IMG/VR virus record: IMGVR_UViG_3300028797_000108
Location: 32,001-96,000 of that record
DNA length: 64,000 nucleotides
Source of the DNA: a virus
Lineage: Duplodnaviria > Caudoviricetes
Reading direction: 5' to 3' (one strand)
Numbering within the stretch: position 1 is the stretch's first letter; every line of letters starts with the position of its first letter. The position numbers and the translations under genes were made by a program. The notes beneath the pieces were generated by a model. That model saw only the letters and a program-made list of their open reading frames with translations, did not search any database and was not told the origin of the DNA. Below, one piece after another: positions 1-64,000 of the stretch.

Positions 1-2
1 AG

Positions 3-278
3 GCCATTGAAGCAGTTATCGTAACCGAGCCTTATGAACGCTTATTCAACATTGACTTCTGGTCACCATTCTACCGTCTTTTGTTCCAGAACGAAGGTGA
101 CGCCGAAGAAATTGTTGAAGAAGTTTTCCAGATGATTGAAAAGTGGGTGGGTGTTCGCATTGACCGTCCAAATACAAATGTGAATGTTGACTCAGCCAAT
201 CATGCTGTTGAGCTCGAGATACCATACTTTTATGGAGATAATCAGTATCACAAATTCTCACGAGTCATTTCTGCTTAA
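3..278 (+). CDS. gp25: baseplate wedge protein, T4 gp25-like (5' truncated by window edge)
   Basis: Frame is open from position 3: AIEAVIVTEPYERLFNIDFWSPFYRLLF...IEKW, matching the gp25-family T..GER.F.P.FG pattern. Confidence 0.7.
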   Translation, partial: AIEAVIVTEPYERLFNIDFWSPFYRLLFQNEGDAEEIVEEVFQMIEKWVGVRIDRPNTNVNVDSANHAVELEIPYFYGDNQYHKFSRVISA

Positions 279-299
279 TAAATACAACAAAGGTTAAGT

Positions 300-740
300 A
301 TGAATAATAAACTCACATTTACACAGTATGTTCAGATGCACATGAACAAGACATATAACCGCGAGGACATTAAAGAACAGCCCGTGGTTAATGACCAGCA
401 TGGACCTGCTGATGTTTTGAAACAAGTTAATCCGAAGACTTGGAATGCTAAGATTATTGGCGACGAAAAAATCTTGTTCTTCAATAATCATCATTTGAAC
501 ATTACGAAGCTGCGTGAAGAAATTCAGAAAATATACAGTGAGAATGGATATGAACATTACGGCTTTAGCAAGCTAAGTGAAACCGAGTTAGTTCGCTATA
601 AAACATTGCGAGATATCTTGCTCGGTGAATTCCTAGGTTATGGCGATGAAGAGCTTGACCCAGTTGCTACTGCTAGAATAATTTTTGATAATGAGGTGAA
701 GGAATTTGACTGGCAGCCTGAACCTCTGACATTGGGTTAA
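300..740 (+). CDS. hypothetical protein
   Basis: 146-aa ORF; AATAAATA late-like box and AAGG upstream. Confidence 0.7.
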   Translation: MNNKLTFTQYVQMHMNKTYNREDIKEQPVVNDQHGPADVLKQVNPKTWNAKIIGDEKILFFNNHHLNITKLREEIQKIYSENGYEHYGFSKLSETELVRYKTLRDILLGEFLGYGDEELDPVATARIIFDNEVKEFDWQPEPLTLG

Positions 741-742
741 AG

Positions 743-1147
743 ATGAAAAGTACGAATAAGTTGCTAGAAGTAAGATTGAAGGTTGATGCGTGGATCGTTG
801 AAGAAACGCTGAGCCGAATGGGCATACCTGATAATAAGAATAAGGTGCTATACCAATCATGCCATCTGCTTAAGCAGTTTGACACTTATTATCTTGCGCA
901 TTTCAAGCAGTTGTTTGTTTTGAGCCGCGGTAAGGATGGGTATCCTGGATTTGGCAATGTATCGCTTGAAGATCTTGAAAGACGAAATTCTATTGCATAT
1001 TGCCTTGTTAAGTGGAACATGATTGAGGTTGTAGAACCGCAAGAAATTGAAGAACACCAAACACGCATATTTGTTTTGCCACATGCTGAAAAACATAACT
1101 GGCAACTTATCAAGAAATTTAATGTGAAAAACCTTAGCAATGAATAG
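743..1147 (+). CDS. regA: translational repressor RegA
   Basis: ETLSRMGIPDNKNKVLYQSCHLL...YYLAHFKQL...RRNSIA closely follows T4 RegA (ETLTRMGIANNKDKVLYQSCHIL...HFKE...RRDSIA). Confidence 0.95.
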   Translation: MKSTNKLLEVRLKVDAWIVEETLSRMGIPDNKNKVLYQSCHLLKQFDTYYLAHFKQLFVLSRGKDGYPGFGNVSLEDLERRNSIAYCLVKWNMIEVVEPQEIEEHQTRIFVLPHAEKHNWQLIKKFNVKNLSNE

Positions 1148-1154
1148 GTAATGT

Positions 1155-2207
1155 ATGGCTGAAAAGACAGAAGAAACAAAGAAGGATCCTGTTAAGACAG
1201 GAATACAAAAAGCCATCGCAGGTAAGGACACAAAGGCGCTGTCCAAATATAGAGACCACATTGAAAAGGACGACGAAGGCAAGTATTACTACGAAGACGA
1301 TAATGGCGAAAAGACCTATCTTGCTACCAACGATGTTCCAGATAAGAAAATCAAGCAGATGCTTATCCAGATTAAGGATAGCAGCGAACATTTCAATTAT
1401 GAAGATGTATTCTATAAGCTAGGCAAGGTTGCCGTTCTTCGTGGCGCATCAAGCCTAATCGGATTGGAACAGAAGCCAGAAGCATTGCTCTCAAAAATTT
1501 CTGATACGAATTATGATGATGTTTACGATATAGCTTTTGAAGATAACAAGAACATCAAAGCCGGCATGTTCAAGGGCAAGTCACTGAACGATGTTTTGAA
1601 AGCATGCGCCCGTCGTAAAGCCGTTGAAGATTTGAAATCAGCTGAAAAGATTGATGGCACTACTTATGAAAAGCTAGTTAAAGCTGGCGAAGATGAATAT
1701 AAAGAATACTCTGAAGATATCGCCACCGACGCTGCAACAAAGAACAAGTATAATGCAGTTAAGAACGAGCTTGAAAGTGCATTTGAAAAAGGCGTTAAAG
1801 AAACCCGTAAAGAACTAGATGAAGGCCAAAATATCAAGGAACCTTTCACTAATAGAACATTGAACCTAGAAGATGGCAAGGTTAAAAAGGCTCTTAAGGG
1901 TGCTGCTAAAAACGCTGCTAAGAAGTTAGGCGAAATTTTAGGCATAAGCGAGAACTCACCTGACATTTTCTCTAAGTTGATTTTCGCAGCGATTGGTGGT
2001 GGTAATAAGCTTTGGAAGAATATACAGAAGAAGAGAGCATTAGCACGCTTTAATGATTATAAGAAGGTGACAGTCAAGTCACTTAAGAAAGAAATTGATG
2101 ATGCCATTAAGGAAGCAAAACCGTTGCTCAGTAATGGTCCAACAAATAGTGGAGAATCAGATGGCGGAACAGAATCAAAACCTGGAGAAGCTGAAGGAAA
2201 TCACTAA
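1155..2207 (+). CDS. hypothetical Lys-rich protein
   Basis: 350-aa ORF, phage-like codon usage. Confidence 0.75.
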   Translation: MAEKTEETKKDPVKTGIQKAIAGKDTKALSKYRDHIEKDDEGKYYYEDDNGEKTYLATNDVPDKKIKQMLIQIKDSSEHFNYEDVFYKLGKVAVLRGASSLIGLEQKPEALLSKISDTNYDDVYDIAFEDNKNIKAGMFKGKSLNDVLKACARRKAVEDLKSAEKIDGTTYEKLVKAGEDEYKEYSEDIATDAATKNKYNAVKNELESAFEKGVKETRKELDEGQNIKEPFTNRTLNLEDGKVKKALKGAAKNAAKKLGEILGISENSPDIFSKLIFAAIGGGNKLWKNIQKKRALARFNDYKKVTVKSLKKEIDDAIKEAKPLLSNGPTNSGESDGGTESKPGEAEGNH

Positions 2208-3561
2208 TAGGGTTTCTGAAACATGCTGGAAGTGCATGGATAAGTATCTATGCGCCGGCTTTGCCATGTTGAACCAAAATTTGGCAACAGTCAAAGGTGA
2301 AGAACTGACATTTACAACAAATGAAGGTGGCTCACTTGTTTTGGGCGCTGACTATGCGAAATTGTTTGATGAAGCCGTCAAGCAGTATGGCAGGTACTAT
2401 AAAGAAATCATTTCACAAAGCGGTGACTTAAAGAAGCTGCCGTTCCTCGCCACACCTGCACAAAACGAGACAGTTAAGATTGACTCATTTGAGTGGCTAA
2501 CCAAGCAGAAATACGAATCTTCAGAAATGGAAAAGACTGCCCATAATTATTGGGCTATGGCTAAGAAGATTGCTGACATCGGTGCTAAGCTACAAGAACT
2601 TACGAAGATGCCGCACGAAAAATTCTTCAATGAAATTAAGCAAGTCGCTGAAACACTTTCAAGCGGTGCTGATTTGTTCAAGAATGCTACCAAGCTGAAA
2701 TTGGCAGCAGAACCTCAGGGAGATCCTGACGGCGTTGAAATTGAAAAGGCAGAAGAACAGCCTGAAGAAGAAAAGCAGGAAGAACAGCCACAGGTTGACC
2801 AGAATGTTGTGGCTGGTGTTGAAACTGCAGCAAAAGAGGTTGCTGCCGTTATCGACCACCCAGACAATGTAGGTCCTAACTTTGAAAAGATGAAACAGGA
2901 TTTGGAACGCCTAAAGGCAGCCTATGAAAAATCTGGCTTGTCAAAGAAGATGCGTAAAAAGATTAACGCATTCCGCGAACAGAATAAAGGCATTTTGCCT
3001 GCCGTTTGGGCTTATGCAGCTGGTACTGGTCAGTTGGACAATGTTAAGCGCATCATAGAAGCAGCACAGCAGCAACAGGAACTACTTAAGCTTTTGTTTG
3101 AAAATGAGGAAGGTGAAAATGATAGACCGGGAGATACTGGGGACGGGGCAGCCGATACGCCGCAAGAAGGCGCCGGTGAAAAAGAAAACAACGACCAGAA
3201 GAAAACTGACGGAGAAGAAACCGCGCCAAATGACAAGCAAGGCGAGCAAGATAACCCAGCCGAAAAGGCTAAGACATTGGCAGATGCTGCGGGAAAGCTT
3301 CTTACAATTAAAAAGGCTAACGGTTTCATTACTGAATACGGTAAATGGGTTAAGGCTGTTAATGAGTTCTTTACCGGACTTGCAGAAAACGAAGATCTTA
3401 AACCTGAACTTGAAAAATTAAAGGACTTGGACCCTTATGAAAAAATCGTCAAGACTTATGCCTTGCTTTTGAACCATAAGGAAGAAAAACAGGAAGAGGC
3501 TTATGACCCATTCGTTGATGCGTTCATGAAGCGTTTGGACGAAAAATTACATAGGTGGTAG
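2161..3561 (+). CDS. hypothetical helical/acidic protein
   Basis: Long ORF; start moved to ATG 2161, which has a GGAGA SD upstream. Confidence 0.75.
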   Translation: MAEQNQNLEKLKEITNRVSETCWKCMDKYLCAGFAMLNQNLATVKGEELTFTTNEGGSLVLGADYAKLFDEAVKQYGRYYKEIISQSGDLKKLPFLATPAQNETVKIDSFEWLTKQKYESSEMEKTAHNYWAMAKKIADIGAKLQELTKMPHEKFFNEIKQVAETLSSGADLFKNATKLKLAAEPQGDPDGVEIEKAEEQPEEEKQEEQPQVDQNVVAGVETAAKEVAAVIDHPDNVGPNFEKMKQDLERLKAAYEKSGLSKKMRKKINAFREQNKGILPAVWAYAAGTGQLDNVKRIIEAAQQQQELLKLLFENEEGENDRPGDTGDGAADTPQEGAGEKENNDQKKTDGEETAPNDKQGEQDNPAEKAKTLADAAGKLLTIKKANGFITEYGKWVKAVNEFFTGLAENEDLKPELEKLKDLDPYEKIVKTYALLLNHKEEKQEEAYDPFVDAFMKRLDEKLHRW

Positions 3562-3580
3562 GCCAATAAATAATTTAGGG

Positions 3581-3610
3581 AGGCGCGGAATTATTTCCGC
3601 GTCTTTTATT
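3581..3610 (+). terminator. intrinsic terminator
   Basis: AGGCGCGGAA-TTAT-TTCCGCGTCT stem-loop followed by TTTATT. Confidence 0.75.
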
Positions 3611-3651
3611 CTGCCTAAAGAAAATTTTTATATTTACTATTGAGGTGTCTT

Positions 3652-3963
3652 ATGGATGAAACCGAGATTACAAATTGCCTAGGTGAAATCGAGCTAGTCA
3701 TGAAAGACCCTTCTTTGATTGGGAAAAACGGTTTTTCATTTGAAGAGTTTTTGTCAGTCAATGAATTCAAGATAATGGTGCTGTGCTTTTATCACTTTCA
3801 TCTTTATCCAGTGAACAAGCGTCTACTTGAATTGTCGCTTGATGCTGAAGATTGTGATAATTATGACTTCATCTACAACCTAATTGCGGATAAGTGGTTA
3901 AAGCACGCAGAGACCGAAATAGAGAAATACATTAAGGAACTCGAATCCACACCGATAGAATAA
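3652..3963 (+). CDS. hypothetical protein
   Basis: GAGGT SD before ATG 3652. Confidence 0.65.
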   Translation: MDETEITNCLGEIELVMKDPSLIGKNGFSFEEFLSVNEFKIMVLCFYHFHLYPVNKRLLELSLDAEDCDNYDFIYNLIADKWLKHAETEIEKYIKELESTPIE

Positions 3964-3968
3964 ACCTT

Positions 3969-3976
3969 TATAAATA
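3969..3976 (+). promoter_or_regulatory. T4-type late promoter TATAAATA
   Basis: Exact TATAAATA in an intergenic gap; recurring context TATAAATACAATATAGAGG; gp55 is encoded in the window. Confidence 0.85.
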
Positions 3977-3993
3977 CAATATAGAGGTAAAGA

Positions 3994-5007
3994 ATGGATT
4001 ACATGCATTATCAACGTATGCCACATATTCACGGCGACCTTGAACCAGCATTCGTCGTTCCGCCGCACGAACCGTGCTGCCCTGACGAAAAAGAAGAATG
4101 CGTGTGCGTCACATCGGGTGATGTTGAAAAGTGGAATGAAACCGCTGATATGCTCAGCGCCCTATCAGGAATTACCCCGGAAGATCTTGACAATATCGGA
4201 AGCGCAGTTTCTGCGCTAACCAGTGCTGATTATTGGAACAGCACTTACAATACAGTATGCGCTAAATCTGCTAATTGGGACAGCGCTTATAACGCAGTCA
4301 CTGCAAGCGCTGATATTTGGAATAGCGCAAGTGACATTCCTGAACTGACATCAGCAATAAACGATTTGTCTAATCAGATATCTGCACTTGACAAGGCTAA
4401 GGCTAGTGCATTCTTCACTGACTCAGCATCTATCGTAGGCGACGGTACTTCAGGTTCGCCATATCGTGTTGCTGATTGGGCTCGCATATCTGCACTCAAT
4501 TTTAATTTTAACGAGCTGGAAAGACACTTATATCCAGCTGACTCAGCTGATGGTTTAACAGCTGATATGATTATCACTGATGGTGCTCGTGCTAAATTCT
4601 TGGCACTGCAACCTGAACATGAAAAACTCATGAGCTTCATGCAGACTATTGATACCCACATTTCCGGCATCAATAGCCGAATAAATGAAGCTGAACAGTT
4701 GTCATACCAAGCCATATCTGAAGCAAAGACTTATTATGGCGACGGTAGCACAACAGTGATTAATGAAAAGTTAGTCTCAGGCACCGACCCTAACCATCCA
4801 AAGACACGAGAATATGTCGTATCTGTTATAGGCTTGCCTAACGGTTATGATGATAGAATTTCATCAGGCGTTCGTGCTTGGGAATACATCTCGGCAAATC
4901 TTGTAAATAGACGCTTCCTTTCATGGGCAACAACTAACTACCCAACAAAAGCTAGCGATGTCACTGCTTGCCGTGATTATGACACCATTTATGTTGCTGT
5001 GGAGTAA
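3994..5007 (+). CDS. putative fibre/decoration virion protein
   Basis: W(N/D)S coiled-coil repeats (SADYWNSTYNTV, SANWDSAYNAV) and a DSASIVGDGTSGSPY fibre-type motif; late promoter upstream. Confidence 0.55.
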   Translation: MDYMHYQRMPHIHGDLEPAFVVPPHEPCCPDEKEECVCVTSGDVEKWNETADMLSALSGITPEDLDNIGSAVSALTSADYWNSTYNTVCAKSANWDSAYNAVTASADIWNSASDIPELTSAINDLSNQISALDKAKASAFFTDSASIVGDGTSGSPYRVADWARISALNFNFNELERHLYPADSADGLTADMIITDGARAKFLALQPEHEKLMSFMQTIDTHISGINSRINEAEQLSYQAISEAKTYYGDGSTTVINEKLVSGTDPNHPKTREYVVSVIGLPNGYDDRISSGVRAWEYISANLVNRRFLSWATTNYPTKASDVTACRDYDTIYVAVE

Positions 5008-5010
5008 AGA

Positions 5011-5412
5011 ATGGAAACGGCTCTTTCAATAGTTGCTACAAACAATCCTATAGCAATAGTTGCTCTTATTGCTGTATTGTTGTGCTATGCGATAATTGGC
5101 TATATCGCATGGCAGCGCTCCAATACTGCTAAGATTCGTAATGAGCAGAATGACACTCATACGAATGAAATTACGCAACTCCAGAAACAATATGACGAAC
5201 TCAAGGAAGAAGTCAAGGATATGAAGGAGCAGCAGAACAAGATGGAAACGGAAAAGCAGCTAATTCAAAAGGACGTAACCCACCTGATAGAAGAAACAAG
5301 TGGAATAAAGGAAGACATTCGAGAAATAAAGGTGACACTTGGCGGTATTCAATTATCGCTTGAAAAGATTGGCGCATACTATGATTTCTTGAAAGAAAAA
5401 AGGACTAGATAA
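5011..5412 (+). CDS. single-TM coiled-coil membrane protein (holin-like)
   Basis: N-terminal hydrophobic helix IAIVALIAVLLCYAIIGYIAW followed by a coiled coil. Confidence 0.5.
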   Translation: METALSIVATNNPIAIVALIAVLLCYAIIGYIAWQRSNTAKIRNEQNDTHTNEITQLQKQYDELKEEVKDMKEQQNKMETEKQLIQKDVTHLIEETSGIKEDIREIKVTLGGIQLSLEKIGAYYDFLKEKRTR

Positions 5413-5414
5413 GA

Positions 5415-5819
5415 ATGAGTGAGTTTAATGATTTTGTGAAGAACTCTAGGGAGTTCTGTGATTTACAGGACCACCCGATGGTATACAGCCTCGTGCTTGC
5501 TAAGTTGGCAAAGGGCGACAAGGCTGCAGTGAAGGACGATACAGCGCTCTTTAATGTGCTTAATCGAGTTGAACAGGTGATACCAAAGATTGACTCAACC
5601 GCGTTGAAAACATCATATAGCCCAATCGCAATGACTGCTCTTTTCAACAAGGACGATACCAAAGGCGCACTACCTGATTATGTGACACAGTACTTCAATG
5701 AATTTGAAGATGTCGCAGCAAAGCAGGAAAAATCGTTTGATGCAGCATTTGAAGTGCATAAACAGTTCAGTGAATTAACCAAGAGCACCGAGTTTCAGAA
5801 TTTTCTGAAGACTTTATAA
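5415..5819 (+). CDS. hypothetical protein
   Basis: 134-aa ORF in the same operon. Confidence 0.7.
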   Translation: MSEFNDFVKNSREFCDLQDHPMVYSLVLAKLAKGDKAAVKDDTALFNVLNRVEQVIPKIDSTALKTSYSPIAMTALFNKDDTKGALPDYVTQYFNEFEDVAAKQEKSFDAAFEVHKQFSELTKSTEFQNFLKTL

Positions 5820-5822
5820 ATA
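5815..5822 (+). promoter_or_regulatory. late promoter TATAAATA
   Basis: Exact consensus, context TATAAATACAATATAAGAGG. Confidence 0.85.
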
Positions 5823-5852
5823 CAATATAAGAGGTTTTAGGAGATATACAAT

Positions 5853-6599
5853 ATGGCAAAAAAGATCAGCGATAAAAACCGTAAGAAGGCATCTCTGTCA
5901 GAAGGATTCTTGGACGGCGAAGAAGAAGTGACCGTTACTCCGGAAGACGCACAGCCTGAAGATACTACCGAAGACGATGTACCTCCAGAAGATGGCGGTG
6001 AAGAAGGCGACGGTGATATTTCTGATGAAGGCGACCCGGATGGCGATGGTGACGAAGGCGATGCAGAAGCAACCGACGACGAAGCCGGAGTTGAAAAGGA
6101 TCCCGAAGAACAACAGGAAGATCTGCAGGACACTATGCAGACCTTGATTACTGCTGTTCAGGCTCTAACCGACCAGATTGCTAAGCAGAACGGTGACGGT
6201 GAAGAAGGCGGTGAAGGCGAACCTGCTGAAGGTGGTGACGAAACTGCTGAAGGCGGCGATGATTTCACTGACGACGATTCAGAATTTGAAGGTGGGGACG
6301 AAGAAGGCGAAGGCGATGACGACGCTGAATTTGAAGGCGGCGACGAAGGCGGAGAAGAATCATCAGAAGAAGAAACAACTGATGAAACAAAATCAGAAGC
6401 CTGGAACCATTTCGCTAAGCAAGGCATGCCTCTCAACGAAAACAGCGGCTACATGATTGGTAAGATCTTGTCAGGTCGCTTTGACAAGTTGGAACCATTT
6501 GTCATGGCTATCGTTGAACAGAAGATTCACGACAGAGTTGAAGGCGCAAAGAAGGAGTTCCGCACCCAGGCCTACAATAAACAGTATGGCGAAGAATAA
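5853..6599 (+). CDS. highly acidic protein, possible prohead core protein
   Basis: D/E/G-rich; LSE and LNE motifs resemble prohead-protease sites; AGGAG SD. Confidence 0.6.
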   Translation: MAKKISDKNRKKASLSEGFLDGEEEVTVTPEDAQPEDTTEDDVPPEDGGEEGDGDISDEGDPDGDGDEGDAEATDDEAGVEKDPEEQQEDLQDTMQTLITAVQALTDQIAKQNGDGEEGGEGEPAEGGDETAEGGDDFTDDDSEFEGGDEEGEGDDDAEFEGGDEGGEESSEEETTDETKSEAWNHFAKQGMPLNENSGYMIGKILSGRFDKLEPFVMAIVEQKIHDRVEGAKKEFRTQAYNKQYGEE

Positions 6600-6626
6600 T
6601 CACATTTAACATTCTAAAACCCTTTC

Positions 6627-6660
6627 AAAACGGCAGTTATAAATAACTGCTGTTTTTCTT
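6627..6660 (+). terminator. intrinsic terminator with TATAAATA at its apex
   Basis: AAAACGGCAGTTAT-AA-ATAACTGCTGTTTT followed by T-rich tail. Confidence 0.7.
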
Positions 6661-6661
6661 G

Positions 6662-6669
6662 TATAAATA
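6662..6669 (+). promoter_or_regulatory. late promoter TATAAATA
   Basis: Exact consensus 4 nt before ATG 6674. Confidence 0.8.
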
Positions 6670-6673
6670 CTAT

Positions 6674-7261
6674 ATGAAACAGTTTGATAGTCTATGTGAT
6701 GCGTTCAACATTAACGGCGTTGATGACAACAAAGTTAAGGAAGAACTTTTGAATACTGAGCCCGTTGCTCCGGTAGTTCCTGAACCTGAAGAACCTCAGG
6801 AAGAAGAGGCTACTATTGAGTTCAAAGGCCAGAAGTATACATTAAAGAGCCTCGAGTATATGAGGGTAATGCTACAAGAGAAAATTTCTCAAGACACACA
6901 TGTTCTTGAAACTCTTGGGCAGATGTGCAAGTTAAATGCACAAGCTAGATATTTTGAAGTCTATGCCACGCTGTCTAACACTGTGGCCTCGCATTTGAAA
7001 CAGCTTCAAGATCTAGAGAAAACAATAACAGACTATCAAGTTATTCAGACGAAAGAAGAGATGCAAAAAGCGTCTATGGAACAAAAGGAACGCTTGGCAC
7101 TTTCTAAGGCATCTAACTCTCCTGCTGCTCAAACACTTATTCAAAACAACACAACAAACTTGTATTTGACATCCACAGAACTGGATGAAATGATTGACGA
7201 GGCAGAGCACGATACCCATATAAATACTGACGAAATATCCACTGATTTTGATTTAAGCTAG
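6674..7261 (+). CDS. gp16: terminase small subunit, gp16-like
   Basis: ARYFEVYATLSNTVASHLKQLQDLEK matches the gp16 PR.(Y/F)EV.A.L...L motif; C-terminal NNTTNLYLTSTELDEMI matches NN..F.GST.EL. Confidence 0.75.
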   Translation: MKQFDSLCDAFNINGVDDNKVKEELLNTEPVAPVVPEPEEPQEEEATIEFKGQKYTLKSLEYMRVMLQEKISQDTHVLETLGQMCKLNAQARYFEVYATLSNTVASHLKQLQDLEKTITDYQVIQTKEEMQKASMEQKERLALSKASNSPAAQTLIQNNTTNLYLTSTELDEMIDEAEHDTHINTDEISTDFDLS

Positions 7262-7262
7262 T

Positions 7263-8327
7263 ATGAAGTATTCCGTATTCCATAAGATAGACACCCGCTA
7301 CAAATTCTTTGACCGTTTTTGTAAGCGATATATTAAGGCAACCGATCCCGAGATCCGTGCACGACTTATCGAGTCTTGTGAGGAACTGATGGAGCTTATT
7401 GTCAAGATGATACTTGACGGCAACATGGAGGATCTGGCTGACATTCTTTCAAAGAGCAATTCAAAACACGCAAGGGTTTTCTTTGATTACTTTGTCGGTG
7501 CTAAAACCAAACACATGAAGAAGACCGACATTGTTTCAACAGTGCACAATTATTTTACAAAGGAGAACGACATGAAGGACATACATGCATTCATGATGGA
7601 AGCTGTAAAGCCTATCAAGCTTTCAAAGCAATACGTTCCGTTCAAGTTAAATGAAGCTGAAGGTGACGAAGACACTGCACCTGATGCCGGTGGTGATGAT
7701 ATGGGCGGTGATGATCCATTTGCTGATGGTGGCGATGATATGGGCGGCGACGATATGGGCGGCGATGATTTCGGTGGAGATGACGCCGGCGGAGATCCGT
7801 TTGGCGGAGCACCTGATGCAGGTGGTGGCTCTGGCGGAGACGATGACGAAGATGGCGAAGGTGATGATGCCAATGGGGAAGAAGAAGACACTGACCCATA
7901 CGACATGGAAGGTCATGAAGATGACCCTGACTTCACTGAAGGCGCTGATAATGCAGAAGTGGTTCAGCCGACACCAGCCGGTGCTTGCATCTACGATGTC
8001 AAGGGTATTATGCAGTCAATGAACGCAGTAATTGAAGCATTGCCTGATGGACAGCTGGCAGAAATTGAAGCAGTCAAGAAGGCAGTGACACTTATCTTTA
8101 ACGGTAAGTTGCTCAAGGCTGAAGATGTGACATTCCAGAACCCAAAGAACGCATCATTCTTGCTAAGAAAGATTGGCGCCAATGTCAATGAAAAGACTCG
8201 TAACTATTTGATGTTGAAAATCAAGCAGCCGCTAATCAAACTCCGCGACAAGAACAAGGAAGAACTCGCTGCAATGAAGAATGATAACAACAACATTCGT
8301 GATACACTCGGCACACTTGACAAATAA
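7263..8327 (+). CDS. hypothetical protein with acidic GGDD(M/P/F) repeats
   Basis: 354-aa ORF; TATAAATA at 7219-7226 upstream; strong in-frame internal SD+ATG at 7572. Confidence 0.7.
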   Translation: MKYSVFHKIDTRYKFFDRFCKRYIKATDPEIRARLIESCEELMELIVKMILDGNMEDLADILSKSNSKHARVFFDYFVGAKTKHMKKTDIVSTVHNYFTKENDMKDIHAFMMEAVKPIKLSKQYVPFKLNEAEGDEDTAPDAGGDDMGGDDPFADGGDDMGGDDMGGDDFGGDDAGGDPFGGAPDAGGGSGGDDDEDGEGDDANGEEEDTDPYDMEGHEDDPDFTEGADNAEVVQPTPAGACIYDVKGIMQSMNAVIEALPDGQLAEIEAVKKAVTLIFNGKLLKAEDVTFQNPKNASFLLRKIGANVNEKTRNYLMLKIKQPLIKLRDKNKEELAAMKNDNNNIRDTLGTLDK

Positions 8328-8355
8328 ATAGTTTACAGTTTCGTGAGGTGATTTA

Positions 8356-9540
8356 ATGTTAAACGCAAATTCTAATGACGGGAAATCTCTTGTTCTAATT
8401 TTCCCGCTCGACAACTCAGGATGTAGCCACTACAGATTGAGATGGAATGCAATGTATTATGCTGGGCACGAGCACTTGGGTTTCAAGCCGGTGCTTATGC
8501 CATTCCCAATCTTTGATGGCTCCTATCTTGCAGCTGCTAAGTGCTTGATATTCCAGCGCCCTATTACGCCTGGGCACATTGAACTTATCAAGCGCTATAA
8601 GGCTCTACAGCCTAAGTTTGGCTACAAGATGGTATTTGAAGTTGATGACCAAGTTTTCAAGATTGACGGTGAATGCATTCCTGCATACAACACCGCGTCT
8701 TTGCATTTCACAGGCGATGAAACCACTGAAATTTGTAGACAGGTTTTGCCGCTATTTGATGAAGTGGTCGTTTCAACCGAGTACTTGAAAGCTAAGATGG
8801 AAGAAATCTTTGATGTTCATAATGTGACTGTGATACGAAATGTTGTGCCACGCTTCTTGTGGTCATATCCTCGTAAACCGCACAAGACTGAAGATCTTAA
8901 GAAGCCTACCGTTCTTTATTCAGGTTCGCCGTGCCATTATCGTAACCCCGTCCCACCACGTAAACCTAGCCCACAGGAACCGCAAGGATTCCCTGGCATT
9001 ACTCCTCTAAAGGGCGATATGGACAACGCTTGGTGCGATTGGGTTATTAAGAATGTGAAGGAAGGCAAAATTAACTTCATCGTTATGGGTGCCTTGCCTT
9101 GGTTCTGGGAGTGCATTAAGGACCAGATTACGTTCATACCTTGGGTTGACTGCAACTCCTTCCCTCGTCAGGTAATGGAGACTAACGCAGATTTCTCCTT
9201 TGCTCCCTTGGTAAACAACGCATTCAACAAGTGCAAGTCAAGCCTTCGCTTTACTGAATCTTGTGCAGTTGGTCAAGTGTTCCTCGGCACCGTATTCACA
9301 GCCGATAAAGATTCGCCATACGAAGAAATTCATCCTGAATGCAAGGTGCCAGACAATGTCACAGTTGAAGACATTGACGAAAAATTCTGGGCATTGTGCA
9401 AGAAGGACAAGTATAACGAAATTCTTGATTGGCAATACAAGTTTATCAATGATGGCGGCTACTGGCTTGAATCTGATAAGCACACCAATGCCTGGCTTGA
9501 AATGATTGACAACCAATGCGTTGGCAAGAAGTTCATTTAA
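8356..9540 (+). CDS. glycosyltransferase (phage GT-B type)
   Basis: DNSGCSHYRL, FQR, VFEVDD, VVVSTEYLK and APLVNNAFNKCKS motifs typical of phage glycosyltransferases. Confidence 0.8.
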   Translation: MLNANSNDGKSLVLIFPLDNSGCSHYRLRWNAMYYAGHEHLGFKPVLMPFPIFDGSYLAAAKCLIFQRPITPGHIELIKRYKALQPKFGYKMVFEVDDQVFKIDGECIPAYNTASLHFTGDETTEICRQVLPLFDEVVVSTEYLKAKMEEIFDVHNVTVIRNVVPRFLWSYPRKPHKTEDLKKPTVLYSGSPCHYRNPVPPRKPSPQEPQGFPGITPLKGDMDNAWCDWVIKNVKEGKINFIVMGALPWFWECIKDQITFIPWVDCNSFPRQVMETNADFSFAPLVNNAFNKCKSSLRFTESCAVGQVFLGTVFTADKDSPYEEIHPECKVPDNVTVEDIDEKFWALCKKDKYNEILDWQYKFINDGGYWLESDKHTNAWLEMIDNQCVGKKFI

Positions 9541-9560
9541 GATTTCCGGCGTAACAGAAG

Positions 9561-9588
9561 AGGGGTAGGTTTATCCTACCCCTTTTTT
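9561..9588 (+). terminator. intrinsic terminator
   Basis: AGGGGTAGG-TTTAT-CCTACCCCT followed by T-run. Confidence 0.85.
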
Positions 9589-9592
9589 CCTG

Positions 9593-9600
9593 TATAAATA
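9593..9600 (+). promoter_or_regulatory. late promoter TATAAATA
   Basis: Exact consensus directly after the terminator. Confidence 0.85.
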
Positions 9601-9618
9601 CAATAAAGAAGAGGCTAC

Positions 9619-10377
9619 ATGATTTTTGCAGATTATTGTGAACAGGAATTGTCCGAAGCATTGAAGGTCAAGTATGTAGTCCGCAACGGTAAGCGCAAGA
9701 AAAAGTGGGTCACCACGAAGAAAGGCAAATATCGTGTTGAGTATGAAAACGGTCAACCGAAGGAAGTGCGTATTACCGCTGGTGAACGCAGACGCAGAAA
9801 ACTTGGTCAGCGTAAAGGTAAGTTGAAGAGAAAAGCCAAAGTTGGTATCATCGAGCTCCGTAGAAGAAAATCATTTGTTGCTCGTCGTAATGCTGGTATG
9901 CAGTATAACAAGAAGATACCTGACATTGTGACTGCTCGTGGTCCAGATGGCAAATTGCCAGACATCGGTAAGGAAAGAACATTACGCCCCGTTCGTGAAA
10001 GCATGCTTTACGAGTCACCTCACTCATACCTATTTTCGGATGACGAAGGCGTTGACTACTTCTGGGATTTCTATTCAGAAATTGCGGGCGGTAGCGAATG
10101 GCTGCAGCAGGTTATTGACATATACACAAAGCATGAAATTGTGTCAATAGAAAAGGATGCGAACAATTCAGAGTTTGGCGATGTAATTGAGATACCGCCT
10201 GAATACATATCGGAAATTACAGAGAACCTTGTTTCAAATCTTGAGTTCTTGTGTGTTGCTGCTAAAGACTTTTTAGACGCTCCAAAGGAGTTGCAGCAAG
10301 CATTCATGGACAAGGTTCCAGCGAAGTTGTTTATGGCTATGCAACCTTACATTCGTAAGATGGAACTAGCTAAATAA
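9619..10377 (+). CDS. prohead core protein, gp68-like basic N-domain plus extra C-domain
   Basis: LSE site then very basic VVRNGKRKKK...RRRKSFVARRNAG, similar to the T4 gp68 basic tract; next to portal. Confidence 0.5.
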   Translation: MIFADYCEQELSEALKVKYVVRNGKRKKKWVTTKKGKYRVEYENGQPKEVRITAGERRRRKLGQRKGKLKRKAKVGIIELRRRKSFVARRNAGMQYNKKIPDIVTARGPDGKLPDIGKERTLRPVRESMLYESPHSYLFSDDEGVDYFWDFYSEIAGGSEWLQQVIDIYTKHEIVSIEKDANNSEFGDVIEIPPEYISEITENLVSNLEFLCVAAKDFLDAPKELQQAFMDKVPAKLFMAMQPYIRKMELAK

Positions 10378-10401
10378 ATACAACATAAGTGAGGTTAAAA
10401 C

Positions 10402-11997
10402 ATGCAGTGGTCCTTATTAAATCCATTTAGCGATAGGTTCCTACAAACTACGCCAGACAAGGCGCAGACAAGAGAAACCCTTGCTAAATTGAATTCTTAT
10501 GGTGTTGGCGAAGACACGCTTGACTTGAGCAAGCTGGTTCGCGGATATGGCGCCGGTTCTCCGGTATATCCGTATGAACAGAACAACGTCATTTTTGAAA
10601 CGGTCTTTGCGACAAAGAGACAAAGAATTAACTACTATCGCACAATGGCTAAGTATGCCTTTGTGAAGAAGATGCTTACAATCATCTCCGATGAATGTTG
10701 CTCAAAGCGTGCCGATGGCTCAGTGGCTACATTTGACATTGACCCAGCATACAGACACAAATTCACCGAGACTGAATTTAACTCATTGAAGGAACAGTTT
10801 GATTACATTGTCAATGCCGTCTTCAAGAAGAAGATGATGTGGAAGTATTTCAACCGCTGGTTGGTTGACGGAGAAATCTTCCTTGAAATTTGTTTGAATG
10901 ATAATAAAGATAGCGTGGTAGGCTTGAAACAGTTGCCACCGTATTGCACGCTTTGTGTATATGACGAAGGCATTCTAACTGGCTTTATTCAAGACCCATC
11001 ATTGATTAGCGGTGACTATGACCGCAATAATATCAAGACCTTTACACGCAACCAGATTGCATACGCAAACTATGGCCTATACGGCAACAACCTGAATGAC
11101 GTTCGCGGTCACTTGGAAGCAGCAGTTAAGCCTATTAACCAGCTTCGCTGTATGGAAGACGCCCAAGCCGTTTACTTCATGGTTCGTGCTCCGGAAAAGA
11201 GAATTTGGAAGATCTATGGCGGTGGCCTACCATTGCCGAAGCAGCAAGAATACTTGCAGCAGTGTATTGCTCAGTATCGCCGTGACTTGAATGTTGACCC
11301 ACATACAGGTCTTGTAAATGGTGCTGCTGCAACACAGGCATTGTCGCAGGATATTTGGGTACTTCAAGATCGTAACGGTAATGCTACTACCGTTGAAACA
11401 TTCCAGGGTGGACAGCAGTTCAATGGTATGCATGAAGCCATTGAAGGCTATAAGGAAATGGTCGCTGATGCTTTGGAAGTTCCAGCAACCCGTTGGAAAC
11501 TTGATGCTGGCTCTGCACAATATGTTCAGGGCGTTGAAGGATTGAGCATTGACGAATCTTCGTTCCAGCAGCGCTGTGCTCGTTGGGCTGAAGACTTTGC
11601 TGAAGTGATTAAGCAGGTGTTCATGGTGCAGTTGCAGGTCATGGGCTTTGAAGATAAGTACCTTGACTCTGACGCATACGACATTAAGCTCATTCCTTCT
11701 ACAGACACTCGCCGTTATCGTGAAATGGCTATTGCAGAAAAGGGCGCCGGTATTCTTGGTGGCTTGGTCACTATGATGCCTACACGCAGCAATACGAAGG
11801 ACGATTCTGATGAAGCTCCTCCGATGTTGTCAAAGCAATTCGTTATGGAAAAATTCCTTGGTATGTCAACTGAAGACCAGTTGCTCAACCAGGCAATGCT
11901 TGACAGAGAAGTCGCAGAAATTAAGGCTGCTCGAGACGCCATCAAGGAAGAAGGCGGTGACGAGGAGTCGGAAGATGAAGGCGATATGGAATTCTAA
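10402..11997 (+). CDS. gp20: portal vertex protein
   Basis: YRTMA, FNRWLVDGEIF, AVKPINQLRCMEDAQAVYFMVRAPEKRIWKIYGGGLP and ALEVPATR match T4-like gp20. Confidence 0.95.
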   Translation: MQWSLLNPFSDRFLQTTPDKAQTRETLAKLNSYGVGEDTLDLSKLVRGYGAGSPVYPYEQNNVIFETVFATKRQRINYYRTMAKYAFVKKMLTIISDECCSKRADGSVATFDIDPAYRHKFTETEFNSLKEQFDYIVNAVFKKKMMWKYFNRWLVDGEIFLEICLNDNKDSVVGLKQLPPYCTLCVYDEGILTGFIQDPSLISGDYDRNNIKTFTRNQIAYANYGLYGNNLNDVRGHLEAAVKPINQLRCMEDAQAVYFMVRAPEKRIWKIYGGGLPLPKQQEYLQQCIAQYRRDLNVDPHTGLVNGAAATQALSQDIWVLQDRNGNATTVETFQGGQQFNGMHEAIEGYKEMVADALEVPATRWKLDAGSAQYVQGVEGLSIDESSFQQRCARWAEDFAEVIKQVFMVQLQVMGFEDKYLDSDAYDIKLIPSTDTRRYREMAIAEKGAGILGGLVTMMPTRSNTKDDSDEAPPMLSKQFVMEKFLGMSTEDQLLNQAMLDREVAEIKAARDAIKEEGGDEESEDEGDMEF

Positions 11998-12006
11998 GGA
12001 GACCTT

Positions 12007-12014
12007 TATAAATA
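12007..12014 (+). promoter_or_regulatory. late promoter TATAAATA
   Basis: Exact consensus before the tube gene. Confidence 0.85.
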
Positions 12015-12042
12015 CAATATAGAACGAAATAGGAGATTTTAT

Positions 12043-12627
12043 ATGGCTGAAAATAATATGAGCGTTTTCACAACTAAGATTAAAAACCTTCCAGACTTGG
12101 TGAAGCAGTATCTCTTCCAAGTGACCTTCCAGTTTGACAACAAGGAACTGGCTGATATGCTTGGCGCTGAAGATTTGATGCTTCGTGCTAAGACTGCTTC
12201 TATTCCGCAGAAAACATTCGGCGAACTTTCAACCGAATACATGGGCTCTAAGCTTGTTTACCCTGGTAAGGCAACAGTGGATGGTGACTTGACCATTCAG
12301 TTTGACGAGTTCCAGGATATGACAATTTCAAAGCTGCTCCACAGATGGTCAAACTTGATGTTTAACCACGCCATTGACGACGACATTGACGCTACTGGCG
12401 TAACTGGTGGTGCATACTCTAACTACCTCAAGGACTATACAGCAACTATCACTGTTGACTTGTATGACTCAACCTTGACAAACAAGCTCCCTATTTCTTA
12501 TAAGTTCCGTTTCGCATGGCCGAAGGAAATTGCTTCTGCAGAATTGAATATGGAAGGTGATGCAAAGGTTACCCGTTCAGTTACCTTTAAGTACTCAACA
12601 TACGAAGTTATTTCAAACGTTGGCTAA
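12043..12627 (+). CDS. gp19: tail tube protein
   Basis: LFQVTF, AKTASIP, YMGSKLVYPG, FAWPKEI and VTFKYS are gp19-family motifs. Confidence 0.85.
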   Translation: MAENNMSVFTTKIKNLPDLVKQYLFQVTFQFDNKELADMLGAEDLMLRAKTASIPQKTFGELSTEYMGSKLVYPGKATVDGDLTIQFDEFQDMTISKLLHRWSNLMFNHAIDDDIDATGVTGGAYSNYLKDYTATITVDLYDSTLTNKLPISYKFRFAWPKEIASAELNMEGDAKVTRSVTFKYSTYEVISNVG

Positions 12628-12639
12628 TTGAGGTTATAA

Positions 12640-13005
12640 ATGAATTTTGAACAGTACTCAAAGAGTGAAATCTGCAAGCGTGCTGACCAGTTAAACGAGT
12701 CAACACAGCAGATTGGAGAAACCGACAAGTTCAAAGGTAATAACTTTGTCGGACCCCATCATCACGAATATATCTTGTGGGATCCTAAGATTGGTTGGGG
12801 CAAGACAGGTGATGCCCTTGACGATCCTAAGAAGGGTGCAGCAAATGTGCCAACTCACGAACATATGATCGTTGATGGTAAGGTGCTTGAATGTGCTGGT
12901 CACACACATGAATTGCTTGCTCCGTCAAAGACATTCTTGTCAACTGACCCGCCAAAGCGTGCCGTGGCTACTGTTGATACACAGCCACAAGAAGGAGGCA
13001 AGTAA
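12640..13005 (+). CDS. His-rich putative metal-binding protein
   Basis: HHHE, THEH and GHTHE motifs. Confidence 0.6.
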   Translation: MNFEQYSKSEICKRADQLNESTQQIGETDKFKGNNFVGPHHHEYILWDPKIGWGKTGDALDDPKKGAANVPTHEHMIVDGKVLECAGHTHELLAPSKTFLSTDPPKRAVATVDTQPQEGGK

Positions 13006-13466
13006 TGGAAGAAGTGCAGACAGGAGTACCTGAAAAGAGCAAGATTGAAGCTGACTTCTTGTCATTCTTGGCGAGCACTGTTGATGCTGAAACCATCAAG
13101 TTGTTCACCTTTGCTCTTGATGCTTTGACATTCGCAAACAAGATTCAGGTTTATCACTGGACTTGTAAGAGCGGGTTCCAGCATACGCATTGGGAAGAGG
13201 TTTACAAGATTATCCGTGACTTCGCTGATGATCTTGTTGAAACCGTTTTGTCAATGGGTTATGAATTCAAGATTGACAGCAAGAACTATCAGATTACTGC
13301 CGAACCTTACGACCTATCTATCGCAATGTTGAAGTTGACCGCGTTCCGTGAAGAATGCGAAAAGCTCAAGAAGCAGTATTCGTCAAAGGTCTCACTGGAC
13401 AATTTGTTCAGCGAAGTGATTGGCAAGATTGATAAGGAAATCGGTCTGTTGAAGAATTTCGGCTAA
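13005..13466 (+). CDS. ferritin/Dps-like four-helix protein
   Basis: QVYHWTCKSGFQHTHWEEVY...DDLVE resembles the Dps-type HW..H...E...D..E ferroxidase pattern. Confidence 0.65.
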   Translation: MEEVQTGVPEKSKIEADFLSFLASTVDAETIKLFTFALDALTFANKIQVYHWTCKSGFQHTHWEEVYKIIRDFADDLVETVLSMGYEFKIDSKNYQITAEPYDLSIAMLKLTAFREECEKLKKQYSSKVSLDNLFSEVIGKIDKEIGLLKNFG

Positions 13467-13476
13467 GGAGCGTCAA

Positions 13477-14007
13477 ATGGAATTAAATGAAGCTCTATCT
13501 ACATTAAATAATGCCGGTTTGATTGCGGAAAGATTCAGCGTGAATAGCATTGTTCGCGAATGGAATAAAGAAAACATCATAGCAGCAGCAAATTCAATTA
13601 AGCGCAGAACTAAGCTAAATAATATCGGAAAGGCTAATATCGTTACACTTGGTAAGATGATTAACCAGCACCTAGAATGGTTTTATCATAATAAGTTAGA
13701 TAAAGAAGCTGAACTGATCTTGAAAAAAGCAAGAGAACTTTCTCCAAAATCATTCCAGACTGATGATGATACTCCTGATGATGTTCAAGATGATGAAAAC
13801 GATTTGCCATCTAATGAAGATCGTGCCGATGCCGATGGTGCATATATGGGCTCTGCCTATACACACTATCACCTAGATGATCCTTGCACCGATGAAGATT
13901 GGCGTCAAGCCGGCCTTGAATGGACCGAGGACGCATTCAGCAATGGCGATCTGACAAAGGTCGAATACCGCGAGGCAATTCTGCATTACAGTCACTACGA
14001 GTATTAA
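13477..14007 (+). CDS. hypothetical protein, possible internal head protein
   Basis: N-terminus MELNEALSTLNNAGLIAE is shared with the ORF at 46358-46693. Confidence 0.65.
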   Translation: MELNEALSTLNNAGLIAERFSVNSIVREWNKENIIAAANSIKRRTKLNNIGKANIVTLGKMINQHLEWFYHNKLDKEAELILKKARELSPKSFQTDDDTPDDVQDDENDLPSNEDRADADGAYMGSAYTHYHLDDPCTDEDWRQAGLEWTEDAFSNGDLTKVEYREAILHYSHYEY

Positions 14008-14026
14008 CAGCGAACAAATTTATTAG

Positions 14027-14061
14027 AATCCGATGGGTAAAACCATCGGATTTTTGTTTTT
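14027..14061 (+). terminator. intrinsic terminator
   Basis: AATCCGATGG-GTAAAA-CCATCGGATT followed by T-run. Confidence 0.85.
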
Positions 14062-14068
14062 CTAATCA

Positions 14069-14076
14069 TATAAATA
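14069..14076 (+). promoter_or_regulatory. late promoter TATAAATA
   Basis: Exact consensus upstream of scaffold and capsid genes. Confidence 0.8.
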
Positions 14077-14133
14077 AAATAAGAGAAGGTTGATAAACAC
14101 CATCTCGGTGTATAAAACAAATTGGAGGATTGA

Positions 14134-15099
14134 ATGGATAAAATCTATGAAAAGCTTGCAGCTGTTCTCACTCCTGAAGACTTGAATGAAATTAAGCAGT
14201 CGTTCCAGTCAGCAGTTGATGAAGCGGTTCAAGCAAAGCTTGATATTGAAACTAAAAATCTTGCCAAGAAAGCAGCTGAGTTCTACGAAGCAAAATTGGA
14301 TGAAGCCATCAAGGCCAAAACCGCTGAGCTTGAAGAACTAGCCAATAAGTATTGCGAACAGCGTTGTGCTAAGATTACTGAAAACGCACAGAAGAAGCTG
14401 GACGCTCAACAGAAGAAGTTGGAAGAAGCTGCTGAACAATACATCTACCGATTCTTTGAAGAAAAGTTCAAGGAACGCTACGGAGAAGAATTGGAACAGA
14501 TGGAAGCATCCATGGTTGAATCTATGGACCGCTGGCTTGAATTTACTATTTCCGAAAAGATCAGTCCTAACCTCATCAAGCAGACAGCAGTCAACGAAAC
14601 ATATGAACCGATCATCAATGTTATCAAACAGGCATTTGAAGATAAGTTCGTTCCGCTTGACACAACTGGCTCTGCAAAGATTCGTGAAGCAAAGGCTCAA
14701 AACGCTGAACTTCGCACATCTCTTGATAAGCAGGTTAAAGAAAGCATGCGCTTGGCTGAACAATTGGAAACCGCAAACAAGAGGGCTATTATTGCTGAAA
14801 AGACAAACGGCTTGACCACAGCACAGTGTGCTCGCGTTAAGAACTTCTTTGAAAGCAAGAGCTATTCCGAAACCAAAATGGATATTGATGATTACGTAAA
14901 CATGATTTGCGAATCAGCGCCACGCATGATTAAGCCTCATGCTCAGCGTATTACGGAAAGCGTGAAGCCTACGACACAATCTCTTAAAATTGAAGATGAA
15001 ACTCAGGATATCATCACTGAAAAGTACCGCCCAAAGAAGAGCGTATCTGATTCGGATGCATTCTTGTTGAAGGCTGCTTCATTTTCAAGAGAAATGTAA
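14134..15099 (+). CDS. gp22: prohead core scaffolding protein
   Basis: Long coiled coil directly upstream of the capsid gene; IAEKTNGLTTAQ matches the gp22 C-terminal GL...Q pattern. Confidence 0.8.
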   Translation: MDKIYEKLAAVLTPEDLNEIKQSFQSAVDEAVQAKLDIETKNLAKKAAEFYEAKLDEAIKAKTAELEELANKYCEQRCAKITENAQKKLDAQQKKLEEAAEQYIYRFFEEKFKERYGEELEQMEASMVESMDRWLEFTISEKISPNLIKQTAVNETYEPIINVIKQAFEDKFVPLDTTGSAKIREAKAQNAELRTSLDKQVKESMRLAEQLETANKRAIIAEKTNGLTTAQCARVKNFFESKSYSETKMDIDDYVNMICESAPRMIKPHAQRITESVKPTTQSLKIEDETQDIITEKYRPKKSVSDSDAFLLKAASFSREM

Positions 15100-15176
15100 A
15101 AAAAGAAAAAATAAATAAAATAAAACGATAAACAATTTCGTGATTTCGTAAATCATAATCTCTTTTTGGAGGAATA

Positions 15177-16463
15177 ATGCACAATCAAATCAGACGTGAA
15201 ATCGTCGAACGTTGGACAAAGGAAGTTCCAGAAGGAATCTCCGTTGCCGACATCTCGAACAAATATATTCGCGAAAACGTTGCACAATTGCTTCAGAACC
15301 AGCAGAATGATCTTTATTCAAATACTTTGAACGAAGACTTTGGTATCGGTGTTGGCGCTCCTACAGGTGCTGACCAGGGTATCCCGCATGGTGGTGACGC
15401 AAAGGCAGTTTTTGCTCCAGTTTCATTGGCACTTGTTCGCCGTGTGTTCCCGCAGTTGTTCGCAAACGTTCTCGTTGGCGTTCAGGCTATGCAGGGTCCG
15501 GTGGGCTTGGCATACGCAATGCGTCATGTGTATAAGGATGAATTGGACAAGGGTCGCGTGGTTGAAGCAGCTTGGAAGGATGTTCCAGAATACTCTGGCT
15601 TCACAGGTTCTCAGGCTAACACACATGGTCCTGCTGACAGCGGTCTAGGTGTTGAAACACAGGCTGCAGAAGCATGGTCTATCAACGACCACGACAAGCA
15701 GGGTAAGATTCCTGAATTGGCAATCATGTTCAGCCGTCAGGCTATCGTTGCCAAGACTCGTAAGATCGCATCTAGCTTCTCTCTAGAATCTATTGACGAT
15801 ATCAAGAAGATGCAGGGTGTTGACATGGTGAACGACATGGTTAACGTTCTTCAGTACGAATTGACTGCAGAAATTGACCGTGAAACAATCGCTCGCTGTA
15901 AGTCTCTATGTAAGCTCAAGACATTGAAGCCTGCTGATACTCCGGCTGACGATGGCTGGTCTGGACGCTGGTCTCAGGAACGTTTGAGCAACATCATCAC
16001 ACACATCATTGCTCAGTCTAACGACATCGCAATCGCAACACGTAAGAATCCGGGTAACATCGCTGTTGTATCTCCAGCAGTGGCAACTGCACTCCAGTCC
16101 GCAACCCAGTTCTTCAACAAGATCACAACAGACGTAACCGGCTCTACAGCAACACCTGAAGTTGGTACATTGAACGGCGGTTCTATCAAGGTTTACCGCG
16201 ATGCATACGCTGTTAACCACGGTGTTGATAATGAAGAAGTTCTCATCGCTTACAAGGGCGCATCTAACGATGACGCAGGCGTAATCTTCTGCCCATACGT
16301 GACAGGCGTTGTGAACCAGGCTATTGACCCGAATACCTTCAGCCCACGCATCGGTATCATGACTCGCTACGCATTTGCTAACAACATGCTTGGCGCAGAC
16401 AACTACTACCGCTTGCTCAAGTTCCAGGGTATTGCTCAGAAGGTCAACGGCGATACATACTAA
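15177..16463 (+). CDS. gp23: major capsid protein
   Basis: LVRRVFPQL, GVQAMQGPVGLAYAMR, AKTRK, EIDRE, DAGVIFCPYV and FSPRIGIMTRY are gp23 hallmarks. Confidence 0.97.
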   Translation: MHNQIRREIVERWTKEVPEGISVADISNKYIRENVAQLLQNQQNDLYSNTLNEDFGIGVGAPTGADQGIPHGGDAKAVFAPVSLALVRRVFPQLFANVLVGVQAMQGPVGLAYAMRHVYKDELDKGRVVEAAWKDVPEYSGFTGSQANTHGPADSGLGVETQAAEAWSINDHDKQGKIPELAIMFSRQAIVAKTRKIASSFSLESIDDIKKMQGVDMVNDMVNVLQYELTAEIDRETIARCKSLCKLKTLKPADTPADDGWSGRWSQERLSNIITHIIAQSNDIAIATRKNPGNIAVVSPAVATALQSATQFFNKITTDVTGSTATPEVGTLNGGSIKVYRDAYAVNHGVDNEEVLIAYKGASNDDAGVIFCPYVTGVVNQAIDPNTFSPRIGIMTRYAFANNMLGADNYYRLLKFQGIAQKVNGDTY

Positions 16464-16509
16464 TCGGTAGACGGAAGTTAAACAATAAGGTAAAAGGAGA
16501 AACAATCTA

Positions 16510-16872
16510 ATGAAACCTACAGTTCAAAATCCGGACTTCTATGCCGTTGGTAACGATTACGCTCAGGCTCCGATCTCAGCATTCTACGATGTTGGCACTT
16601 CTGGTGAAAACTACCAGGACGGCATCTACACCAAGCTTGCTGACGAATTGGTGAATGGTGAGTTCAGTGCTGATCCTTGGAAGGATCCTAACGGATTCAA
16701 CAAGCGCACAATTCTTATTAACCCATCTGCTTCTTATGCTGATGATGACTACGGTCAGGCCGATGTTATCTTCAACGTTGGAGCAACGGATGATGAAGAA
16801 GCCCATGCTGCTTCGGCTAAGTATGGCAAGAACGATCAGTTCATTGACCCAGACGAACCAAAGAAGGCTTAA
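16510..16872 (+). CDS. hypothetical virion protein (possible capsid accessory)
   Basis: AAGGAG SD; co-transcribed after gp23; highly expressed-type codon bias. Confidence 0.65.
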   Translation: MKPTVQNPDFYAVGNDYAQAPISAFYDVGTSGENYQDGIYTKLADELVNGEFSADPWKDPNGFNKRTILINPSASYADDDYGQADVIFNVGATDDEEAHAASAKYGKNDQFIDPDEPKKA

Positions 16873-16894
16873 TCCTAACGGATAAAAGTTAAAC

Positions 16895-16924
16895 AAAAGG
16901 CTACCCTCTCGGGTAGCCTTTTTT
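16895..16924 (+). terminator. intrinsic terminator
   Basis: AAAAGGCTACCC-TCTC-GGGTAGCCTTTTTT. Confidence 0.9.
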
Positions 16925-16928
16925 GTGT

Positions 16929-16936
16929 TATAAATA
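16929..16936 (+). promoter_or_regulatory. late promoter TATAAATA
   Basis: Exact consensus. Confidence 0.8.
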
Positions 16937-16970
16937 AAACAAAAATTAAACCTATCGTGAGGTGATTTAT

Positions 16971-17804
16971 ATGGAAAGTAAAAAGGTTATTAGAAACGCT
17001 GCAATAGGCGGCGATCTTGGTGATGCAGCACAAGGCGTCCTATCCCAGGAAGGCATTCAGGCACAAAAATCAAATATCCCTGAAGATGCAGTGATGATTA
17101 ACGCTGACTTGCTTCCGTCAAAAGGCAAGTACTACAAAGCTCCTTTGTATGTGACTGAATTGTCACCGATTGACTTGAAGAACCTAAACCAGATGACTGA
17201 AGATAACGCTAACCAAGTCATCAACACGGTTCTTTCAAACTGCATTCATAACATCAATTATAAGGATATTCTTCAGGGCGACAAGGTTTGGCTGCTGTTC
17301 TATATCCGTTCCATCACATACGATGACTTCCCGATTTTCGTGAAGTATTCATGCCCTGAATGTAAGAAGGTTGACACCTTTAAGGTTCGCTTGAAGGAAC
17401 TCAAGGTCAACTACGCATCAGATAAGTTTGAGCCGCAGTTGGAATTGCCGCGCTGTGGTAAGACAGTAACCCTCCGTTATCCAACACTTCGCTTGGAAGA
17501 ACGAGCACAGGCATTGGCAAAGAACGATCAGATCATTGAAGCAGTTGACCCTGAACTAGCCGAAATTGCTCTATACATTGAAGCAGTTGACGGACAGCAG
17601 GTCACTCCGATGGAAGCATACAAATTTGTCAAGTCCATGAAGGCTCTTGATTTTGTCACCTTCTCTAACTACATGATTGAACACAATATCGGATTGATTC
17701 CTATCGTTGAAATTCCATGTACTTGTGGCAATACTGTTAAGAAGAAAATCGGTTTCACACCTGACTTCTTCTTCCCAGATTTCAAGAAGTATCAGAACGC
17801 TTAA
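16971..17804 (+). CDS. gp26: baseplate hub assembly protein, gp26-like
   Basis: LLPSKGKYY, GDKVWLLFYIRSITY, CPEC, LRYPTL, CTCG and DFFFP motifs; GAGGTG SD before ATG 16971. Confidence 0.75.
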   Translation: MESKKVIRNAAIGGDLGDAAQGVLSQEGIQAQKSNIPEDAVMINADLLPSKGKYYKAPLYVTELSPIDLKNLNQMTEDNANQVINTVLSNCIHNINYKDILQGDKVWLLFYIRSITYDDFPIFVKYSCPECKKVDTFKVRLKELKVNYASDKFEPQLELPRCGKTVTLRYPTLRLEERAQALAKNDQIIEAVDPELAEIALYIEAVDGQQVTPMEAYKFVKSMKALDFVTFSNYMIEHNIGLIPIVEIPCTCGNTVKKKIGFTPDFFFPDFKKYQNA

Positions 17805-17823
17805 TACTAGCTTTATATGTAGC

Positions 17824-17851
17824 AAGGGTGGTCCGTCAGGGTCACCCTTTT
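17824..17851 (+). terminator. intrinsic terminator
   Basis: AAGGGTGGTC...GGTCACCCTTTT. Confidence 0.7.
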
Positions 17852-17855
17852 ACCG

Positions 17856-17863
17856 TATAAATA
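17856..17863 (+). promoter_or_regulatory. late promoter TATAAATA
   Basis: Exact consensus. Confidence 0.8.
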
Positions 17864-17877
17864 TATAAAGAGGCATT

Positions 17878-20607
17878 ATGGCAAACAATACAGAATACAC
17901 ACGCTTTACGTATCAGCAACTTATTGACGATTTCCAGACTCGTCTTCGTGCTGATGAAAGATTTAGAAATTTGTCAGCAGCTTCCATCTACCAGATGTTC
18001 ATGGAAATGCTTACAGGTACCATGGATGAAACCAACTACTTCATGCAGCGCGTTGCAGAAGAAGGTTTTCTTGATACCGCACGTCTTGATTCGTCAATTA
18101 TCAAGCATGCAAAGAATTTGGGTTATTCACCAATTCGTCCAGTACCGGCTGAATGCGAAGTTGCTATTAAGATTAAGGGACCACTGCCTAAATCACTTCA
18201 GGCAGGTGCTACCGTATTCTTCACGCAAGAAGACGCTGACCTGACATTCAATAACTACCGTTATATGTTGTCAAGCGACTATTCATATACATTTGATGAA
18301 CAGGATATTCGTGACGGTCAGTCATCAACATGGTCTAAGACATTGATTTTCGCCAAGAACTCATCTAGCATGAAGTACTGGACACTTGGCGGCGTTAAGA
18401 TGTATAACTCTGCCGATGCTTATCCGATTAAGGCTTTCCAAGGTGAAATTGGAACACACGAAATTCGCGGTGCTTCAAACTTGAGAAAGCTTGGCAAGAA
18501 TTATCAGTACTATGACATCAACGATCTTGAATGGTCAAACTGGTATGGCCGTCGTGATCCTACTGCTTACAGCCGTGGCAAGTTCTACAAGATCTATGGT
18601 TTTACCAAGGTTGGTATTGGTAAGAACCAAGAAGAAGCATGGCGTGAAACGAGCCTCTACGATATTGAAGACTGTTCAATTTACCTCAATGAAGGTATTC
18701 AAGAATTTGAAGATTCGGATGAAAATGATCCGCTAAAGGTTTGCTGCATTACAACGAACCAGGACAAGACTGTTCGTTTGCAGTTCGGTGATGGCATCAT
18801 CTGTAATAACGGTTTGCTCCGTGCTGATGATAACATCTATATCCGCTACTTGAAGACTAAGGGTGCTGCTGCAAATACATTGGGCACAACAGGTTCAATG
18901 TTCAGCACAACAACACACTTCTATGCCTCACAGCCTTCTGGAATTATTGACATCACTCAGAACATTCAGTTCCTATTGAACTCTGACATCACCGGTGGCT
19001 CTGATTTTGAAACACAACAGAGCATCAAGAACAATGCACCGAAGTATTTCGCTGCAGCTGGACGCCTTGTCACTGAACAGGATTTCGTCAGCTGGTTTAA
19101 GGCTATGACTTCACCTGTCCGTGTTAAAAACGCCGGAGCATGGGGACAAGAAGAAATTGAAGAAATCTTTGAAGGTGGCACGACTACCTATAAGTACCTG
19201 CAGAACTGTATATGCTATGCTATTGCAGCAAGTACCTATAACATCAACGGTAAGATAAACAGCGTCAGAAATGTGCTTGATGAAGATGACAACTCATTCG
19301 GTGCATTCACCGTTTACGGTTCAGGCTCTGCATATCTTGACCACTTGACTGACTACTTGAAGATGCTCATGAGTTTCAACTCCTTCTATCAGAAGCAGTA
19401 TGAACGAAACCCATCAAAGCAGTGGTTGAAGAACATCAAGAAGATTCGTCAGAACATCGCACCGAAGATGATTATGAACAGCAAGGTATTCGCAATGCCT
19501 CCGTTTGTTCAGTACTACGATGTCGTTGGCACCGTTGAAATTGACCCGCTTGCTAAGATGAGCAATTACAAGCGTGAAGTTGAAAATGAGATTTATGAAT
19601 GGCTAGATGAACATACTTCATTTGGTTCGCCAATCTATAAGGCAGATATCCTGAAGTTCTTCGCTAACCGTAATGAGACAAAGGCTATTAACTTGGATAT
19701 AAAGGTCTCTGAACTGATTAAGGGACAGGAAAACGTTCTGTCTTACAACATCAGCAACAAGACCTATACCCAGATCTACTCTTTGAACAAGAACCTTCCT
19801 GGCTCACCGATTTACAATAACACAGGCAACAATGCTAACTACAATGTTATCACATTGCCGAAGACTGACTCAAATGGCAACCAGATTAACGCTGAAGCAT
19901 TGAGGAACAAGAACCTCAAGATTCGCTTGTATGCCTACAACAGCGCTGACCAGAAAACGGACTACAGAAACGAAGTCCAGTTCACGCCGTATGAAGTTGT
20001 TGAGTCAGGCGATAACGTCATCATCTCGATGTATGGTTATCAGCAGCGTTCAAAGTTTGATGTGATTAACCGTCAGACAATGATTTATTTGTATGTCACT
20101 TCAAAGGATGACTTTGCATCAACCACAAACTTCTCAACATCAAACGCTTCGTCTTATGGCTTGACACCTTCGCAGGTTGCCTCAATTCAGAACGACCTGA
20201 AGGAATGGATTCAGAATGCCACTGTCGTGTATGAAGCAGACCGTGCCATTGCTTTGCCATACTTCGTTGAGTCAATGGATGAAATCACTCGTCAAGAAAC
20301 GATTAAGCGTGTGGGTGCTATCCAGAACCAAATGGAAACTGAATTGACTGAAAAATCTTATTGGCAGTATATGGTGCCGAAGATCATCTCCAAGTACTAT
20401 TACTCTTCATACACTGATATGAACGAGGAAGATGTGGATGGTCAGCTCTGGACCCAAATCACAAATCTTGTGGTGGATATATATAAACTGATTAAGGTGA
20501 CCCTATGTGACTCCGTTCTTGACGATAACAACAACATCGTGAACTTCTCGATGACAAATGAATTGCCTGTTGTCCGTCTGAACATCACATATAAGTATAG
20601 GAGCTAA
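17878..20607 (+). CDS. gp6: baseplate wedge subunit, gp6-like
   Basis: EGFLDTARLDSSIIKHAKNLGYSP, LQFGDG, YLKTKGAAAN and GGSDFET..SIKNNAP...RLVTEQDF are gp6 motifs. Confidence 0.92.
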   Translation: MANNTEYTRFTYQQLIDDFQTRLRADERFRNLSAASIYQMFMEMLTGTMDETNYFMQRVAEEGFLDTARLDSSIIKHAKNLGYSPIRPVPAECEVAIKIKGPLPKSLQAGATVFFTQEDADLTFNNYRYMLSSDYSYTFDEQDIRDGQSSTWSKTLIFAKNSSSMKYWTLGGVKMYNSADAYPIKAFQGEIGTHEIRGASNLRKLGKNYQYYDINDLEWSNWYGRRDPTAYSRGKFYKIYGFTKVGIGKNQEEAWRETSLYDIEDCSIYLNEGIQEFEDSDENDPLKVCCITTNQDKTVRLQFGDGIICNNGLLRADDNIYIRYLKTKGAAANTLGTTGSMFSTTTHFYASQPSGIIDITQNIQFLLNSDITGGSDFETQQSIKNNAPKYFAAAGRLVTEQDFVSWFKAMTSPVRVKNAGAWGQEEIEEIFEGGTTTYKYLQNCICYAIAASTYNINGKINSVRNVLDEDDNSFGAFTVYGSGSAYLDHLTDYLKMLMSFNSFYQKQYERNPSKQWLKNIKKIRQNIAPKMIMNSKVFAMPPFVQYYDVVGTVEIDPLAKMSNYKREVENEIYEWLDEHTSFGSPIYKADILKFFANRNETKAINLDIKVSELIKGQENVLSYNISNKTYTQIYSLNKNLPGSPIYNNTGNNANYNVITLPKTDSNGNQINAEALRNKNLKIRLYAYNSADQKTDYRNEVQFTPYEVVESGDNVIISMYGYQQRSKFDVINRQTMIYLYVTSKDDFASTTNFSTSNASSYGLTPSQVASIQNDLKEWIQNATVVYEADRAIALPYFVESMDEITRQETIKRVGAIQNQMETELTEKSYWQYMVPKIISKYYYSSYTDMNEEDVDGQLWTQITNLVVDIYKLIKVTLCDSVLDDNNNIVNFSMTNELPVVRLNITYKYRS

Positions 20608-20610
20608 TTT

Positions 20611-21984
20611 ATGGCAATGTATGTTAAATCGGAGTATGATGGCTTCATCTGCACGGTGACAGTCACATCAGACACGATTGACGAAATAGACTTGACTGCG
20701 CCTGACTTCAGAATTGATGTTGTTGACCAATTCCATTCTGCTGACGCAGCTCAGCAAATTGCTGACTTGCTGGAAGTTAAGCACAGCTATGAAAGAACAA
20801 GAGATGCTCGCACCGACATCGTAGTTGAAGGTGCTGAGGCTCATGCTCTTTACCCTGATACATATACATTTGCCGAAGTATCAGGTTTCTATGATGAACA
20901 GATAGGGCGTTTGCATTATGCTACTGGCGAAGCGATAGATGAAATCAACACGATTGTGAAACAGCTATCGGACACAATGGACGAGGCTAACGTAAAGGTT
21001 GATGAATGTGAATACGGTGTCTCATCAGCAACACCGCCTCGCCCAGGTATTCAAACATACATATCTGAAATCAGCAAGCCTATGTTGTCAATCACATGTG
21101 ACGGCAGCCCTACATATGAAACCTCGGCTGTATCTGGCGCTGTTCACGGCGTCGTTAAGAGTGACGTTTTTGCGAATACCGATGATGAAACGCTTATCTT
21201 GAACGGTATGCAGTATTGGGTATCAAAGGATAAGAAGAGTTTGACATTCCGTTTCATTCCACAGCCAAACGCTGAATACAAGTTCCAGTCAGTGGTTGTG
21301 GTTTGTGCGCTGGACTATCAGAATATCGCTCGCTTTGAAGTTTGCTTGATGCCTCGCTTGCTTACAGGCGACATGGAGAAATACACAGGCACAGATCCTC
21401 TAGAGTTGAACCCGCCAACAGTTGACCCTGTTGTGCCTATTCATACTCGTGCCATTACAGGTAAGACTATTGAAGGCGAAACTTCATCATACGATGTTGA
21501 AGATGATTATCGCCCTGACTATGTGTTCAACGATCCTACGGTTGACGGTGACCACTTCTATGGCAACAACACACCACTGACAATGGCCAATGACCCAGCC
21601 AATCCACAGAAGGATCTTGACAAGACATTGATTACACCGCTTTACACAATCAAGTCAAGCGCATTCATTACTGAGGATATTGAAACATCTGGCTATCATT
21701 ATAACTGGGGTAAGTTCAAGTCAGAGATTTACGACATCGCTGCCTTGTCATCAATGCCTATTCCGTTTATGATTGGCACAACAAGTGCTCAGACAACAAC
21801 TGAAGATATCAAACCAACAGCAACAGCGGTTAAGCTAGTACCATCATACACAGGTCACCACTCAGCAGCCGAGCCGAATAACACAATCAATGTTAAGATG
21901 TATGAAATTACGCAGTTCATTGAAACAACTGCAAATGTGCCGACATTCTCTCAGAACCAAGTTAGAGTGACTGTCGCCATTTAA
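20611..21984 (+). CDS. hypothetical virion/baseplate protein
   Basis: 457-aa beta-rich ORF following gp6. Confidence 0.65.
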   Translation: MAMYVKSEYDGFICTVTVTSDTIDEIDLTAPDFRIDVVDQFHSADAAQQIADLLEVKHSYERTRDARTDIVVEGAEAHALYPDTYTFAEVSGFYDEQIGRLHYATGEAIDEINTIVKQLSDTMDEANVKVDECEYGVSSATPPRPGIQTYISEISKPMLSITCDGSPTYETSAVSGAVHGVVKSDVFANTDDETLILNGMQYWVSKDKKSLTFRFIPQPNAEYKFQSVVVVCALDYQNIARFEVCLMPRLLTGDMEKYTGTDPLELNPPTVDPVVPIHTRAITGKTIEGETSSYDVEDDYRPDYVFNDPTVDGDHFYGNNTPLTMANDPANPQKDLDKTLITPLYTIKSSAFITEDIETSGYHYNWGKFKSEIYDIAALSSMPIPFMIGTTSAQTTTEDIKPTATAVKLVPSYTGHHSAAEPNNTINVKMYEITQFIETTANVPTFSQNQVRVTVAI

Positions 21985-21992
21985 GGAGTATC

Positions 21993-22586
21993 ATGCCAGG
22001 ATTAACAACACAAATAAATGAATTCCATAAAAACAAGTTTGAGGTGCGTTTTTCCAATGTGCCTAATATGACTGGCTATAAGGGAATTGACATTCATGTG
22101 CTGAACAACTACCTAAAGGGAATTAACATTCCTGACTTGTCTATTCCTATGCTTTATTCAACCACTGGACAATATAGACAGTTGCATCCGAGCCCGATTG
22201 GTTCTCGTGACTTGCAGACTGTGACTATTGAGTTCAAGATTGATGAACATGCTTTTAACTATTGGCTGCTTGCATCTTGGCTGTATCACATGAGATACGG
22301 TCAGCCATGTGGCAAGAAGAGCTTGAAAGGTGAAGAACTACTTCGCTTTGACTGCATTGACGCTATTGAGGTTTGCTTCCTTGATAACGATGGGCGTGTG
22401 CTGTCAAAGATTCGCTTCAAGCACTGCATCATCAACAACCTAAGCACTATTGACCTCAAGTATAGTGCTGCTGAATTGGGAACGATGATTGCTACCTTTG
22501 AAGTGGAAGAATTGGAATTCGTTGTAGAACAAGGTGATGAAGGGGTCGAGAGACCGACTGATATGAAGGGCTCCGACATAAAGTAA
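21993..22586 (+). CDS. gp3: tail tube terminator / sheath stabiliser, gp3-like
   Basis: NKFEVRFSNVPN, INIPDLSI and IEFKIDEHAFNYWLLASWL fit the gp3 tube fold. Confidence 0.65.
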   Translation: MPGLTTQINEFHKNKFEVRFSNVPNMTGYKGIDIHVLNNYLKGINIPDLSIPMLYSTTGQYRQLHPSPIGSRDLQTVTIEFKIDEHAFNYWLLASWLYHMRYGQPCGKKSLKGEELLRFDCIDAIEVCFLDNDGRVLSKIRFKHCIINNLSTIDLKYSAAELGTMIATFEVEELEFVVEQGDEGVERPTDMKGSDIK

Positions 22587-22587
22587 A

Positions 22588-23301
22588 ATGTCTGTGATTT
22601 TATCAAACGAGAACCACTGCAAAATTTGCGGTGGTGTATTTAATGGGCTAAAGACGCTAGGCACGCATATCGTGTCAAAGCACGGCGTTGACATTCAAAC
22701 ATATTATGACAAGTGCTTAAAGAAGCCGGATGAAGGTCGCTGCGAACAGTGTGGCAACCCGACTTCATTCATTAACCTAACAGAAGGTTATAGCAGGTTC
22801 TGCTGTATTTCTTGTGCTAAGAAATGGCAAGAGTCGCATGCCGAAGAAACCACACTTGAATGTAAAGAGTGCGGTGCTAAGATATCTGGCCGTAGCTATA
22901 ATGCAGCCTCGTTAGCGTTCTCTCGCCATATCAAGCAAGAACATGACATGAACGCCCAGCAGTATTATGACAAGTTCATGAAGAAGGAAGGCGAAGGCGT
23001 TTGTCAAGTTTGCGGCAAGCCGACCAAATTCTTGAAGTTGTCAACCGGCTATCAGAACTGCTGCTCTCGTGAATGCCATTTGAAGATTGCTCGTGAATCG
23101 TCTGCAAAAGCACATGAAGAAATGCAGGCATATCGCGAAGAGCAAGTGCAGATTGTCAAGACAGAAGAAATGATACAAGAGGAATGGAAAAAGGAGATTG
23201 CTCGCCGCCTTGCTGAATTTGAAGGCGATAGGGAAACATCCTACCATGCCGAATCTGAAATCACAGGATCCTTTGGCGTTGAGACAACCTGGCTTTACTA
23301 A
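22588..23301 (+). CDS. tandem zinc-finger protein
   Basis: Two repeats of C2H2 finger + YYDK..KK..EG.CxxCG.PT.F..L..GY...CCxxC. Confidence 0.75.
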   Translation: MSVILSNENHCKICGGVFNGLKTLGTHIVSKHGVDIQTYYDKCLKKPDEGRCEQCGNPTSFINLTEGYSRFCCISCAKKWQESHAEETTLECKECGAKISGRSYNAASLAFSRHIKQEHDMNAQQYYDKFMKKEGEGVCQVCGKPTKFLKLSTGYQNCCSRECHLKIARESSAKAHEEMQAYREEQVQIVKTEEMIQEEWKKEIARRLAEFEGDRETSYHAESEITGSFGVETTWLY

Positions 23302-23322
23302 TAAATAATTTAGAGGTAAAGC

Positions 23323-25344
23323 GTGGATTTACAGAATTATTTTAATGCTCAGAAAGCTCAGCAGTCACTCGACCTGCAAGCGGACAGCAATGAAATTGCT
23401 CTCCTGGGTAATGACTTACTTGAACAAATCAAGGAAGCGTTCCTTGATAACTACAAGGTGTCTGTTGAAACAGCAGAGACACAAGAAGAATCCGCAAAGA
23501 GTTTGACATCCTTGACCGATGGCGTCAAGGAGCTTGTTAGCAACGAACAAGAAAACGCATCAAACCTAGAGGCTAGCCTTGCTAACCTTACTGATGCGAC
23601 AACAAAGAGCATGGCTTCAAACAAGTCAGAAGGCCTAGTGTCTCACTTGAAGAACACAGGCTCAATTTTGAAGCAGATGGCTAAACTTGCTGCAAAGGAA
23701 TATGTTCAAAATACCAAGTATGGTAAGCTATGGACAAACATCAGCAAGGAAATGAAAAAGCAAGGCGCTGCTAAGACAAAGGTTATTGAAGGCAAGAAGG
23801 GTGAAGAAGGCGGTGGAGGCGGAGGCGGTGATGTTCCGCCACTTGACAGCAAGTTAATTGCTGCTTCAATGGCTATGGCTGCATTCAAGGCATTGAACCC
23901 AGTCACAATGGTTATGACATTCTTAACGAAGGTCGTGCCAATGCTTATCGTGTTCGGCTTGTTGCTTTATGGATTTATTAAGGGCTACTTCAATACATCT
24001 GTTGAAGCGGCTATTGCCGGTGTAGTCGCATTCATAATTGCGGCTGCAGGTGCATACTTTGCATGGAAGATTGCGAAGGAAGCAGTCTATTTGGCATTCA
24101 AGTTCGCGATGATGATTGTTCAGACCGTCGCATCAGTTGCTGCTGACTGGGCAGAATTTGCGTTAGTCGCTGCTGCCGTCGCTGTTGTGGCTGCTGCATT
24201 CATACTTGTGTCAGTTGTGCTTATCGCAGCTGTATTGCTTATCGGCGTAATGATTGCCGTTGCATTGGCTGCTATCGTCGTTGCTTTGGCAAAGGCACTG
24301 CTTGAAGTGGTCAAGGTGATAGTGGACGGTATCGTCTATGCTATAAAGGCATTTGCTGAAATTGCTCCAATGCTAGGCAAGATCATCACTGACATGATGC
24401 ACACAGCAATAGAAGTTCTTACCGAAGCGATAACATTCATTCCTAAGGCAATTCTTTCATTGGTAGTTGGCGGTATTGACGCTATCATGGGTGCTATCAC
24501 TAGCATCGTGGATTCCATCGGAAATGTTGTGGCTACAGTGCTTAAGGCTATTGGTTCTGCGGCAGGTGGATTTATTAAGGGTCTGTTCGGATTCGGAAAG
24601 AAAGAAGAACCGAAGAAGGAAATTACTGAAGATGAATTGAAGGAACTTTCCATCAAGGCTCTAACTGCCAATTTTGAGGTTGGCGGTGTCTTTGCTACAC
24701 TTGTGGCTGAAGGATTTATTAAGGCTTTTGAAAATATCATTGAACCTGTTAAGACTGCAATGGAAACAGTGGCGACAAACTTTGACGCTGCTTACCAAGG
24801 TACCATGAGCAAGATTAGCAGCCTATTTACCGATGTTTCAAAGACGATTTCAAGTCAGACAAAATTGCTAATTGCTGGAATGTTAAATGACCTGAACGTC
24901 ATTACAGGGGCATATCTCTCAATCTTGTTCGGTATGCCGCTTGTGGGCTGGTTGATGGGACTCGTCGGAAGTAATTCATTCACGAAGGCTTTGGAACCAT
25001 TGGTTGAGAACAGCAGACAGATTGCGGCTCTTATCGCGGACGTTCTGCAGGCAGTTTCAATGAAACAGAATGGAATTGCGAAATCCACTGCAATTACGAA
25101 TACAGTTACCAATGCGGAAACATCCGTCATTGAAAGTGGAATTAACACAATCGTTCCTACAGACACTGAAGGTGTTAATGAAGAGACAACAACTCTTAAG
25201 GGAGTACCTTCTAACTTTGTCACTGCTCAAGCATTCAGCTTGCAGATGGCTGCAGTTCGTGCATCAATGAAGGATGTGGTTGACGCAATTTACAAGACGG
25301 CTCCTAAGGATTCAAAGGACAAAGGTTTATTCAGTTGGTGGTAA
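23323..25344 (+). CDS. tape measure-like protein with long hydrophobic segments
   Basis: Helical and Ala/Ile/Val-rich with extended hydrophobic stretches; in the tail module; GTG start with GAGG SD. Confidence 0.55.
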   Translation: MDLQNYFNAQKAQQSLDLQADSNEIALLGNDLLEQIKEAFLDNYKVSVETAETQEESAKSLTSLTDGVKELVSNEQENASNLEASLANLTDATTKSMASNKSEGLVSHLKNTGSILKQMAKLAAKEYVQNTKYGKLWTNISKEMKKQGAAKTKVIEGKKGEEGGGGGGGDVPPLDSKLIAASMAMAAFKALNPVTMVMTFLTKVVPMLIVFGLLLYGFIKGYFNTSVEAAIAGVVAFIIAAAGAYFAWKIAKEAVYLAFKFAMMIVQTVASVAADWAEFALVAAAVAVVAAAFILVSVVLIAAVLLIGVMIAVALAAIVVALAKALLEVVKVIVDGIVYAIKAFAEIAPMLGKIITDMMHTAIEVLTEAITFIPKAILSLVVGGIDAIMGAITSIVDSIGNVVATVLKAIGSAAGGFIKGLFGFGKKEEPKKEITEDELKELSIKALTANFEVGGVFATLVAEGFIKAFENIIEPVKTAMETVATNFDAAYQGTMSKISSLFTDVSKTISSQTKLLIAGMLNDLNVITGAYLSILFGMPLVGWLMGLVGSNSFTKALEPLVENSRQIAALIADVLQAVSMKQNGIAKSTAITNTVTNAETSVIESGINTIVPTDTEGVNEETTTLKGVPSNFVTAQAFSLQMAAVRASMKDVVDAIYKTAPKDSKDKGLFSWW

Positions 25345-25347
25345 TAG

Positions 25348-26241
25348 ATGTTAACGGTTAAGGCACCTCAAAGAAAAAACGATAAGTATGCTGCCCCAGT
25401 GCAGAACTCAACAGTTAGGCTAACCGTGTTTAACCCTAACTATGACAAGGACGGTGGGTTCTTGCCAATGTATACCTTTTCTTTCATTCCGCTTGAACCA
25501 ATTACATTCCAGATTTCAACAAGCTGGAAGGACGGTGCGGCTGCATCTGTTGCGGGTAAGATAAATGAACTGATGAGCAACAAGTTCGTCAGAATGGTAT
25601 CTGGACCTGAACTGTTCACTCCAGTCGCTACTGATGCATGGTCACAACAAGTGGTTGAAAAAGGCGAGCCAATTTCAATTAAGTTAAAATTCAGATCTTA
25701 CTACAATGAAACGGCTGATCCTACAGGCTTCCGTGCCTGTGATGCTTCTTATCACGATGTTATCAAGTTCTTTGCCTATGTCACTTCACCTTACAAGCAG
25801 TATACATTGAGCACCGCAACATTGGGTGTTGTGGCTAATGCTGCTAGAAGCGTGGCTAATACTGGCGAAGCAATAGGCACTGCTGTAAAGGGCAGACCTG
25901 ACGATACCAGCTTTGTTGGCGCTGCTGCAAAATATACGCTTGCAGCAGTTGGCGATGTCGCTGGACTTACATTGGAATCTGACGGCAACAAGACACAGCG
26001 CGGTGGCTTTACGGTTTTGGTGACTACTCGAAATTACGGTTGCTCAAACCTTGACTGGATTGTGAAAAGCGTAAGCATCTCACCAAGCCAGCAATTCGTC
26101 GCAGCGAAGGGTGAGTCAAACGAAAACATTGAAGAAGTTCCAATGCCTTTGTGGGTTGACTTTGATGTTGAACTTGAAACGAACATGTGTCCGTCAAACG
26201 CTCTTGTGAGCCGCTTCTTCTCAAAGAAAACGATTAAGTAA
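25348..26241 (+). CDS. baseplate tube-cap-like protein (gp48/gp54-type), paralog A
   Basis: SIKLKFR, WIVKSVSISPS and PLWVDFDVELET tube-fold strands; similar to the convergent ORF. Confidence 0.5.
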   Translation: MLTVKAPQRKNDKYAAPVQNSTVRLTVFNPNYDKDGGFLPMYTFSFIPLEPITFQISTSWKDGAAASVAGKINELMSNKFVRMVSGPELFTPVATDAWSQQVVEKGEPISIKLKFRSYYNETADPTGFRACDASYHDVIKFFAYVTSPYKQYTLSTATLGVVANAARSVANTGEAIGTAVKGRPDDTSFVGAAAKYTLAAVGDVAGLTLESDGNKTQRGGFTVLVTTRNYGCSNLDWIVKSVSISPSQQFVAAKGESNENIEEVPMPLWVDFDVELETNMCPSNALVSRFFSKKTIK

Positions 26242-27196
26242 ACAATTTCTGCCAAGTCGGACAGGAAGGAACCTGGTCCATTTCAACTTGGATATTGAAA
26301 TCATAATAGTAATGGTCTTTTGTGTCAATGTTCCATTCACGGGACGGCATGACTGACCATGACTTTACGACAACTGTAAATGATGTTCTGAAAATGAACG
26401 GATAAATTCTCAACCTGAAAATGTTAGCACCATAAAGCTTAGGCTTGTCAAGCTTGGCATCGGATGTGAGGCCAGGGTCAGCGTTTGTGCTCTGCATCGC
26501 GGAGTCCATGTTCTGCGCTGCAATGCGTGCCTGTTCTTTATCACGCTTTCCGCTGCCTTCATCTGACATACCTTCAACCACATTATTGACGTAGTCAGCG
26601 CCTTTATTTTCAGTCTGGATTTTCTTGACCTGTTCTGACATCGGCGTAAGATCTTTGTTATCGTCACCTTTTTCCTTGTCAGCAGGGTCACCTTCACGAA
26701 GTGCTTTGAACAAAGCAACAGCGCCATCAGCAGCTGCTGGGATATTGTTTAGAAGGTTTTCAACATTGACGCCGCAGTTGCTGTTCACAGGCGTTGTAAG
26801 TGACAAGAACTGCATCCATTCTCTAGCGGATCTTGTCTTGTATGGACCAACCTTTTGTCCGGTATAGCAACGGAACTTCAAATCAAACGATAGCTTTGAG
26901 CCAGACTTATATGTTCTTGAAGTCATCTGGTCGGCATTCACCATGTGCGTGCCGTTTTGGGCATTACCCTTTTGAGACAGAAATTCAAGGAATTCTGAAT
27001 TTGCCAACTTGCCAAGTTCATCACCTAAAGTCGCGGCCGGCGAGGCTTCCCATTCAGACGAGAAGCTCAATGACGGCAATTCTTGCATAACACCGTCCAT
27101 CTTAATGACGTCGCCGTTCACTACTGTTCTTAAAAGGAAGTAGTTATTTCCGTAGGCAAGCCACTTGCCGTTGTAATTTGAAATGTTATACTCCAT
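26234..27196 (-). CDS. baseplate tube-cap-like protein, paralog B
   Basis: SFDLKFR, VVKSWSVMPS and YDFNIQVEM; own AATAAATA box at 27203-27210 (-). Confidence 0.5.
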   Translation of the reverse strand: MEYNISNYNGKWLAYGNNYFLLRTVVNGDVIKMDGVMQELPSLSFSSEWEASPAATLGDELGKLANSEFLEFLSQKGNAQNGTHMVNADQMTSRTYKSGSKLSFDLKFRCYTGQKVGPYKTRSAREWMQFLSLTTPVNSNCGVNVENLLNNIPAAADGAVALFKALREGDPADKEKGDDNKDLTPMSEQVKKIQTENKGADYVNNVVEGMSDEGSGKRDKEQARIAAQNMDSAMQSTNADPGLTSDAKLDKPKLYGANIFRLRIYPFIFRTSFTVVVKSWSVMPSREWNIDTKDHYYYDFNIQVEMDQVPSCPTWQKLFT

Positions 27197-27202
27197 ACTT
27201 TA

Positions 27203-27225
27203 TATTTATTCCAACCGTATAAATA
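27203..27225. promoter_or_regulatory. back-to-back divergent late promoters
   Basis: TATTTATT (AATAAATA on -) at 27203-27210 and TATAAATA (+) at 27218-27225. Confidence 0.7.
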
Positions 27226-27240
27226 CAAAAAGAGATAGCT

Positions 27241-28038
27241 ATGTTAAATTATTCAGAAGTATTCAACATTCAAAAGACAACCCTGCCGGTTCAGCAAAAA
27301 GACCTTCAGGGCATTCTGTCTCAGAAATCGTTTATGGGCTATGTTCAGTGCCCATATTCTCGTTTAGTAGATACCCTAAAGGAAATCTGTGAGGCTGAAC
27401 AATACGAAATTACGGTTAACCCTGAAGAACTTTATTCACAGGGCAATAACCCGTTCCACCACGCTGACTGCCTAATTCAAGTTGAAGGACTTCGCTCCTT
27501 TGATGAATTTACAGCGAAGGTCGTGTCAAATGAAGACACGAAAGAATGGACTGACTTCGTCACTTATTCCGAAACATTCAAGGACGAAATCAAGCAGCTG
27601 AAAATGACGGTCATTCAAAAGTACTTGTGGAACGCTCAAAACATTTCAAATTGGTTCAATGACAATGCCTTTGCTCTACCTGCTGGAAAGAAGCAGGAGT
27701 TGACGACAGATTGGGAATCATTCAAAAAGAATGTGCTTCTGACTAGCGACCTTTATTCATTCATTGATTCTTGCGATGAAGGCGAACTGCAGAAGGCTGC
27801 ATCTGTGCTTCGTGCCAACTTGGTGAAGAAGCTCCAGAAGTATCGTCCAGAACTCGACCGACATGTTGCGAACAACACGAAGCGTGAGACGAAGATCATC
27901 GTCAAGAACCCTGTCATCAACCGTATATTCATTGTTTCAAATTATGCTAAGCAATGTGAAAAGGACTGGCCGAAGATTAACTTCACATCGCTTGACCGTC
28001 GCAGCTTTGAAACGCTTAGCTTGTGGAACGAGGCGTAA
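27241..28038 (+). CDS. hypothetical protein
   Basis: 265-aa ORF after a late promoter. Confidence 0.7.
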   Translation: MLNYSEVFNIQKTTLPVQQKDLQGILSQKSFMGYVQCPYSRLVDTLKEICEAEQYEITVNPEELYSQGNNPFHHADCLIQVEGLRSFDEFTAKVVSNEDTKEWTDFVTYSETFKDEIKQLKMTVIQKYLWNAQNISNWFNDNAFALPAGKKQELTTDWESFKKNVLLTSDLYSFIDSCDEGELQKAASVLRANLVKKLQKYRPELDRHVANNTKRETKIIVKNPVINRIFIVSNYAKQCEKDWPKINFTSLDRRSFETLSLWNEA

Positions 28039-30813
28039 ATGATTAAGAATAGCAGTTTTGATTTTAGCTATGACTATCTAAGATTTGACACGACATGGCT
28101 GTTCGAGTGGAACTATGAACAGATTACAGATGACACTATCAAGTTCTATCCATTCACCGAAACAGGCAATAGCACTACTTGGAAGTTCAGAGCTACAGCT
28201 GATGAGTCAGGAAAGGAACCTGCGTCAGCTATCATTAAGCATGATGAATTCGTCTGGGACGCATTGGAGCCTTGGCTTGAATATCATGAAGACGAAGTAA
28301 AGAAGTGGGATGCGTCTCACCCGAAGAACCCTACTCGCTATCTCTCACCAGGTTCTTCATTCATCACCATCACCAACTCAATTGAGACGGTGGTTATTGA
28401 CAACGTTCCGCCTGCATTTGTTTCCGATAAAGGAACCGAATATGTTTGGATATGCGATAAGAAAACACGCCGCGATGTAAAGCGCCACTGTGAATTTATT
28501 TTCAGAGACCAAGCAGGCCTTGACTTCAAGAACTTTGAAGTGACTATCCCAGCATCGGAAACTGACCCTGAAATTGTCATCTATAAGTATGACCGTAAAA
28601 AGGAACCAACTGCATCTGAGGAAAACCCGAACCCAATCATCGGCGTTGACCCATTAACTAACATGCCTTACATTGACGAATACTCATTGAAGATTTCGTC
28701 AGATGGTTTCCATACATACAAGGTTCAGTTTGATTTGCTTTACGGCGCATCTGACCCTGAAGTGAAACGCCTTAATGACGATGGCTTAGCAATATCTGTA
28801 TGGGATAAAGCCGGCAACGTTTCAACATATACATTCGGAGGAAACGGCAGCGAAAAGCGTAAGTGGGTTCTTATTGACTCAATGGACGATATCTCCGAAC
28901 TGCAGCCTTTGGTAATTAAGTTCTATGACCATGACCCAGCAAACAGAGTAGTTGATGAAAACTCTTTAGGCTCTGTTTGGGTGTCAGTCTATAACCCGAA
29001 TACAGACTTCTGGCCGATTGACATTATGGCTGGTCTAGCAGGACCAGGTAAAGATGAACAACCTAATGACCTAATTCACGATATGTTCAGCGGTGCTGAC
29101 ATTGACATCAGCACATACGACGATTCACAATACGCAACAACAGGCGTGATTCGTTTCAAGGTCATAAACATTGCGAAGGGTGGCAACATTGACATTGAAG
29201 CTTGGCTACATACAGGCGTCAAGATCTTTGATGATATGATACAGACCTCGACCTACGCTATTGAAAGCGATGGTCCGTGGATTGTTATGGACTCCGAAGG
29301 TCGTAAGTATAACATCCAGCGTTATGTTCCGAAGTACTTAAGAAACACTGATTACTTCGAGTTCATCAAGTTCTTTGAACTTTACTTGAATACCGTTTAC
29401 ACGAATATGACAAAGGGCACCAATATCTCAATCCTTGAAAAGATTGCGAAGATCGGTGACTTCAATGATATTGACCGAATTGAACATGGCATGATTTGGC
29501 ATTATGCTAAGCAGTTCGGTATGGAATATAACATTGACCTACAGACAATGATTGACCTAAACCTTGGCTTCAGCAACCCTGCAGTGGTAAAGGACGCCAA
29601 CGGTCAAATCATCTATGAAAAGGACGGCAAGACACCTAAGAGAGCCGCTTACATCAACGGCCGAACTGAAGACGATGTCATTGACATTTTGAAGTATGCC
29701 TTGAAGAACCTTCCGATGTATAACCAGCTTAAGGGTTCTGTCAAGGGTATGGTGTTCGCAATGAAGATGTTCTCACTGAGCTGCAAGGTGATTAACTTGT
29801 GGTGTAAGCTAGGACCGGAAGTTGAAGAACATCCTGACTTCGTTGAAGAAGACCGCATGTTTGACTTCACCTCACACTTCTTGACCTCAAGATTCAACCT
29901 TGAGTTCAACTCGCTAAACGTTGACTTCCCTACCTTCAACGATAACCTTGAAGTATTCGTTCGTTTCATCAAGAGTATCAAGCCTATCGTTCGTATCTTG
30001 AACTTGATTAAGTACACAATCATCTTTGAATACGATTTGCATTGGCTCGTGAACCCGTATGTTCATGATGACTTTGAAGGACAAGGCGATGACAGCTACC
30101 TATACACGCTCACTTGGAAGAATGAAGAACTGGCTGAAATGATTGAACGAACAAGAGTAGACTGGAGGGTCATGCATGCCACACGCTTGTGGGTTAACTT
30201 TGTGCCGCACAGCATTGCCACTGAAAAGACAAAACAGGAAGTAGGTGAAGTAAGCCCTGCTGATATGGAGAATGCTTACACATTGCTCTCAACAATGATT
30301 AACGAATCACGACACAAATTCATCTTCAAGATGAACGCTGATTATGACATCAATTATGAAGTTGACATTCGTGATAAGTATGATCCGACTGGTGAATGGA
30401 CACACGAAACAACATACGACCTCGATGTGACAGGTGACACTGAACACTTCGAGTTCATCAAGGAAATGAAGTTGACAGACATTGACATTACAATGTGTGA
30501 CAGCGGTTTCTACATCTATCCTAAGGATGGTGAAATGGCTACTCACTTGGCTGAATTTGTAAAGCCAGTCTACTACCTTGAAAATTACGCTGCTGACAAG
30601 GCTGATGAAGCTCGTGAACAGCTCATCGCAGCAATCATGGCAGACGACGAATTGACTGAAGAACAAAAGGCTGCCGCTGTTAACCGTGTCAAGACTCGTT
30701 TGGAAATCCGTATCAGAATTACCAATCTTGATGACTGTGCTGACTTAACAATGACAACCCAAATCAGACATGTGCCTGGAACTGAAATTTGTTATTGCGA
30801 ACCTTTGGAATAA
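28039..30813 (+). CDS. baseplate wedge protein, gp7-like
   Basis: YVPKYLR..FIKFFELYL, DIDRI..IWHYAKQFG and LPMYNQLKGS match the gp7/P2-gpI wedge domain. Confidence 0.6.
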   Translation: MIKNSSFDFSYDYLRFDTTWLFEWNYEQITDDTIKFYPFTETGNSTTWKFRATADESGKEPASAIIKHDEFVWDALEPWLEYHEDEVKKWDASHPKNPTRYLSPGSSFITITNSIETVVIDNVPPAFVSDKGTEYVWICDKKTRRDVKRHCEFIFRDQAGLDFKNFEVTIPASETDPEIVIYKYDRKKEPTASEENPNPIIGVDPLTNMPYIDEYSLKISSDGFHTYKVQFDLLYGASDPEVKRLNDDGLAISVWDKAGNVSTYTFGGNGSEKRKWVLIDSMDDISELQPLVIKFYDHDPANRVVDENSLGSVWVSVYNPNTDFWPIDIMAGLAGPGKDEQPNDLIHDMFSGADIDISTYDDSQYATTGVIRFKVINIAKGGNIDIEAWLHTGVKIFDDMIQTSTYAIESDGPWIVMDSEGRKYNIQRYVPKYLRNTDYFEFIKFFELYLNTVYTNMTKGTNISILEKIAKIGDFNDIDRIEHGMIWHYAKQFGMEYNIDLQTMIDLNLGFSNPAVVKDANGQIIYEKDGKTPKRAAYINGRTEDDVIDILKYALKNLPMYNQLKGSVKGMVFAMKMFSLSCKVINLWCKLGPEVEEHPDFVEEDRMFDFTSHFLTSRFNLEFNSLNVDFPTFNDNLEVFVRFIKSIKPIVRILNLIKYTIIFEYDLHWLVNPYVHDDFEGQGDDSYLYTLTWKNEELAEMIERTRVDWRVMHATRLWVNFVPHSIATEKTKQEVGEVSPADMENAYTLLSTMINESRHKFIFKMNADYDINYEVDIRDKYDPTGEWTHETTYDLDVTGDTEHFEFIKEMKLTDIDITMCDSGFYIYPKDGEMATHLAEFVKPVYYLENYAADKADEAREQLIAAIMADDELTEEQKAAAVNRVKTRLEIRIRITNLDDCADLTMTTQIRHVPGTEICYCEPLE

Positions 30814-30836
30814 ATATAAAAAGGATTTAAGAAGCT

Positions 30837-33284
30837 ATGTCAAGTTATAGAGCAGAACAAAAAGAATGCGTTATTACTCGCCAGGGACAGGCGAACATTT
30901 ATAAGCAGGGCAACGGTTTTAAGTTTGCTCTGCAGGGCTATGCTTTGTTTAAGGATGTCAACGGATGGCTCCAACAAAAGTGCTTGAAAATTGACAATGA
31001 CGGCACAGACGAAGAGGGTCAGGACGCCGGCAGTAAGGACGATGAATTTGACTTCAACTGCCTTCGTGATTTTACGCTTGATGATGTTAAGAAAAACCTG
31101 AACGTCATCTTCAAGGGCGTCACTTATTCGTATGACAACAACCTTCACCGCCCAAATGCTATTCAGTATGCAAATGCCTGGGACGATGTTGAAAATCATC
31201 TGTTCCCTCTGCAGCACGCATACAACTATGACGAATCATATTACACCGACGCTGATGGCGACGGCAAAGAAGACGAGCAAATGAACAATTATGACAACAC
31301 CTATGTTTCATATGATGTTGTCATTAACCGTGAACTTGTTGACGTAACTGATGTGACAGGTGACCAAACCTTTGACGGTATCATCTATATTGCTCGTCCG
31401 TTCAAGAATGAACCACAGGATGATAACCTAGACATTCTTGACCCACAGAAGCCGGTACTGTTCGCAATTTCATACTTCGCTGTTGATAAGTTGATGATCT
31501 TGAAGGAACAGAAAGATCGCCTTGTCATGAATGTTGAAATGCATGTAGGATATGCCTACGATGAAAACGGCGAAGACGCTATCGTTGACATTCAAAACCA
31601 AATGCCTGAAGGCTATAATGAAAAGGGTTTGGTCCAAGGCATTCACCTTGCTAATGATGCTTCAACGAATACATTGAATGACTGTGAAAGCTATGAAACT
31701 GTAAATAAGTTATTCATCACATCAGTACCTGATGAAGAAATTAAACCGTATGATGTATTCTCTAAGTTGAACATCATGTCTCAGGGTACTGAACGAATTG
31801 CGGAATCTACACCGCAGTTGATGTTCTCGTTGGTTAACAACAAAGGAAACAAATCATGGAACGGTCAACGCCTAGCATTTAACTATGCTTCAGGTGGTCG
31901 TGCTCCTTTGTTCAGAATTTTTGAATTGGCAGGCGCCGGTAAGCAACGCATCAACGTTGAATTGCTTGGCGTGAACAACCTTTATCAGAACATAAAGGGT
32001 ATCTACGGCAACTCTTTCATCTACTCACAAGAAAACGAATTGCCGACATCAGCGTTTGATAACACATTCATCAACTCTGATAGCAACATCCTTTATGCTC
32101 ACGCGGCAAACAACATCTCCTTCATCAACTCGAACTTTAACGTCGTTCAGTCTGGGACGGAATCGGTATTCCATCAGTTCCCAGGCACAAACAATGTGAC
32201 ATTCATGGAGACTGATAACTCTGTTGTCACACCGTGGTATTCAACTTACTACACCTCTAGCTACTCTGGAGACAAGGGAGTCAAGGGTCATAAGGGTAGA
32301 GTTGTTTGGACACCGTATACCGTTGGTGGTCACTTGTCACAGCACTTCTTGCTTGACTCTGACTACTCATTCATCAACGGTCACAACAACGATGACTTCC
32401 ACGGCACATACATTTCAACGCCGTCAGCAAAGCACGTGTTCAGTGAATACTCACAGCACGATCTTGAAATCGGTAATATGTATGGCTACACGAATAACAA
32501 CAGTGGCAACCTAATTGCTATCGGTCGTGGCTTGACATATGTCAAGGGTCAGGGCGATAAGATCCTTCTTGGTCATTTCAACTTGAATGACAAGGATCCT
32601 GACAATGTGCTCATTGTTGGTGACGGTTTCGTATCGGAAGATTATTTGAAGAAGATTAGCCACTTGCTTGATGGCTCAAATGACAATAACCGCTTCTTCA
32701 ATGCCATCGGCTGTAAGGGCGAAGGCGAACGCGGCGATATGGTTAACTTCTATCGCCATAACTTGTTCACCGTCAACCGTAAGGGTTGGGTGGGTATCTC
32801 TGATTATACACATCCTGAAAACTCTGCACGATATGGCTTTAGCGGTATCACGGCCTTCTGTAAGGGTGCAAGATATGACATCCCGTTCTCATCAGTGTAT
32901 GCTAAGTTGAACGTCTATGACTCTATGAAGGAGTTCCAGAACGTCATTGACAGCTACACCGATAAGGTTCAGGCAATTAACAACACAATGCCTACTAACA
33001 AGAGCATTGTTATCAGCGCTGCCACAAACCTTGAAGAATACTTCAAGACTGATATTTCGGCTCTTAAGTCCAACTCAATAATCAACGTTACCTATCAGAC
33101 AACGGCAACAAAGGCTGACCCTGACTTTAGAACAACCGTTACATCATACCGTATGTATAGAAATGGCGATGGTCTAACAAAGACATACGACATTCGCAGA
33201 GTCTCTGCTTATAACTCTCTTCAGTATTTGTATCTGAGAGATACCAGCAACAACATGACTGGTTTCTTCAGTATAAATAATTAA
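30837..33284 (+). CDS. putative tail fibre protein A
   Basis: Asn/Ser-rich beta-helix-like region, short collagen tract GDKGVKGHKG and LIVGDG...RHNLFTV motif; N-terminus similar to the next ORF. Confidence 0.55.
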   Translation: MSSYRAEQKECVITRQGQANIYKQGNGFKFALQGYALFKDVNGWLQQKCLKIDNDGTDEEGQDAGSKDDEFDFNCLRDFTLDDVKKNLNVIFKGVTYSYDNNLHRPNAIQYANAWDDVENHLFPLQHAYNYDESYYTDADGDGKEDEQMNNYDNTYVSYDVVINRELVDVTDVTGDQTFDGIIYIARPFKNEPQDDNLDILDPQKPVLFAISYFAVDKLMILKEQKDRLVMNVEMHVGYAYDENGEDAIVDIQNQMPEGYNEKGLVQGIHLANDASTNTLNDCESYETVNKLFITSVPDEEIKPYDVFSKLNIMSQGTERIAESTPQLMFSLVNNKGNKSWNGQRLAFNYASGGRAPLFRIFELAGAGKQRINVELLGVNNLYQNIKGIYGNSFIYSQENELPTSAFDNTFINSDSNILYAHAANNISFINSNFNVVQSGTESVFHQFPGTNNVTFMETDNSVVTPWYSTYYTSSYSGDKGVKGHKGRVVWTPYTVGGHLSQHFLLDSDYSFINGHNNDDFHGTYISTPSAKHVFSEYSQHDLEIGNMYGYTNNNSGNLIAIGRGLTYVKGQGDKILLGHFNLNDKDPDNVLIVGDGFVSEDYLKKISHLLDGSNDNNRFFNAIGCKGEGERGDMVNFYRHNLFTVNRKGWVGISDYTHPENSARYGFSGITAFCKGARYDIPFSSVYAKLNVYDSMKEFQNVIDSYTDKVQAINNTMPTNKSIVISAATNLEEYFKTDISALKSNSIINVTYQTTATKADPDFRTTVTSYRMYRNGDGLTKTYDIRRVSAYNSLQYLYLRDTSNNMTGFFSINN
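33272..33279 (+). promoter_or_regulatory. late promoter TATAAATA
   Basis: Exact consensus upstream of the 1647-aa gene. Confidence 0.75.
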
Positions 33285-33298
33285 AGAAGAGTTATAAC

Positions 33299-36200
33299 AT
33301 GAAGATTATACATACATCAGATTTCAAAAACAACACTATCCTCGCTGAACGCGGTATCAAATGCGTGATCCGAGGATATGCTTTTGTCAATGACACAAAG
33401 AAGTGGCTTGAAAAGAAGTATGCTGATGCATACGCCTTTGAGGATATTACTCTTGAAGAATTGTGTGACAACTGTGTTCTTGTGACTGATGAAGACAAGC
33501 ACGACTCTGACATCCTAAACAACCTGTTTGATGTCACTTTTGAACCGTGCTTGGAATTGACGGTTCCTGAAACAACAGATGATAAAGGCACAGTCCTTGG
33601 TGGGGAAAAGTTTGGTACTTACAAGATTCGCATCAACTCAGCATTGAACAACAAGACAAGAAACGGTATCATGGGCACATACCGTGCTATCGTTCTAATC
33701 GGTGAAAAATACACCGAAGATAAGTGGCATGTTATCACACAGAAGAAATCCTACATCGCTATGTGGATTTGGTTCGGCGCAGGTGACAGCCCTTGCTTTG
33801 CTGAAAAGTCAAAAGGCTTGGTAATTACAAAGGACACTGCATTTACGATTAACGTGCAGTTCTCTTTGTCGCAGCTCGGTGAGCTTCCTTCTCCGGTTGA
33901 GCTTGATGAAGACTATGCCGAAATCATGAAGAACTCAAATCAGAAGGACCAGACTACAATTAAGTTGGACCTTCCAGGCGCATTCCTTGTTCCATCGGGC
34001 AAGGAATATAAGACTCGTGTTGAACTTGAAAACGGCAAGAAGATTGAAAACGAAGGCATTGCCTATATGGATAAGACGCTCAATCTTATCCCTAATACAT
34101 ACAAGAACAACAACATCTTCAATGTCACTCCGAGAGTGAACATCTTTGACGAACATGATGATAAGTTCGTCAAGCCTCAGTTGTTGCTTTCTTACGGTGG
34201 TAAGACATCGGGCGATATTTTCGCAGCTCAGAGCATCGGCTTTGAATATGATCCGAGCTATTTCAAGATGAATGAAAAGGCTCCTACTGCTGCGACAAGA
34301 ATTGACTTGTTCGGCGGAGCAACGAAGCGCGAAAACGCAAACTACGATGACTCTAAGTTTGACCAGACCTCTGGTTATATGCGTCTATTGTGTGACCGTG
34401 GCTATCACGAAATTGGTGAGAACGATTTGTTCATCAAGTCAAATGACAATACCGCTGGTATGTTTGACGGCTCAATGATTTTGAGCGAAGACAACAGAAT
34501 CGTAACCTCATCATACGACACTCATGTGATTGACTCACGCGGAACATCTGCATCTGCAATTTCCGGTGGTTTAATCATTGACTCTGAAAAGATTTTTGGA
34601 CAAGACCAATTTGGCTTGACAGCTATTGCTGCTCAGCGTGCTTCGGCATTCACAGCAACAAACGGCTATGATCCTGTCAGTGGTGATGTTTATCGTTGTC
34701 CTGATTGTGACGGCACAGGTAAGATTGGTACTGACCTGTATTTCGTTGTCATTGAATATAACGGATTTGCGTATGATTCCGTTGTTTATAAGGAAGATGA
34801 TACATTCCAGCACAGCGGTGACATCGGTCGTGAAATACCTACGAATTATCCTAACCCAAGAATAAATGTTTTGGCAGAAGAAGTTGCCAATGCTTTGAAC
34901 ACAGGCGACCCATACATTGACCCAGCATGGGGTTTCACAACGCTGGAAGACGCAGAAGCATTTGCGGCTGATGTAAGAGCTAACTGCTCATTCGCAGTAA
35001 GCAACCTCGCATTCGTCGTTAAGCTAGCGGCACAAGAATGCTCACGCTGTGGCGGCGATGGACACTTCGGTGCATACGGTCTCCCTGGCCGTTTGTCAAT
35101 GATGGGCTTGAACGTTTCATCAGTTGAGTTCAACGGCTACAACAACTTCTTCATTGGCCATAAGGGATTGCTTTCAAACTTCGGTCATGACGCCGTTGTA
35201 TTTGGTAATCATAACGCTTGCGGCAATAAAGAATATGAAATGTGTGAACACTGTGAAGGTACTGGCCGTATCCTATGTACTACATGTACTGGTGAAGATG
35301 GTAGACCTCGCGGTGTTGTCACCGGACATCCTACTGTCACTTGCTCTAGCTGTTATGGATTTGGCTATGTGAACTACTCAGCTGACATCTGCACTAACTG
35401 TAGCGGTAAGGGTTATTTGAATGATGACCCATCACAGGTTTGCCCAATATGTTTAGGTAAGAATTCTCATTCAGGTGTTAACCCTGATGATTGGGAAGGC
35501 TTCTACACATGCCAAGATTATGTTTCGGCAAATGACGCTATTTACGAATGCCGACTTTGCTCAGGTAAGAAGGAAATTATTGACACATCAACCACCGCAT
35601 GGCTGCCTTGTCCTGATTGTTCAGGCTATGGTCAAATGATTGACCCTGACTGTGGTGGCTTGGGCTACATTGAAAGCTATGAACATGCACCGAGATACTC
35701 TGCATGCCCTACTTGCCATGAAACATTGATGACATGTACCGCATGTAGCGGTCAGGGCTACACCGGCGATGATCCGACAATTCCTTGTGAATTGTGTGGC
35801 GGTGACAAACAAGTTTGCTCAACCTGTTCAGGAACAGGCGGATATGAATGCCCTGAATGCCACGGCACACAAATTGTTGAATGTCCTGAATGTGTGGTAC
35901 ATGCTCAAACTGCGCTGTGCCCTCTATGTAGCGGCTTGCTTGTTGAACCCGATCCTGCATCATTGTCTGATGATGGTAATATCTCATGGGCAAGCACTGA
36001 TAATAGAGAAAAGATTCTTGCATGGCTACCTACATGTAGTGGTATGGGTGACCGCGATAGTGCCAGCGGTGCATTCTCAGCATCTATCGGACTTAAGATT
36101 TATGCATCATTGGTGAAAAACCCATGTACTGCATGTGAAGGTACTGGTATTGATGAAAACACTTGCTACGGTGAATTTTATGAAGTATACACCGATGAAG

Positions 36201-38242
36201 ATGGTGAACACAACGATCTGATTGGCTTCACAAAGCAAACTGAAAGAGCACCAACTTGGGTACCTAACTTTGAAGACGCTACCATTTACACTAGCAAGCA
36301 AACCTGTTCAGCACAAACATCATATGTATATCCTTATGCACCTCACGGCGGACGCATAACAAAAACACTTGTTTCTATACCTAAGGTTTGTGAACACTGT
36401 GGTGGCGGTGGTGGCTATGATGAAACAAATCACACGGTTGATAAGAGAATCATTTGTCCTTGCTGTAATAAGCTCTTCACTTATACCACAAGCTCACGTC
36501 CTGACGTATATAAAGTTGGTCCAACAACTGCACATTCAGTAGACGGAACTTACACATATTCGGCAATGTATCGTGATATGTTAAGCTTGGCGAATAACAG
36601 ATACTGCGGAACTCCGGGTTACTATTATAAAGTTAAGCCAAATGTTGGTTATCATGAATGCGACCTATGTCATGGTACTCAGGTACTTACATGGGATCAG
36701 GCTCGTGAACTAGAAGGCTGGGACGAAGAAATGATGAAGAACGTAATTGGTTCTCGTCCTGAAAGCCCATTATATCACATGATACTTGTTGGCGAAGACT
36801 GGTATTCAGTTACTGGTGGTAAAGCTGACGGCATGATTTGTCCTAAGTGCATGAACATGAAACCGCTTAAGAGCGAAGTTGACTATCAAACTAGCCATAG
36901 CTATAATTCTACACTAACCGATTGGTATCGTGCATTCTCAGGCATTAACATGCATGATACATTCTCGCATGAAAACATGCAGGACTTTGAAAGCAACATT
37001 GAACTTGATGGTATTGTCAATTTAGACGGTGGTTATACCGCAGCTTGCGATGCATGTAACTATAGAGGTACTCAGCCTTATACAAAATGGGGTCAGATTA
37101 AGTGTCCTACTTGCGTAGAAGGCATTGTTCCTTGTGATGCTTGTGACGGCGTAAAACATTGGCTATGTCCAACATGTTCCGGCGAAGGAAAGGTCAAGTA
37201 TCGCCCAATCGTTGCATACGAAGACGGCGGTGTTGTTAAGGTCGGTGATGGCTACTTCTATAAGAACCTGATGTCAAATCAGCAGGCATTTAACTTGTAT
37301 GACGATTACATCAACATCAAACCTGAAAACAACTGTGACCTAGACATTGGTCAGTACTTGAAGCGTATGAACGTATTCTCTGTTGAGAATCACGGTATGC
37401 TCTTAACACATAACAACAACTACGATGAAATCCCTGACTCAAATGTGACACACCGCGAGGCAGTTGACTTCTTCGCAGTTCGTAATTGGGCTAAGTATGA
37501 TTCGTTGTCAGAACGCTTTGCTAACCTGCAGAATGGTTGCTATTCACCTGACACAATCTACTTCACGAAGCGCACCGCTCATAACGAACAGTGGAAGCTC
37601 CGTATCCGTGAACTTGACTACTTGATACACGACAACTACATCAAGACTAACGCAAGCATGTTGAAGACAGCAGCATTGAATAAGGCTATCTCTGACTTCT
37701 ACAAGAAGAACACATCATTCTTGCTAACGCTTGGTCCTATCATCACCTACCGTTGGGACTACATCAAGGGTTCAAAGGGTGCTAAGGGAACCAAGGGTTG
37801 GAAGGGTCGTAAAGGTATCAAGGGAGTTACCCTAGGTCTTAAGGGTAAGAAGGGACTTGCCGGTCTTAAGGGTCTCAAGGGAACTAAGGGCTATAAGGGA
37901 ATGGAATTGAAAATTCTCGATATGCGCTACAAGTTCTACATTGAAGATATCTTGAAGGCAACACAGGCTGAATTTGGAAGATACATTTCAAATAACGGCA
38001 ACCTTGGTAAGAACCCGAACACTTATACCTTCTACTGCGTAAACGGTGACCCGAAGGAAAACCTATACTTCAAGGGCGTTCGTCTCCGTAAGATGTCAAA
38101 CGGTAACTACCAGACCTTGAACGCTGTCAAGGGTATCCGCCCGGCAGAAGTTCAACGCATCCTTTATAAGGATAATGGTTACTACGGTGAATACGGTGTA
38201 ATGAACTTCAACTACGCTTACAATAATAAGTTCCTAACCTAA
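33299..38242 (+). CDS. putative giant tail fibre B with DnaJ-type zinc-finger array and collagen tract
   Basis: ~25 CxxC(xGxG) motifs; VKVGDG...RMNVFSV motif shared with fibre A; ~15 collagen-like Gly triplets, mostly G-x-K. Confidence 0.6.
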   Translation: MKIIHTSDFKNNTILAERGIKCVIRGYAFVNDTKKWLEKKYADAYAFEDITLEELCDNCVLVTDEDKHDSDILNNLFDVTFEPCLELTVPETTDDKGTVLGGEKFGTYKIRINSALNNKTRNGIMGTYRAIVLIGEKYTEDKWHVITQKKSYIAMWIWFGAGDSPCFAEKSKGLVITKDTAFTINVQFSLSQLGELPSPVELDEDYAEIMKNSNQKDQTTIKLDLPGAFLVPSGKEYKTRVELENGKKIENEGIAYMDKTLNLIPNTYKNNNIFNVTPRVNIFDEHDDKFVKPQLLLSYGGKTSGDIFAAQSIGFEYDPSYFKMNEKAPTAATRIDLFGGATKRENANYDDSKFDQTSGYMRLLCDRGYHEIGENDLFIKSNDNTAGMFDGSMILSEDNRIVTSSYDTHVIDSRGTSASAISGGLIIDSEKIFGQDQFGLTAIAAQRASAFTATNGYDPVSGDVYRCPDCDGTGKIGTDLYFVVIEYNGFAYDSVVYKEDDTFQHSGDIGREIPTNYPNPRINVLAEEVANALNTGDPYIDPAWGFTTLEDAEAFAADVRANCSFAVSNLAFVVKLAAQECSRCGGDGHFGAYGLPGRLSMMGLNVSSVEFNGYNNFFIGHKGLLSNFGHDAVVFGNHNACGNKEYEMCEHCEGTGRILCTTCTGEDGRPRGVVTGHPTVTCSSCYGFGYVNYSADICTNCSGKGYLNDDPSQVCPICLGKNSHSGVNPDDWEGFYTCQDYVSANDAIYECRLCSGKKEIIDTSTTAWLPCPDCSGYGQMIDPDCGGLGYIESYEHAPRYSACPTCHETLMTCTACSGQGYTGDDPTIPCELCGGDKQVCSTCSGTGGYECPECHGTQIVECPECVVHAQTALCPLCSGLLVEPDPASLSDDGNISWASTDNREKILAWLPTCSGMGDRDSASGAFSASIGLKIYASLVKNPCTACEGTGIDENTCYGEFYEVYTDEDGEHNDLIGFTKQTERAPTWVPNFEDATIYTSKQTCSAQTSYVYPYAPHGGRITKTLVSIPKVCEHCGGGGGYDETNHTVDKRIICPCCNKLFTYTTSSRPDVYKVGPTTAHSVDGTYTYSAMYRDMLSLANNRYCGTPGYYYKVKPNVGYHECDLCHGTQVLTWDQARELEGWDEEMMKNVIGSRPESPLYHMILVGEDWYSVTGGKADGMICPKCMNMKPLKSEVDYQTSHSYNSTLTDWYRAFSGINMHDTFSHENMQDFESNIELDGIVNLDGGYTAACDACNYRGTQPYTKWGQIKCPTCVEGIVPCDACDGVKHWLCPTCSGEGKVKYRPIVAYEDGGVVKVGDGYFYKNLMSNQQAFNLYDDYINIKPENNCDLDIGQYLKRMNVFSVENHGMLLTHNNNYDEIPDSNVTHREAVDFFAVRNWAKYDSLSERFANLQNGCYSPDTIYFTKRTAHNEQWKLRIRELDYLIHDNYIKTNASMLKTAALNKAISDFYKKNTSFLLTLGPIITYRWDYIKGSKGAKGTKGWKGRKGIKGVTLGLKGKKGLAGLKGLKGTKGYKGMELKILDMRYKFYIEDILKATQAEFGRYISNNGNLGKNPNTYTFYCVNGDPKENLYFKGVRLRKMSNGNYQTLNAVKGIRPAEVQRILYKDNGYYGEYGVMNFNYAYNNKFLT
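37766..37900 (+). repeat. collagen-like (KGx)n repeat
   Basis: KGSKGAKGTKGWKGRKGIKGVTLGLKGKKGLAGLKGLKGTKGYKG. Confidence 0.85.
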
Positions 38243-38256
38243 TTCCTTCTCAGCCA

Positions 38257-38264
38257 TATAAATA
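38257..38264 (+). promoter_or_regulatory. late promoter TATAAATA
   Basis: Exact consensus 8 nt before ATG. Confidence 0.75.
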
Positions 38265-38272
38265 CAATAAGT

Positions 38273-39208
38273 ATGGCTGAGATTTTTATTAAGAACGATG
38301 ATGGCGAAATGAAAAAGGTCGGCAACGCTTCTGCCGACCAGTTTTCGCGCATACAGAATGACACTAACATCGGTGACATTAAGAAAGAGCTTGATGATTA
38401 CTGGACCGAAGAAAAGCTTGGTAAGCACACCGACTTAAAGTCAAAGCACGGCACAATCCTTATGAAGGACTTGAAGGTGCCTGCGTCGGATTTCTTTGAA
38501 CAGGTAAAAGAAAATCATTTCAAGTTTCAGGACTTTGGACCGATCTCTCTAGGTTCATTCTTAAAGAAAGCAAAGATTGATTTGTATGTGCAGCCTTCTT
38601 ATGTTGAGGACTGCTTGAAGGTGACTACTCCACGCCCTGCTATTGGACGAGGGGAATTCTTGTTTGTTGCTACATTCAACAACATACGCTTCTCAGCAGG
38701 GAAGGGTGACTTGGTTGACTCTGATGGCAACCGTATAGAAGTTAAGGGCAAGCATGCCAACTTCGGTTCAGAAGGACCATACAAGCAAATGAACCAATCA
38801 TTGATGTATGGCATCTATTCGCAGTTTGGAACAAACACAGAAGCAAAGGACCTAACCCTTGAAACAATGGAAGAACTCCAGAATTTGTTGCTGAAGAACC
38901 CACAAAAGGTGGCGAAGGTTATGGCACTGCTTCAAAATCTCAAAAACCCTAGCGCAAGTCTTACTAATCAAATGGTCGAGTTGTTTAACAATACCCACGA
39001 CCTCAAGCTTGTAATAGCGGCTACACACTTTTTGACATATATGAAAGTTCAAAAGGCAAACTTCCTTTTGGCTATCAATGACAAGGTATTCTGGGGTTTC
39101 AAGGCACCAGCCGGTCTTTCACAGGCTGCTGAAATCATGAAGAATTTCAACATCAACGGCTGGATGACAGGCAACAAAGGTATTTCATTTACGGTAAAGA
39201 ATGGCTAA
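38273..39208 (+). CDS. PD-(D/E)XK-like nuclease-fold protein
   Basis: GRGEFLF...GKGDLVDSDGNRIEVKG gives an E...D...EVK catalytic pattern. Confidence 0.55.
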   Translation: MAEIFIKNDDGEMKKVGNASADQFSRIQNDTNIGDIKKELDDYWTEEKLGKHTDLKSKHGTILMKDLKVPASDFFEQVKENHFKFQDFGPISLGSFLKKAKIDLYVQPSYVEDCLKVTTPRPAIGRGEFLFVATFNNIRFSAGKGDLVDSDGNRIEVKGKHANFGSEGPYKQMNQSLMYGIYSQFGTNTEAKDLTLETMEELQNLLLKNPQKVAKVMALLQNLKNPSASLTNQMVELFNNTHDLKLVIAATHFLTYMKVQKANFLLAINDKVFWGFKAPAGLSQAAEIMKNFNINGWMTGNKGISFTVKNG

Positions 39209-40595
39209 GGAAGGACAAACAATAGTTGGCGGTGGCAATACTGGAGGTTCATATGTTGACCTTCAGGTTTGGATTGGCGACCCTAAAGATGCTACGAAAG
39301 GCATTACTATTGAGAATGAAGCCATTGACTCAATAGACATTACAGAGAACTTGTTTACAACCCTGCCAACCATTAACATGGTCCTGACAGACTCAGGCCG
39401 TTTCTTCTTCCGTTATAATGTTCGCATCGGCGATACATTGAATGTGCGTATGGCTCCGGCTGCTACATTGAAGGAAGAGGAAGACCAAGTCGCAGCTCCG
39501 TATGTCTCTGCATCATTCACAGTTCAGTCAGTGACTGATGTGCCTGACCACCGCAATAACCTTTACATTCACAGAATTACAGGCGTGTATGCTGCTGTAG
39601 GGTTCATCAATAAGATTATCCAGTACCCGCAGGATACGAACATTCTAAACCCTGTCCCACTCAAGAAAGCATCGTGGGAAGCAATGAAAGATGTATGTGC
39701 TCAAGCAGGCATTGGCTTTGTCAATGATGTTGCTACTGCTGACTATTCATTCTGGCTTAATGCCAATGAAACGGCTGCTGACTTCTGCGAACGAATTCTG
39801 CAGCATGTATGGATAACTGATGATGACGCTCCAGTGTTCTATACAGATGTTAAAGGCACTGCGCATTTGTCTTCAGTCAAGACTATCGTAGACAACAAGA
39901 CATTGATACAGTTTGCAGATATGCAAGCAACTGTGAATGGTGAAGACGCTGACACTGTGCCGACGATTACGATTGCCGATGTATTCTGTTTGAATGCCGG
40001 CGGTCCTATCTCGAACATGGGCGGCTATAAGGTTCAAACAAGTTTCTATACTCCGAAGAATAACCGTTCTTCGCAGACAATGTTTGAGTTCCCGCAACAC
40101 GGACAAGGAATGCTTGGTGCTGCTCTCGGCGCTGTTGCATCTGTATTCGGCGCAGGCACAAAGGATAGAACTGAAGCATATCGTGAAAAGGAATATCAGC
40201 GTAAAGATCCTTACCTTGGCGGTATCTCGAACAAGCAACAGTCTGAAATTGACAATGTGACAATTCATAAAGATGGCGGCATGCACTTTGATGAGTTGCA
40301 TGATCATTATGAAGTCGCGCCATCTCACAATGAAATGATTCGTCGCTCATTCTTCCAGAACTTTGTTCGCATTATGGTTGATACTTCAAAGCAAGGCAAC
40401 CTTTATGAAAAGGAGTCACATCGTCCTGTGCTTGGCACATCAGTCAAATGTGACTTCTCAAGCAGCGAAAGAATTGATTCTATTCACTCCGGTGAGTATG
40501 CCATCGCAGAGATTACTCACAAGTACTCAAGGGGTGAACCGTATACACAAGCCATTACATTGGTTAATGATGGCTATTTTGATGTAGGTGAATAA
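39201..40595 (+). CDS. baseplate hub protein, gp27-like
   Basis: SIDITENLFTTLP near the N-terminus, SGEYAIAEITHKY at the C-terminus; directly upstream of the gp5-like spike. Confidence 0.65.
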   Translation: MAKEGQTIVGGGNTGGSYVDLQVWIGDPKDATKGITIENEAIDSIDITENLFTTLPTINMVLTDSGRFFFRYNVRIGDTLNVRMAPAATLKEEEDQVAAPYVSASFTVQSVTDVPDHRNNLYIHRITGVYAAVGFINKIIQYPQDTNILNPVPLKKASWEAMKDVCAQAGIGFVNDVATADYSFWLNANETAADFCERILQHVWITDDDAPVFYTDVKGTAHLSSVKTIVDNKTLIQFADMQATVNGEDADTVPTITIADVFCLNAGGPISNMGGYKVQTSFYTPKNNRSSQTMFEFPQHGQGMLGAALGAVASVFGAGTKDRTEAYREKEYQRKDPYLGGISNKQQSEIDNVTIHKDGGMHFDELHDHYEVAPSHNEMIRRSFFQNFVRIMVDTSKQGNLYEKESHRPVLGTSVKCDFSSSERIDSIHSGEYAIAEITHKYSRGEPYTQAITLVNDGYFDVGE

Positions 40596-41344
40596 TGGTT
40601 AGTGATATTGAACAGTACCGTAAGATTCTTGAAGGTGACAGCAAGGCTGTTGTCAAGGACATGATACAGACGCCGAAGACTGTTCCGCAAAATGAGCGTT
40701 GGACAGGTAAGGTGGTTGACACGGCTGACCCAGACCGTTTAGGCCGAGTTCGTATTAAGATCATCGGTTATTATGACAACATTGAAGATAAGCAGCTACC
40801 TTGGGCTATCCCTGACATTGCATGGCTTGGCGGCAAATGCGGGTCACAGATCATTCCTGAAGTTGACTCGATGGTTCGTGGCTACTTTGACCAAGGCGAT
40901 GTGCAGCGTCCCGTATATGACTCGCTAGCATTCAACCAATACAACAGCGAAAGCGATTATACCTCAAGACAGAACCGTGCTGACTATCCGCACATGATGG
41001 TGCTGATGGAGACTGACCAAGGCGACTTCTTGACGCTGAACCGTAAGGATGGCAACTTGTGCTTTACACACCGCACCGGCGCCACAACCGTTATTGACAA
41101 GAACGGCAACATCTCAATCAAGACAGGCACTAACATGAAGTCATGGCTTGATGTGACTGTAAACGGTGACTGCAACATCAATGTTAGCGGTAATGCAAAT
41201 GTTTACGCAACGCAGAATGTGACTGTTGATGCAGGCATGTTCGTTGACCTTGGCAACAATCCAGCAAAGCAATTCGTAAACAACTTGACGAATTGCCCAA
41301 TCTGCGGGATTTTACATAGCACTCAGCAAAAAGTTAGAGCCTAA
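40595..41344 (+). CDS. gp5: baseplate central spike, gp5-like OB-fold (no lysozyme domain)
   Basis: WTGKVVDTADPDRLGRVRIKIIGYY, LPWA and VRGYFDQGD..RP followed by a short beta-helix. Confidence 0.85.
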   Translation: MVSDIEQYRKILEGDSKAVVKDMIQTPKTVPQNERWTGKVVDTADPDRLGRVRIKIIGYYDNIEDKQLPWAIPDIAWLGGKCGSQIIPEVDSMVRGYFDQGDVQRPVYDSLAFNQYNSESDYTSRQNRADYPHMMVLMETDQGDFLTLNRKDGNLCFTHRTGATTVIDKNGNISIKTGTNMKSWLDVTVNGDCNINVSGNANVYATQNVTVDAGMFVDLGNNPAKQFVNNLTNCPICGILHSTQQKVRA

Positions 41345-41400
41345 TAATATCATAAGGACAGGCAAAATATAAAAACAGTATTAGGATAAATATAATTGGT

Positions 41401-42006
41401 ATGCCTCTAGTCAAAGCAAACAATTATTTCAACACGAAGTCAATAAAGCTCAGCGATAGCTTTATCGTTCGCTTGGACGGTAAAGAATGTTTTCGCTGTG
41501 CGTCTTTCACTGTTCCTAAAGTTGCTGAATGGACTGAAGAAGAATACAGCTATGGCAATGTTTCGCAGAAGTTCTTGATACCGAAGATTGATATTCAGCA
41601 GGAACTACAGCTTGAACTTTATGAAGGCTATGTTGCAGATGGTAAAGAGCGTGAAGCACACTTGATGACAAAGGAAGCACTGTTTAACCAAAATCCCGAT
41701 GGACAATCATTGGGCAAAGGGTTTACATCTAATCAGAATTTCTCAACAGACGGCTACACGGCGCTTAACGGCACATACAATGTTGATAAGCACGACTACA
41801 CTAACATTGACATTTTCATTCTTGATAACCGTCTTGCTAAGGTTGTGTATGAATACCACTTCCATAACCTGAAGTTGACAAAGGCTGAACCTTATGAACT
41901 TAGCTATCAGGACGAAGCACTGACGAAGTGGAGTTTGGGATTTGTGTTTGAGTCAATGGAAAAGGGCGTGCCCGAAAGCGGACCTTATTCAGTAAACAAG
42001 TTATAA
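41401..42006 (+). CDS. tail tube-fold protein (gp19/gp54-like)
   Basis: CASFTVP, YSYGN, YEYHFHN and PYELSYQ...WSLGFVF pattern. Confidence 0.55.
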   Translation: MPLVKANNYFNTKSIKLSDSFIVRLDGKECFRCASFTVPKVAEWTEEEYSYGNVSQKFLIPKIDIQQELQLELYEGYVADGKEREAHLMTKEALFNQNPDGQSLGKGFTSNQNFSTDGYTALNGTYNVDKHDYTNIDIFILDNRLAKVVYEYHFHNLKLTKAEPYELSYQDEALTKWSLGFVFESMEKGVPESGPYSVNKL

Positions 42007-42007
42007 A

Positions 42008-42190
42008 ATGGCATTAGCAGTTAAACAATTCTTTGACTTCAGACCTCACCTACCTTTCAGGTTTGAGGTTGAGATATTCGGTGCGGGAGACGCCCTTACC
42101 GAAACGCTGAAGTATTCTGTGCAGTCAGTTAAGATCTCAGGCACTGAATGCGATACATCAAAGGCTGCTTTGTATTTGGGTAATGGCTAA
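42008..42190 (+). CDS. N-terminal piece of a tube-fold baseplate protein (frame-split)
   Basis: RPHLPFRFEVEI...SVQSVKISG is the start of a gp19/gp54 fold; stops at GGC TAA and the fold continues in the +1 frame. Confidence 0.55.
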   Translation: MALAVKQFFDFRPHLPFRFEVEIFGAGDALTETLKYSVQSVKISGTECDTSKAALYLGNG

Positions 42191-43415
42191 GACCATTCCT
42201 ATCTTTAACATTGCTTCCCGCACATTGACGATTACATTTGAAGAAACTGATGGCTTAAGAGTTATCAGCTGGTTAGATACGATTATCGCATTACAGCGTA
42301 ATGCTTTGCCTTATGTGGTCGGCATCCGTGTTAAAGAATTCAATACACGCTTCAATAAAATCGTATCTGACAAGTATTACAAGTGCGTCCTTTCAACATA
42401 CGATGAACCCGCCTTCTCAAGAACAGGAGGTCCGGGTATTGTTGCTGTGTCGGCAACATTCAATATCATGTCAGAACAGCCTTGGTCTCAAAACCTCGCA
42501 GATGCACACGATGTTGGTAGAGGTAAAGCTATTGAAGATGACGCTGGCTTGACAACCGCTCTTGCTGCTGCAACTGATAATACACAGCCAGTCAAGCCTC
42601 TTGTTGAAAATCTTACACAATGGACAAATGAATTTAAGGATGCTTACGAAGCTGGTAAGAAAGATGAACAAGCCAGCTCAACAACTGAACATGGCAACAC
42701 CGTGCCTACAGGCGTCAAAGTCGCAGGTAAGGGCGCTGCAGGTGTATCAGATGTCAAAGGCATTCAGGCAGCTGGTGCTGCTGAAGTTTACGGCACAAAT
42801 GGTATGGGCAGAAAGGAAGGCTCAAAGAACGCCGTTTACTTCAACAAGATGGACGAAGGCAAACAGGCAGGCAAGTTGAATTTTGGCGCCGGTAATACTC
42901 AAGTATTCCTTGAAGGTACTGACCTCAAGAATACACAGCTGACAATCATCAATGCTAAGACTGGTGAAAAGCTCACGGGTACTATGGACCAGCTGACTAA
43001 ACAGCTCTCAAGCCGCAGCGATGCAAACAGTTCACAATCTCAATGGAAGATGGACGATGTTTCAGCTCAGAAGGTTGAAGATATCGCTCTAGGCAAAGTT
43101 GCTCGAAATGTTCAGAGGAATGTTGACGCTGATATCTTGAAGGCTATGGACACTGATACTCTCGGTGGTTTGTTCCATCAGGAATATGGCTCTGGTGGCA
43201 GCACAGCAGCAACTGGTAGATATCTGCGTGAGAATAAAGCAGCGGCTCTGGAAGATCTTAGAAAGAACAATGGTAAGTTCTCCGAAGAGTTCGCTAACAA
43301 GATGGCGGCTAGCCTTGGTGCTAACATGCGAAAAGAAACAAAGAACTCGTATGTTGACCGAACCAAATACTTCACTGGAAGAACTGGCTACGCGGTTTCA
43401 CACAAGCACGCCTAA
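42183..43415 (+). CDS. C-terminal piece: rest of the tube fold plus possible lysozyme-like domain
   Basis: RTLTITFEETD...W...PAFS...VSATF (tube fold); later KEGSKNAVY...D...GKLNFGAG resembles the muramidase EG..Y.D..G..T.G.G motif. Confidence 0.5.
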   Translation: MAKTIPIFNIASRTLTITFEETDGLRVISWLDTIIALQRNALPYVVGIRVKEFNTRFNKIVSDKYYKCVLSTYDEPAFSRTGGPGIVAVSATFNIMSEQPWSQNLADAHDVGRGKAIEDDAGLTTALAAATDNTQPVKPLVENLTQWTNEFKDAYEAGKKDEQASSTTEHGNTVPTGVKVAGKGAAGVSDVKGIQAAGAAEVYGTNGMGRKEGSKNAVYFNKMDEGKQAGKLNFGAGNTQVFLEGTDLKNTQLTIINAKTGEKLTGTMDQLTKQLSSRSDANSSQSQWKMDDVSAQKVEDIALGKVARNVQRNVDADILKAMDTDTLGGLFHQEYGSGGSTAATGRYLRENKAAALEDLRKNNGKFSEEFANKMAASLGANMRKETKNSYVDRTKYFTGRTGYAVSHKHA

Positions 43416-43422
43416 AGACTAT

Positions 43423-43454
43423 AAAAGCGGCGTTTTTCAACGCCGCTATGTTTT
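43423..43454. terminator. bidirectional terminator between convergent genes
   Basis: AAAAGCGGCGTT-TTTC-AACGCCGCT followed by ATGTTTT. Confidence 0.75.
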
Positions 43455-43965
43455 ACTTAACTTGAGGTTTTGTAATGATGCCCACAATCTTCGGCGGGAC
43501 GCCGTCAGGAATATCTTCTAAGTCGCAAGCACAGATCTTAACCTTGACCTTTTGCTTGAGGAAGTCGTAGTTCTTTTCATCCTTGTGCATGATCTTATCA
43601 TTGAGCTCGGCGTATTCCCTATCCAGCTTTTCTGTTTCATTCTGGAACTCAACATTCATGTCAGTAATGACCGGCTGTTTGTTCTCATCAAAAACAGGAT
43701 TGCCTTGTTCATCACGGTCAACATACTTCATAATGATGGATTTCATCTTCTGGCAGTATTCGTGATACTTAGGGTCGTTCTGTTCATCGTAGGTGCCTTG
43801 TGCGATTTGGGCATAAGGTGTGCCCAATAGTAGAACATTGTTGTAAATTACCAGGCCCCACTTAGCAGGAAGGTTTGTTGCTTCCAAGTTCTTGTGGCTG
43901 TATTCAAACAATGCTTTAATTTCAAACAAAGCAACTTCTATATCTTTTTCGTAGATGTTTGCCAT
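43453..43965 (-). CDS. hypothetical protein
   Basis: 170-aa ORF with GGAGAGGA SD. Confidence 0.75.
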   Translation of the reverse strand: MANIYEKDIEVALFEIKALFEYSHKNLEATNLPAKWGLVIYNNVLLLGTPYAQIAQGTYDEQNDPKYHEYCQKMKSIIMKYVDRDEQGNPVFDENKQPVITDMNVEFQNETEKLDREYAELNDKIMHKDEKNYDFLKQKVKVKICACDLEDIPDGVPPKIVGIITKPQVK

Positions 43966-43973
43966 ATCCTCTC

Positions 43974-44576
43974 CTATTCTAGGAATCTTGCAAGTCCAGA
44001 GACACCGTCGGTCGGATCATCAATGGTGTTGATGTTGTCAAAGTAGTCAAGGCCACTGACCATTCTCTTTTCTCTGTCCTTAATTTGGTTGACGCTTAAA
44101 ATGATACTGTTCGAGACGATCTGGGTGATAAATGCAAATGCAGAGGAACCGCGAGCAGGATCATATCTGTTTATGTAGCTAAATGCACAAATAAGTGCGT
44201 CTTGAATGATGTCATTTATGTCATCAGGATTCCGCAACGAGGTTCTTAACTTATATGAATTTATACGACCATTGATGATTAGCAGAAAGTCTTCACAGAG
44301 TTCATTCTTTATCTTTTCAAACTCAGCGTCAAACGCTTTCTTCTCTTCGGGCGTAAATGCTTCATACTTAGCTTGAAGCGCCTCAATGCTTTTGACTTTG
44401 TTGATGATAAAATCTTTACCTAGTTCAAACTTCTGTCCGTCAATCTTTTCATTGTTCTTCTTGTGTTCAAGTCGTGCGAGATAGGCAGCACACCAATCTC
44501 CCTTGTCGTTGATGTTCATACTATTGTAAAGATTCACCACCTCGCGTAAGCGTTTATTATTAACGTATTCGGGCAT
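43974..44576 (-). CDS. gp55: late-transcription sigma factor
   Basis: EYVNNKRL, DDINDIIQDALI..FSYINRYDP and AFAFITQI are gp55 motifs; AAGGAGA SD before ATG 44576. Confidence 0.85.
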   Translation of the reverse strand: MPEYVNNKRLREVVNLYNSMNINDKGDWCAAYLARLEHKKNNEKIDGQKFELGKDFIINKVKSIEALQAKYEAFTPEEKKAFDAEFEKIKNELCEDFLLIINGRINSYKLRTSLRNPDDINDIIQDALICAFSYINRYDPARGSSAFAFITQIVSNSIILSVNQIKDREKRMVSGLDYFDNINTIDDPTDGVSGLARFLE

Positions 44577-44628
44577 AGAATCTCCTTTATCTATTTTGTA
44601 GCATGTTATATGCTGGTATAAAAATAAC

Positions 44629-44657
44629 AAAAAAATGGGATCTTTGAAGACCCCATG
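44629..44657 (-). terminator. intrinsic terminator (- strand)
   Basis: On +: A-run followed by TGGGATCTT-TG-AAGACCCCA hairpin. Confidence 0.6.
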
Positions 44658-44677
44658 AAAATTTTCCGAGGCTGTGC

Positions 44678-45577
44678 TTAATGGGTTCTGAAGTTACGGC
44701 TATGTGCCTGAGCCTGTGCTGCTTGAGCCTTTGCCTTGGCAGCAGATTCTTGTTTTGCCATTTCCTCGTTTTCTTCCTTAATCATTACATTTGTCAATTC
44801 GGCTATCATCTCAAATTCAGGCCACGGAGTGTCATCGCTGATTTGATATGTAAGGTACTTGGTGATCTTCATTGACAAGGATATGATATCTCGCATGTTT
44901 ATCTGTCCGAACAATGCGCTTTCTGATATCATACACTGCATAGGGTTGATACCGTGACAGTGCGGACACTCAAGATCAAAGTGCATGTCAAAGCCAGCGT
45001 CATACTGCTTGCATGTATTCAAAAGGAATGTGAAGTCCATCACCTTCAAGTTCATAATGTACCTGACGGGGTCAGGCTTGCGTATCATTCTAGCCATCAA
45101 CTGCACATCAGGGTCTTCATCAACAATCTTCAAGTCAGCGACTGTTGACAGTTTAAGGCTAACCCATTCTCCAGATCTTGGAAGTTTGATGTTCCCAGGT
45201 GCTGACTGCAACTGTTTCAATGGAATGTCATCTAGCTTGATGGTAAAGTCAAACGGACGGCGACAATAATTGCATTTGCCGACGCTGACGCGGTATCCGT
45301 TTTCCTTCATGAACGAGTTTGCTCGCAACCAGAAGATCAAGTATGTGCGGTCACACAAAGCCAAGTCTTCCACTTGAATGTTCATGTAGAAGCATCGGTC
45401 AATGATTTCGTTAATGATTGTCTGCGCTGTGGCATCTGTCAATAGAGCAAGGAACTTAATGTCTCGAATGTTCAAGAACCTGCCCTTGATGAATGTACCT
45501 TCAGGATAGACCAACCCTCTTGATGGAAGATCTTCCATTTCAATAGGTAGATAATTATACTGTTGCTGCTGCTGCAA
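44678..45577 (-). CDS. second gp26-like hub assembly protein with gp51-like C-terminus
   Basis: DLPSRGLVY, DRTYLIFWLRANSF, CNYC and CPHC; tail DTPWPEFEMIAELTNVMIKEEN resembles gp51 MMPWERE...EEE; TTG start with GGAGG SD. Confidence 0.65.
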   Translation of the reverse strand: MQQQQQYNYLPIEMEDLPSRGLVYPEGTFIKGRFLNIRDIKFLALLTDATAQTIINEIIDRCFYMNIQVEDLALCDRTYLIFWLRANSFMKENGYRVSVGKCNYCRRPFDFTIKLDDIPLKQLQSAPGNIKLPRSGEWVSLKLSTVADLKIVDEDPDVQLMARMIRKPDPVRYIMNLKVMDFTFLLNTCKQYDAGFDMHFDLECPHCHGINPMQCMISESALFGQINMRDIISLSMKITKYLTYQISDDTPWPEFEMIAELTNVMIKEENEEMAKQESAAKAKAQAAQAQAHSRNFRTH

Positions 45578-46238
45578 AATGTGCCTCCAATGTTCCTGTA
45601 AAAATACCATTAACGACAATGCCGTTCGTAGACAAGCATGTGCCAGCAATGAAAGCAGGACAAGGCGGCGTTGATGTGACAGCCATCTGCAGATATCTTG
45701 ATTCTAGCTCACAGAACTTATATGCGTCAAGCGCTGTGCCTAACGCCTTTACCGCAGCCATGAACTGAGCGCCATACATTGCGTAATGCGCCGAGCTCAT
45801 CATAACAACGCCCATACTGTTGCATACATAAGGAACAACAGGAGCAGACTGCAGCTCAGCAACGCTTCGGGTCGTTGATGATACGCGGTTAAAGTTCAAT
45901 GACATCTTGCTGCCGAACAGGTTAAACAGGTTGATGAACGACATTTCTGGAACACCACACCACAAGGCAGCCTTCACCTCACTTTCAGTCAAACGAATAT
46001 GATTTGGAACGAAGTATCCAAAATTGTTAGCCACAGGAGTCGTAATCGGCGGGGAGAATGGAAGGACAGTCACTCCAGTCACTGGTAAGTGCCTTTTACC
46101 AAACTCATCTTCAAGTTCCTTCATATACTTGTTCAGCGCTTTTGTGGTATTCCTGATATAGAATTCCATATCGGGATTGTCACCTTCCAATCGCAACTGC
46201 GGATTTATCAACGGTCTCATGTGGGTTTCAAAACTCAT
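45555..46238 (-). CDS. hypothetical protein
   Basis: 227-aa ORF starting 4 nt after a late promoter. Confidence 0.7.
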   Translation of the reverse strand: MSFETHMRPLINPQLRLEGDNPDMEFYIRNTTKALNKYMKELEDEFGKRHLPVTGVTVLPFSPPITTPVANNFGYFVPNHIRLTESEVKAALWCGVPEMSFINLFNLFGSKMSLNFNRVSSTTRSVAELQSAPVVPYVCNSMGVVMMSSAHYAMYGAQFMAAVKALGTALDAYKFCELESRYLQMAVTSTPPCPAFIAGTCLSTNGIVVNGIFTGTLEAHFAAAATV

Positions 46239-46242
46239 GTTA

Positions 46243-46250
46243 TATTTATA
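46243..46250 (-). promoter_or_regulatory. late promoter TATAAATA (-)
   Basis: TATTTATA on +. Confidence 0.75.
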
Positions 46251-46305
46251 ACCCGCAAACCACCCTACAAATGTACATTATAATTCCATTGGTAATTCAA
46301 CAGAC

Positions 46306-46334
46306 AAAAAAGAGGACACCCGTAGATGTCCTCT
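46306..46334 (-). terminator. intrinsic terminator (- strand)
   Basis: On +: AAAAA AGAGGACA-CCCGTAGA-TGTCCTCT. Confidence 0.8.
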
Positions 46335-46357
46335 ATCATCATAATTGCTGTATTTAA

Positions 46358-46693
46358 TTACTGGTCCTGATACCATTCTTCAAAGTAATCATCAATGAGT
46401 TCTTCCCATTCATAGAACATATCAACAGTATCGGGATTGTCCTTTTCTGGGTCAAACTTTCTATTTTTAGTTACATCATACAAGTAATCAAGAATGCTAA
46501 GGCACGGGCGTTCCTTCATCTTGTCTTGCATAGATTCTTTTACCCATTTCTGCAACAGAGCAGTAGTCACTTTATACTTAGTTAGACCATACTTTGCGAT
46601 AAAGCCTCTAAGTTTCTGCATCAGTCCATTTGTTCCTGCCTCACAGATAAACCCTGCTTGCTGCAACTTTGTCAATGCTTCATTTAATTCCAT
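46358..46693 (-). CDS. hypothetical protein, possible internal head protein
   Basis: MELNEALTKLQQAGFICE N-terminus shared with the 13477 ORF; AAGGAG SD; late promoter at 46728-46735 (-). Confidence 0.7.
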   Translation of the reverse strand: MELNEALTKLQQAGFICEAGTNGLMQKLRGFIAKYGLTKYKVTTALLQKWVKESMQDKMKERPCLSILDYLYDVTKNRKFDPEKDNPDTVDMFYEWEELIDDYFEEWYQDQ

Positions 46694-46738
46694 TTTGAAA
46701 ATCTCCTTTGAAAAATTCCTTCTATTCTATTTATACTT

Positions 46739-47881
46739 TTAGTTCAATCCTTTCCAGAATGAATTGGCGTCAATGCCAGCACCGAACATCGAGTCGCCTG
46801 GCAAGCTCATATACATCGGCGGCGGCAAAGCGTCATCACCAGTTGCCTTCACTTCAGCCACACAAACTCCGTCAAGGTCTATCTCCGGCTGCTGTAAGCA
46901 GTAGGCTGCCCAATACAACCCACTCACCAAGTCATCGTGATTATCACCAGTCGCACGATACACACCAGTGCTCACTTCTTCAAACCTTGAAAGCTCCTTC
47001 ACAGTTTCCGAATCTACGACTTCAAGCTCCCCTCTTTCAATCATCGTCTTCAGTATCTTACAAGCATCAATCTTCGTTGAGCGGTCCGCACGAGTACCAA
47101 GGTTCCCTCTTTTGTCCGTCGAGATCATTCCGTTGTCGCCAATCTCGTAATATAGAACATCCGCTACTGTTCTGCCAATATCATTATTTTCAATAATGTA
47201 CATAGCAGAGTTATACATCTCACTAATGTCATGAACGACTTCAGCAAAGTCCTCTGGGCGAATCGTATTTCTGTGATACACCGCAACCTGTTTATACTTT
47301 CCTTTCGCTACCACTCGCAGCACCTGCACCACTGAATAGTCAGCAGCAACACCCATCGCTGAATCCACGCCCATAACATACAATGCTTTCGGATCCGGCT
47401 TTTCATATATCAAGAAGTCATACCCCAGCTTATATTCAACCGGGTCACAGATTTTCATCTTATCCAAACCTTCTTCCGAAATCAAAGTCGATGTAGAACC
47501 ACCAAACGCACAGTTATGGTTTATTACTCCATTTACTTCCAAGTACCTTATTCCATCAACATTTAATGGGGTATATACGTCATTTAATCCTATTTGCTTA
47601 ATTTCAACAACAGTTCCGTCAAATAACTTCCCATCAACTGATATTGCTAATCTATCCCCTTTTTCTATCTTATCTAGTCTAATCCATTTACAACTATCAA
47701 TAGTCAAATCCCATTCTTTTCCACGGGGGATAATTAACACCTGATGATCATTACTGCCTTTAATACAATTTAATGTACCGTCAGGTTCTCCATTTACTTT
47801 ATATCTAATCTCGAGGCATTTTGCTTTTTTTCGCACAATACCGTCAAAATCCTTAAACCCATCATCTGTAAGTATCTGCAT
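46739..47881 (-). CDS. gp17: terminase large subunit C-terminal half (nuclease domain) fused to a split-intein C-fragment
   Basis: After ...NGVINHN|C: AFGGSTSTLIS, YVMGVDSAMGVAADYS, IIENNDIG and HDDLV are gp17 nuclease motifs; own AAGGAG SD. Confidence 0.92.
   Translation of the reverse strand: MQILTDDGFKDFDGIVRKKAKCLEIRYKVNGEPDGTLNCIKGSNDHQVLIIPRGKEWDLTIDSCKWIRLDKIEKGDRLAISVDGKLFDGTVVEIKQIGLNDVYTPLNVDGIRYLEVNGVINHNCAFGGSTSTLISEEGLDKMKICDPVEYKLGYDFLIYEKPDPKALYVMGVDSAMGVAADYSVVQVLRVVAKGKYKQVAVYHRNTIRPEDFAEVVHDISEMYNSAMYIIENNDIGRTVADVLYYEIGDNGMISTDKRGNLGTRADRSTKIDACKILKTMIERGELEVVDSETVKELSRFEEVSTGVYRATGDNHDDLVSGLYWAAYCLQQPEIDLDGVCVAEVKATGDDALPPPMYMSLPGDSMFGAGIDANSFWKGLN
47513..47881 (-). mobile_element. 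atypical split intein C-fragment (123 aa, AceL-TerL-like)
   Basis: Starts MQILTDDGFKDFDGI without block A Cys1; block B S.DH; block F VYTPLNV; block G NGVINHN followed by +1 Cys. Confidence 0.85.
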
Positions 47882-48013
47882 TATAATTACTCCTTATATC
47901 ACTTCACTACCCCTATTTAATAATCTGTTATCTAACTGTTGATAAGTTGTATACTCGGGGTTATCTAAAAGTGCATCTATTTCTTTATTTATTCCTATTA
48001 TCTCCTTGGGTTA

Positions 48014-48060
48014 TTTTTGTTGCTATCTTTGGGGTAGGGGTGGCTTTTTGTTGCTATCTT
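48014..48060 (+). repeat. 16-bp direct repeat TTTTTGTTGCTATCTT x2
   Basis: Copies at 48014-48029 and 48045-48060, with a partial third copy near 48070. Confidence 0.85.
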
Positions 48061-48331
48061 AAGATGTTGGGATATCTTTGGGTTGCTGTTGAACCCCTGG
48101 GTTAACTTTGGGAATCTTAGAACTTTTATTAAATCCGTGTATGACATTCGGAAGCGCCACCGCGGCACCCGCAGAAAAAACCTCAGGTTCTACCCTTGAC
48201 AGTGACAAAATTTGGTCAAGCGCATCATTTCCCCTATGGTTTTTTCATATTTTACACAAAATGCCCAAATTTCATCAATTCCGCAGATCTGTAAATTTTT
48301 AAGAAAAATCGTCATTATTTCCCCTATACCA

Positions 48332-48360
48332 TTTACAGTTATTCCGAAAATTGTTATATT
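48332..48360 (+). promoter_or_regulatory. early sigma70-type promoter
   Basis: TTTACA-N17-TATATT. Confidence 0.65.
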
Positions 48361-48390
48361 TTGATTGTTGAAATAATAGAGGTACTCAAT

Positions 48391-48813
48391 ATGGCAAAAA
48401 GACAGATCAAACTTTCCGCACTCGCACAGCTTTTCGCTGACAACCTTAACGCTCACGCAAAGAACAACGGGTATGAACTGGACTATACGACCGCGGGCCA
48501 GATGGGTACCGACTACGATGAAATTCAAATTTACAACAAGGACGTTCTCGTAAGAGTCAGCGTTGGCCTGGGTCACATGGACTTCGGCGACGGCACGACC
48601 TATCCGTCCAACAACAAAGGAAAGATCGGGGTATATCCATCCTTCCGTCACGCACCTGGCGGCTGCTACTCCACGGTGCAGCTGAAGGGCAATGTTGAAC
48701 TGGACTACAGCGATCTGCGACCGGTTGACGTTGCGCCGATCCTCAAAATGTGGAAGGCGGTCGGTGAACGCTTCGCTGCGGTGAAGGCACTTATTGAGGA
48801 ACCGATCTGCTAA
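48391..48813 (+). CDS. hypothetical early protein
   Basis: GAGGT SD before ATG 48391. Confidence 0.75.
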   Translation: MAKRQIKLSALAQLFADNLNAHAKNNGYELDYTTAGQMGTDYDEIQIYNKDVLVRVSVGLGHMDFGDGTTYPSNNKGKIGVYPSFRHAPGGCYSTVQLKGNVELDYSDLRPVDVAPILKMWKAVGERFAAVKALIEEPIC

Positions 48814-48819
48814 GGAGAT

Positions 48820-49317
48820 TTGAAAATGGCTACCGATATTATTGAAATGGTAAAGCAGAACCCCGAAGTCAAATCTTGGGTCATTCACGACTCGACGGAG
48901 TTCAAAATCCGAGGGGAGCATTTTGACAACATTCGCTTGAAGCTCATGGAAGCGCTGGATGTGCCGCCTAAGAGCGTGGTTGTCTACGATATGCGCCGCG
49001 CTGAATTGGGCGACATTGACTGCCTGATTGATTTTTTCCAAGACATTCGCATGAAGACCGTTGAAGAATCTGCGGATGGCGAAGTCGGTCCGATGCCGAC
49101 CTTGATCTTGCACGGCATGAGCGGCGGTGATCTTAATGATGAAGCCATGGAACGCCTAGGTGATTACATTTCCCGTATTATGGGTAACAGCAGCGTTCCG
49201 GCTCGAGTGATGCTTTGGGTCACTAAGGCCGGCGACTCGCTCGCAAATGAAAAGAAACTGTTGCGCTATTTTGACAACATTGAAGGCGCATTTACCTGCT
49301 GTGGAGAGGTATACTAA
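48820..49317 (+). CDS. hypothetical early protein
   Basis: AAGGAG SD; operon context. Confidence 0.7.
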   Translation: MKMATDIIEMVKQNPEVKSWVIHDSTEFKIRGEHFDNIRLKLMEALDVPPKSVVVYDMRRAELGDIDCLIDFFQDIRMKTVEESADGEVGPMPTLILHGMSGGDLNDEAMERLGDYISRIMGNSSVPARVMLWVTKAGDSLANEKKLLRYFDNIEGAFTCCGEVY

Positions 49318-49871
49318 TGGCTGAAGAAAACATCTATGAACACACTTTCTCGCACCCCGACTTTCGAGATATTGAATATGGAATGAGGGTGCTTCGCAAG
49401 TTTTGCGAACTGATGGGTATTACCGAAGACTTGCTCCTTCCTGAAGGAAGCGGCTGGTGCGTCAAATTGTCTAACTTGCCGAACAAGGAGGACTGGGATT
49501 TTCTCGAGTATGAATGGAGCTATTTGTTCCAGTGCTCGCCGAACCACAGTTTGGACTATCGCTGTTTGGACCACGATCTGACCGCTGGAAAGGTCGTTGA
49601 GGACTTGCTGGTAAACAACTTCAAGCTCAGCAAAAAGTACCCCCGTGGTTTCTCGTTCTATTGGGGACGAGATGACAAGACTGGTGAATTCTGGGTCAGA
49701 GATCAGTTCACTGGAACTTATCACAACGATATGGCTGCAGAAACCGTTGCGGAAATTGCAGCAAACAGACAGAAGGCAATGGGTGCTTTCTATGGTAAAC
49801 TGGTCGCCAATTTGACTAAGTTCAGAAAGAAAATGGAACTGACTGTTGAAAAGGCATTTTACAAGGAATAA
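49317..49871 (+). CDS. hypothetical early protein
   Basis: TAATG stop/start coupling. Confidence 0.7.
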   Translation: MAEENIYEHTFSHPDFRDIEYGMRVLRKFCELMGITEDLLLPEGSGWCVKLSNLPNKEDWDFLEYEWSYLFQCSPNHSLDYRCLDHDLTAGKVVEDLLVNNFKLSKKYPRGFSFYWGRDDKTGEFWVRDQFTGTYHNDMAAETVAEIAANRQKAMGAFYGKLVANLTKFRKKMELTVEKAFYKE

Positions 49872-49873
49872 CA

Positions 49874-50428
49874 ATGTTTGACCAATTCGTGCTCGCAGAG
49901 CAAATTGAAATGGAGATGATTATGCAGAAGTTCAAAGGAATGAAGTTCGCTTGCGAAATGATGGACATTATCGCTAAGGAATTTGGCGGAGCCGATCCGA
50001 CGGTTGGCGCCTGCTCTAACAACGGAAGCAATTACATGTGCTTTTCGTTGAAGGAGAAAGACATCGGTGGTATCAGTAACTGGCTTGCTGGTATTGAACG
50101 AGGAAATGACGCTGACATGATTCGCATTTGGCCGACTCGTCAGGTGTTCGAGTACTGGGTTGTCGCCATGCCTCGCAAGCAGTTGATTGAGAACTTTATT
50201 GCTCACGGCTGCACCCTTTATAATAACAGGGAAAACCGAATCGTCAAGTGGAGCGCTGACATCAAGTTTGATGATTTCAAGACTCCTGCAGAAGCTGCAG
50301 AAAAGGTGGTGACTGAATTCCGTAATTTAGTTAGCCTCGGTGAAATCAACGACCGTCTGCACAGCAAGATTGAAAAACTCGTTGGTATTGAATTTGAAAA
50401 GATCGTGTGTCCGACAAAGAAGCAATAA
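49874..50428 (+). CDS. hypothetical early protein
   Basis: 184-aa ORF in operon. Confidence 0.7.
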   Translation: MFDQFVLAEQIEMEMIMQKFKGMKFACEMMDIIAKEFGGADPTVGACSNNGSNYMCFSLKEKDIGGISNWLAGIERGNDADMIRIWPTRQVFEYWVVAMPRKQLIENFIAHGCTLYNNRENRIVKWSADIKFDDFKTPAEAAEKVVTEFRNLVSLGEINDRLHSKIEKLVGIEFEKIVCPTKKQ

Positions 50429-50898
50429 TGAACGTTCAAGAAAGACTCCGGTTTACGGCTGACTTCATTGACGCTGCTATCCGTGAGACTAATTCAACCT
50501 GCTTTCAGCACAGAATCGTCGATCACGAGCCTGCGTATGAGCTGTTTGTAAAGGACTGTCCTCGTGCCCATAATTTATATGGGTCTGGCAATGACGCCTG
50601 CTGGATCATATTGTTAAAGCCGCATCAGGAACATTTCAGGTGCTATACAGTAGTTTCTTCTAGAGCGGATGCGATTAAGTTTTTCATCGAGAACGACCTA
50701 GAACTGCAGTATACAAAGATCTGCGACGGTAAAGATGTGATCCCATTCTCGCAATTTAAGAATGGCACGGAAGCCGGTGAATTTGCGGCAGCTAAAATAA
50801 ACGCAGTTTTTGATCTTATGGATATTGCTGAAAAACTGTCCAAAAAGGCCAAAAAACTGGCAGAAGCTGAATTTGAGAAAGTTCCGTTCTTAAAATGA
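50428..50898 (+). CDS. hypothetical early protein, likely paralog of the preceding gene
   Basis: TAATG coupling; C-terminal I.F..FK...EA.E.....N.V..........K..KL...EFEK shared with 49874-50428. Confidence 0.7.
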   Translation: MNVQERLRFTADFIDAAIRETNSTCFQHRIVDHEPAYELFVKDCPRAHNLYGSGNDACWIILLKPHQEHFRCYTVVSSRADAIKFFIENDLELQYTKICDGKDVIPFSQFKNGTEAGEFAAAKINAVFDLMDIAEKLSKKAKKLAEAEFEKVPFLK

Positions 50899-50957
50899 TG
50901 GAAACACAACTAAAGAAGACGGGTGGAAAAATAATGATTTTGACTCAATTTTGACCA

Positions 50958-50986
50958 TTGACGGCGTATTGAAAAATAATTATATT
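50958..50986 (+). promoter_or_regulatory. early promoter
   Basis: TTGACG-N17-TATATT followed by TTACTCGTAAA. Confidence 0.85.
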
Positions 50987-51043
50987 TTACTCGTAAATTG
51001 AAAACAAACTGATAACTGAAACCCCTTTAACCAAGGACAAAAC

Positions 51044-52291
51044 ATGGCTGATATTGCTACTGTGAAATCTTTGCTCCGTAAGATGAGCCCCTCCCACACC
51101 CCGATGATTCAGGGTATCCACGGTACTGGAAAGACCGAAGTTGTTCGCCAGCTTTGCGCTGAACCGGACGGCTGGAACCTTCGCTGCTGCGAACTTCAGG
51201 GTTCTCAGCTCTCTGACGTTGGTGACCTTATCGGTCTCCAGAAGATCATTGAATATGAAGAAGAAGTGGAAGTCTTCGTAGACGGCAAACCCGTGAAGAC
51301 CACGGTGAAGCGTCAGGAAACTGCGTGGATTCCGCCTTACTGGTTCCCGAAGGACGGCAAGCCGTTCTGCCTCTTCTTGGACGAAATCAACCGTGCTGCG
51401 CCGCCTATCAAGCGTGCAATGATGCAGATCGGTAACGACCATCGCCTCTTGAATTTTGAACTTCCGGAAGGCTCCCGCGTGGTTTGCGCCATCAACCCGG
51501 ACAATGAAGGTAACTACGACGTTGAAGAATTTGACGACGCCGAAAACGACCGTTACTGGAAGATCTTGTTCACCCCGACCATTCAGGAATGGATTTTCCA
51601 TGCCCGCAAGATCGGCGTTCTGGACTGTATCATTTCCTACATTGAAGCCCATGAAGAAGACCTTGACCCGTATGCAATGGCAGGCAAGGTGAAGACCAAG
51701 GGCTCCAACGACGAAGTTGACCAGCTCGGCGTTAAGCAGTCTCGCCGTTCTTGGGTTCGCCTTTCCAAGGATATGGTTCGTGCCCTTGAAATTGACCCGG
51801 ATGCTTACAGCGGTCCTAAGGGCAACGCTGAACTCCGTTTGCTCGCTGCCGGTTGGGTAGGTGAAGCGATTGCTCAGAACTTCGCTTCCTGGTACCAGCA
51901 GCACGGCGCTGGCTTGCAGCCTAACCAGATTATTGAAGCTGACCCGAGCGACAAGAAGATCTGGGCAAAGCTCAAGAAGATGGGTGAAGCTCAGTCGCTC
52001 GAAACCCTTCGCCTCGGCTCCGCAATTTGCGGCTACCTCCAGAAGGTTGAAGATAAGCTCGTAGAAAAGTCCAAGCCGACTGAATACGGTAAGCTTGTCG
52101 CCGACAACTGGTATAAGTTCCTTACCAGCATCCCGAAGGAAGTGGCTGCTCAGGTGAACATGCAGGGCGTGGAAGCTGCTCGTAAGCAGAACCAAAAGGA
52201 CCCGTCCACCTGCAAGTGGGTTGCTCGCCTCTCGGCGATAAATGAAAAGGTCTGCGACTTCTACATTGACCTCGCTGACTACGATGTGTAA
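51044..52291 (+). CDS. MoxR-like AAA+ ATPase
   Basis: Walker A GIHGTGKT, DLIGL, Walker B LFLDEINRA, VVCAINP and D.AENDR. Confidence 0.9.
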   Translation: MADIATVKSLLRKMSPSHTPMIQGIHGTGKTEVVRQLCAEPDGWNLRCCELQGSQLSDVGDLIGLQKIIEYEEEVEVFVDGKPVKTTVKRQETAWIPPYWFPKDGKPFCLFLDEINRAAPPIKRAMMQIGNDHRLLNFELPEGSRVVCAINPDNEGNYDVEEFDDAENDRYWKILFTPTIQEWIFHARKIGVLDCIISYIEAHEEDLDPYAMAGKVKTKGSNDEVDQLGVKQSRRSWVRLSKDMVRALEIDPDAYSGPKGNAELRLLAAGWVGEAIAQNFASWYQQHGAGLQPNQIIEADPSDKKIWAKLKKMGEAQSLETLRLGSAICGYLQKVEDKLVEKSKPTEYGKLVADNWYKFLTSIPKEVAAQVNMQGVEAARKQNQKDPSTCKWVARLSAINEKVCDFYIDLADYDV

Positions 52292-52332
52292 AACCCTGCG
52301 GGAGGGTAATTCCCGCAATTTCCTTGGTTGGG

Positions 52333-52360
52333 ATGGGCGGCAGCAATGCCGCCCATTTTT
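52333..52360 (+). terminator. intrinsic terminator
   Basis: ATGGGCGGCA-GCAA-TGCCGCCCAT followed by TTTT. Confidence 0.9.
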
Positions 52361-52419
52361 CGTCAATTCCGCAGATATGTAAATTTTTTGACAAAAATCA
52401 TATTTTTTCATATCAACTA

Positions 52420-52448
52420 TTGACAAAAACCGTGGAAATTGTTATTAT
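52420..52448 (+). promoter_or_regulatory. early promoter
   Basis: TTGACA-N17-TATTAT followed by TTACTCGTAAA. Confidence 0.8.
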
Positions 52449-52476
52449 TTACTCGTAAACTAAGGGATTTTGAATT

Positions 52477-54450
52477 ATGGCTGAAAAGAACTACTACCTT
52501 GATACAACTGGCATGGCTTGGGAACCCGTCCTCGCACATGCCCGCAACACTATCGCGGAAGCGATGAAAATTCTGCAGCTTGAACCGGCTGCAATGCTTT
52601 ACCTTTCAATTTGTGAAATGGTTCCCATCAATGATAAGGATGTGACGCTGCGTCTTGCGACTGCGAACGCTGGCGGTCAAATTCAGCTCCAGTATAACCC
52701 GTATTGGATTTGCCGTTTGAATGACGCATCCGAATTGGCTTTCGCATTTTTCGGCGAAAGTTTGCGCATCGCCTTGCACCACGCCACTCACCGCCGTGCT
52801 ATGCCGGCTGCGCCGCACAAGTTCGCCTCCGACTTGATTTGCTTTGAAAACCAGAAGCTCTTGTCCAAGTGGCGTTCCGATGTTAAAGAAATTTTGAAAA
52901 ACCTGCCGTCTTACAGTCAGATCGCCCCTGCCATTGAACCGATGGGCTTCAAGAAGCGCGATATGTGGCAGCTTGAAAAGATCCGCGACTACCTGCGCCG
53001 CGTGCAGGAACAAATGCAACAGAAGAAGCAGGGTCAGGGTCAACCCCAGCAGGGTCAAGGCCAGGGCCAGCAGGGCCAGAGCTCCCAAAATCAAAATGGG
53101 CAGGGCCAGCAGTCGCAGCAGGGCCAAGGACAAGGACAACAGCAACAGTCCGGTCAGGGTCAGGGTCAGCAACAGCAGGGCCAAGGACAAGGACAACAGC
53201 AACAGTCCGGTCAGGGTCAGGGTCAGCAACAGCAGGGCCAAGGACAAGGACAACAGCAACAGCAGCAAGGCCAAGGAAACGGCCAAGGCCAACAGCAGCA
53301 GGGTCAGGGCCAGAACGGTCAGCAACAGCAGGGCCAAGGACAAGGTCAGCAGCAGCAAGGCCAAGGACAGGGACAGGGCCAAGGTCAGAACGGCGAAGGC
53401 CAAGATCAAAACGGTCAGGGTCAGGGCCAGGGACAGGACGGTCAGGGTCAGGGTCAAAACGGACAAGGCTCCGGTAACGGCCAAGATCAACAGCAGGGCC
53501 AGAACGGTCAGGGACAAGGTGGCGGCCAAGGCGGCCAGCAGGGTCAAGACCAGGGTCAGGGCGATGACGGTTCTTCCTCGGGTGACCAGGGTGCCAACCA
53601 GGGTGACCGCAGCGATCCGTCCCACGGTTCCAACGGCCTTGACAGCTCGGCAGACTGCGGTGACCTTCGCGGCGACAATGCTCCGAAGAACAGCAGCAAT
53701 GATACGGGCAACGCCTTGAATGAACACTTTGCGGCTGACGAACGCCACGCTCGTAAGGCTACCCAAGAATGGGGTGAAAACACTCTTGTCCAGCAGGAAA
53801 TCCGTAGCATCACCAAGCACCTCGGTTCTAACCCTGAACTTTGGGGTTCCATGCCTGGTGAACTTCAGGAAATGATTCGCCGTGCCAACACGCCGAAGTT
53901 TGACCCGACTCCGATTATCAAGCACTGGAAGCAGACTATTCAGTCTGAAGAATACTATGATACTCGTGCCAAGGCAAACAGACGCCACGGCTTTGACAGA
54001 CCTGGCTGGCGCCACAAGATGAAGAGCTCGATGGTGGAATGCGTGGACGCTTCCGGTTCTATGAGCGACCGCGATGTTGCGGCAGGTGAAGCATTTGTGA
54101 ACCTGTTCATCAAGCACTGCGAAACTTGGTTCTGTTATTGGGACGCTGCCTGCGGTCCGATTGAACCTGTCAAGAAGAAGCGTAAGGGTGACCTCAACCT
54201 CGAGAACATGAGAGGCGGTACCGATCCCCGTTGCATCATTGACAGAATTGAAAAGGAAAGATTGCAGTTCGGCGGTATCTTGGTGTTCACTGACTGTGGC
54301 TTTGACTGGCCGCGTCCGAAGACTAAGTACCTGAACAAGATCTTCATCATCGGCACGGAAAACTGCTGTGCTCCTCCGAGCTGGTGCCGCCACTTCCTGA
54401 ACATCAAGGACATCAAGAAGTGGATGAAGGACCAGAACTTCGAGTTCTAA
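52477..54450 (+). CDS. DUF2201-type peptidase-like N-domain + Gln/Gly linker + vWA domain
   Basis: LQYNP..ELAFAFFGESLRIALHH (degenerate HExxH); MIDAS motifs VDASGSMS, GGTD and VFTD; adjacent to MoxR. Confidence 0.85.
   Translation: MAEKNYYLDTTGMAWEPVLAHARNTIAEAMKILQLEPAAMLYLSICEMVPINDKDVTLRLATANAGGQIQLQYNPYWICRLNDASELAFAFFGESLRIALHHATHRRAMPAAPHKFASDLICFENQKLLSKWRSDVKEILKNLPSYSQIAPAIEPMGFKKRDMWQLEKIRDYLRRVQEQMQQKKQGQGQPQQGQGQGQQGQSSQNQNGQGQQSQQGQGQGQQQQSGQGQGQQQQGQGQGQQQQSGQGQGQQQQGQGQGQQQQQQGQGNGQGQQQQGQGQNGQQQQGQGQGQQQQGQGQGQGQGQNGEGQDQNGQGQGQGQDGQGQGQNGQGSGNGQDQQQGQNGQGQGGGQGGQQGQDQGQGDDGSSSGDQGANQGDRSDPSHGSNGLDSSADCGDLRGDNAPKNSSNDTGNALNEHFAADERHARKATQEWGENTLVQQEIRSITKHLGSNPELWGSMPGELQEMIRRANTPKFDPTPIIKHWKQTIQSEEYYDTRAKANRRHGFDRPGWRHKMKSSMVECVDASGSMSDRDVAAGEAFVNLFIKHCETWFCYWDAACGPIEPVKKKRKGDLNLENMRGGTDPRCIIDRIEKERLQFGGILVFTDCGFDWPRPKTKYLNKIFIIGTENCCAPPSWCRHFLNIKDIKKWMKDQNFEF
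53010..53600 (+). repeat. Gln/Gly low-complexity tract including a 57-bp tandem repeat
   Basis: About 190 aa of QQQGQGQG; 57-nt unit starting at 53116, 53173 and (partial) 53230. Confidence 0.9.
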
Positions 54451-54460
54451 GGAGGGCGCC

Positions 54461-55105
54461 ATGAGCTTTACAGACGCCATCAACGAGCGCTGGGTGGAAG
54501 AAGGCTTGAAGTACCAATTCAAGACTGTCCCGAAGGAGGCTCGTGAGTCCTTCTATGTGCCAGACGATCGGAAGAACCCCTACGGAGGCGGCAAATACAT
54601 TCAGTCCGGCTTCGAGCACGTAATCTATGTGGAAGACATCCTAGGGCCTAACTGGCTTTACTACAAAGGCTTGCTACCGAAGTGGTATCAGTGGGGTCCA
54701 TGGAAGGAGAAAGGTCCTCCGGTTATCCGTTGGGTTCCCAAGGAGCACCCGCTGAACGCTGATGATAACATTCGTGCACGCGTATGGTATCTGATGTGTC
54801 CAGCGGCGTTGAACCTGACAAGTCTATCAATGGACTTCACGGATGACGGCATGATCCTCTATCAGCAGCACCGCCCGTTCCGCGAAAACACCTCTACGGA
54901 AATGCCCGTGGACCCCAAGGATGTAAAGAAGTGCCTTGACAATGTGGTGAGATCAATACGCGGTTTAGAGCGAGTGAAGGAATTTGCCGAGCCATATCTG
55001 GTGCAGATAAATGATGCAGTAACGGGTTTTCGCCAACAAATAAACAAAATAAAGATTAAAAATAGCCTAATAAACGAGCGCGAAAAACCTAAATTTAAGC
55101 AGTAA
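54461..55105 (+). CDS. hypothetical protein
   Basis: AAGGAGG SD. Confidence 0.7.
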   Translation: MSFTDAINERWVEEGLKYQFKTVPKEARESFYVPDDRKNPYGGGKYIQSGFEHVIYVEDILGPNWLYYKGLLPKWYQWGPWKEKGPPVIRWVPKEHPLNADDNIRARVWYLMCPAALNLTSLSMDFTDDGMILYQQHRPFRENTSTEMPVDPKDVKKCLDNVVRSIRGLERVKEFAEPYLVQINDAVTGFRQQINKIKIKNSLINEREKPKFKQ

Positions 55106-55175
55106 AATTACAGTTTTTGGCAGAAAACCTCGTATTTTATGTTAAAATAAGCGATTGTCCATAATTCCCCTGAAT

Positions 55176-55206
55176 ACTCTGTAAACGAAAGTTTACAGAG
55201 TTTTTT
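55176..55206 (+). terminator. intrinsic terminator
   Basis: ACTCTGTAAAC-GAAA-GTTTACAGAGT followed by T-run. Confidence 0.85.
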
Positions 55207-55227
55207 CATATATTTTTGATTTTTCCA

Positions 55228-55256
55228 TTGACGGCGCGGGTGGAATTTGTTATATT
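55228..55256 (+). promoter_or_regulatory. early promoter
   Basis: TTGACG-N17-TATATT followed by TTACTCGTAAA. Confidence 0.85.
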
Positions 55257-55283
55257 TTACTCGTAAACCAAGGGAATCTGACT

Positions 55284-55637
55284 ATGAGCAATATCGAGAA
55301 ATTTTTCAACGCCGTCACCCACGAGCTTACCCCCGCCATTTTGAACGGCTCTAGCTTCCAGATTATTGACAACTGTTTGAACATTGAAAAGAAAATGCCG
55401 AATCCGGCGCCCTACATGAGCATTCATTCCAAGTTGCTCCATGTCACCGTTGATCCCTATGCAAAGCACCGCGTCGTGATTGACGAGGTTTGGGTCGGCC
55501 GCGACGGCGAAGGCTCTATGTGGAGCGACAACATGGGCGGTCGCTATATTGACTGCACCGGCAAGAAATACAAAGACGGCGCAAAATTCGTCGCCGACAA
55601 GATCAATGAATTTTACGGAGAAATGCTCAATGGCTAA
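55284..55637 (+). CDS. hypothetical early protein
   Basis: First ORF after promoter. Confidence 0.7.
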   Translation: MSNIEKFFNAVTHELTPAILNGSSFQIIDNCLNIEKKMPNPAPYMSIHSKLLHVTVDPYAKHRVVIDEVWVGRDGEGSMWSDNMGGRYIDCTGKKYKDGAKFVADKINEFYGEMLNG

Positions 55638-55833
55638 GGCAATGATCGGCACTGTCAAGTTTGATACACTTGACTATTTGACCCGCGAAGAAATCATCGA
55701 GACCGCACAGTGGAACGACTTCGCTGCATACGTCTTTGAGGTGTTCAACTTTGACTTGACGCATTGCCCGTCTACCGCACTTTTCTCTATCACCGACATG
55801 CTCGAATGGGCTGACTCTTACAGAGGTATCTAA
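55630..55833 (+). CDS. hypothetical early protein
   Basis: ATG 55630 with GGAG SD (MAKAMIG...). Confidence 0.6.
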   Translation: MAKAMIGTVKFDTLDYLTREEIIETAQWNDFAAYVFEVFNFDLTHCPSTALFSITDMLEWADSYRGI

Positions 55834-55834
55834 C

Positions 55835-55933
55835 ATGAAGAAAATCAAATTTTACACCACCAAGGCAATGCTCGCCATCGCTTGCGTGCCCGTTGACTTC
55901 CTCGCCTTAATCGTCTGGAGTTGCTGTGGCTGA
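55835..55933 (+). CDS. small hydrophobic peptide (32 aa)
   Basis: GAGGT SD; MKKIKFYTTKAMLAIACVPVDFLALIVWSCCG fills the operon gap. Confidence 0.45.
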   Translation: MKKIKFYTTKAMLAIACVPVDFLALIVWSCCG

Positions 55934-56633
55934 TATTCGTATACATAAGCACTTCACCGACATTACGCTTGCGACCGATAACCCAGGCCGTCAGCTCTGG
56001 TGGTATGAGGTGATGACCCAGCTGGAGAAGGAGCCGTTCGCAGTCATTAAGATCGGCGTTCCGATGCCGCCACTTTGCGGTGCTTACTTCGGCGTTCGTA
56101 AGGGTATCACCACGCTCTGCCTTTCAGCGGAAGCAGCCACCTTTGAAGACAATATGATCACCTTTGCCGATGATCGGTATTTCGCCATGTTTGTCCACGA
56201 AGCGAGCCACTTCCAGCACTTCTGCGTTGACCGCGGAACATTCAAGTCGCCGTCGCTTATCAACAAGTGTCCGATTGATTTTGACAGAATGGACCAGATT
56301 GCCAGCGGGGATAATCTTGTTGACCGTGTGAGCAATTCAGAGCTCCGTGACATTGAATATGAAGCCGGCTGGCGAGCAATGTTCAGCGACAAGAAGTTCA
56401 AGCTTTTCCCGGGATCAAGGCTTTTGCTCGAAATGATGATGGGCAACCTGTTCCTGTATGACATCAAGAACCAGACCGTTGAATGGGCCACCAAGATGAG
56501 AGAACTTCTCGCAAACGGCGAAGACATTCAGGAATGGCTCGTAAAGAATTCGCTGCCCCTCTACAAGAAGTATTCTGAATGGGCAGACCCAAACCACATT
56601 ATCAAAGGAGTATTAAATGATGAAGCTGTATGA
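55926..56633 (+). CDS. putative zinc metallopeptidase-like protein
   Basis: FVHEASHFQH (HExxH) with downstream IEYEA. Confidence 0.6.
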   Translation: MADIRIHKHFTDITLATDNPGRQLWWYEVMTQLEKEPFAVIKIGVPMPPLCGAYFGVRKGITTLCLSAEAATFEDNMITFADDRYFAMFVHEASHFQHFCVDRGTFKSPSLINKCPIDFDRMDQIASGDNLVDRVSNSELRDIEYEAGWRAMFSDKKFKLFPGSRLLLEMMMGNLFLYDIKNQTVEWATKMRELLANGEDIQEWLVKNSLPLYKKYSEWADPNHIIKGVLNDEAV

Positions 56634-56892
56634 CACTTTCCAGGAAGACTGCCTTCTTGCCATCCGTAAGATCAAGGAGGCGAAGACCACCGAAGATCGG
56701 ATCAAGGCGTCACTCAACCTCGCAAAGATCAAGGTTGACTATTACGAACAGCACGCCAACGCGGACGGAATCAAGAAGAATCAGGAGTACTATGCTTCGC
56801 AGCTGAAGAATGCACTCTGGAGCTATCAGGCGGTTCTTGATGAAGCTCATGATGCCGGCGTATGTTTGGCCGGATTGACCTACGCGGCGTAA
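56620..56892 (+). CDS. hypothetical protein
   Basis: AAGGAG SD. Confidence 0.65.
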   Translation: MKLYDTFQEDCLLAIRKIKEAKTTEDRIKASLNLAKIKVDYYEQHANADGIKKNQEYYASQLKNALWSYQAVLDEAHDAGVCLAGLTYAA

Positions 56893-56901
56893 AATTTACC
56901 C

Positions 56902-56930
56902 TTGACAGATGTCGGAATAGTTGTTATATT
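56902..56930 (+). promoter_or_regulatory. early promoter
   Basis: TTGACA-N17-TATATT. Confidence 0.85.
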
Positions 56931-56954
56931 TTACCTGTAAAATTGAGGTGATTT

Positions 56955-57095
56955 ATGACAAAAGCTAAAGAATCTGAACGCCAGCGCTCCGAACGCATTC
57001 AAAACAGTAACAACGGAGCAACGCTTCGCACCCGCACGGTGCCCAATAAGAAGGGCTACAAGCGCAAAAAGAAGGTTGACGAGGAAGATCTGTAA
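56955..57095 (+). CDS. 46-aa basic peptide with ArfA-like motif
   Basis: Own promoter and GAGGTG SD; MTKAKESERQRSERIQNSNNGATLRTRTVPNKKGYKRKKKVDEEDL; below the ORF-track length cutoff. Confidence 0.65.
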   Translation: MTKAKESERQRSERIQNSNNGATLRTRTVPNKKGYKRKKKVDEEDL

Positions 57096-57127
57096 ACGAA
57101 AATTTACATTTTTTCCCATTTTAACCC

Positions 57128-57156
57128 TTGACAAGATCCGCGACAGTTGTTAAATT
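57128..57156 (+). promoter_or_regulatory. early promoter
   Basis: TTGACA-N17-TAAATT. Confidence 0.75.
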
Positions 57157-57186
57157 TTAACTGTAAAATTGAATTAGAGGTGTCTC

Positions 57187-57786
57187 ATGGCTAACTTTAC
57201 CCCGTTCCGACAGATTGACAAACTTGCACAGCGCAACTTCAAGACCGACTTCTATGGCCTTGACGGCATTTGGTTCAATAAGATCTACGGGCGCTATGTT
57301 GAGCCCTCTAAGAAGGTGCCGTCTGAAGGCTGGGAATTGACTGATCTCAAGCAGCATATTGTCTACGGGTTCCGCTATCATACCCGCATGCCGCACGCTG
57401 ACTACGAGAAGAACGCCACCCGTGTGGTTGAACTGCTCTCGCAGGCGTTCAACGCCATCAATAAGGCCAACAAGAAGGCCGCCCTCATGGCGGAAGCTGC
57501 GGGCCAGTTGAGCTTTGACGCCATCAAGGCGAAGTTCAACAAGATCGCCTATATTGAAAAGTGCTGCAAGAAGTTCCACAAGGTTCACCTCGTTGTTGAG
57601 GTAAATGATGACGGCAGCTGGCGTTATGACAACAGCTGGGAAAAGCTTGACAACAAGGAGTACTACTCCGTTGATGATGTCAAGGCAGTCGTTAACAAGC
57701 TCGTGGACAACCGCTGCGCATGGTATGATCAGCGCAAGCAGCTGATGCTTGGGATCAAGGCGAAGGCGGCTGCCGTGGAAATTTAA
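57187..57786 (+). CDS. hypothetical early protein
   Basis: GAGGTG SD; follows promoter. Confidence 0.75.
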   Translation: MANFTPFRQIDKLAQRNFKTDFYGLDGIWFNKIYGRYVEPSKKVPSEGWELTDLKQHIVYGFRYHTRMPHADYEKNATRVVELLSQAFNAINKANKKAALMAEAAGQLSFDAIKAKFNKIAYIEKCCKKFHKVHLVVEVNDDGSWRYDNSWEKLDNKEYYSVDDVKAVVNKLVDNRCAWYDQRKQLMLGIKAKAAAVEI

Positions 57787-57799
57787 TTCAAATTTACCA

Positions 57800-57835
57800 T
57801 TGACGGAGATTTGAAAATTTGTTAAATTATAAATA
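57800..57835 (+). promoter_or_regulatory. overlapping early and late promoters
   Basis: TTGACG-N17-TAAATT, overlapping TATAAATA at 57828-57835. Confidence 0.7.
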
Positions 57836-57858
57836 CTTACAACTGAGAGGTTGAACTC

Positions 57859-58281
57859 ATGATGACAAAAGACGAAGTTATCGCTTGGATGCGAGACACG
57901 GCGTCACTGTCAGGCTTGAACTTTGAGACCGAGAGTGCTATGAACGGTACTCGCTATCACCTATTGAAGCGAGTCCAGAAATACAATTCTTGGATGGGTA
58001 ACATGCGTGACGTAATGTTCGCCACTTTTTACGAAGATGGCAGCATGACCTTGCATCACCCACACAATTTCAGGTTCAGTCAAAAGGATGAACTTATTGA
58101 CTACGAACGGACATACGCAGAAGGTTTCGGCGATCTGAACGAAATTGATCCTAAGGTCCTGAATGAATACCGAGCATATGTATGTAAGGGCGCAGCCGAT
58201 ATGGACAAGCAAAAAGTGCTAGGCCATCAGGAACGTAAGATCAAACAGCTCCGCGCCGAAAGGGCGAATGGATTGAAATAA
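57859..58281 (+). CDS. hypothetical protein
   Basis: GAGG SD. Confidence 0.7.
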   Translation: MMTKDEVIAWMRDTASLSGLNFETESAMNGTRYHLLKRVQKYNSWMGNMRDVMFATFYEDGSMTLHHPHNFRFSQKDELIDYERTYAEGFGDLNEIDPKVLNEYRAYVCKGAADMDKQKVLGHQERKIKQLRAERANGLK

Positions 58282-58297
58282 CAACAAGAGGCAAAAG

Positions 58298-58447
58298 ATG
58301 AAACAGAAACGTGAAAAACATATTGAAACTCAAGAAGAAAAAGAAGCTCGCTGGGCAAAAGCCAAAAAGCAAGCGAGGTCTTTTGCCAGACAAGCGGGCA
58401 TAAAGATTGACCGCAAACCGAAGCTTACAGAATTATACGACTACTAG
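58298..58447 (+). CDS. 49-aa basic peptide
   Basis: GAGG SD; MKQKREKHIETQEEKEARWAKAKKQARSFARQAGIKIDRKPKLTELYDY. Confidence 0.55.
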   Translation: MKQKREKHIETQEEKEARWAKAKKQARSFARQAGIKIDRKPKLTELYDY

Positions 58448-58452
58448 TCTCA

Positions 58453-58536
58453 GGCCTTATGGCGGAACTGGTAGACGCTGGGGACTTAAAATCCCCTGCC
58501 AGTAATGGCGTCCGGGTTCGAGTCCCGGTGGGGCCA
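58453..58536 (+). tRNA. tRNA-Leu(TAA)
   Basis: Cloverleaf, loop CTTAAAA, long variable arm. Confidence 0.95.
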
Positions 58537-58545
58537 TACATTTTT

Positions 58546-58677
58546 CGGGCGATAGTTCAAGCGGTCGGGAATACTTTCCGAGTAAAACAGAACGATCTCA
58601 GACCTTCGTGCTAGGTCGCGAGAAAACACGAAGTTAGGACGATAGACTTCCCTGGGTTCAAGTCCTGGGGCGCTCGC
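58546..58677 (+). ncRNA. tRNA-like RNA with expanded D-loop and anticodon arm
   Basis: Acceptor CGGGCG/CGCTCG, D-stem GTTC/GAAC, T-arm CTGGG-TTCAAGT-CCTGG; extra hairpins inserted in D and anticodon regions. Confidence 0.7.
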
Positions 58678-58687
58678 TAGCTTTTAT

Positions 58688-58761
58688 ACCCTAGTAGCTC
58701 AACTGGATAGAGCAACGCTCTTCTAAAGCGTGGGTTGCAGGTTCGAGTCCTGCCTAGGGTA
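58688..58761 (+). tRNA. tRNA-Arg(TCT)
   Basis: Cloverleaf, loop CTTCTAA. Confidence 0.95.
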
Positions 58762-58768
58762 CTTCTTT

Positions 58769-58840
58769 GAGGGTAAAGCTTTGACGGTGAAGCAATAGAC
58801 TTTTAATCTATGGAACCGGCTTCGAGCTCCGGTACCCTCA
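58769..58840 (+). tRNA. tRNA-Lys(TTT), atypical T-arm and A8
   Basis: GAGGGTA/TACCCTC acceptor, loop CTTTTAA. Confidence 0.8.
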
Positions 58841-58850
58841 CTAAATTTCT

Positions 58851-58921
58851 TGCCGGTTCGTATAGCGGTAGTATAGGGGACTTTGAATCCTTTGGCGTTG
58901 GTCCGACTCCAGCACCGGCAG
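58851..58921 (+). tRNA. tRNA-Gln(TTG)
   Basis: Loop CTTTGAA; T-loop TCCGACT. Confidence 0.9.
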
Positions 58922-58985
58922 CTATAGATCACGAGGTGTGCAAATCCCTCAAGCAGAGTGAACTGCGATAACAAGTTAAACTCAA

Positions 58986-59058
58986 CGGCAGATAGCACAA
59001 TGGTTAGTGCAGCGGACTCATAACCCGCCGGTTGAAGGTTCAAATCCTTCTTTGCCGA
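58986..59058 (+). tRNA. tRNA-Met or Ile2 (CAT)
   Basis: Loop CTCATAA; C1-G72 paired (elongator type). Confidence 0.85.
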
Positions 59059-59119
59059 TAGTTAATAAACTGTTGATAAAACTGTGCATTAACTGTATAA
59101 TTCAAATTTTGAACTATTC

Positions 59120-59145
59120 ATGGCGCCCTAAAAAGCGCCATTTTT
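59120..59145 (+). terminator. intrinsic terminator
   Basis: ATGGCGC-CCTAAAAA-GCGCCAT followed by TTTT. Confidence 0.75.
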
Positions 59146-59286
59146 CTATCTCAAAACGATGAAATTTAAGCAGTTATATTACAGTAATTTACAGTAAACC
59201 GCGTAGATTGTGTTGATTTAAGCACTGTTGATATATTGTCAATTTGATCATAAATCACTGTAAATAAAAAATTTACATTTCTACCA

Positions 59287-59315
59287 TTGACGGACTTCCA
59301 GATAGTTGTTATATT
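59287..59315 (+). promoter_or_regulatory. early promoter
   Basis: TTGACG-N17-TATATT followed by TTACTCGTAAATTGAAAACAA, identical to the region after the 50958 promoter. Confidence 0.85.
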
Positions 59316-59351
59316 TTACTCGTAAATTGAAAACAACAAGGAAACTGGAAT

Positions 59352-59543
59352 ATGAACAAACAAGAACTGATCCGCGCGCTGATTGAAACCGCCGAAAAGG
59401 AAGGCTCAAACATTCATTTTGACCATCAATTTGGGTGGGACGGTTTTGTTGATTCCAACGGCGAATTCTGGGCTACCGACGGTCACTCCGTCTCCGAAAT
59501 TTGTCGCAGAATTTTCAGTGCCTGTCAGGAAGAATTCATCTAA
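59352..59543 (+). CDS. hypothetical protein
   Basis: First ORF after promoter. Confidence 0.6.
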   Translation: MNKQELIRALIETAEKEGSNIHFDHQFGWDGFVDSNGEFWATDGHSVSEICRRIFSACQEEFI

Positions 59544-59555
59544 GGAGAACCGACA

Positions 59556-60128
59556 ATGATTTTGAAAATCAACTACGCTCGTGCCCTTTACGTTGAATCT
59601 GACACGATCTATCCGGAAGGTCCCAACAGCGACCACACCTATCAAACGGTGCGCTGCGACGGCCGCATCCGCAAGACCTGTTGGTTCCGCCTCGGTGAAG
59701 CATTCTTGAAGTTCCCCGAACATCGCGCGGTCACCCGCAAGGAAATCGCCGCAGTGATGGAACATACCTTCAGCCCTGACGGCACAAAGGATTGGGGCAC
59801 GGGTATCTGGAGTCCGGATATGTGGACGACCTTCGTTCATGATGGCTTCATCAAGAAGTTTCAGAACGGAAATCGCTTCACCTATATGCTCTCCGATTGG
59901 GGTCGCAGGACTACCATCGCAGCGCAGCGCGACTTCAGCAAGGAATTCACGAAGGCAACGCTTCGCATTCAGGCTATGCCCAAATCGGTTGAAGAAGCCA
60001 AGCAGCTCGTCAAGATCAAGTTTGACAAGCACGAGAATTACCTCGCCCGCAAGGCCGCAGGTTTTCCGAAAAAGAAGGCTCGCCTCGCAAAGGCTGCCCT
60101 CCGCGCTGAAGCAAAAATTTTGAAATAA
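59556..60128 (+). CDS. hypothetical basic protein (possible winged helix)
   Basis: AAGGAG SD; VTRKEIA...DGFIKK...YMLSDWG resembles a wHTH. Confidence 0.65.
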   Translation: MILKINYARALYVESDTIYPEGPNSDHTYQTVRCDGRIRKTCWFRLGEAFLKFPEHRAVTRKEIAAVMEHTFSPDGTKDWGTGIWSPDMWTTFVHDGFIKKFQNGNRFTYMLSDWGRRTTIAAQRDFSKEFTKATLRIQAMPKSVEEAKQLVKIKFDKHENYLARKAAGFPKKKARLAKAALRAEAKILK

Positions 60129-60153
60129 AATGAAAAAAATTCAAAATTTACCC

Positions 60154-60182
60154 TTGACAGTTCAAAATTAAATTGTTATATT
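60154..60182 (+). promoter_or_regulatory. early promoter
   Basis: TTGACA-N17-TATATT. Confidence 0.85.
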
Positions 60183-60496
60183 TTAACTGTTGAAATTGAA
60201 CAACTACTGCCTCTGGTTCAACGCCGCGGGCCACGCAGGACAACAAAAACCCACGCGGTTCACCTACTGCCCATCCTAGGAAGGGCGACAACTTGGAGAT
60301 TGAAATGAAACTTTTGACGTGTATGTAGAACGGTTTGAGCTTTCATCGTATCAGCTCATCAATGATTGGGGCGATGAAGGCGAGCGGATTTTGATCCCAC
60401 CGTTGCGGTAGGCCTAGATGAGCGTTGCTCGAGTTGCAGAAGATCCTCGGAAAAATCTTCACGGGCGTCACCCGGAAAAAATTGACAAAAATACCC

Positions 60497-60525
60497 TTGA
60501 CAGTTTCAGAAAACTATTTTATATT
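60497..60525 (+). promoter_or_regulatory. early promoter for the tRNA/ncRNA operon
   Basis: TTGACA-N17-TATATT, embedded in an inverted repeat (60497-60538). Confidence 0.75.
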
Positions 60526-60611
60526 TGATACTGTCAAAACAAAATCAATCCCGAGCGGATTTGATTGCAGCTTGAAATAGCGGAAACACAAGATTTTGAA
60601 AAGTTGTTGTT

Positions 60612-60619
60612 TATAAATA
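60612..60619 (+). promoter_or_regulatory. late promoter TATAAATA upstream of the tRNA operon
   Basis: Exact consensus at the apex of inverted repeat 60602-60631. Confidence 0.7.
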
Positions 60620-60637
60620 TGAATAACAACTGAACAT

Positions 60638-60710
60638 GCCTCGGTGGCGCAATTGGTAGCGCAGCGGACTCTTAATCCGTGGGTTGAAGGTTCGAGTCCT
60701 TCCCGGGGCA
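60638..60710 (+). tRNA. tRNA-Lys(CTT)
   Basis: Loop CTCTTAA. Confidence 0.95.
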
Positions 60711-60909
60711 CTACTGGACAAGATCGCGTCAAACTGAAGAGGATTGTTAGTAGTAGCGAAGTACAAGCTATGAACAGGGTTGCTAGTAGGTTTGATGGCA
60801 ACGCGTGCAGACCCCACCGATGAGGAGGGGTGAACTGCAGAGGAACCCGACCTGGGGGCGCATCGGGGTGAGTCTTGACAATTTGATGAAAGCGAATCAT
60901 CGCAAGTCG

Positions 60910-60987
60910 TTGGATGTAGTTATAAATGGAAAAACAGGGTCCGCTTCGGCGAGCTCATAATTGTGGGTCCGACTCCCACCGTCCGTA
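60910..60987 (+). ncRNA. tRNA-like RNA with anticodon loop replaced by a cUUCGg tetraloop
   Basis: Acceptor TGGATG/CGTCCG; D GTT..AAC; arm GGGT-C-CGC-TTCG-GCG-A-GCTC; T-arm GTGGG-TCCGACT-CCCAC. Confidence 0.75.
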
Positions 60988-61117
60988 AAACGATTCTGTG
61001 AGTAGTCAAAGGGCTAATCTAAAGCTTGCCTCCAATGCGAAAAAAGCTGAGCGTGCCACCGGCGAGCGATGGTGGGGTTACAGCATAACCACAAAGCTGC
61101 ACAATGCAAGATCGCCT

Positions 61118-61199
61118 TCGGCAGATAGTTCAAGCGTAGAACATCGGGTTGTCCCCGAAGATTACTGGGTAAAAGCCAAGGCTACCAGAAGTCACCGAT
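61118..61199 (+). ncRNA. degenerate tRNA-like RNA (5-nt anticodon loop, remodelled T-loop)
   Basis: TCGGCAGA-TA-GTTC-AAGCGTA-GAAC-A-TCGGG-TTGTC-CCCGA ... CTGG..CCAG ... TCACCGA. Confidence 0.55.
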
Positions 61200-61326
61200 T
61201 GTTGCATATCCTGCTTGGGTCGCGGTTGGTCCCGTGAGACTCGCTCAGGCTTGGTTGAAGGTTCAACAAGTAAAAGAGGACTTAGGCTTGCTTGGCGCCT
61301 TAAGCCTAACCAGCACAAGCATTATT

Positions 61327-61400
61327 GGGGTCATAGCTCAATTTGGTAGAGCACTAGCTTTGCAAGCTAGGGGTTCCGGGTTCGAGTCCCGGTGGCTCCA
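61327..61400 (+). tRNA. tRNA-Ala(TGC)
   Basis: Loop TTTGCAA; G3-U70. Confidence 0.95.
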
Positions 61401-61411
61401 CGAAACATTTC

Positions 61412-61773
61412 GGGCTCCCTCCGCCATTTGCAAGTAAGACAAAGAAGGCACGACAAACCGAAAGTAGTTACATTGGTTGCTCTTTGTGGCTGCGATCTTG
61501 GTCCTTCCTAATGAAAGTACCATACAAAGGAGTAGGTAGATCCGTGAAGGAATCGCTCTAAGCTGGAGTAGATCGGATCGGGAATCGCTGAAACGACCGA
61601 AGATGCCTATAACAGAAAGGTTGATGGTGTGCAGCTAGCACTGTCGCTGAAGTAAATGTGCGGCATTGGAAGGATGGAAACGGTGAGGCGGTATACTGAT
61701 GGGACAGGGATAAGCTCCTGACTTTTAGGTATATGTGGTAGCCACTGTGGAGGTTCAAATCCTTCGGTGCCCA
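61412..61773 (+). ncRNA. ~360-nt RNA closed by a tRNA-like acceptor stem and T-arm
   Basis: 5' GGGCTCC pairs with 3' GGTGCCC-A (one mismatch); T-arm GGAGG-TTCAAAT-CCTTC; variable arm GTGG-TAG-CCAC; followed by CTA like the true tRNAs. Confidence 0.65.
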
Positions 61774-61784
61774 CTAATTATTAT

Positions 61785-61858
61785 TGGATTGTAGCTCAGT
61801 TTGGTAGAGCGGTCGGCTGTTAACCGATTGGTCGCAGGTTCGAGTCCTGCCTTTCCAG
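61785..61858 (+). tRNA. tRNA-Asn(GTT)
   Basis: Loop CTGTTAA; two U-U mismatches in the acceptor stem. Confidence 0.9.
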
Positions 61859-61885
61859 CTAAACGCCGATTAGGCAACATTTTCT

Positions 61886-61961
61886 GTGCTATAGCCGTCC
61901 GCAGGAATCGGACGCCGGCAGTCGCCGGAAATCAGTGGTTCAATTCCACTCGTAGCCACCA
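61886..61961 (+). ncRNA. tRNA-like RNA with 4-nt anticodon loop and encoded CCA
   Basis: D CGTCCG-CAGGAAT-CGGACG; arm CCGGC-AGTC-GCCGG; T AGTGG-TTCAATT-CCACT; ends GTAGCCACCA. Confidence 0.75.
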
Positions 61962-62075
61962 AAGGAAATGGCTTGGTTAAGATAACCTCAACATCAAGTA
62001 GCCGAAAGGTGTGGGACACTTGACGATCAGACAACTCGAGTAATGCTGAACGCTTGAGTCCCAGCGCTTTTGATT

Positions 62076-62148
62076 GCCTGTATAGCTCAGCTGGTAGAGC
62101 AGCGGCTTTGTAACCCGCAGGTCGGGGGTTCGGATCCCTCTGCAGGCG
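62076..62148 (+). tRNA. tRNA-Thr(TGT)
   Basis: Loop TTTGTAA. Confidence 0.9.
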
Positions 62149-62286
62149 CTAATGGTTGAATGTTGGGTATCCTATAGGAATAAACAATAGCCTATAGGTG
62201 GACCGAGCCCCGTTCTGTAATGGGATGGGTGCCCGCATTTCACAATGCCGGTAGTCCGGTGGTGGCGGAACCACCTTAAAAACTTG

Positions 62287-62361
62287 CGGGCTGTAGCTCA
62301 GTCTGGCTAGAGCACTTGATTTGGGATCAAGGGGTCGTGGGTTCAAATCCCGCCAGCCCGA
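62287..62361 (+). tRNA. tRNA-Pro(TGG)
   Basis: Loop TTTGGGA. Confidence 0.95.
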
Positions 62362-62370
62362 TAACATTAT

Positions 62371-62443
62371 TGCGGAGTGGAGCAGTGGTTAGCTCGGCAG
62401 CCTCATAAGCTGAAGGTCGTGGGTTCAAGTCCCACCTCCGCTA
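62371..62443 (+). tRNA. tRNA-Met(CAT), initiator-like
   Basis: U1xU72 mismatch, fMet-like D-arm GGAGCAG..AGCTC, loop CTCATAA. Confidence 0.9.
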
Positions 62444-62455
62444 CTAAAAGTATTT

Positions 62456-62541
62456 GCCAGTGCGCCGACGTTGGAGAGTCGGACCGGACTGTAAATCCGG
62501 GGCCCTCACGGGCTTTGGTGGTTCAAATCCACCCTCTGGCA
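62456..62541 (+). tRNA. tRNA-Tyr(GTA)
   Basis: Loop CTGTAAA, long variable arm. Confidence 0.9.
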
Positions 62542-62555
62542 CGAAAAGAATTTTT

Positions 62556-62627
62556 GGCTCCTTGGTCTAGAGGTTAGGACACCACATTTTCAATGTGAGA
62601 ACCCGGGTTCGAGTCCCGGAGGAGCTA
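62556..62627 (+). tRNA. tRNA-Glu(TTC)
   Basis: Loop TTTTCAA. Confidence 0.9.
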
Positions 62628-62634
62628 CTAAGCC

Positions 62635-62709
62635 TCGGATGGCATCGTTTGATTATGGCAAGACGCCCACGCGAAGTGGGAAAGAGCGGTCCGAATCCGC
62701 TTGCCTGAA
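62635..62709 (+). ncRNA. tRNA-like RNA with 5-nt anticodon loop and bulged acceptor
   Basis: TCG(GAT)GGCA/TGCCTGA; D CGTTT..AGACG; arm CCCAC-GCGAA-GTGGG; T AGCGG-TCCGAAT-CCGCT. Confidence 0.7.
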
Positions 62710-62786
62710 CAGTGAGTACACGGTCTGGGGCTAGGAGCAAAAAGCTGAGAGACGTCGTAGGTGTATTGCTCCGGTACTTTTGAATT

Positions 62787-62857
62787 GGGTTCATAGTTTA
62801 ATGGATGAATACCGGCTTGTCACGCCGGCGGTACGGGATCGTGACCCGTTGGACCCG
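62787..62857 (+). tRNA. tRNA-Asp(GTC), atypical T-loop ATCGTGA
   Basis: Loop TTGTCAC. Confidence 0.85.
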
Positions 62858-63086
62858 CTAAAAATTGCTGTTTGACAAATCAGGTGAACTGCAGATAGCC
62901 TGAGGCGTTGATTGCGGTTTGAGGTCCGGCGACGGCTGGATGCAAAGGAATAGCCGGAAGCGCGGTTCTAGAGGAAGTTCCTCAGGAGCCGGTGAAGGGA
63001 GGCCCCAAAAGGGCATTAAAACAACGGCGGGAAGGCACCCTCTAAAGAGCTCTGAATATGCAGCCCTCAGAGCAAACAGCAACTAT

Positions 63087-63160
63087 CGGCATGCATAACG
63101 ATTGGTTCGTTTGCCACTCTGATAAGGTGGAGATTGAAGGTTCAACTCCTTCCGTGCCGA
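63087..63160 (+). tRNA. tRNA-Ile(GAT), atypical D-arm
   Basis: Loop CTGATAA; T GAAGG-TTCAACT-CCTTC. Confidence 0.85.
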
Positions 63161-63228
63161 CTAAAGATACTTACAGCAAAGTTATCAACATTCTTTTTTT
63201 GGTAGAATCGCAAAGGTATCTTGATTAT

Positions 63229-63301
63229 GCCGCGGTAGCCTAGGTGGTCATGGCGCGGGACTGAAAATCCTGAGATGTTGGTCCGATTCCAACCCTCGGC
63301 A
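63229..63301 (+). tRNA. tRNA-Phe(GAA)
   Basis: Loop CTGAAAA; T-loop TCCGATT. Confidence 0.9.
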
Positions 63302-63314
63302 CTAAAACAATTAT

Positions 63315-63386
63315 AGCGGGGAGAGGATGGTTCCTCCGCCGGTCTCATAAGCCGTGCTTCTGCAGGTTCGAGTCCTGCCGCCGCTA
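63315..63386 (+). tRNA. tRNA-Met(CAT) with shortened D-arm
   Basis: Loop CTCATAA; T GCAGG-TTCGAGT-CCTGC. Confidence 0.8.
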
Positions 63387-63390
63387 CTAT

Positions 63391-63474
63391 GGCCTACTGG
63401 CGGAACTGGTAGACGCGCCTGACTTAGGATCAGGTGCCCGTGAGGGCGTGGGAGTTCGAGTCTCTCGTAGGTCA
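63391..63474 (+). tRNA. tRNA-Leu(TAG)
   Basis: Loop CTTAGGA, long variable arm. Confidence 0.95.
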
Positions 63475-63494
63475 CTAAAACACAAGGAGTTATT

Positions 63495-63701
63495 ATGACT
63501 GAACAAGAAGCAAAAAGAGCAAAAGAAATTGAAGCAATGCTGAATTGGAATTTGCAGCGATCCCAGGCCTTGGGTGAATTCCCTTTGCCCGTCACTTGTG
63601 GTATCACTCAGATCTTTAACTGCGTTCAGTCTGAAAGGGCGGCTGCTTGGAAGCGCAAGAATGATATTGCGAACGGGCGAGTCCCTGATTCGGTTCCGTA
63701 G
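63495..63701 (+). CDS. 68-aa hypothetical protein inside the tRNA operon
   Basis: AAGGAG SD; its stop codon lies inside the next tRNA. Confidence 0.6.
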   Translation: MTEQEAKRAKEIEAMLNWNLQRSQALGEFPLPVTCGITQIFNCVQSERAAAWKRKNDIANGRVPDSVP

Positions 63702-63767
63702 CTCAGTCGGATTTAGAGCGCCACGCTACGAACGTGGAGGTCCCAGGTTCGAGTCCTGGCGGAACTA
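63692..63767 (+). tRNA. tRNA-Arg(ACG)
   Basis: Loop CTACGAA. Confidence 0.95.
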
Positions 63768-63824
63768 CTAAAGCGGTTTGGGTGGAGGTACGTCGCCGTT
63801 ATAAATATCTCAAATCGCTTTTAT

Positions 63825-63908
63825 GCTTACATGAATCCGAGCGGCAAAGGACGCAGTCTGCAAAACTGCGGGCGAAAGCCTTCGCAGGTTCGAGTCCTGC
63901 TGTAAGCT
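63825..63908 (+). tRNA. tRNA-Cys(GCA) with long variable arm
   Basis: Loop CTGCAAA, U73, variable arm GGC-GAAA-GCC. Confidence 0.85.
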
Positions 63909-64000
63909 CTAATAAAGATAGAGACAGCAAAATTAAATGCTATCCCAAGGCTGAAACGAGGGGTCCGAATCCCCTCATGGAGGTTGGTCTTCCATTCGTC

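What the first reader, a model, noticed from the sequence alone, without database searches (positions are those of the whole stretch)
58546..62709. Array of anticodon-less tRNA-mimic RNAs interleaved with real tRNAs
Seen: six elements (58546, 60910, 61118, 61412, 61886, 62635) keep a tRNA-like acceptor stem and most of the elbow (D-arm and/or T-arm), but none has a 7-nt anticodon loop. The loop is a cUUCGg cap, 4 nt, 5 nt (twice) or an inserted multi-helix domain. Stems remain paired with different sequences, and the defect falls on the same arm each time, which is not what random pseudogene decay produces. Established: tRNA-shaped RNAs without an anticodon are known (tmRNA TLD, bacterial YrlA Y RNAs), and anticodon nucleases (PrrC, RloC, PARIS AriB, VapC) are anti-phage effectors. 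Inference: this is a dedicated phage set of tRNA mimics, acting as uncleavable decoys or inhibitors of tRNA-targeting defence or stringent-response proteins, or as RNase P/RNase Z processing tags that release the neighbouring ncRNAs.
Basis: partly seen in the sequence, partly recalled or inferred. Interest (0 to 1): 0.9.

Follow-up and report, generated by a model that had tools for sequence, protein, structure and literature searches.

The report
Non-decoding tRNA look-alikes in phage array
A large T4-like phage from the cow rumen carries, between its 29 ordinary tRNA genes, several RNAs that keep the shape of a tRNA but cannot read codons; three are kept by natural selection, and they resemble the long-known, still unexplained 'tRNA-like stable RNAs' of phage T5.

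Summary
Five of the six elements (58547, 60910, 61412, 61888, 62657) carry a canonical T-arm closed by an acceptor-like stem. This motif occurs 8 times in 4.6 kb of array spacer, against once in 132 kb outside. None is called by ARAGORN or Rfam. The sixth (61118) has no T-arm and looks like a tRNA remnant inside a longer spacer RNA.

Three are under selection for shape. E5 has homologs in two other phages, with 60/60 base-pair cells kept over 20 pairs and a 4-5 nt cap where the anticodon loop should be. E4 (362 nt) is conserved in a distant relative, with 12 compensatory pairs and none broken. E1 is 95% conserved between divergent 10-nt spacers. E2 is a paralog of an odd tRNA whose anticodon arm was rebuilt into an 8-bp UUCG-capped stem. 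E6 stands alone.

The units are gained and lost between near-identical phages.

Best reading: selected, non-decoding tRNA-derived RNAs cut from a 4.7-kb array transcript by host tRNA-processing enzymes. Some are sealed shape mimics; others are tRNA shells around conserved cargo. The decoy function is untested.

Closest known: phage T5 RNA1/2/3. Earlier AI notes from this scan report similar RNAs in other phages.

The parts
58547..58676 (+). E1: 130-nt tRNA-shell RNA. It has a 7-position acceptor (A6xG67 mismatch), a D-stem GUUC/GAAC with a 7-bp hairpin grafted into the D-loop, a ~55-nt invariant middle, a class-II-like extra hairpin, a T-arm, G73, and then the C-UA trailer shared with the real tRNAs.
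   Evidence: MFE fold. Homolog L048:8907-9038 is 94.6% identical, while the adjoining 10-11-nt spacers are 36-60% identical. Three changes in the acceptor 3' strand keep pairing. No other homolog was found with model R2.
60910..60987 (+). E2: 78-nt cloverleaf. It has a 6/7-paired acceptor, a 3-bp D-stem with a GG loop, an anticodon-position arm of 8 bp (one mismatch) capped by cUUCGg (UUCG at 60945-60948), and the T-arm GUGGG-UCCGACU-CCCAC.
   Evidence: Fold. The best paralog is the odd 74-nt tRNA(UAG) at L060:10383-10456, with shared D region and variable/T arm, a different but paired acceptor, and a canonical anticodon arm there. No homolog in L045/L048 or in IMG/VR. Present at ~94% identity in a second bovine-gut run.
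61118..61260 (+). E3: doubtful. Its 5' 10 nt are identical to the 5' end of tRNA-Met at 58986. It has a D-like hairpin and a hairpin with a 5-nt loop, then ~90 nt of other sequence and a truncated T-arm 5' half. It is probably a tRNA remnant inside a longer spacer RNA.
   Evidence: No T-arm motif. Fold z-score +0.69. Covered as one piece by RNA-library contig 61005-61281.
61412..61773 (+). E4: 362-nt RNA in a class-II tRNA frame. Acceptor GGGCUCC/GGUGCCC, A73, C-UA trailer. Helix CCGCC/GGCGG in the D-arm place encloses a ~260-nt domain. It also has an elongated anticodon-position arm ending in (A/G)UAAGC, a variable arm and a T-arm.
   Evidence: Homolog in IMGVR_UViG_3300028805_000046 (L001:17554-17934), 87% over the first 194 nt. 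RNAalifold gives 75 pairs, 12 with both sides changed, none broken. No tmRNA, RNase P or other Rfam match. A variant is present in an RNA library and in DNA runs.
61888..61956 (+). E5: 69-nt four-way junction. It has a 5-bp acceptor-like stem, a D-position arm (5-6 bp, loop CAGGAAU with GG), an anticodon-position arm CCGGC-AGUC-GCCGG (4-nt loop), and the T-arm AGUGG-UUCAAUU-CCACU.
   Evidence: Fold z = -2.3. Homologs at L048:11423-11493 and G001 L067:14735-14807. Against L048, 15/15 pairs are kept and 6 are compensatory, while slid controls give 33-50% paired. Across three phages, 60/60 cells are paired and 16 of 20 positions vary. The 3' two-thirds resemble a tRNA-Glu-like element at L056:4646-4721 that has an 8-nt loop. 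E5 is absent from a close variant and from L049.
62657..62705 (+). E6: ~50-nt three-way junction. It has a closing stem GGCA(AG)/(CU)UGCC of 4-6 bp, a hairpin CCCAC-GCGAA-GUGGG, the T-arm AGCGG-UCCGAAU-CCGCU, and no D-arm.
   Evidence: Fold (z = -0.6). T-arm motif. No homolog in any relative or in IMG/VR. Replaced by 51 other letters in a close variant.
60497..60525 (+). Sigma-70-like promoter (TTGACA-17-TATATT) that would drive one ~4.7-kb transcript. The transcript holds tRNA-Lys(CUU), E2-E6 and 23 further tRNAs, and runs to the terminator just past the window end (L003:1263-1291).
   Evidence: No convincing + strand terminator in between.
59120..59141 (+). Intrinsic terminator that closes the first array unit (tRNA-Leu, E1, Arg, Lys, Gln, Met).

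Best explanation
At least E1, E4 and E5, and probably E2, are selected, non-decoding RNAs derived from tRNA genes.

They keep the part of a tRNA that host maturation enzymes read: the acceptor/T-arm minihelix, usually with a GG-bearing D-loop for the elbow. RNase P and the 3' processing enzymes would therefore cut them out of the polycistronic array transcript and leave stable small RNAs (inferred). The decoding part has been rebuilt.

There are two designs:
(A) Sealed shape mimics (E5, E2, perhaps E6). The anticodon arm is a closed hairpin with a 4-5 nt cap whose sequence drifts while pairing is kept. This points to a role that needs only the tRNA shape: occupying a tRNA-binding protein without being decodable, or cleavable in an anticodon loop.
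(B) tRNA shells around conserved cargo (E1, E4). The inserted 55-260 nt domain is the sequence-conserved, presumably active part, and the shell provides excision and stability.

The units behave like accessory genes. They are gained, lost and swapped in the slots between tRNA genes, even among near-identical phages. The protein or RNA partner is unknown.
For: Real and non-random. The T-arm motif occurs 8 times in 4.6 kb of spacers, against 1 in 132 kb outside and 0.04 in shuffles.

Selection on shape. E5 keeps 60/60 paired cells over 20 pairs in three phages, with 16 varying positions, a conserved CAGG(N)AU loop, and an anticodon-position loop of 4/5/4 nt. E4 has 12 compensatory pairs of 75 and none broken. 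E1 is 94.6% identical between 36-60% identical spacers, and its acceptor changes preserve pairing.

An orthologous tRNA-like element just past the window (L003:458-533) has anticodon-position loops of 8, 4 and 6 nt in three phages on a constant body.

E1 and E4 carry the same N73-C-UA 3' trailer as most real tRNAs of the array.

One promoter-to-terminator unit holds E2-E6.

Modularity. E5, the E6 region and a neighbouring spacer RNA are individually skipped in close variants. Genomes 99.9% identical differ by 0.1-1 kb indels in the array. The slots hold other RNAs or small ORFs in relatives.

A true remnant looks different: a truncated, near-identical tRNA-Lys 3' half in G001.

Precedent. T5 RNA1, RNA2 and RNA3 are annotated as tRNA-like stable RNAs inside its tRNA cluster, and they fold with the same designs.
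Against: No direct evidence of discrete transcripts, processing, CCA addition or charging. RNA-library contigs cover neighbouring spacer RNAs and a variant of E4, but not E1, E2, E5 or E6, and such libraries can contain DNA.

E2, E5 and E6 lack the C-UA trailer. E5's acceptor is only 5 bp and may be continued by an outer helix, so E5 may be a domain of a longer RNA and not a free tRNA-sized product.

E1's conservation lies in a mosaic region where the neighbouring ORF and tRNA-Leu are 99% identical, so part of it may reflect recent exchange.

E2 and E6 have no orthologs, so selection on them is not shown. Each covariation test rests on only 2-3 sequences.
Confidence: 0.6

Rival explanations
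1. Anti-defence decoys. The sealed mimics bind and titrate a tRNA-cleaving immune nuclease (PrrC/RloC/PARIS-AriB/Septu/PtuAB type) or another tRNA-sensing host factor. Because they have no anticodon loop to cut, they protect the phage's and the host's real tRNAs.
For: The shape is kept while the anticodon loop is specifically closed. The elements turn over rapidly by presence/absence, like counter-defence genes. Phage tRNA clusters are documented anti-defence loci, for example Septu cleaving tRNA-Tyr and the T4-type tRNA region (abstract of PMC13096335).
Against: No defence system, nuclease or binding partner is identified. No experiment bears on it. Anticodon nucleases generally read the anticodon loop itself, so a loop-less mimic may not bind them. 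The host is unknown.
Confidence: 0.2
2. Decaying tRNA pseudogenes. The array is a birth-and-death region, and the elements are duplicated tRNA genes on their way out, with no function.
For: E3 combines two tRNA-derived fragments and has no T-arm. E6 and E2 have no orthologs. Arrays differ by many indels between close relatives. A truncated tRNA-Lys copy exists in G001.
Against: E5, E4 and E1 keep every helix through compensatory changes across diverged phages. In E2 the anticodon arm is not eroded but rebuilt into a longer perfect-capped stem. Random decay would hit the T-arm and acceptor as often as the anticodon loop.
Confidence: 0.12
3. Processing punctuation. The tRNA-like units exist only to give RNase P and RNase Z cutting sites that release the adjacent non-tRNA spacer RNAs, as in mitochondrial tRNA punctuation or the MHV68 tRNA-miRNA units.
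For: E2 lies exactly between two spacer RNAs that appear as separate RNA-library contigs (60727-60885 and 61005-61281), with E2 itself uncovered. All units lie in one long transcript.
Against: E1 is flanked by real tRNAs with ~10-nt spacers and needs no punctuation. E5 is lost on its own in a variant that keeps the downstream RNA. E5 keeps a conserved D-loop and elbow, which mere punctuation would not require. Contig ends cannot define RNA ends.
Confidence: 0.08

Closest known systems
Phage T5 RNA1, RNA2 and RNA3 ('tRNA-like stable RNA with unknown functions', GenBank AY543070)
   Same: They sit between tRNA genes, small ORFs and promoters in a phage tRNA cluster. RNA1 (144 nt) and RNA2 (125 nt) fold with acceptor, D-arm and T-arm around an enlarged middle, like E1. 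RNA3 (73 nt) is a small cloverleaf-like RNA with a 6-nt loop, like E2 and E5. Their function is unknown.
   Different: No sequence or covariance-model homology to E1 (9 bits). Different phage family and host. Here there are more units, two are conserved across several rumen phages, and one (E4) is 362 nt.
Phage T4 stable RNAs species 1 and 2 (rnaC, rnaD)
   Same: They are small stable RNAs encoded in the tRNA gene cluster of a T4-type phage and co-processed with tRNAs (my own knowledge, not checked here). This phage has T4-type portal and capsid proteins.
   Different: Not compared by sequence. No match in the phage collection beyond ordinary tRNAs.
tmRNA (tRNA-like domain plus large insert)
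   Same: E4 has tmRNA size, an acceptor plus T-arm formed by its two ends, and a large internal domain.
   Different: Pair 3:70 is G-C, not G-U. There is no Rfam or ARAGORN tmRNA call and no tag frame ending in hydrophobic residues. The insert sits at the D-arm place, followed by two further arms.
Bacterial and phage Y RNAs of the YrlA type (Rfam RF02553; Chen et al. 2014, cited in PMC12282133)
   Same: They are non-decoding RNAs with a tRNA-like T-arm/D-arm elbow and a shortened anticodon stem. E5 may likewise be closed by an outer helix.
   Different: Only a 17-bit partial hit, at E4's T-arm (gathering score 69). No Ro60/TROVE gene in the four phage fragments searched.
Irregular and allo-tRNAs in polycistrons (Mukai et al. 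2017, PMC5389517)
   Same: They are non-canonical tRNA-shaped genes in clusters, some in phages and rumen bacteria, and some are proposed to be regulatory and not decoding.
   Different: Those keep anticodon loops and differ in the 8/4 or 9/3 acceptor/T geometry. Here the geometry is 7/5 or 5/5 and the anticodon loop is missing.

Membership tests
Canonical tRNA (Rfam RF00005) | Scores at or above the gathering score of the tRNA covariance model and is called by ARAGORN | tested here: not met
   None of the six is called.
Canonical tRNA (Rfam RF00005) | 5-bp anticodon stem with a 7-nt loop carrying U33 and a purine at 37 | tested here: not met
   E2 has a 4-nt UUCG loop on 8 bp, E5 has 4 nt, E6 has 5 nt and E4 has 6 nt. 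E1 has the 7-nt loop UCGUGCU on a doubled arm without U33/R37.
Canonical tRNA (Rfam RF00005) | Acceptor stem stacked on a T-arm with a T-loop of the UUCRANY type | tested here: met
   Met for E1, E2, E4, E5 and E6. Not met for E3.
tmRNA | G3-U70 alanine identity pair, a match to a tmRNA model, and a tag reading frame | tested here: not met
   E4 has G3-C70 in both homologs. No tmRNA hit in Rfam at E<=10 or in ARAGORN -m. No frame ending in Ala-Ala was seen on inspection.
YrlA / Y RNA | Match to RF02553 | tested here: not met
   The best hit is 17.3 bits against a gathering score of 69, and it covers only E4's T-arm.
YrlA / Y RNA | Linked Ro60 (TROVE) gene | tested here: inconclusive
   No TROVE match in G000, G001, G018 or G023. 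These records are 24-54% complete and the host is unknown.
T5-type tRNA-like stable RNAs | Encoded between tRNA genes of a phage tRNA cluster | tested here: met
T5-type tRNA-like stable RNAs | tRNA-like ends with a non-canonical middle | tested here: met
   Folds of T5 RNA1/2/3 compared with E1, E2 and E5.
T5-type tRNA-like stable RNAs | Accumulates as a stable RNA in infected cells | not testable with these tools
   Only contigs of RNA libraries are available. They cover neighbouring spacers and an E4 variant, not E1, E2, E5 or E6.
T5-type tRNA-like stable RNAs | Sequence or structure homology to T5 RNA1-3 | tested here: not met
   The E1 model scores 9 bits on T5 RNA1. blastn against phages finds only tRNAs.
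tRNA pseudogene | Stems erode and there is no compensatory change between relatives | tested here: not met
   Not met for E1, E4 and E5. Untestable for E2 and E6, which have no orthologs. E3 fits a remnant.
PTH2-linked anticodon-less mimics (earlier AI notes of this scan) | Peptidyl-tRNA-hydrolase-like (PF01981) gene next to the RNAs | tested here: not met
   No PF01981 match in G000, G001, G018 or G023, and the array neighbours have no Pfam or PHROG family. The records are incomplete.

The most novel reading that the evidence does not exclude
The slots between tRNA genes of these rumen T4-like phages hold a horizontally exchanged repertoire of tRNA-shell RNAs. Sealed shape mimics and shells around conserved cargo act as RNA-only counter-defence or host-takeover effectors against proteins that read the tRNA shape. 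The fast-changing anticodon-arm substitutes and the presence/absence polymorphism would then be the trace of an arms race.
Probability: 0.2. Interest if true: 0.85.

Novelty: new variant of a known kind. Interest (0 to 1): 0.6.

Why it matters
tRNA-like stable RNAs have been annotated in the phage T5 tRNA cluster with no assigned function. This rumen phage clade offers natural variation bearing on them: conserved families (E5, E4) with clear covariation, sealed versus cargo-bearing designs, and presence/absence polymorphism among near-identical genomes. If these RNAs turn out to be decoys or scaffolds aimed at tRNA-binding host proteins, they would add an RNA-only layer to phage counter-defence. 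They would also be a natural counterpart of the engineered 'tRNA scaffold' used to express RNAs in bacteria. They also show that tRNA finders leave real genes in phage arrays unannotated.

Tried and rejected
- Unusual decoding tRNAs (intron-bearing, D-armless Ser, frameshift suppressors). Rejected: the array already covers all 20 amino acids. ARAGORN's intron mode adds nothing. E5's 7-nt loop has A33 and varies at position 36 between homologs.
- E4 as tmRNA or RNase P RNA. No Rfam hit at E<=10 and G3-C70. Resemblances to RNase P conserved regions were not kept in the G001 homolog.
- Known large phage RNAs or other Rfam families in the spacers of the window or of relatives: none. My query RF01998 turned out to be a group II intron domain, not GOLLD, so it says nothing about GOLLD.
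- Linked enzymes. No RtcB, T4 Rnl1, CCA-adding enzyme, PTH2 or Ro60 in the fragment. The record is only ~37% complete, so this is uninformative.
- The 190-aa protein conserved inside all the arrays has no family. A low-confidence model (pLDDT 57) has a winged-helix-like core, and I did not pursue it.
- Homolog hunts for E2 and E6 found nothing: exact 21-23-mers in IMG/VR and a pseudo-ORF trick.
- Models R1 and R2 did not separate distant homologs from ordinary tRNAs, so the G001 member of E5 was placed by hand.
- RNA libraries. No contig on E1, E2, E5 or E6. This is not evidence of absence.
- CCA. The window copy of E5 is followed by ACCA, but the homologs are not, so I treat it as chance.

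Full report
**Context**

The window is bases 32001-96000 of a 139-kb viral contig. IMG/VR's completeness estimate for it is about 37%. It encodes a T4-type portal protein and a gp23-type capsid protein. Near-identical DNA is held by many bovine-gut metagenome runs.

The finding lies in a tRNA array: 19 tRNAs are in the window and 29 in all, covering all 20 amino acids, over window 58453-65235. No encoded CCA is present. Most tRNAs are followed by N73-C-UA(A/U).

The array has two transcription units. The first ends at a terminator at 59120-59141. A TTGACA-17-TATATT promoter at 60497-60525 then heads about 4.7 kb with no convincing terminator until L003:1263-1291, which is window 65263-65291. 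E1 lies in the first unit and E2-E6 in the second.

ARAGORN and Rfam call none of the six elements.

I scanned for a strict T-arm motif. It occurs in 25 of 29 tRNAs and 8 times in 4,557 nt of spacers. It occurs once in the remaining 132 kb of the + strand and 3 times on the whole minus strand. Shuffled spacers give 0.04.

Five of the eight orphan T-arms are E1, E2, E4, E5 and E6. The others are a tRNA-Met-like gene at 63315-63385 and two permuted tRNA-like units. Each of the five is followed by a strand that pairs with an upstream acceptor-like strand, and the MFE folds close accordingly.

E3 is different. It has no T-arm, its fold is no better than shuffles (z = +0.69), and it joins two tRNA-derived fragments around unrelated sequence. 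I do not count it as a tRNA mimic.

**Comparative evidence**

I reached relatives through the 190-aa protein encoded inside the array and through the capsid protein. This gave arrays from at least seven related phage lineages.

- **E5.** It has a homolog in L048 that is only about 60% identical. All 15 tested pairs are kept and six carry changes on both sides. Slid controls give 33-50% pairing and no double change. A third member sits in the distant phage G001. Over 20 pairs in three sequences, 60 of 60 cells pair and 16 positions vary. The D-position loop CAGG(N)AU, which carries the GG needed for an elbow, is conserved. The anticodon-position arm ends in 4, 5 and 4 nt. Its 3' two-thirds resemble a tRNA-Glu-like element in L056 that has an 8-nt loop.
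- **E4.** It is conserved in G001: 87% over the first 194 nt, with 30-nt invariant runs, although a neighbouring protein is only 41% identical. RNAalifold predicts 75 pairs, 12 with compensatory change and none broken. These include the acceptor, the T-arm, the variable arm and the elongated anticodon-position arm.
- **E1.** It is 94.6% identical to its L048 homolog, while the 10-11-nt spacers on either side are 36-60% identical. Its three acceptor changes preserve pairing, and it carries the G73-C-UA trailer. The region is mosaic, however: the upstream ORF and tRNA-Leu are 99% identical. Part of E1's conservation may therefore be recent exchange.
- **E2.** It has no ortholog. It is a paralog of an odd 74-nt tRNA(UAG) in L060, with a different but paired acceptor. 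The canonical anticodon arm of that tRNA is replaced in E2 by an 8-bp stem capped by UUCG.
- **E6.** It has no relative anywhere I could search.

An orthologous tRNA-like element just beyond the window (L003:458-533) shows the same pattern. Its body is constant, and its anticodon-position loop is 8, 4 or 6 nt in three phages.

No syntenic slot in a relative holds a normal tRNA in place of a mimic, except the E6 slot in L048. That slot holds a tRNA-Thr which is located elsewhere in the window.

**Modularity**

Contigs from other bovine-gut runs skip E5 alone (61877-61996). They replace the E6 region by 51 letters. They skip the spacer RNA 60713-60880 while keeping E2-E3, and they carry an E4 variant that lacks 61693-61744.

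Four ENA contigs that are 99.7-100% identical elsewhere differ by 0.1-1 kb indels in the array. In relatives the same slots hold unrelated structured RNAs, small ORFs or nothing. The units therefore behave as exchangeable accessory cargo.

**Expression**

Only contigs of two metatranscriptome libraries could be laid. They match 60727-60885 and 61005-61281 almost perfectly, and they also match 60200-60585, 62879-63059 and a variant of E4 (61419-61602). They do not cover E1, E2, E5 or E6.

This is compatible with separate spacer RNAs on either side of E2. It proves neither transcription nor processing.

**Interpretation**

Shown by the tools:
- the fold is real;
- three of the elements are maintained through compensatory change;
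- the anticodon position is non-decoding in every homolog;
- the units are modular.

Inferred from established knowledge: RNase P, RNase Z and the CCA-adding enzyme recognise the acceptor/T-arm minihelix and the elbow. These RNAs would therefore be excised from the long transcript and stabilised like tRNAs.

I distinguish two designs. Sealed shape mimics (E5, E2, perhaps E6) keep only pairing in the rebuilt arm. tRNA shells with cargo (E1, E4) have inserts that are conserved in sequence.

What they bind is unknown. The decoy idea is attractive but untested. Pure punctuation does not explain E1 or the conserved elbow of E5. Pseudogene decay fits E3, and cannot be excluded for E6.

**Comparison with what is known**

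The GenBank record of phage T5 annotates several RNAs inside its tRNA cluster, among tRNAs, small ORFs, promoters and homing endonucleases. RNA1 and RNA2 are annotated as 'tRNA-like stable RNA with unknown functions'. RNA3 is annotated as 'putative tRNA-like RNA'. Four further stable RNAs are also listed.

Their folds show the same two designs, but the E1 model does not recognise them. So this is a new variant of a known, unexplained kind, and not a new category.

tmRNA, YrlA and canonical tRNA membership each fail a defining feature (see the membership table).

Earlier AI notes of this scan report similar anticodon-less mimics and 'tRNA shells with swappable cargo' in other phages. I used them only as leads. 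The T5 lead held. The PTH2 and Ro60 links were not found here, in incomplete records.

Noticed in passing
window 63162-63228, 63910-64000 (continuing to 64044), and L003:216-350, 423-555, 1023-1147: Five units framed by a terminal stem (AGATAC..CAGCAA ... GTATCTTG). Several enclose circularly permuted tRNA-like sequences: T-arm and 3' acceptor strand first, a short linker, then 5' acceptor strand and D-arm. This is the subject of other notes of this scan.
   Followed up: partly
window ~58957, ~60830, ~62885: The motif GTGAACTGC(A/G)GA recurs in three non-tRNA spacers. The spacers at 60727-60885 and 62879-63059 match RNA-library contigs. This is probably another spacer-RNA family.
   Followed up: no
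window 63315-63385: A tRNA-Met(CAU)-like gene with an odd D-arm, missed by ARAGORN and scoring only 25 bits (tRNA-Sec model) in Rfam. It has a CUCAUAA loop, a canonical T-arm and the A-C-UA trailer, so it is probably a real unusual tRNA.
   Followed up: partly
whole array, window 58453-64000 and L003:1-1235: Nearly all tRNAs, plus E1 and E4, are followed by N73-C-UA(A/U) and never by an encoded CCA. This shared 3' trailer signature may mark the processing site.
   Followed up: partly
L045:6276-6562 and L060:8811-9092: The Glu-to-Asp slot of two relatives holds a ~275-nt RNA that starts GGGGUGU and ends GGCACCCC-A-C-UAAAAC, after a degenerate T-arm. It has the same 'tRNA ends plus large middle' design as E4, but no sequence similarity and no Rfam hit.
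   Followed up: partly
L045:5775-5880, L060:8310-8415, L056:4044-4150: The Asn-to-Thr slot of three relatives holds a tRNA-Glu-like body (D-arm UCGUCUAGUAGACUAGGACG). Its anticodon arm differs in stem sequence and loop length between phages, and it is wrapped in an outer helix.
   Followed up: partly
L003:458-533 (window 64458-64533), L048:13586-13662, L060:11247-11324: Orthologous tRNA-like element with a constant body and anticodon-position loops of 8, 4 and 6 nt. ARAGORN calls it tRNA-??? with odd anticodons.
   Followed up: partly
L048 vs L049/L050/L051: Contigs that are 99.7-100% identical elsewhere differ by 100-1020-nt indels bounded by repeated promoter-bearing modules. One deletion removes tRNA-Lys, Ala, Asn and E5 together.
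   Followed up: partly
L067:14669-14722 (G001): A truncated 3' half of tRNA-Lys(CUU) lies directly behind the intact gene. It is a genuine tRNA remnant, useful as a contrast to the maintained mimics.
   Followed up: no
L056:613-1548: A TnpB (OrfB_IS605 / Cas12f1-like) gene sits inside the array region of one relative. The window has a weak, sub-threshold IS605-orfB-II RNA hit at 60496-60633.
   Followed up: no
window 59352-60128: A 63-aa and a 190-aa ORF with no known family are conserved inside the array in all relatives found (31-93% identity). The 190-aa protein has a weak winged-helix-like core.
   Followed up: partly
L045:2823-2986, L062:1198-1315, L063:7463-7577: In relatives, the slot that holds E1 instead holds small ORFs with ribosome-binding sites (about 47 aa, and a 30-aa hydrophobic peptide). 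The inter-tRNA slots therefore carry protein cargo as well as RNA cargo.
   Followed up: no

Follow-up and report, generated by a model that had tools for sequence, protein, structure and literature searches.

The tRNA island and its closed-arm element

The analyzed window is a stretch of 64,000 nucleotides, bases 32001-96000 of a 139-kb IMG/VR virus fragment with an estimated completeness of 37%. The record contained genes for a portal, a major head protein, and baseplate parts, and its relatives by head protein were cattle-rumen contigs of at most 185 kb. A tRNA island of 29 genes occupied 6.8 kb of the plus strand, with 19/29 of these genes inside the window. Within the island, a non-coding spacer between tRNA-Lys(CUU) and tRNA-Ala(UGC) held a tRNA-shaped element whose third arm was closed by a UUCG tetraloop (Table 1). 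Two strong sigma-70-like promoters lay upstream and a consensus scan found no terminator-like site between them and the element, so co-transcription of the element with the tRNAs is likely. We rejected a protein-coding reading of the spacer, since its GTG/TTG ORFs were all short and other assemblies of this phage had no gene called there, and we rejected the element as an intrinsic terminator given the absence of a T run. The 139-kb fragment, ~37% of the genome, contained no genes for RtcB, RNA ligase, CCA-adding enzyme, or Ro60.

Two further observations concern the wider array. A 68-aa ORF inside it (window 63495-63701) was predicted as a gene in five separate assemblies that agreed in its sequence, and an ORF of 68 aa was likewise called at the equivalent position in a related lineage with 71% protein identity at a nearby ORF (see below). 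A tRNA 458 nt past the window end (G000:C1:96458-96533; ARAGORN score 105) had an 8-nt anticodon loop with the four-base 'anticodon' AUAA.

Table 1 Features of the locus and comparable features on other contigs. Positions are those of the window unless a contig is named.
Feature	Position	Strand	Basis or description
tRNA-shaped element, 78 nt, without 7-nt anticodon loop	60910..60987	+	sequence, MFE cloverleaf, relaxed ARAGORN, Rfam tRNA model
Acceptor 5' strand UGGAUG, pairing with CGUCCG (60980-60985); U60910 opposite U60986	60911..60916	+	pair probabilities 0.95-0.99 (five pairs), 0.49 (U·G)
Weak D arm, GUU/AAC stem, GG in loop (60928-60929)	60919..60935	+	Rfam tRNA model alignment; pair probability ~0.1
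Closed arm replacing anticodon arm: 4 bp, C·A mismatch, 3 G-C pairs, cUUCGg (UUCG 60945-60948)	60937..60956	+	pair probabilities 0.94-1.0
T arm GUGGG-UCCGACU-CCCAC	60963..60979	+	exact 17-mer known from ordinary tRNAs
Possible 5' strand of a 7+5-bp acceptor-stem extension, pairing with 60989-61001	60900..60911	+	MFE, single sequence
Possible 3' strand of the extension	60989..61001	+	MFE, single sequence
Non-coding spacer holding the element, 615 nt	60712..61326	+	between tRNA-Lys(CUU) and tRNA-Ala(UGC); no gene called in other assemblies of the same phage
tRNA-Lys(CUU), upstream neighbor	60638..60711	+	ARAGORN, Rfam 70.9 bits
tRNA-Ala(UGC), downstream neighbor	61327..61401	+	ARAGORN, Rfam 70.2 bits
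Sigma-70-like promoter TTGACA-17-TATATT, upstream of the Lys...Ala unit	60497..60525	+	consensus scan, 11/12 consensus matches
Second sigma-70-like promoter, upstream of tRNA-Lys(CUU)	60154-60182		consensus scan
GATAACACAAGTGAGATGGATTGAAA/AAATAGGGTAAGGTTTA module	L145:5033-5438, L166:~3640-3866, L167:2115-2515, L139:9940-10248		
Closed-arm cloverleaf, 314-kb phage	L067 7408-7488		7+4+11+5 perfect pairs (27), 11-bp third arm, loop GUAG; 14 nt upstream of tRNA-Ser
Closed-arm cloverleaf	L047 11838-11905 and L137 4814-4881		arm CGGG-AUUU-CCCG
Closed-arm cloverleaf	L120 6044-6110		loop AGGU
Closed-arm cloverleaf	L054 ~4545-4618		loop GAAA

The letters of the third arm (GGGU-C-CGC-UUCG-GCG-A-GCUC, plus strand) were as the sequence-only reading had given them, and the RNAfold minimum-energy structure of the element was a cloverleaf at -20.6 kcal/mol. 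The acceptor (5-6 bp), third-arm, and T helices had pair probabilities of 0.93-1.0, which remained at 0.83-0.96 when 80 nt of flanking sequence was added at either end, and the closed-arm hairpin folded alone at -7.0 kcal/mol. The folding energy was unremarkable for the composition when compared with shuffles (z = -0.58). The same reading had called the cloverleaf otherwise normal, which was contradicted by the terminal U1·U77, a 3-bp D stem with A·A, U14, and C55, as well as by a 6-nt variable region, two acceptor G·U pairs, and the C·A mismatch plus two G·U pairs in the arm.

In place of a 7-nt anticodon loop on a 5-bp stem, the arm comprised 4 bp, a mismatch, 3 bp, and a 4-nt loop; ARAGORN alternatively read it as 5 bp with a 6-nt loop. 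Since three G-C pairs and the UUCG loop close this arm, there is no anticodon and no decoding. The characterization as a non-decoding tRNA shape was borne out by the position of the element inside the tRNA operon, on the tRNA strand, and by a T arm letter-identical to those of genuine phage tRNAs.

Like tRNAs (RF00005) and their pseudogenes, the element had an acceptor stem, here of six pairs with a U·U end, stacked without a gap on a canonical T arm (5-bp stem, 7-nt loop), together with GG in the D loop, and it lay on the same strand within a tRNA array. Unlike them, it had a tetraloop-closed third arm of 20 nt vs 17, a score of 21.7 bits, under the 29-bit cutoff, the terminal U·U, U14, and C55 already noted, and no parent that can be named. 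In the predicted fold, a 12-layer acceptor/T stack and elbow would supply the prerequisites of an RNase P and RNase Z substrate.

Detection, chance, and ancestry

Default ARAGORN and Rfam, at the gathering threshold or window-wide at E<=10, left the element unreported. Relaxed ARAGORN returned exactly 60910-60987 with a score of 85.6, compared with 100-123.5 for the true tRNAs of the island. Run on a 141-nt stretch, the Rfam tRNA model aligned to the same coordinates at 21.7 bits, under the 29-bit cutoff, with 17 anticodon-arm positions swapped for 21 unaligned nt. An end-to-end alignment that skips the anticodon arm indicates that the element is tRNA-like everywhere but there. ARAGORN found no tmRNA and Rfam had no tmRNA match at the locus; other Rfam families, with no match at the locus either, were rejected.

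A chance origin, with the cloverleaf arising in non-coding DNA of higher G+C content, is very improbable and was already disfavored. The folding energy of the element fits such an origin, as does an ARAGORN score within the background of the rest of the genome, where 10/71 relaxed matches scored at least 85.6. The island spacers (4.4 kb) nonetheless gave nine relaxed matches on the plus strand, five of them scoring at least 85.6, and none on the minus strand, whereas 300 dinucleotide-preserving shuffles of the spacers yielded 0.57 matches per set and 0.087 per set at this score. Weak cloverleaves on the tRNA strand of the spacers were thereby enriched 16- to 58-fold over shuffles, and the strand specificity of this enrichment makes chance unlikely, as does the end-to-end alignment of the Rfam model at the same coordinates. 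Given the enrichment by spacer and strand and the occurrence of the T-arm 17-mer in real tRNAs, we take the element as tRNA-derived and not as a chance fold. The hexamer CTTCGG occurred three times in the island against ~0.9 expected (~3-fold).

The T-arm 17-mer, GTGGGTCCGACTCCCAC, has C for U at position 55 and was found in 69 viral contigs (L055-L123), nearly all within ordinary tRNAs; letter for letter, it was common to many tRNA isotypes in many unrelated phage contigs. The best non-self matches of a covariance model of the element were ordinary tRNA-Gln(UUG) genes of relatives, at 39.5 and 34.7 bits vs 112 for self. Pairwise comparison also placed tRNA-Gln(UUG) first, with nearly equal top scores spread over Gln, Gly, Leu, Asn, and Arg, and by these sequence comparisons the parent tRNA cannot be named. 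No tRNA with the 3' end of the element was found in the bacterial genomes of a 185,579-species set. An attP or copied host tRNA 3' end was rejected, the sole genome matches being to Micromonospora coding sequence, and so was a class II variable-arm remnant, as such arms lie 0-2 nt from the T stem and here the gap was 6 nt with no other arm.

We also considered whether 60910-60987 is the head of a ~100-nt RNA mounted on a stem, in an orientation like that of Yrn1, which would stay uncut by RNase P and be bound via its stem. A predicted extension of the acceptor stem appeared in the MFE of both 141- and 241-nt contexts (pair probabilities 0.43-0.99), only 2% of shuffles matched its flank duplex of -11.4 kcal/mol, and other RNAs of the island carry tRNA parts on a terminal stem. 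The architecture has a precedent in Yrn1 of Deinococcus radiodurans, which has a long stem at the acceptor position, a 5-bp 'anticodon' stem, and a 6-nt loop (PMC4201824). Yrn1 and YrlA (RF02553) are, like the element, non-decoding RNAs with a tRNA-like domain, and phages encode Y RNAs. We regard the stem-mounted form as improbable all the same. The flanks of 1/29 true tRNAs paired equally well, and the probability of the helix, a single-sequence prediction, dropped to 0.4 in the whole spacer and ~0.02 with the neighboring tRNAs included. Unlike Y RNAs, the element had no YrlA match at the locus and no Ro60-binding helix of the pattern GNCGAAN0-1G (PMC4201824), the nearest flank motif, AAGCGAA, being off-pattern. 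The Ro60 gene is usually adjacent to its Y RNA, and TROVE (PF05731) had no match in the 139-kb record (~37% of the genome). A family of 'handle' RNAs in the same island (window 63164-65143) has the terminal stem AAGAUAC..ACAGCAAA....GUAUCUUG, and neither part of its signature, the ACAGCAAA box or the UAUCUUG end, occurred in 60895-61005.

Distribution among relatives and turnover of spacer modules

No homolog of the element was recovered. The exact 20-mer of the closed arm had no second copy in viral contigs, a pattern leaving the arm length free matched nothing in metagenome contigs, and a degenerate T-arm plus 3'-acceptor pattern returned at least 120 ordinary tRNAs. BLAST of the 615-nt spacer found none among 44 related viral records or GenBank phages, nor did the single-sequence covariance model (R1) among 30 related records and all syntenic loci.

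Syntenic relatives were reached by two routes. A 30-nt anchor in the neighboring 362-nt RNA, common to a 185-kb relative (G001), led to six metagenome contigs of the G001 lineage, and a 190-aa ORF (ORF190) 0.8 kb upstream of the element led, via protein clusters, to contigs with 100%, 91%, 71%, 61%, and 56% protein identity. The independently assembled 100% contig was identical at 6779/6779 nt and two further ENA assemblies had the same ORF spacing, so the sequence is not an assembly artifact. All copies of the element found were identical, without variation. The element was absent at the syntenic site in five related lineages (L145/L146, L148-L152, L166, L167, G001). The Lys-Ala spacer of the 91% lineage, with flanks 90.5% identical, was a different 406-nt module, and this alternative recurred in the 61% and 56% lineages; the spacer of the 71% lineage measured only 62 nt, and in the G001 lineage a further, distinct module came after tRNA-Lys(CUU). 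The 615-nt spacer and the element in it are thus confined to one phage lineage, and absence from five related lineages implies that the element is dispensable. The tetraloop had been said to look selected, giving a body that anticodon nucleases cannot cut. This found no support, as relatives with flanks 83-90% identical lacked the element and the data searched contained no homolog; with no relative carrying it, selection as a nuclease decoy cannot be shown.

The island was rich in other non-tRNA RNAs, one family of which was mounted on a covarying terminal stem. A tRNA-like module with extra hairpins at window 58546-58677 was ~95% conserved in L148 (~4900-5040; the 71% lineage), with flanks at ~87%, and the two copies differed by a compensatory C-G to U-A change in the T stem. 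Just upstream of the element, the module at window 60719-60878 had ends (CAAGAU…GUCUUG) resembling the AAGAUAC…GUAUCUUG terminal stem and may be a divergent member of the 'handle' family.

Other modules differed in their distribution among lineages. The 362-nt tRNA-shaped RNA (window 61412-61773) was missing in the closest syntenic lineages, L145 and L148, and the G001 lineage had an 83%-identical copy in a different place, a distribution that implies that lineages exchange RNA modules. Four lineages had, 3' of tRNA-Lys(CUU), a non-coding module of ~300-400 nt that is conserved among them (…GATAACACAAGTGAGATGGATTGAAA…AAATAGGGTAAGGTTTA…); the next gene was tRNA-Ala in three of the four and tRNA-Pro in L139 (Table 1). 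Spacer RNA modules are reshuffled between these phages.

Two relatives had altered tRNA-Lys(CUU) genes. At L044:5904-6717 (G001, IMGVR_UViG_3300028805_000046) the gene was split inside the anticodon, after nt 33, by a ~741-nt insert containing an endonuclease-like ORF (5952-6596) and a second, intact tRNA-Lys(CUU) (6594-6668); this insert looks like a mobile cassette carrying its own replacement tRNA. At L166:~3590-3640 a ~30-nt internal deletion fused the 5' 30 nt of tRNA-Lys(CUU) to the 3' acceptor end, a clear tRNA remnant, with the gene intact at the same position in relatives.

Absence or variability in relatives is what one looks for in a pseudogene, and absence at syntenic sites, with identical copies only, is what we found. 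The main rival of a functional tRNA-body RNA is a decaying tRNA or recombination remnant, nearest to the tRNA-Gln(UUG) type, that drifts in a fast-turnover spacer and has no function of its own. It would have lost its anticodon loop via small indels and substitutions, with the cUUCGg cap incidental. Such decay would be consistent with the imperfect stems, the sub-threshold scores, the absence in all related lineages where spacer modules are swapped or lost, and the 39.5-bit match to ordinary tRNA-Gln(UUG). The split and internally deleted tRNA-Lys genes show that tRNA remnants exist in such islands, and CUUCG is the natural start of the tRNA-Arg(UCG) anticodon loop. In our judgment decay is possible but less likely than a functional tRNA-body RNA. 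It has no stand-out parent among the five isotypes with top pairwise scores, and it would have had to leave the T arm perfect while the remainder diverged past recognition. A loop region 3 nt over the normal length that forms three G-C pairs is unexpected from simple decay, and loops that are shortened or closed, on stems that remain intact, also occur in several further elements, both here and in other phages.

A candidate tRNA-body RNA and its analogs

A scan of 1.25 Mb from phages for acceptor/T-arm combinations that belong to no called tRNA revealed closed-arm cloverleaves in other phage tRNA arrays (Table 1). These analogs were cleaner cloverleaves than 60910-60987. Their loops (GUAG, AUUU, AGGU, GAAA) were inconsistent in extra stability, so that cUUCGg is not a hallmark of the group and lends no support to selection of the tetraloop; the trait that recurs in unrelated phages is the missing anticodon loop and not the UUCG cap. 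An exact-pattern search with the L067 element recovered only itself.

In the best explanation, which we hold with slightly less than even confidence, the element is a non-decoding tRNA-body RNA, accessory and specific to this lineage, that shares a transcript with the tRNAs and undergoes tRNA-like processing. We infer the transcription, the processing, and any binding or decoy function. Transcription would start at the promoters at 60154 and 60497 and would run jointly through tRNA-Lys(CUU) and tRNA-Ala(UGC). The element retains the acceptor/T-arm stack and the elbow formed by the D-loop GG and the canonical T arm, the parts read by RNase P, 3'-end trimming enzymes, and the CCA-adding enzyme, and because these are retained it would be excised as a tRNA is, giving an RNA of ~78 nt. 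The most likely role of this RNA would be that of an accessory mimic of the tRNA body, one of several in the island, that offers an anticodon-less body to some tRNA-binding factor.

Several findings favor a tRNA-body RNA. The element resembles a tRNA outside the anticodon arm, its arm and acceptor helices hold up when more flanking sequence is folded with them, its T arm is identical to that of real phage tRNAs, and the 16- to 58-fold enrichment in the spacers is confined to the tRNA strand. The upstream promoters without a terminator, the identical independent contig, and a spacer free of genes agree with it, as do the cleaner analogs in other arrays and the conserved module at 58546-58677. 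Genuine tRNA decay in these islands took the form of a large internal deletion (the relative L166) or of a gene split by an endonuclease cassette (G001), and not of a neatly closed loop. Against this explanation, an element without a homolog offers neither covariation nor conservation, and it is absent in five lineages. Its stems, with three mismatches and four G·U pairs, are poorer than those of true tRNAs, its score lies within the background (10/71), its energy is no better than that of shuffles, and the fragment contains no gene for a partner protein.

Known RNAs offer partial parallels. The mascRNA and MEN-beta tRNA-like RNAs (RF01684) are eukaryotic and nuclear, and RNase P and RNase Z cut them out of a longer transcript. 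Like them, the element would be a small RNA of tRNA-like form whose anticodon arm is shortened and does not decode; it differs in having no Rfam match at the locus and in that its processing is proposed by us. Phage T4 encodes the stable RNA species 1 and 2 (rnaC, rnaD), small non-tRNA RNAs that are co-transcribed and co-processed within the T4 tRNA cluster. The element would likewise be a non-tRNA small RNA among phage tRNA genes; the T4 RNAs are longer and unrelated in sequence. Phage T5 tRNAs evade or neutralize tRNA-cleaving defenses such as PARIS or PtuAB-type nucleases while remaining decoding tRNAs with altered anticodon loops. The element resembles these counter-defense tRNAs in being encoded in a phage tRNA array and in its proposed value in a conflict over host tRNA cleavage. 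Unlike them, it lacks an anticodon, and in the fragment (~37% of the genome) nothing was found that connects it to anticodon nucleases or to any other nuclease.

More speculatively, and with low confidence, the large-phage tRNA arrays may contain an undescribed class of anticodon-less tRNA-body RNAs, gained and lost fast in the manner of counter-defense genes, and acting as putative uncleavable competitors for host factors that read the tRNA body, e.g. anticodon nucleases. Its members would be 60910-60987, which is lineage-specific, and the L067, L047, L120, and L054 elements. A literature search found no account of phage tRNA arrays that carry decoys without an anticodon. Taken alone, 60910-60987 is a weak example of such a class, unconserved, with imperfect stems and without a known partner.

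For annotation, the spacers of phage tRNA islands are not empty, and standard finders overlook a set of tRNA-derived elements in them. If this shape is under selection, the tRNA arrays of phages would combine spare decoding capacity with fast-changing tRNA-body mimics, which would add an RNA-based layer to the conflict between phage and host over tRNA cleavage and sensing.

What the first reader, a model, noticed from the sequence alone, without database searches (positions are those of the whole stretch)
61412..61773. tmRNA-sized RNA built on a class II tRNA scaffold with a ~270-nt domain in place of the D-arm
Seen: GGGCTCC pairs with GGTGCCC-A, followed by CTA. CCGCC (61421) can pair with GGCGG (~61687), enclosing ~270 nt. 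This is followed by a TATAC...GTATA arm with an internal CAGG(G)A-TAAGC-TCCTG hairpin, a variable arm GTGG-TAG-CCAC and a canonical T-arm. Established: tmRNA places its insert in the anticodon arm and has G3-U70 and a tag ORF. Here position 3:70 is G-C, the insert is at the D-arm and I found no convincing tag ORF. Inference: an undescribed large tRNA-terminated ncRNA.
Basis: partly seen in the sequence, partly recalled or inferred. Interest (0 to 1): 0.8.

Follow-up and report, generated by a model that had tools for sequence, protein, structure and literature searches.

The report
Giant tRNA-shaped RNA in rumen phage
Among the tRNA genes of a very large cattle-rumen phage lies a conserved gene for a 362-base RNA that is folded like a long-arm tRNA, carries a ~260-base extra domain in its D-loop, has no anticodon, matches no catalogued RNA family and has no known function.

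Summary
Window 61412-61773 is a real structured RNA gene in the tRNA array of an uncultured rumen myovirus (139-kb fragment, CheckV 37% complete).

I found six further variants in related phage and metagenome contigs, each just downstream of a tRNA. The acceptor stem, T arm, variable arm and TATAC/GTATA arm all keep pairing through compensatory changes: 98.5% of cells paired against 41-55% in slid controls.

The large domain sits inside the D-loop rather than replacing the D-arm. The 5-bp stem CCGCC/GGCGG, an A14-like A and a G18G19-like GG are kept. The anticodon loop is replaced by an extended hairpin, and no anticodon is conserved.

- **Not tmRNA:** no Rfam or ARAGORN call, G3-C70 in all variants, no conserved tag frame.
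- **Not other known families:** no match to group I intron, RNase P, GOLLD, ROOL or YrlA models.
- **Not coding:** no ORF is conserved.

Best reading: a non-decoding tRNA mimic, cut out of the array transcript by the tRNA-processing enzymes, whose D-loop domain is the cargo. Its function is unknown.

The scan's earlier notes record a 374-nt look-alike in another genome, and other insertion-bearing tRNA-shaped RNAs in unrelated phages.

The parts
61412..61418 (+). Acceptor stem, 5' strand (GGGCUCC). G1-G3 are invariant.
   Evidence: Pairs with 61766-72. Position 4 goes C-G to G-C, position 5 is U.U, A-U or G-C, and positions 6-7 go C-G to U.G across variants.
61419..61420 (+). CU linker at the place of tRNA positions 8-9. 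Invariant.
61421..61425 (+). D-stem-like helix P2, 5' strand (CCGCC).
   Evidence: Pairs with 61687-91 and is invariant. In L060 the outer pair is C.A and the next arm gains a pair.
61426..61463 (+). Conserved, mostly unpaired 5' junction of the D-loop domain. It starts with an A14-like A and contains AGUAAGACAAAG and GACAAACCGAA.
   Evidence: These blocks are nearly invariant in 6 aligned variants.
61464..61493 (+). Hairpin 1: stem 61464-72 with 61485-93, and a 12-nt loop UUGGUUGCUCUU at 61473-84.
   Evidence: The stem is GUAGUUACA/UGUGGCUGC here and AGCUUCG/CGAAGCU in L059. The loop is invariant in 7 of 7. The L056 type carries a second copy of this loop in its anticodon-like arm.
61498..61508 (+). 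5' strand (UUGGUCCUUCC) of a possible 10-bp long-range helix with 61668-78. Unresolved.
   Evidence: Predicted by RNAalifold and RNAduplex at -15 kcal/mol. It is invariant in 5 variants. In L060 both partners of one pair change, C-G to A.C. In L059 the 5' strand is not complementary.
61509..61528 (+). Most conserved single-stranded block, UAAUGAAAGUNCCAUAYAAA.
   Evidence: Only two variable positions across 7 variants.
61555..61569 (+). Hairpin 2, GCUCU-AAGCU-GGAGU, with an AGCU-containing loop.
   Evidence: One double change and one single change in the stem. Absent from the L059 variant, whose 61529-61600 equivalent is replaced.
61603..61666 (+). Variable subdomain closed by AUGCC 61603-07 with GGCAU 61662-66. 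It contains hairpin 3.
   Evidence: The G001-type variants close the equivalent subdomain with AGAAGU/ACUUCU instead. This is my own reading of alignments A3 and A5, and the positions are only roughly equivalent.
61623..61645 (+). Hairpin 3: GAUG-[GU]-GUGC, loop AGCUA, GCAC-UGUC.
   Evidence: C61632-G61638 becomes U-A and G61623-C61645 becomes A-U in the X4 contig variant. L060 has AACGAUAU/AUAUCGUU and the G001 type has UGGG/CCCA. The loop always contains AGCU.
61668..61678 (+). G-rich block GGAAGGAUGGA. It is the 3' strand of the possible long-range helix, or a binding site in its own right.
   Evidence: Identical in 6 of 7 variants, including L059, which lacks the complement.
61679..61686 (+). 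3' remnant of the D-loop (AACGGUGA). G61682 and G61683 lie where G18 and G19 of a tRNA would be.
   Evidence: GG-N-G-A directly before the stem is kept in all variants as GGUGA, GGAGA or GGCGA. That this GG contacts the T-loop is inference.
61687..61691 (+). D-stem-like helix P2, 3' strand (GGCGG).
61692..61733 (+). Anticodon-arm substitute: outer stem 61692-96 with 61729-33, an internal loop, inner stem 61705-08 with 61717-20, and the loop GAUAAGCU at 61709-16.
   Evidence: The outer stem has four sequence versions and the inner stem four. There is no U33 and no conserved triplet. After the insertion is deleted in silico, ARAGORN assigns six different 'anticodons' to the seven variants.
61735..61745 (+). 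Long variable arm, GUGG-UAG-CCAC (class II-like).
   Evidence: Five different stems at this place: GUGG/CCAC, GGAAC/GUUCC, GUCU-GAAA-AGAC, GUC-GUAA-GAC and GGAGAC/GUCUCC.
61749..61765 (+). T arm, GGAGG-UUCAAAU-CCUUC.
   Evidence: The T-loop is canonical. The stem shows G.U, G-C and A-U changes. L059 keeps the stem with a 5-nt bulge.
61766..61773 (+). Acceptor stem 3' strand (GGUGCCC) and discriminator A61773. CCA is not encoded.
   Evidence: A73 is invariant. The trailer CUA(A) is shared with neighbouring tRNAs of these arrays.

Best explanation
This is a gene for a stable, non-decoding, tRNA-shaped RNA of about 362 nt, about 365 nt once CCA is added.

It is probably transcribed with the neighbouring tRNAs from the TTGACA-17-TATATT promoters at 60154 and 60497. 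Its acceptor/T-arm stack and elbow would make it a substrate for the tRNA-processing enzymes: RNase P would cut before G61412, the 3' end would be cut after A61773, and CCA would be added.

The molecule keeps a complete class II-type cloverleaf frame, meaning an acceptor stem, a 5-bp D-stem, an arm in the anticodon position, a long variable arm and a T arm. The anticodon loop is replaced by an extended hairpin. A ~260-nt multi-hairpin domain grows out of the D-loop at the point where tRNAs tolerate extra bases.

My committed reading is that it acts as a tRNA mimic. The frame would recruit proteins that recognise tRNA shape, such as processing enzymes, possibly an anticodon-independent synthetase, or a tRNA-targeting host factor. 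The D-loop domain would be the cargo that binds something else or other copies of itself. Candidate contact surfaces are its invariant loops UUGGUUGCUCUU, UAAUGAAAGUNCCAUA and GGAAGGAUGGA, and three loops containing the self-complementary AGCU.

What is shown: the gene is real, the frame is conserved by covariation, no anticodon is conserved, and it belongs to no catalogued family. What is inferred: co-transcription, the processing sites, CCA addition, and any binding or decoy role.

My rough odds:
- Real RNA gene: 0.95.
- Non-decoding: 0.9.
- Matured by the tRNA machinery: 0.75.
- Acts through tRNA mimicry rather than using the frame only as a processing handle: 0.45.
For: - **Homologues:** six further variants in related rumen phage contigs, one copy per record, always 10-30 nt downstream of a tRNA inside a 29-36-gene tRNA array.
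- **Covariation:** present in all four tRNA-type helices and in hairpins 1-3.
- **D-loop remnant:** an A after the 5' strand and GG-N-R-A before the 3' strand, plus invariant G1-G3, A73 and CU at positions 8-9.
- **tRNA shape:** with the insertion removed in silico, ARAGORN calls a full-length tRNA shape in 7 of 7 variants at 90% threshold, but with six different 'anticodons'.
- **Not coding:** no conserved ORF. The phage's genes mostly use Shine-Dalgarno sites, but none precedes the AUG at 61511.
- **Transcription context:** strong promoter-like sites at 60154 and 60497, none between 60525 and 61412, and no terminator between the element and tRNA-Asn.
- **RNA library:** a 316-nt contig of a relative, lying wholly inside the element, is present in a bovine-gut metatranscriptome library. 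This is only a weak hint of expression.
- **Neighbours:** the same array holds other tRNA-like RNAs that ARAGORN does not call.
Against: - No transcript ends, no read-level expression data and no aminoacylation data exist. The RNA-library contig could derive from DNA.
- The family is narrow: seven variants from closely related rumen phages. No homologue was found in the tRNA array of the clade whose major capsid protein is 66% identical.
- Several inner helices are therefore invariant and unproven.
- The long-range helix fails in L059.
- A minihelix would suffice as a processing handle, so the full cloverleaf argues for mimicry only indirectly.
- No partner protein is identified, and the host is unknown.
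Confidence: 0.45

Rival explanations
1. The tRNA frame is only a maturation and stability handle. It lets the tRNA-processing enzymes release and cap the RNA from the array transcript, much as mascRNA is released from MALAT1. The ~260-nt domain is the sole active part, comparable to the large phage RNAs ROOL and GOLLD that also sit in tRNA islands, and it may self-assemble through its palindromic AGCU loops.
For: - The strongest sequence conservation lies in the inserted domain, not the frame.
- Three hairpin loops keep AGCU while their stems change.
- ROOL and GOLLD are phage RNAs often found near tRNA islands. They form RNA-only cages through intermolecular contacts, and GOLLD can carry covalently linked tRNAs (PMC12286853).
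Against: - A handle needs only the acceptor/T minihelix, yet the variable arm, the anticodon-position arm and the D-loop GG are all retained through many compensatory changes.
- There is no match to the ROOL or GOLLD models.
- Oligomerisation is untested.
Confidence: 0.3
2. It is a highly divergent tmRNA-like molecule. It would be charged by an anticodon-independent synthetase, enter stalled ribosomes, and either tag or merely release the nascent chain.
For: - Its size and layout recall tmRNA: 358-374 nt, with 5' and 3' ends forming a tRNA-like domain around a large structured core.
- A73 and G1-G3 are invariant.
- The class II shape with A73 fits synthetases that ignore the anticodon. That point rests on established knowledge of LeuRS and SerRS and was not tested here.
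Against: - No hit to any tmRNA model at E<=10 in three variants.
- ARAGORN finds no tmRNA at default settings. At low threshold it gives only overlapping spurious calls with no recognised tag.
- Pair 3:70 is G-C rather than G.U in 7 of 7 variants.
- The open frame ending in UAAUGA at 61509-14 changes by non-synonymous substitutions that are explained by hairpin-1 covariation.
- The frame carries an anticodon-position arm and a variable arm that tmRNA lacks.
- No SmpB gene lies in the 139-kb fragment.
Confidence: 0.07
3. It is a class II tRNA gene interrupted by insertions, either a self-splicing or otherwise excised intron in the D-loop or an extra hairpin in the anticodon loop. It would mature into a normal decoding tRNA.
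For: Removing the D-loop insertion in silico restores a tRNA-like cloverleaf. Group I introns do occur in bacterial and phage tRNA genes, which is established knowledge.
Against: - No group I or group II intron model hit at E<=10.
- The insertion is in the D-loop, not the anticodon loop.
- The bases flanking the inner hairpin of the anticodon-position arm are not conserved, have no U33, and yield six different 'anticodons'.
- No joined form appears in four laid runs, though coverage was thin.
- The RNA-library contig retains the inserted region.
Confidence: 0.04
4. It is a decayed tRNA gene that picked up junk insertions and has no function.
For: Phage tRNA arrays turn over quickly, and the flanking tRNAs differ between relatives.
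Against: - Pairing is kept by compensatory changes in at least seven helices.
- Stretches of 12-22 nt of unpaired sequence are invariant across relatives whose neighbouring sequence diverges.
- There is exactly one copy in each of the five loci that hold an array.
Confidence: 0.03

Closest known systems
tmRNA (SsrA; Rfam RF00023 and its clan)
   Same: The size is similar, about 360 nt. The 5' and 3' ends pair into an acceptor stem with a T arm and A73 around a large structured core. It cannot decode by an anticodon.
   Different: - Pair 3:70 is G-C, not G.U.
- No tag frame is conserved.
- It has an extra arm in the anticodon position and a long variable arm.
- The core is attached through a D-stem-like helix inside the D-loop.
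- No covariance-model or ARAGORN match.
Phage T4 RNAC and RNAD ('species 1 and 2' stable RNAs of the T4 tRNA cluster)
   Same: They are non-tRNA stable RNAs encoded among phage tRNA genes, and their function is still unknown (PMC9697503). That they are matured with the tRNAs is my recollection and was not checked here.
   Different: No D-loop domain of this size has been reported for them.
ROOL (RF03087) and GOLLD (RF01998)
   Same: They are large, elaborately folded RNAs of phages and prophages, often located in tRNA islands. ROOL was first found in rumen metagenomes. GOLLD can carry linked tRNAs (PMC12286853).
   Different: There is no model match. This RNA is smaller. Here the tRNA-like frame is the outer scaffold of the molecule itself.
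Class II tRNAs (bacterial Leu, Ser, Tyr)
   Same: A 7-bp acceptor stem, a canonical T arm, a long variable arm, a discriminator base and no encoded CCA, like the array's own tRNAs.
   Different: - No 7-nt anticodon loop.
- A ~260-nt D-loop insertion.
- A 5-bp D-stem.
- CU instead of U8-N9.
- The tRNA model scores 14.8 bits against the 29-bit cut-off.
- Only the T-loop resembles the phage's own tRNAs.
YrlA (bacterial Y RNA-like, RF02553) and the mascRNA type of tRNA-like modules
   Same: They are non-coding RNAs that use a tRNA-like module for recognition by tRNA enzymes.
   Different: YrlA scored 17.3 bits against 69, over the T arm plus the D arm of the next tRNA. mascRNA scored 19.1 bits against 42.5. 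The architectures differ.

Membership tests
tmRNA | Match to a tmRNA covariance model or an ARAGORN tmRNA call | tested here: not met
   No tmRNA hit at gathering score or at E<=10 in the window, G001 or L059 variants. ARAGORN at default settings found none. At 80% threshold it gave only overlapping spurious calls marked 'Tag not identified'.
tmRNA | G3.U70 alanine identity pair | tested here: not met
   G3-C70 in 7 of 7 variants.
tmRNA | Conserved tag reading frame with a resume codon and a stop | tested here: not met
   The frame ending UAA UGA at 61509-14 changes non-synonymously. The AUG frame at 61511 conserves only 6 codons and gives 14-35-aa products. The longest ORFs differ in strand and frame between variants.
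tmRNA | tRNA-like domain without an anticodon arm, working with SmpB | tested here: inconclusive
   An arm in the anticodon position and a variable arm are present. There is no SmpB in the 139-kb fragment, but the phage record is incomplete and the host is unknown.
Decoding tRNA | tRNA covariance model above cut-off, or an ARAGORN call | tested here: not met
   RF00005 matched partially at 14.8 bits against the 29-bit cut-off. ARAGORN made no call, with or without introns allowed.
Decoding tRNA | 7-nt anticodon loop with U33 and a conserved anticodon | tested here: not met
   A 32-nt hairpin insert replaces the loop. The flanking bases are not conserved, and the in-silico calls disagree: ttt, aac, ttg, gga, gat, gtc.
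Decoding tRNA | Acceptor stem, T arm and elbow elements | tested here: met
   Covarying 7-bp acceptor stem, 5-bp T stem, UUCRANU loop, and GG before the D-stem 3' strand.
tRNA gene with a group I intron | Group I intron core (P3-P9) detectable, insertion in the anticodon loop, and a spliced form | tested here: not met
   No Intron_gpI hit at E<=10. The insertion is in the D-loop. No joints were seen in four laid runs, at low coverage.
ROOL / GOLLD | Match to RF03087 or RF01998 | tested here: not met
   No hit at E<=10. Only the phage tRNA-island context is shared.
RNase P RNA | Conserved regions CR-I to CR-V and the P4 helix; a model match | tested here: not met
   No RNase P hit. GAAAGUCC-like and ACAGAA-like strings are present, but the ACAGAA-like string is not conserved in G001-type variants.
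YrlA | Match to RF02553 with a Ro-binding helix | tested here: not met
   17.3 bits against 69, spanning the T arm and the neighbouring tRNA's D arm.
T4 RNAC/RNAD-type stable RNAs | Sequence or structure homology to T4 rnaC or rnaD | not tested
   I did not look for a model, and no comparison was run. blastn of 61300-62100 against 50,697 phage records matched only the flanking tRNAs.

The most novel reading that the evidence does not exclude
A new class of phage 'tRNA-framed ornate RNA'. The RNA would be a fully L-shaped, CCA-tailed and perhaps aminoacylated tRNA body. Its 260-nt D-loop domain would dock onto a host machine, such as the ribosome, a tRNA-targeting defence nuclease or a synthetase, or would self-assemble through its palindromic AGCU loops. 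Either way it would display tRNA-like modules as decoys or adaptors during infection. Insertion-bearing tRNA-shaped RNAs noted by this scan in unrelated phages would then be members of one widespread strategy that is not described in the papers I searched.
Probability: 0.15. Interest if true: 0.85.

Novelty: new variant of a known kind. Interest (0 to 1): 0.62.

Why it matters
Phage tRNA clusters have been known for about 50 years to hold stable RNAs that are not tRNAs, such as T4 RNAC and RNAD, and nobody knows what these do. tRNA islands also harbour the giant ROOL and GOLLD RNAs.

This element links the two themes. It is a complete tRNA cloverleaf used as the chassis for a 260-nt conserved domain, and it lacks an anticodon. 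It is absent from Rfam and is missed by tRNA and tmRNA finders, so such genes are left unannotated in phage genomes.

If the tRNA frame is used for more than processing, for example for charging, ribosome entry, or decoying tRNA-cleaving defence systems, it would be a new way for phages to exploit the host tRNA machinery. It would also give a well-defined, covariation-supported substrate for testing that idea.

The limits are a narrow known distribution, confined to a few rumen phages, and no functional data.

Tried and rejected
- **Known RNA families:** Rfam was searched at gathering score and at E<=10 on three variants. The only weak hits, all far below cut-off, were gyrA RNA at 20-21 of 45 bits (in two of the three variants), PhrS, mascRNA, YrlA, an L2 leader and sX4.
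- **Cultured phages:** blastn matched only the flanking tRNAs.
- **Scans that added nothing new:** an exact T-arm/acceptor pattern in viral contigs and the neighbouring 190-aa ORF as a locus probe found nothing, and an 18-mer from the conserved block found only G001 again. Two pattern scans of 185,579 prokaryote genomes also found nothing, so no host or prophage copy was seen.
- **More distant clade:** in the clade whose major capsid protein is 66% identical (G002), the 25-tRNA array showed no homologue by T-arm scan or nhmmer.
- **Origin from the phage's own tRNAs:** only T-loop similarity was found.
- **Antisense targets:** the invariant 12-nt loop has no complement with 2 or fewer mismatches in the array, and nothing convincing elsewhere in the 139 kb.
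- **tRNA-related enzymes in the fragment:** SmpB, a CCA-adding enzyme, RtcB and RNA ligase were not found, but the record is only about 37% complete, so this says little.
- **Small-ORF reading:** the AUG at 61511 (MKVPYK...) has two variable sites, both at third codon positions. It also has no Shine-Dalgarno site although the phage uses them, and the peptide length and sequence are not conserved.
- **Rejected pairings:** ACAAAGA with UCUUUGU is not kept in L059. CAGC/GCUG around hairpin 3 is broken in the X4 variant.
- **Long-range helix:** 61498-508 with 61668-78 could be neither confirmed nor rejected.
- **Laid runs:** parts of the stretch without cover in the RNA runs, and the small word shares of most runs, are not evidence of anything.
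- **Full-length covariance model:** not attempted, because about 380 columns exceeds the calibration time limit.
Full report
**Setting.** The window is bases 32001-96000 of a 139,105-base IMG/VR virus record that CheckV rates 37% complete, which implies a genome of roughly 340-375 kb. It encodes a portal protein, a major head protein, baseplate proteins and tail fibres, so it is a myovirus. ARAGORN finds 19 tRNA genes at 58.4-63.9 kb of the window and 29 in the whole record. None of them encodes CCA. Runs holding this DNA are bovine and sheep gut or rumen metagenomes.

**The observation.** The finding lies between tRNA-Ala (ends about 61401) and tRNA-Asn (starts 61785), with spacers of about 11 nt on each side. 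Standard detectors see nothing there:
- Rfam 15 gives no hit at gathering score.
- At E<=10 it gives only a partial tRNA match (14.8 of 29 bits) and a few far-below-threshold hits.
- ARAGORN makes no tRNA or tmRNA call, even with introns allowed.
- The single-sequence folding energy is unremarkable, z = -0.83.

The case therefore rests on comparison with relatives.

**Relatives.** The major head protein retrieved 40 related viral contigs. One of them, a 184,671-base record (G001), holds a 374-nt homologue. Pattern scans with conserved blocks then found more copies in JGI metagenome contigs and in two further viral records, L059 and L060. A DNA contig in a laid run gave a seventh variant, 96% identical to the window.

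The seven variants are 358-374 nt long. nhmmer finds exactly one copy in each locus that holds it (five of them with an array) and in the 139-kb record. Wherever the flank is seen the copy begins 10-30 nt after a tRNA, and ARAGORN finds 29-36 tRNA genes in the three arrays scanned. The preceding tRNA differs between relatives: Ala, Thr, Lys or others. No copy was found in cultured phages, in 185,579 prokaryote genomes, or in the tRNA array of the clade whose head protein is 66% identical.

**The tRNA frame is real.** Across the variants the four tRNA-type helices change sequence and keep pairing.

| Helix | Versions seen |
|---|---|
| Acceptor stem | GGGCUCC/GGUGCCC, GGGGACC/GGUCCCC, GGGGUCC/GGUCCCC, GGGCGUU/GGCGCCC |
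| Outer stem of the anticodon-position arm | UAUAC/GUAUA, UAUAU/GUAUA, UGCAU/GUGCA, UGCAC/GUGCA, (A)UGCAG/CUGCA(U) |
| Inner stem of that arm | CAGG/CCUG, AUGGG/CCCAU, UUGAG/CUCAA, CUGA/UCAG |
| Variable arm | GUGG/CCAC, GGAAC/GUUCC, GUCU-GAAA-AGAC, GUC-GUAA-GAC, GGAGAC/GUCUCC |
| T stem | G.U, G-C and A-U alternatives; a 5-nt bulge in L059; always a canonical UUCRANU loop |

On four sequences, 98.5% of 196 cells are paired and 6 pairs show double changes. None of 500 shuffles reaches the observed covariation score, and slid controls give 41-55% paired. G1-G3, A73 and CU at positions 8-9 are invariant.

**Where the big domain sits.** CCGCC/GGCGG is invariant, so it has no covariation. In L060 its outer pair is lost and the adjacent arm gains a pair, which suggests a movable junction. 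An A follows its 5' strand directly, and GG-N-G-A precedes its 3' strand in every variant. That is the pattern A14 ... G18 G19 N20 A21 of a tRNA D-loop. I therefore read the domain as an insertion into the D-loop of a retained D-stem, not as a replacement of the D-arm. That the GG still docks on the T-loop is inference.

With the insertion deleted in silico, and an "intron" allowed in the anticodon loop, ARAGORN at 90% threshold calls a full-length tRNA shape in all seven variants. It assigns six different anticodons. The bases flanking the inner hairpin are not conserved and there is no U33. So the RNA has the shape of a class II tRNA but cannot decode.

**The inserted domain.** The following features are supported:
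- Hairpin 1 (61464-93) has a completely different stem in L059, but its 12-nt loop UUGGUUGCUCUU is invariant in 7 of 7. The L056 type has copied that loop into its anticodon-position arm in place of the usual (G)AUAAGCU.
- Hairpin 3 (61623-45) has four stem versions, including two compensatory pairs in the near-identical X4 contig variant. Its loop always contains AGCU.
- Hairpin 2 (61555-69) also has an AGCU-containing loop.
- The block UAAUGAAAGUNCCAUAYAAA (61509-28) and the G-rich block GGAAGGAUGGA (61668-78) are almost invariant.

One feature is unresolved. A 10-bp helix between 61498-508 and 61668-78 is the best predicted long-range contact. It is invariant in five variants. In L060 it shows a simultaneous C-G to A.C change. 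In L059 the 5' strand is not complementary although the 3' block is unchanged. Either L059 folds differently, or the G-rich block is conserved for another partner.

Three loops carrying the self-complementary AGCU could kiss each other or loops of other copies. That is speculation.

**Not coding.** The longest open frames differ in strand and frame between variants. The frame that ends in UAAUGA changes by substitutions that are explained by hairpin-1 covariation. The AUG at 61511 has no Shine-Dalgarno site, whereas 17 of 29 phage genes have one, and its product is 14-35 aa long with only six conserved codons.

**Expression and processing (inferred).**
- Two strong promoter-like sites (TTGACA-17-TATATT) lie at 60154 and 60497. 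None lies between 60525 and the element, and no terminator-like site separates it from tRNA-Asn.
- The trailer CUA(A) after A73 is shared with neighbouring tRNAs.
- A 316-nt contig of a relative lies entirely inside the element's boundaries in a bovine-gut metatranscriptome library, and no joints were seen. This is only a weak hint, because contigs show neither ends nor strand and DNA can contaminate RNA libraries.

**What it is not.**
- *tmRNA.* There is no model or ARAGORN match, pair 3:70 is G-C, no tag frame is conserved, the frame has extra anticodon-position and variable arms, and the fragment holds no SmpB gene.
- *Intron-containing tRNA.* There is no group I or II signature, the insertion is in the D-loop, no anticodon is conserved, and no joined form was seen.
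- *RNase P RNA, ROOL, GOLLD, YrlA.* There are no matches.

The tRNA-Tyr of the array is of the bacterial long-arm type. An archaeal host with bulge-helix-bulge splicing is therefore unlikely; this last step is inference from established knowledge.

**Most likely working.** The RNA is co-transcribed with the tRNAs. Its tRNA frame is recognised by RNase P, the 3' processing enzyme and the CCA-adding enzyme, which yields a stable ~365-nt molecule. All five helices of a class II cloverleaf and the D-loop GG are maintained, although a minihelix would suffice for processing. For that reason I favour a tRNA-mimic role, engaging tRNA-shape-binding factors with the D-loop domain as cargo, at about 0.45. 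A pure processing-handle role comes second at about 0.3. A tmRNA-like role (0.07), an intron-bearing tRNA (0.04) and a decayed gene (0.03) are unlikely.

A73 with a long variable arm would suit synthetases that ignore the anticodon. This is a lead from established knowledge, not a result.

**Context and novelty.** The same array holds other tRNA-like RNAs that ARAGORN does not call:
- A 132-nt one with hairpins in the D-loop and the anticodon region (58546-58677).
- A CCA-encoding one (about 61888-61961).

The scan's earlier, unchecked notes describe the same 374-nt type in another genome. They also describe insertion-bearing tRNA-shaped RNAs in unrelated phages.

In the literature, the nearest things are the T4 RNAC and RNAD RNAs of unknown function (PMC9697503) and ROOL and GOLLD in phage tRNA islands (PMC12286853). 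Two of my three full-text searches looked for such an RNA and found no description of a tRNA cloverleaf carrying a ~260-nt D-loop domain. I class it as a new variant of a known kind, namely non-tRNA stable RNAs of phage tRNA clusters. It is an uncatalogued family with a narrow known distribution and no functional data.

Noticed in passing
window 61876-61961: A tRNA-like RNA that ARAGORN does not call. It has the T arm AGUGG-UUCAAUU-CCACU, two further hairpins and a 3' end reading ...CGUAGCC-ACCA. It is the only element seen here with an encoded CCA. Fold z-score is -2.6.
   Followed up: partly
window 58546-58677: A 132-nt tRNA-shaped RNA between tRNA-Leu and tRNA-Arg. It has an acceptor stem, a T arm and a D-stem GUUC/GAAC that encloses an extra hairpin, and the anticodon region is enlarged. 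The design principle is the same as in the 362-nt element, on a smaller scale.
   Followed up: partly
window 63315-63386: An orphan T arm (GCAGG-UUCGAGU-CCUGC) with a 6-of-7 acceptor stem and a CUCAUAA loop. It may be an uncalled tRNA with a CAU anticodon.
   Followed up: no
window 63825-63909; also L050 11465-11549 and L059 2719-2807: The tRNA-Cys(GCA) is 85-89 nt long with a long variable arm, which is class II-like and unusual for a bacterial-type tRNA-Cys. It is conserved in three related phages.
   Followed up: no
G000:C1:96458-96533 (458 bases beyond the window end): ARAGORN calls a tRNA with a four-base anticodon (ataa) and undetermined identity. L059 3429-3502 likewise has an undetermined tRNA, with a two-base anticodon call.
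   Followed up: no
window 60712-61326: A 615-nt gap without a called tRNA lies between tRNA-Lys and tRNA-Ala, downstream of the 60497 promoter. First-stage notes place further anticodon-less tRNA mimics here, at 60910 and 61118. For 60905-60990 the fold shows a T-arm-like hairpin and a cUUCGg-capped arm, but z is only -0.17.
   Followed up: partly
L050 8010-8330 (G001, downstream of its copy): An AT-rich stretch with repeated TTGAAAAA motifs and two TTGAC(A/G)-17-TATATT promoter-like sites directly follows the element. In that phage the element would therefore end a transcription unit.
   Followed up: no
window 52477-54450: A 657-aa ORF with only a weak PHROG HNH-endonuclease match and no Pfam hit. 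It is shadowed by a 638-aa antisense open frame, and it lies upstream of the tRNA array next to a 415-aa ATPase.
   Followed up: no
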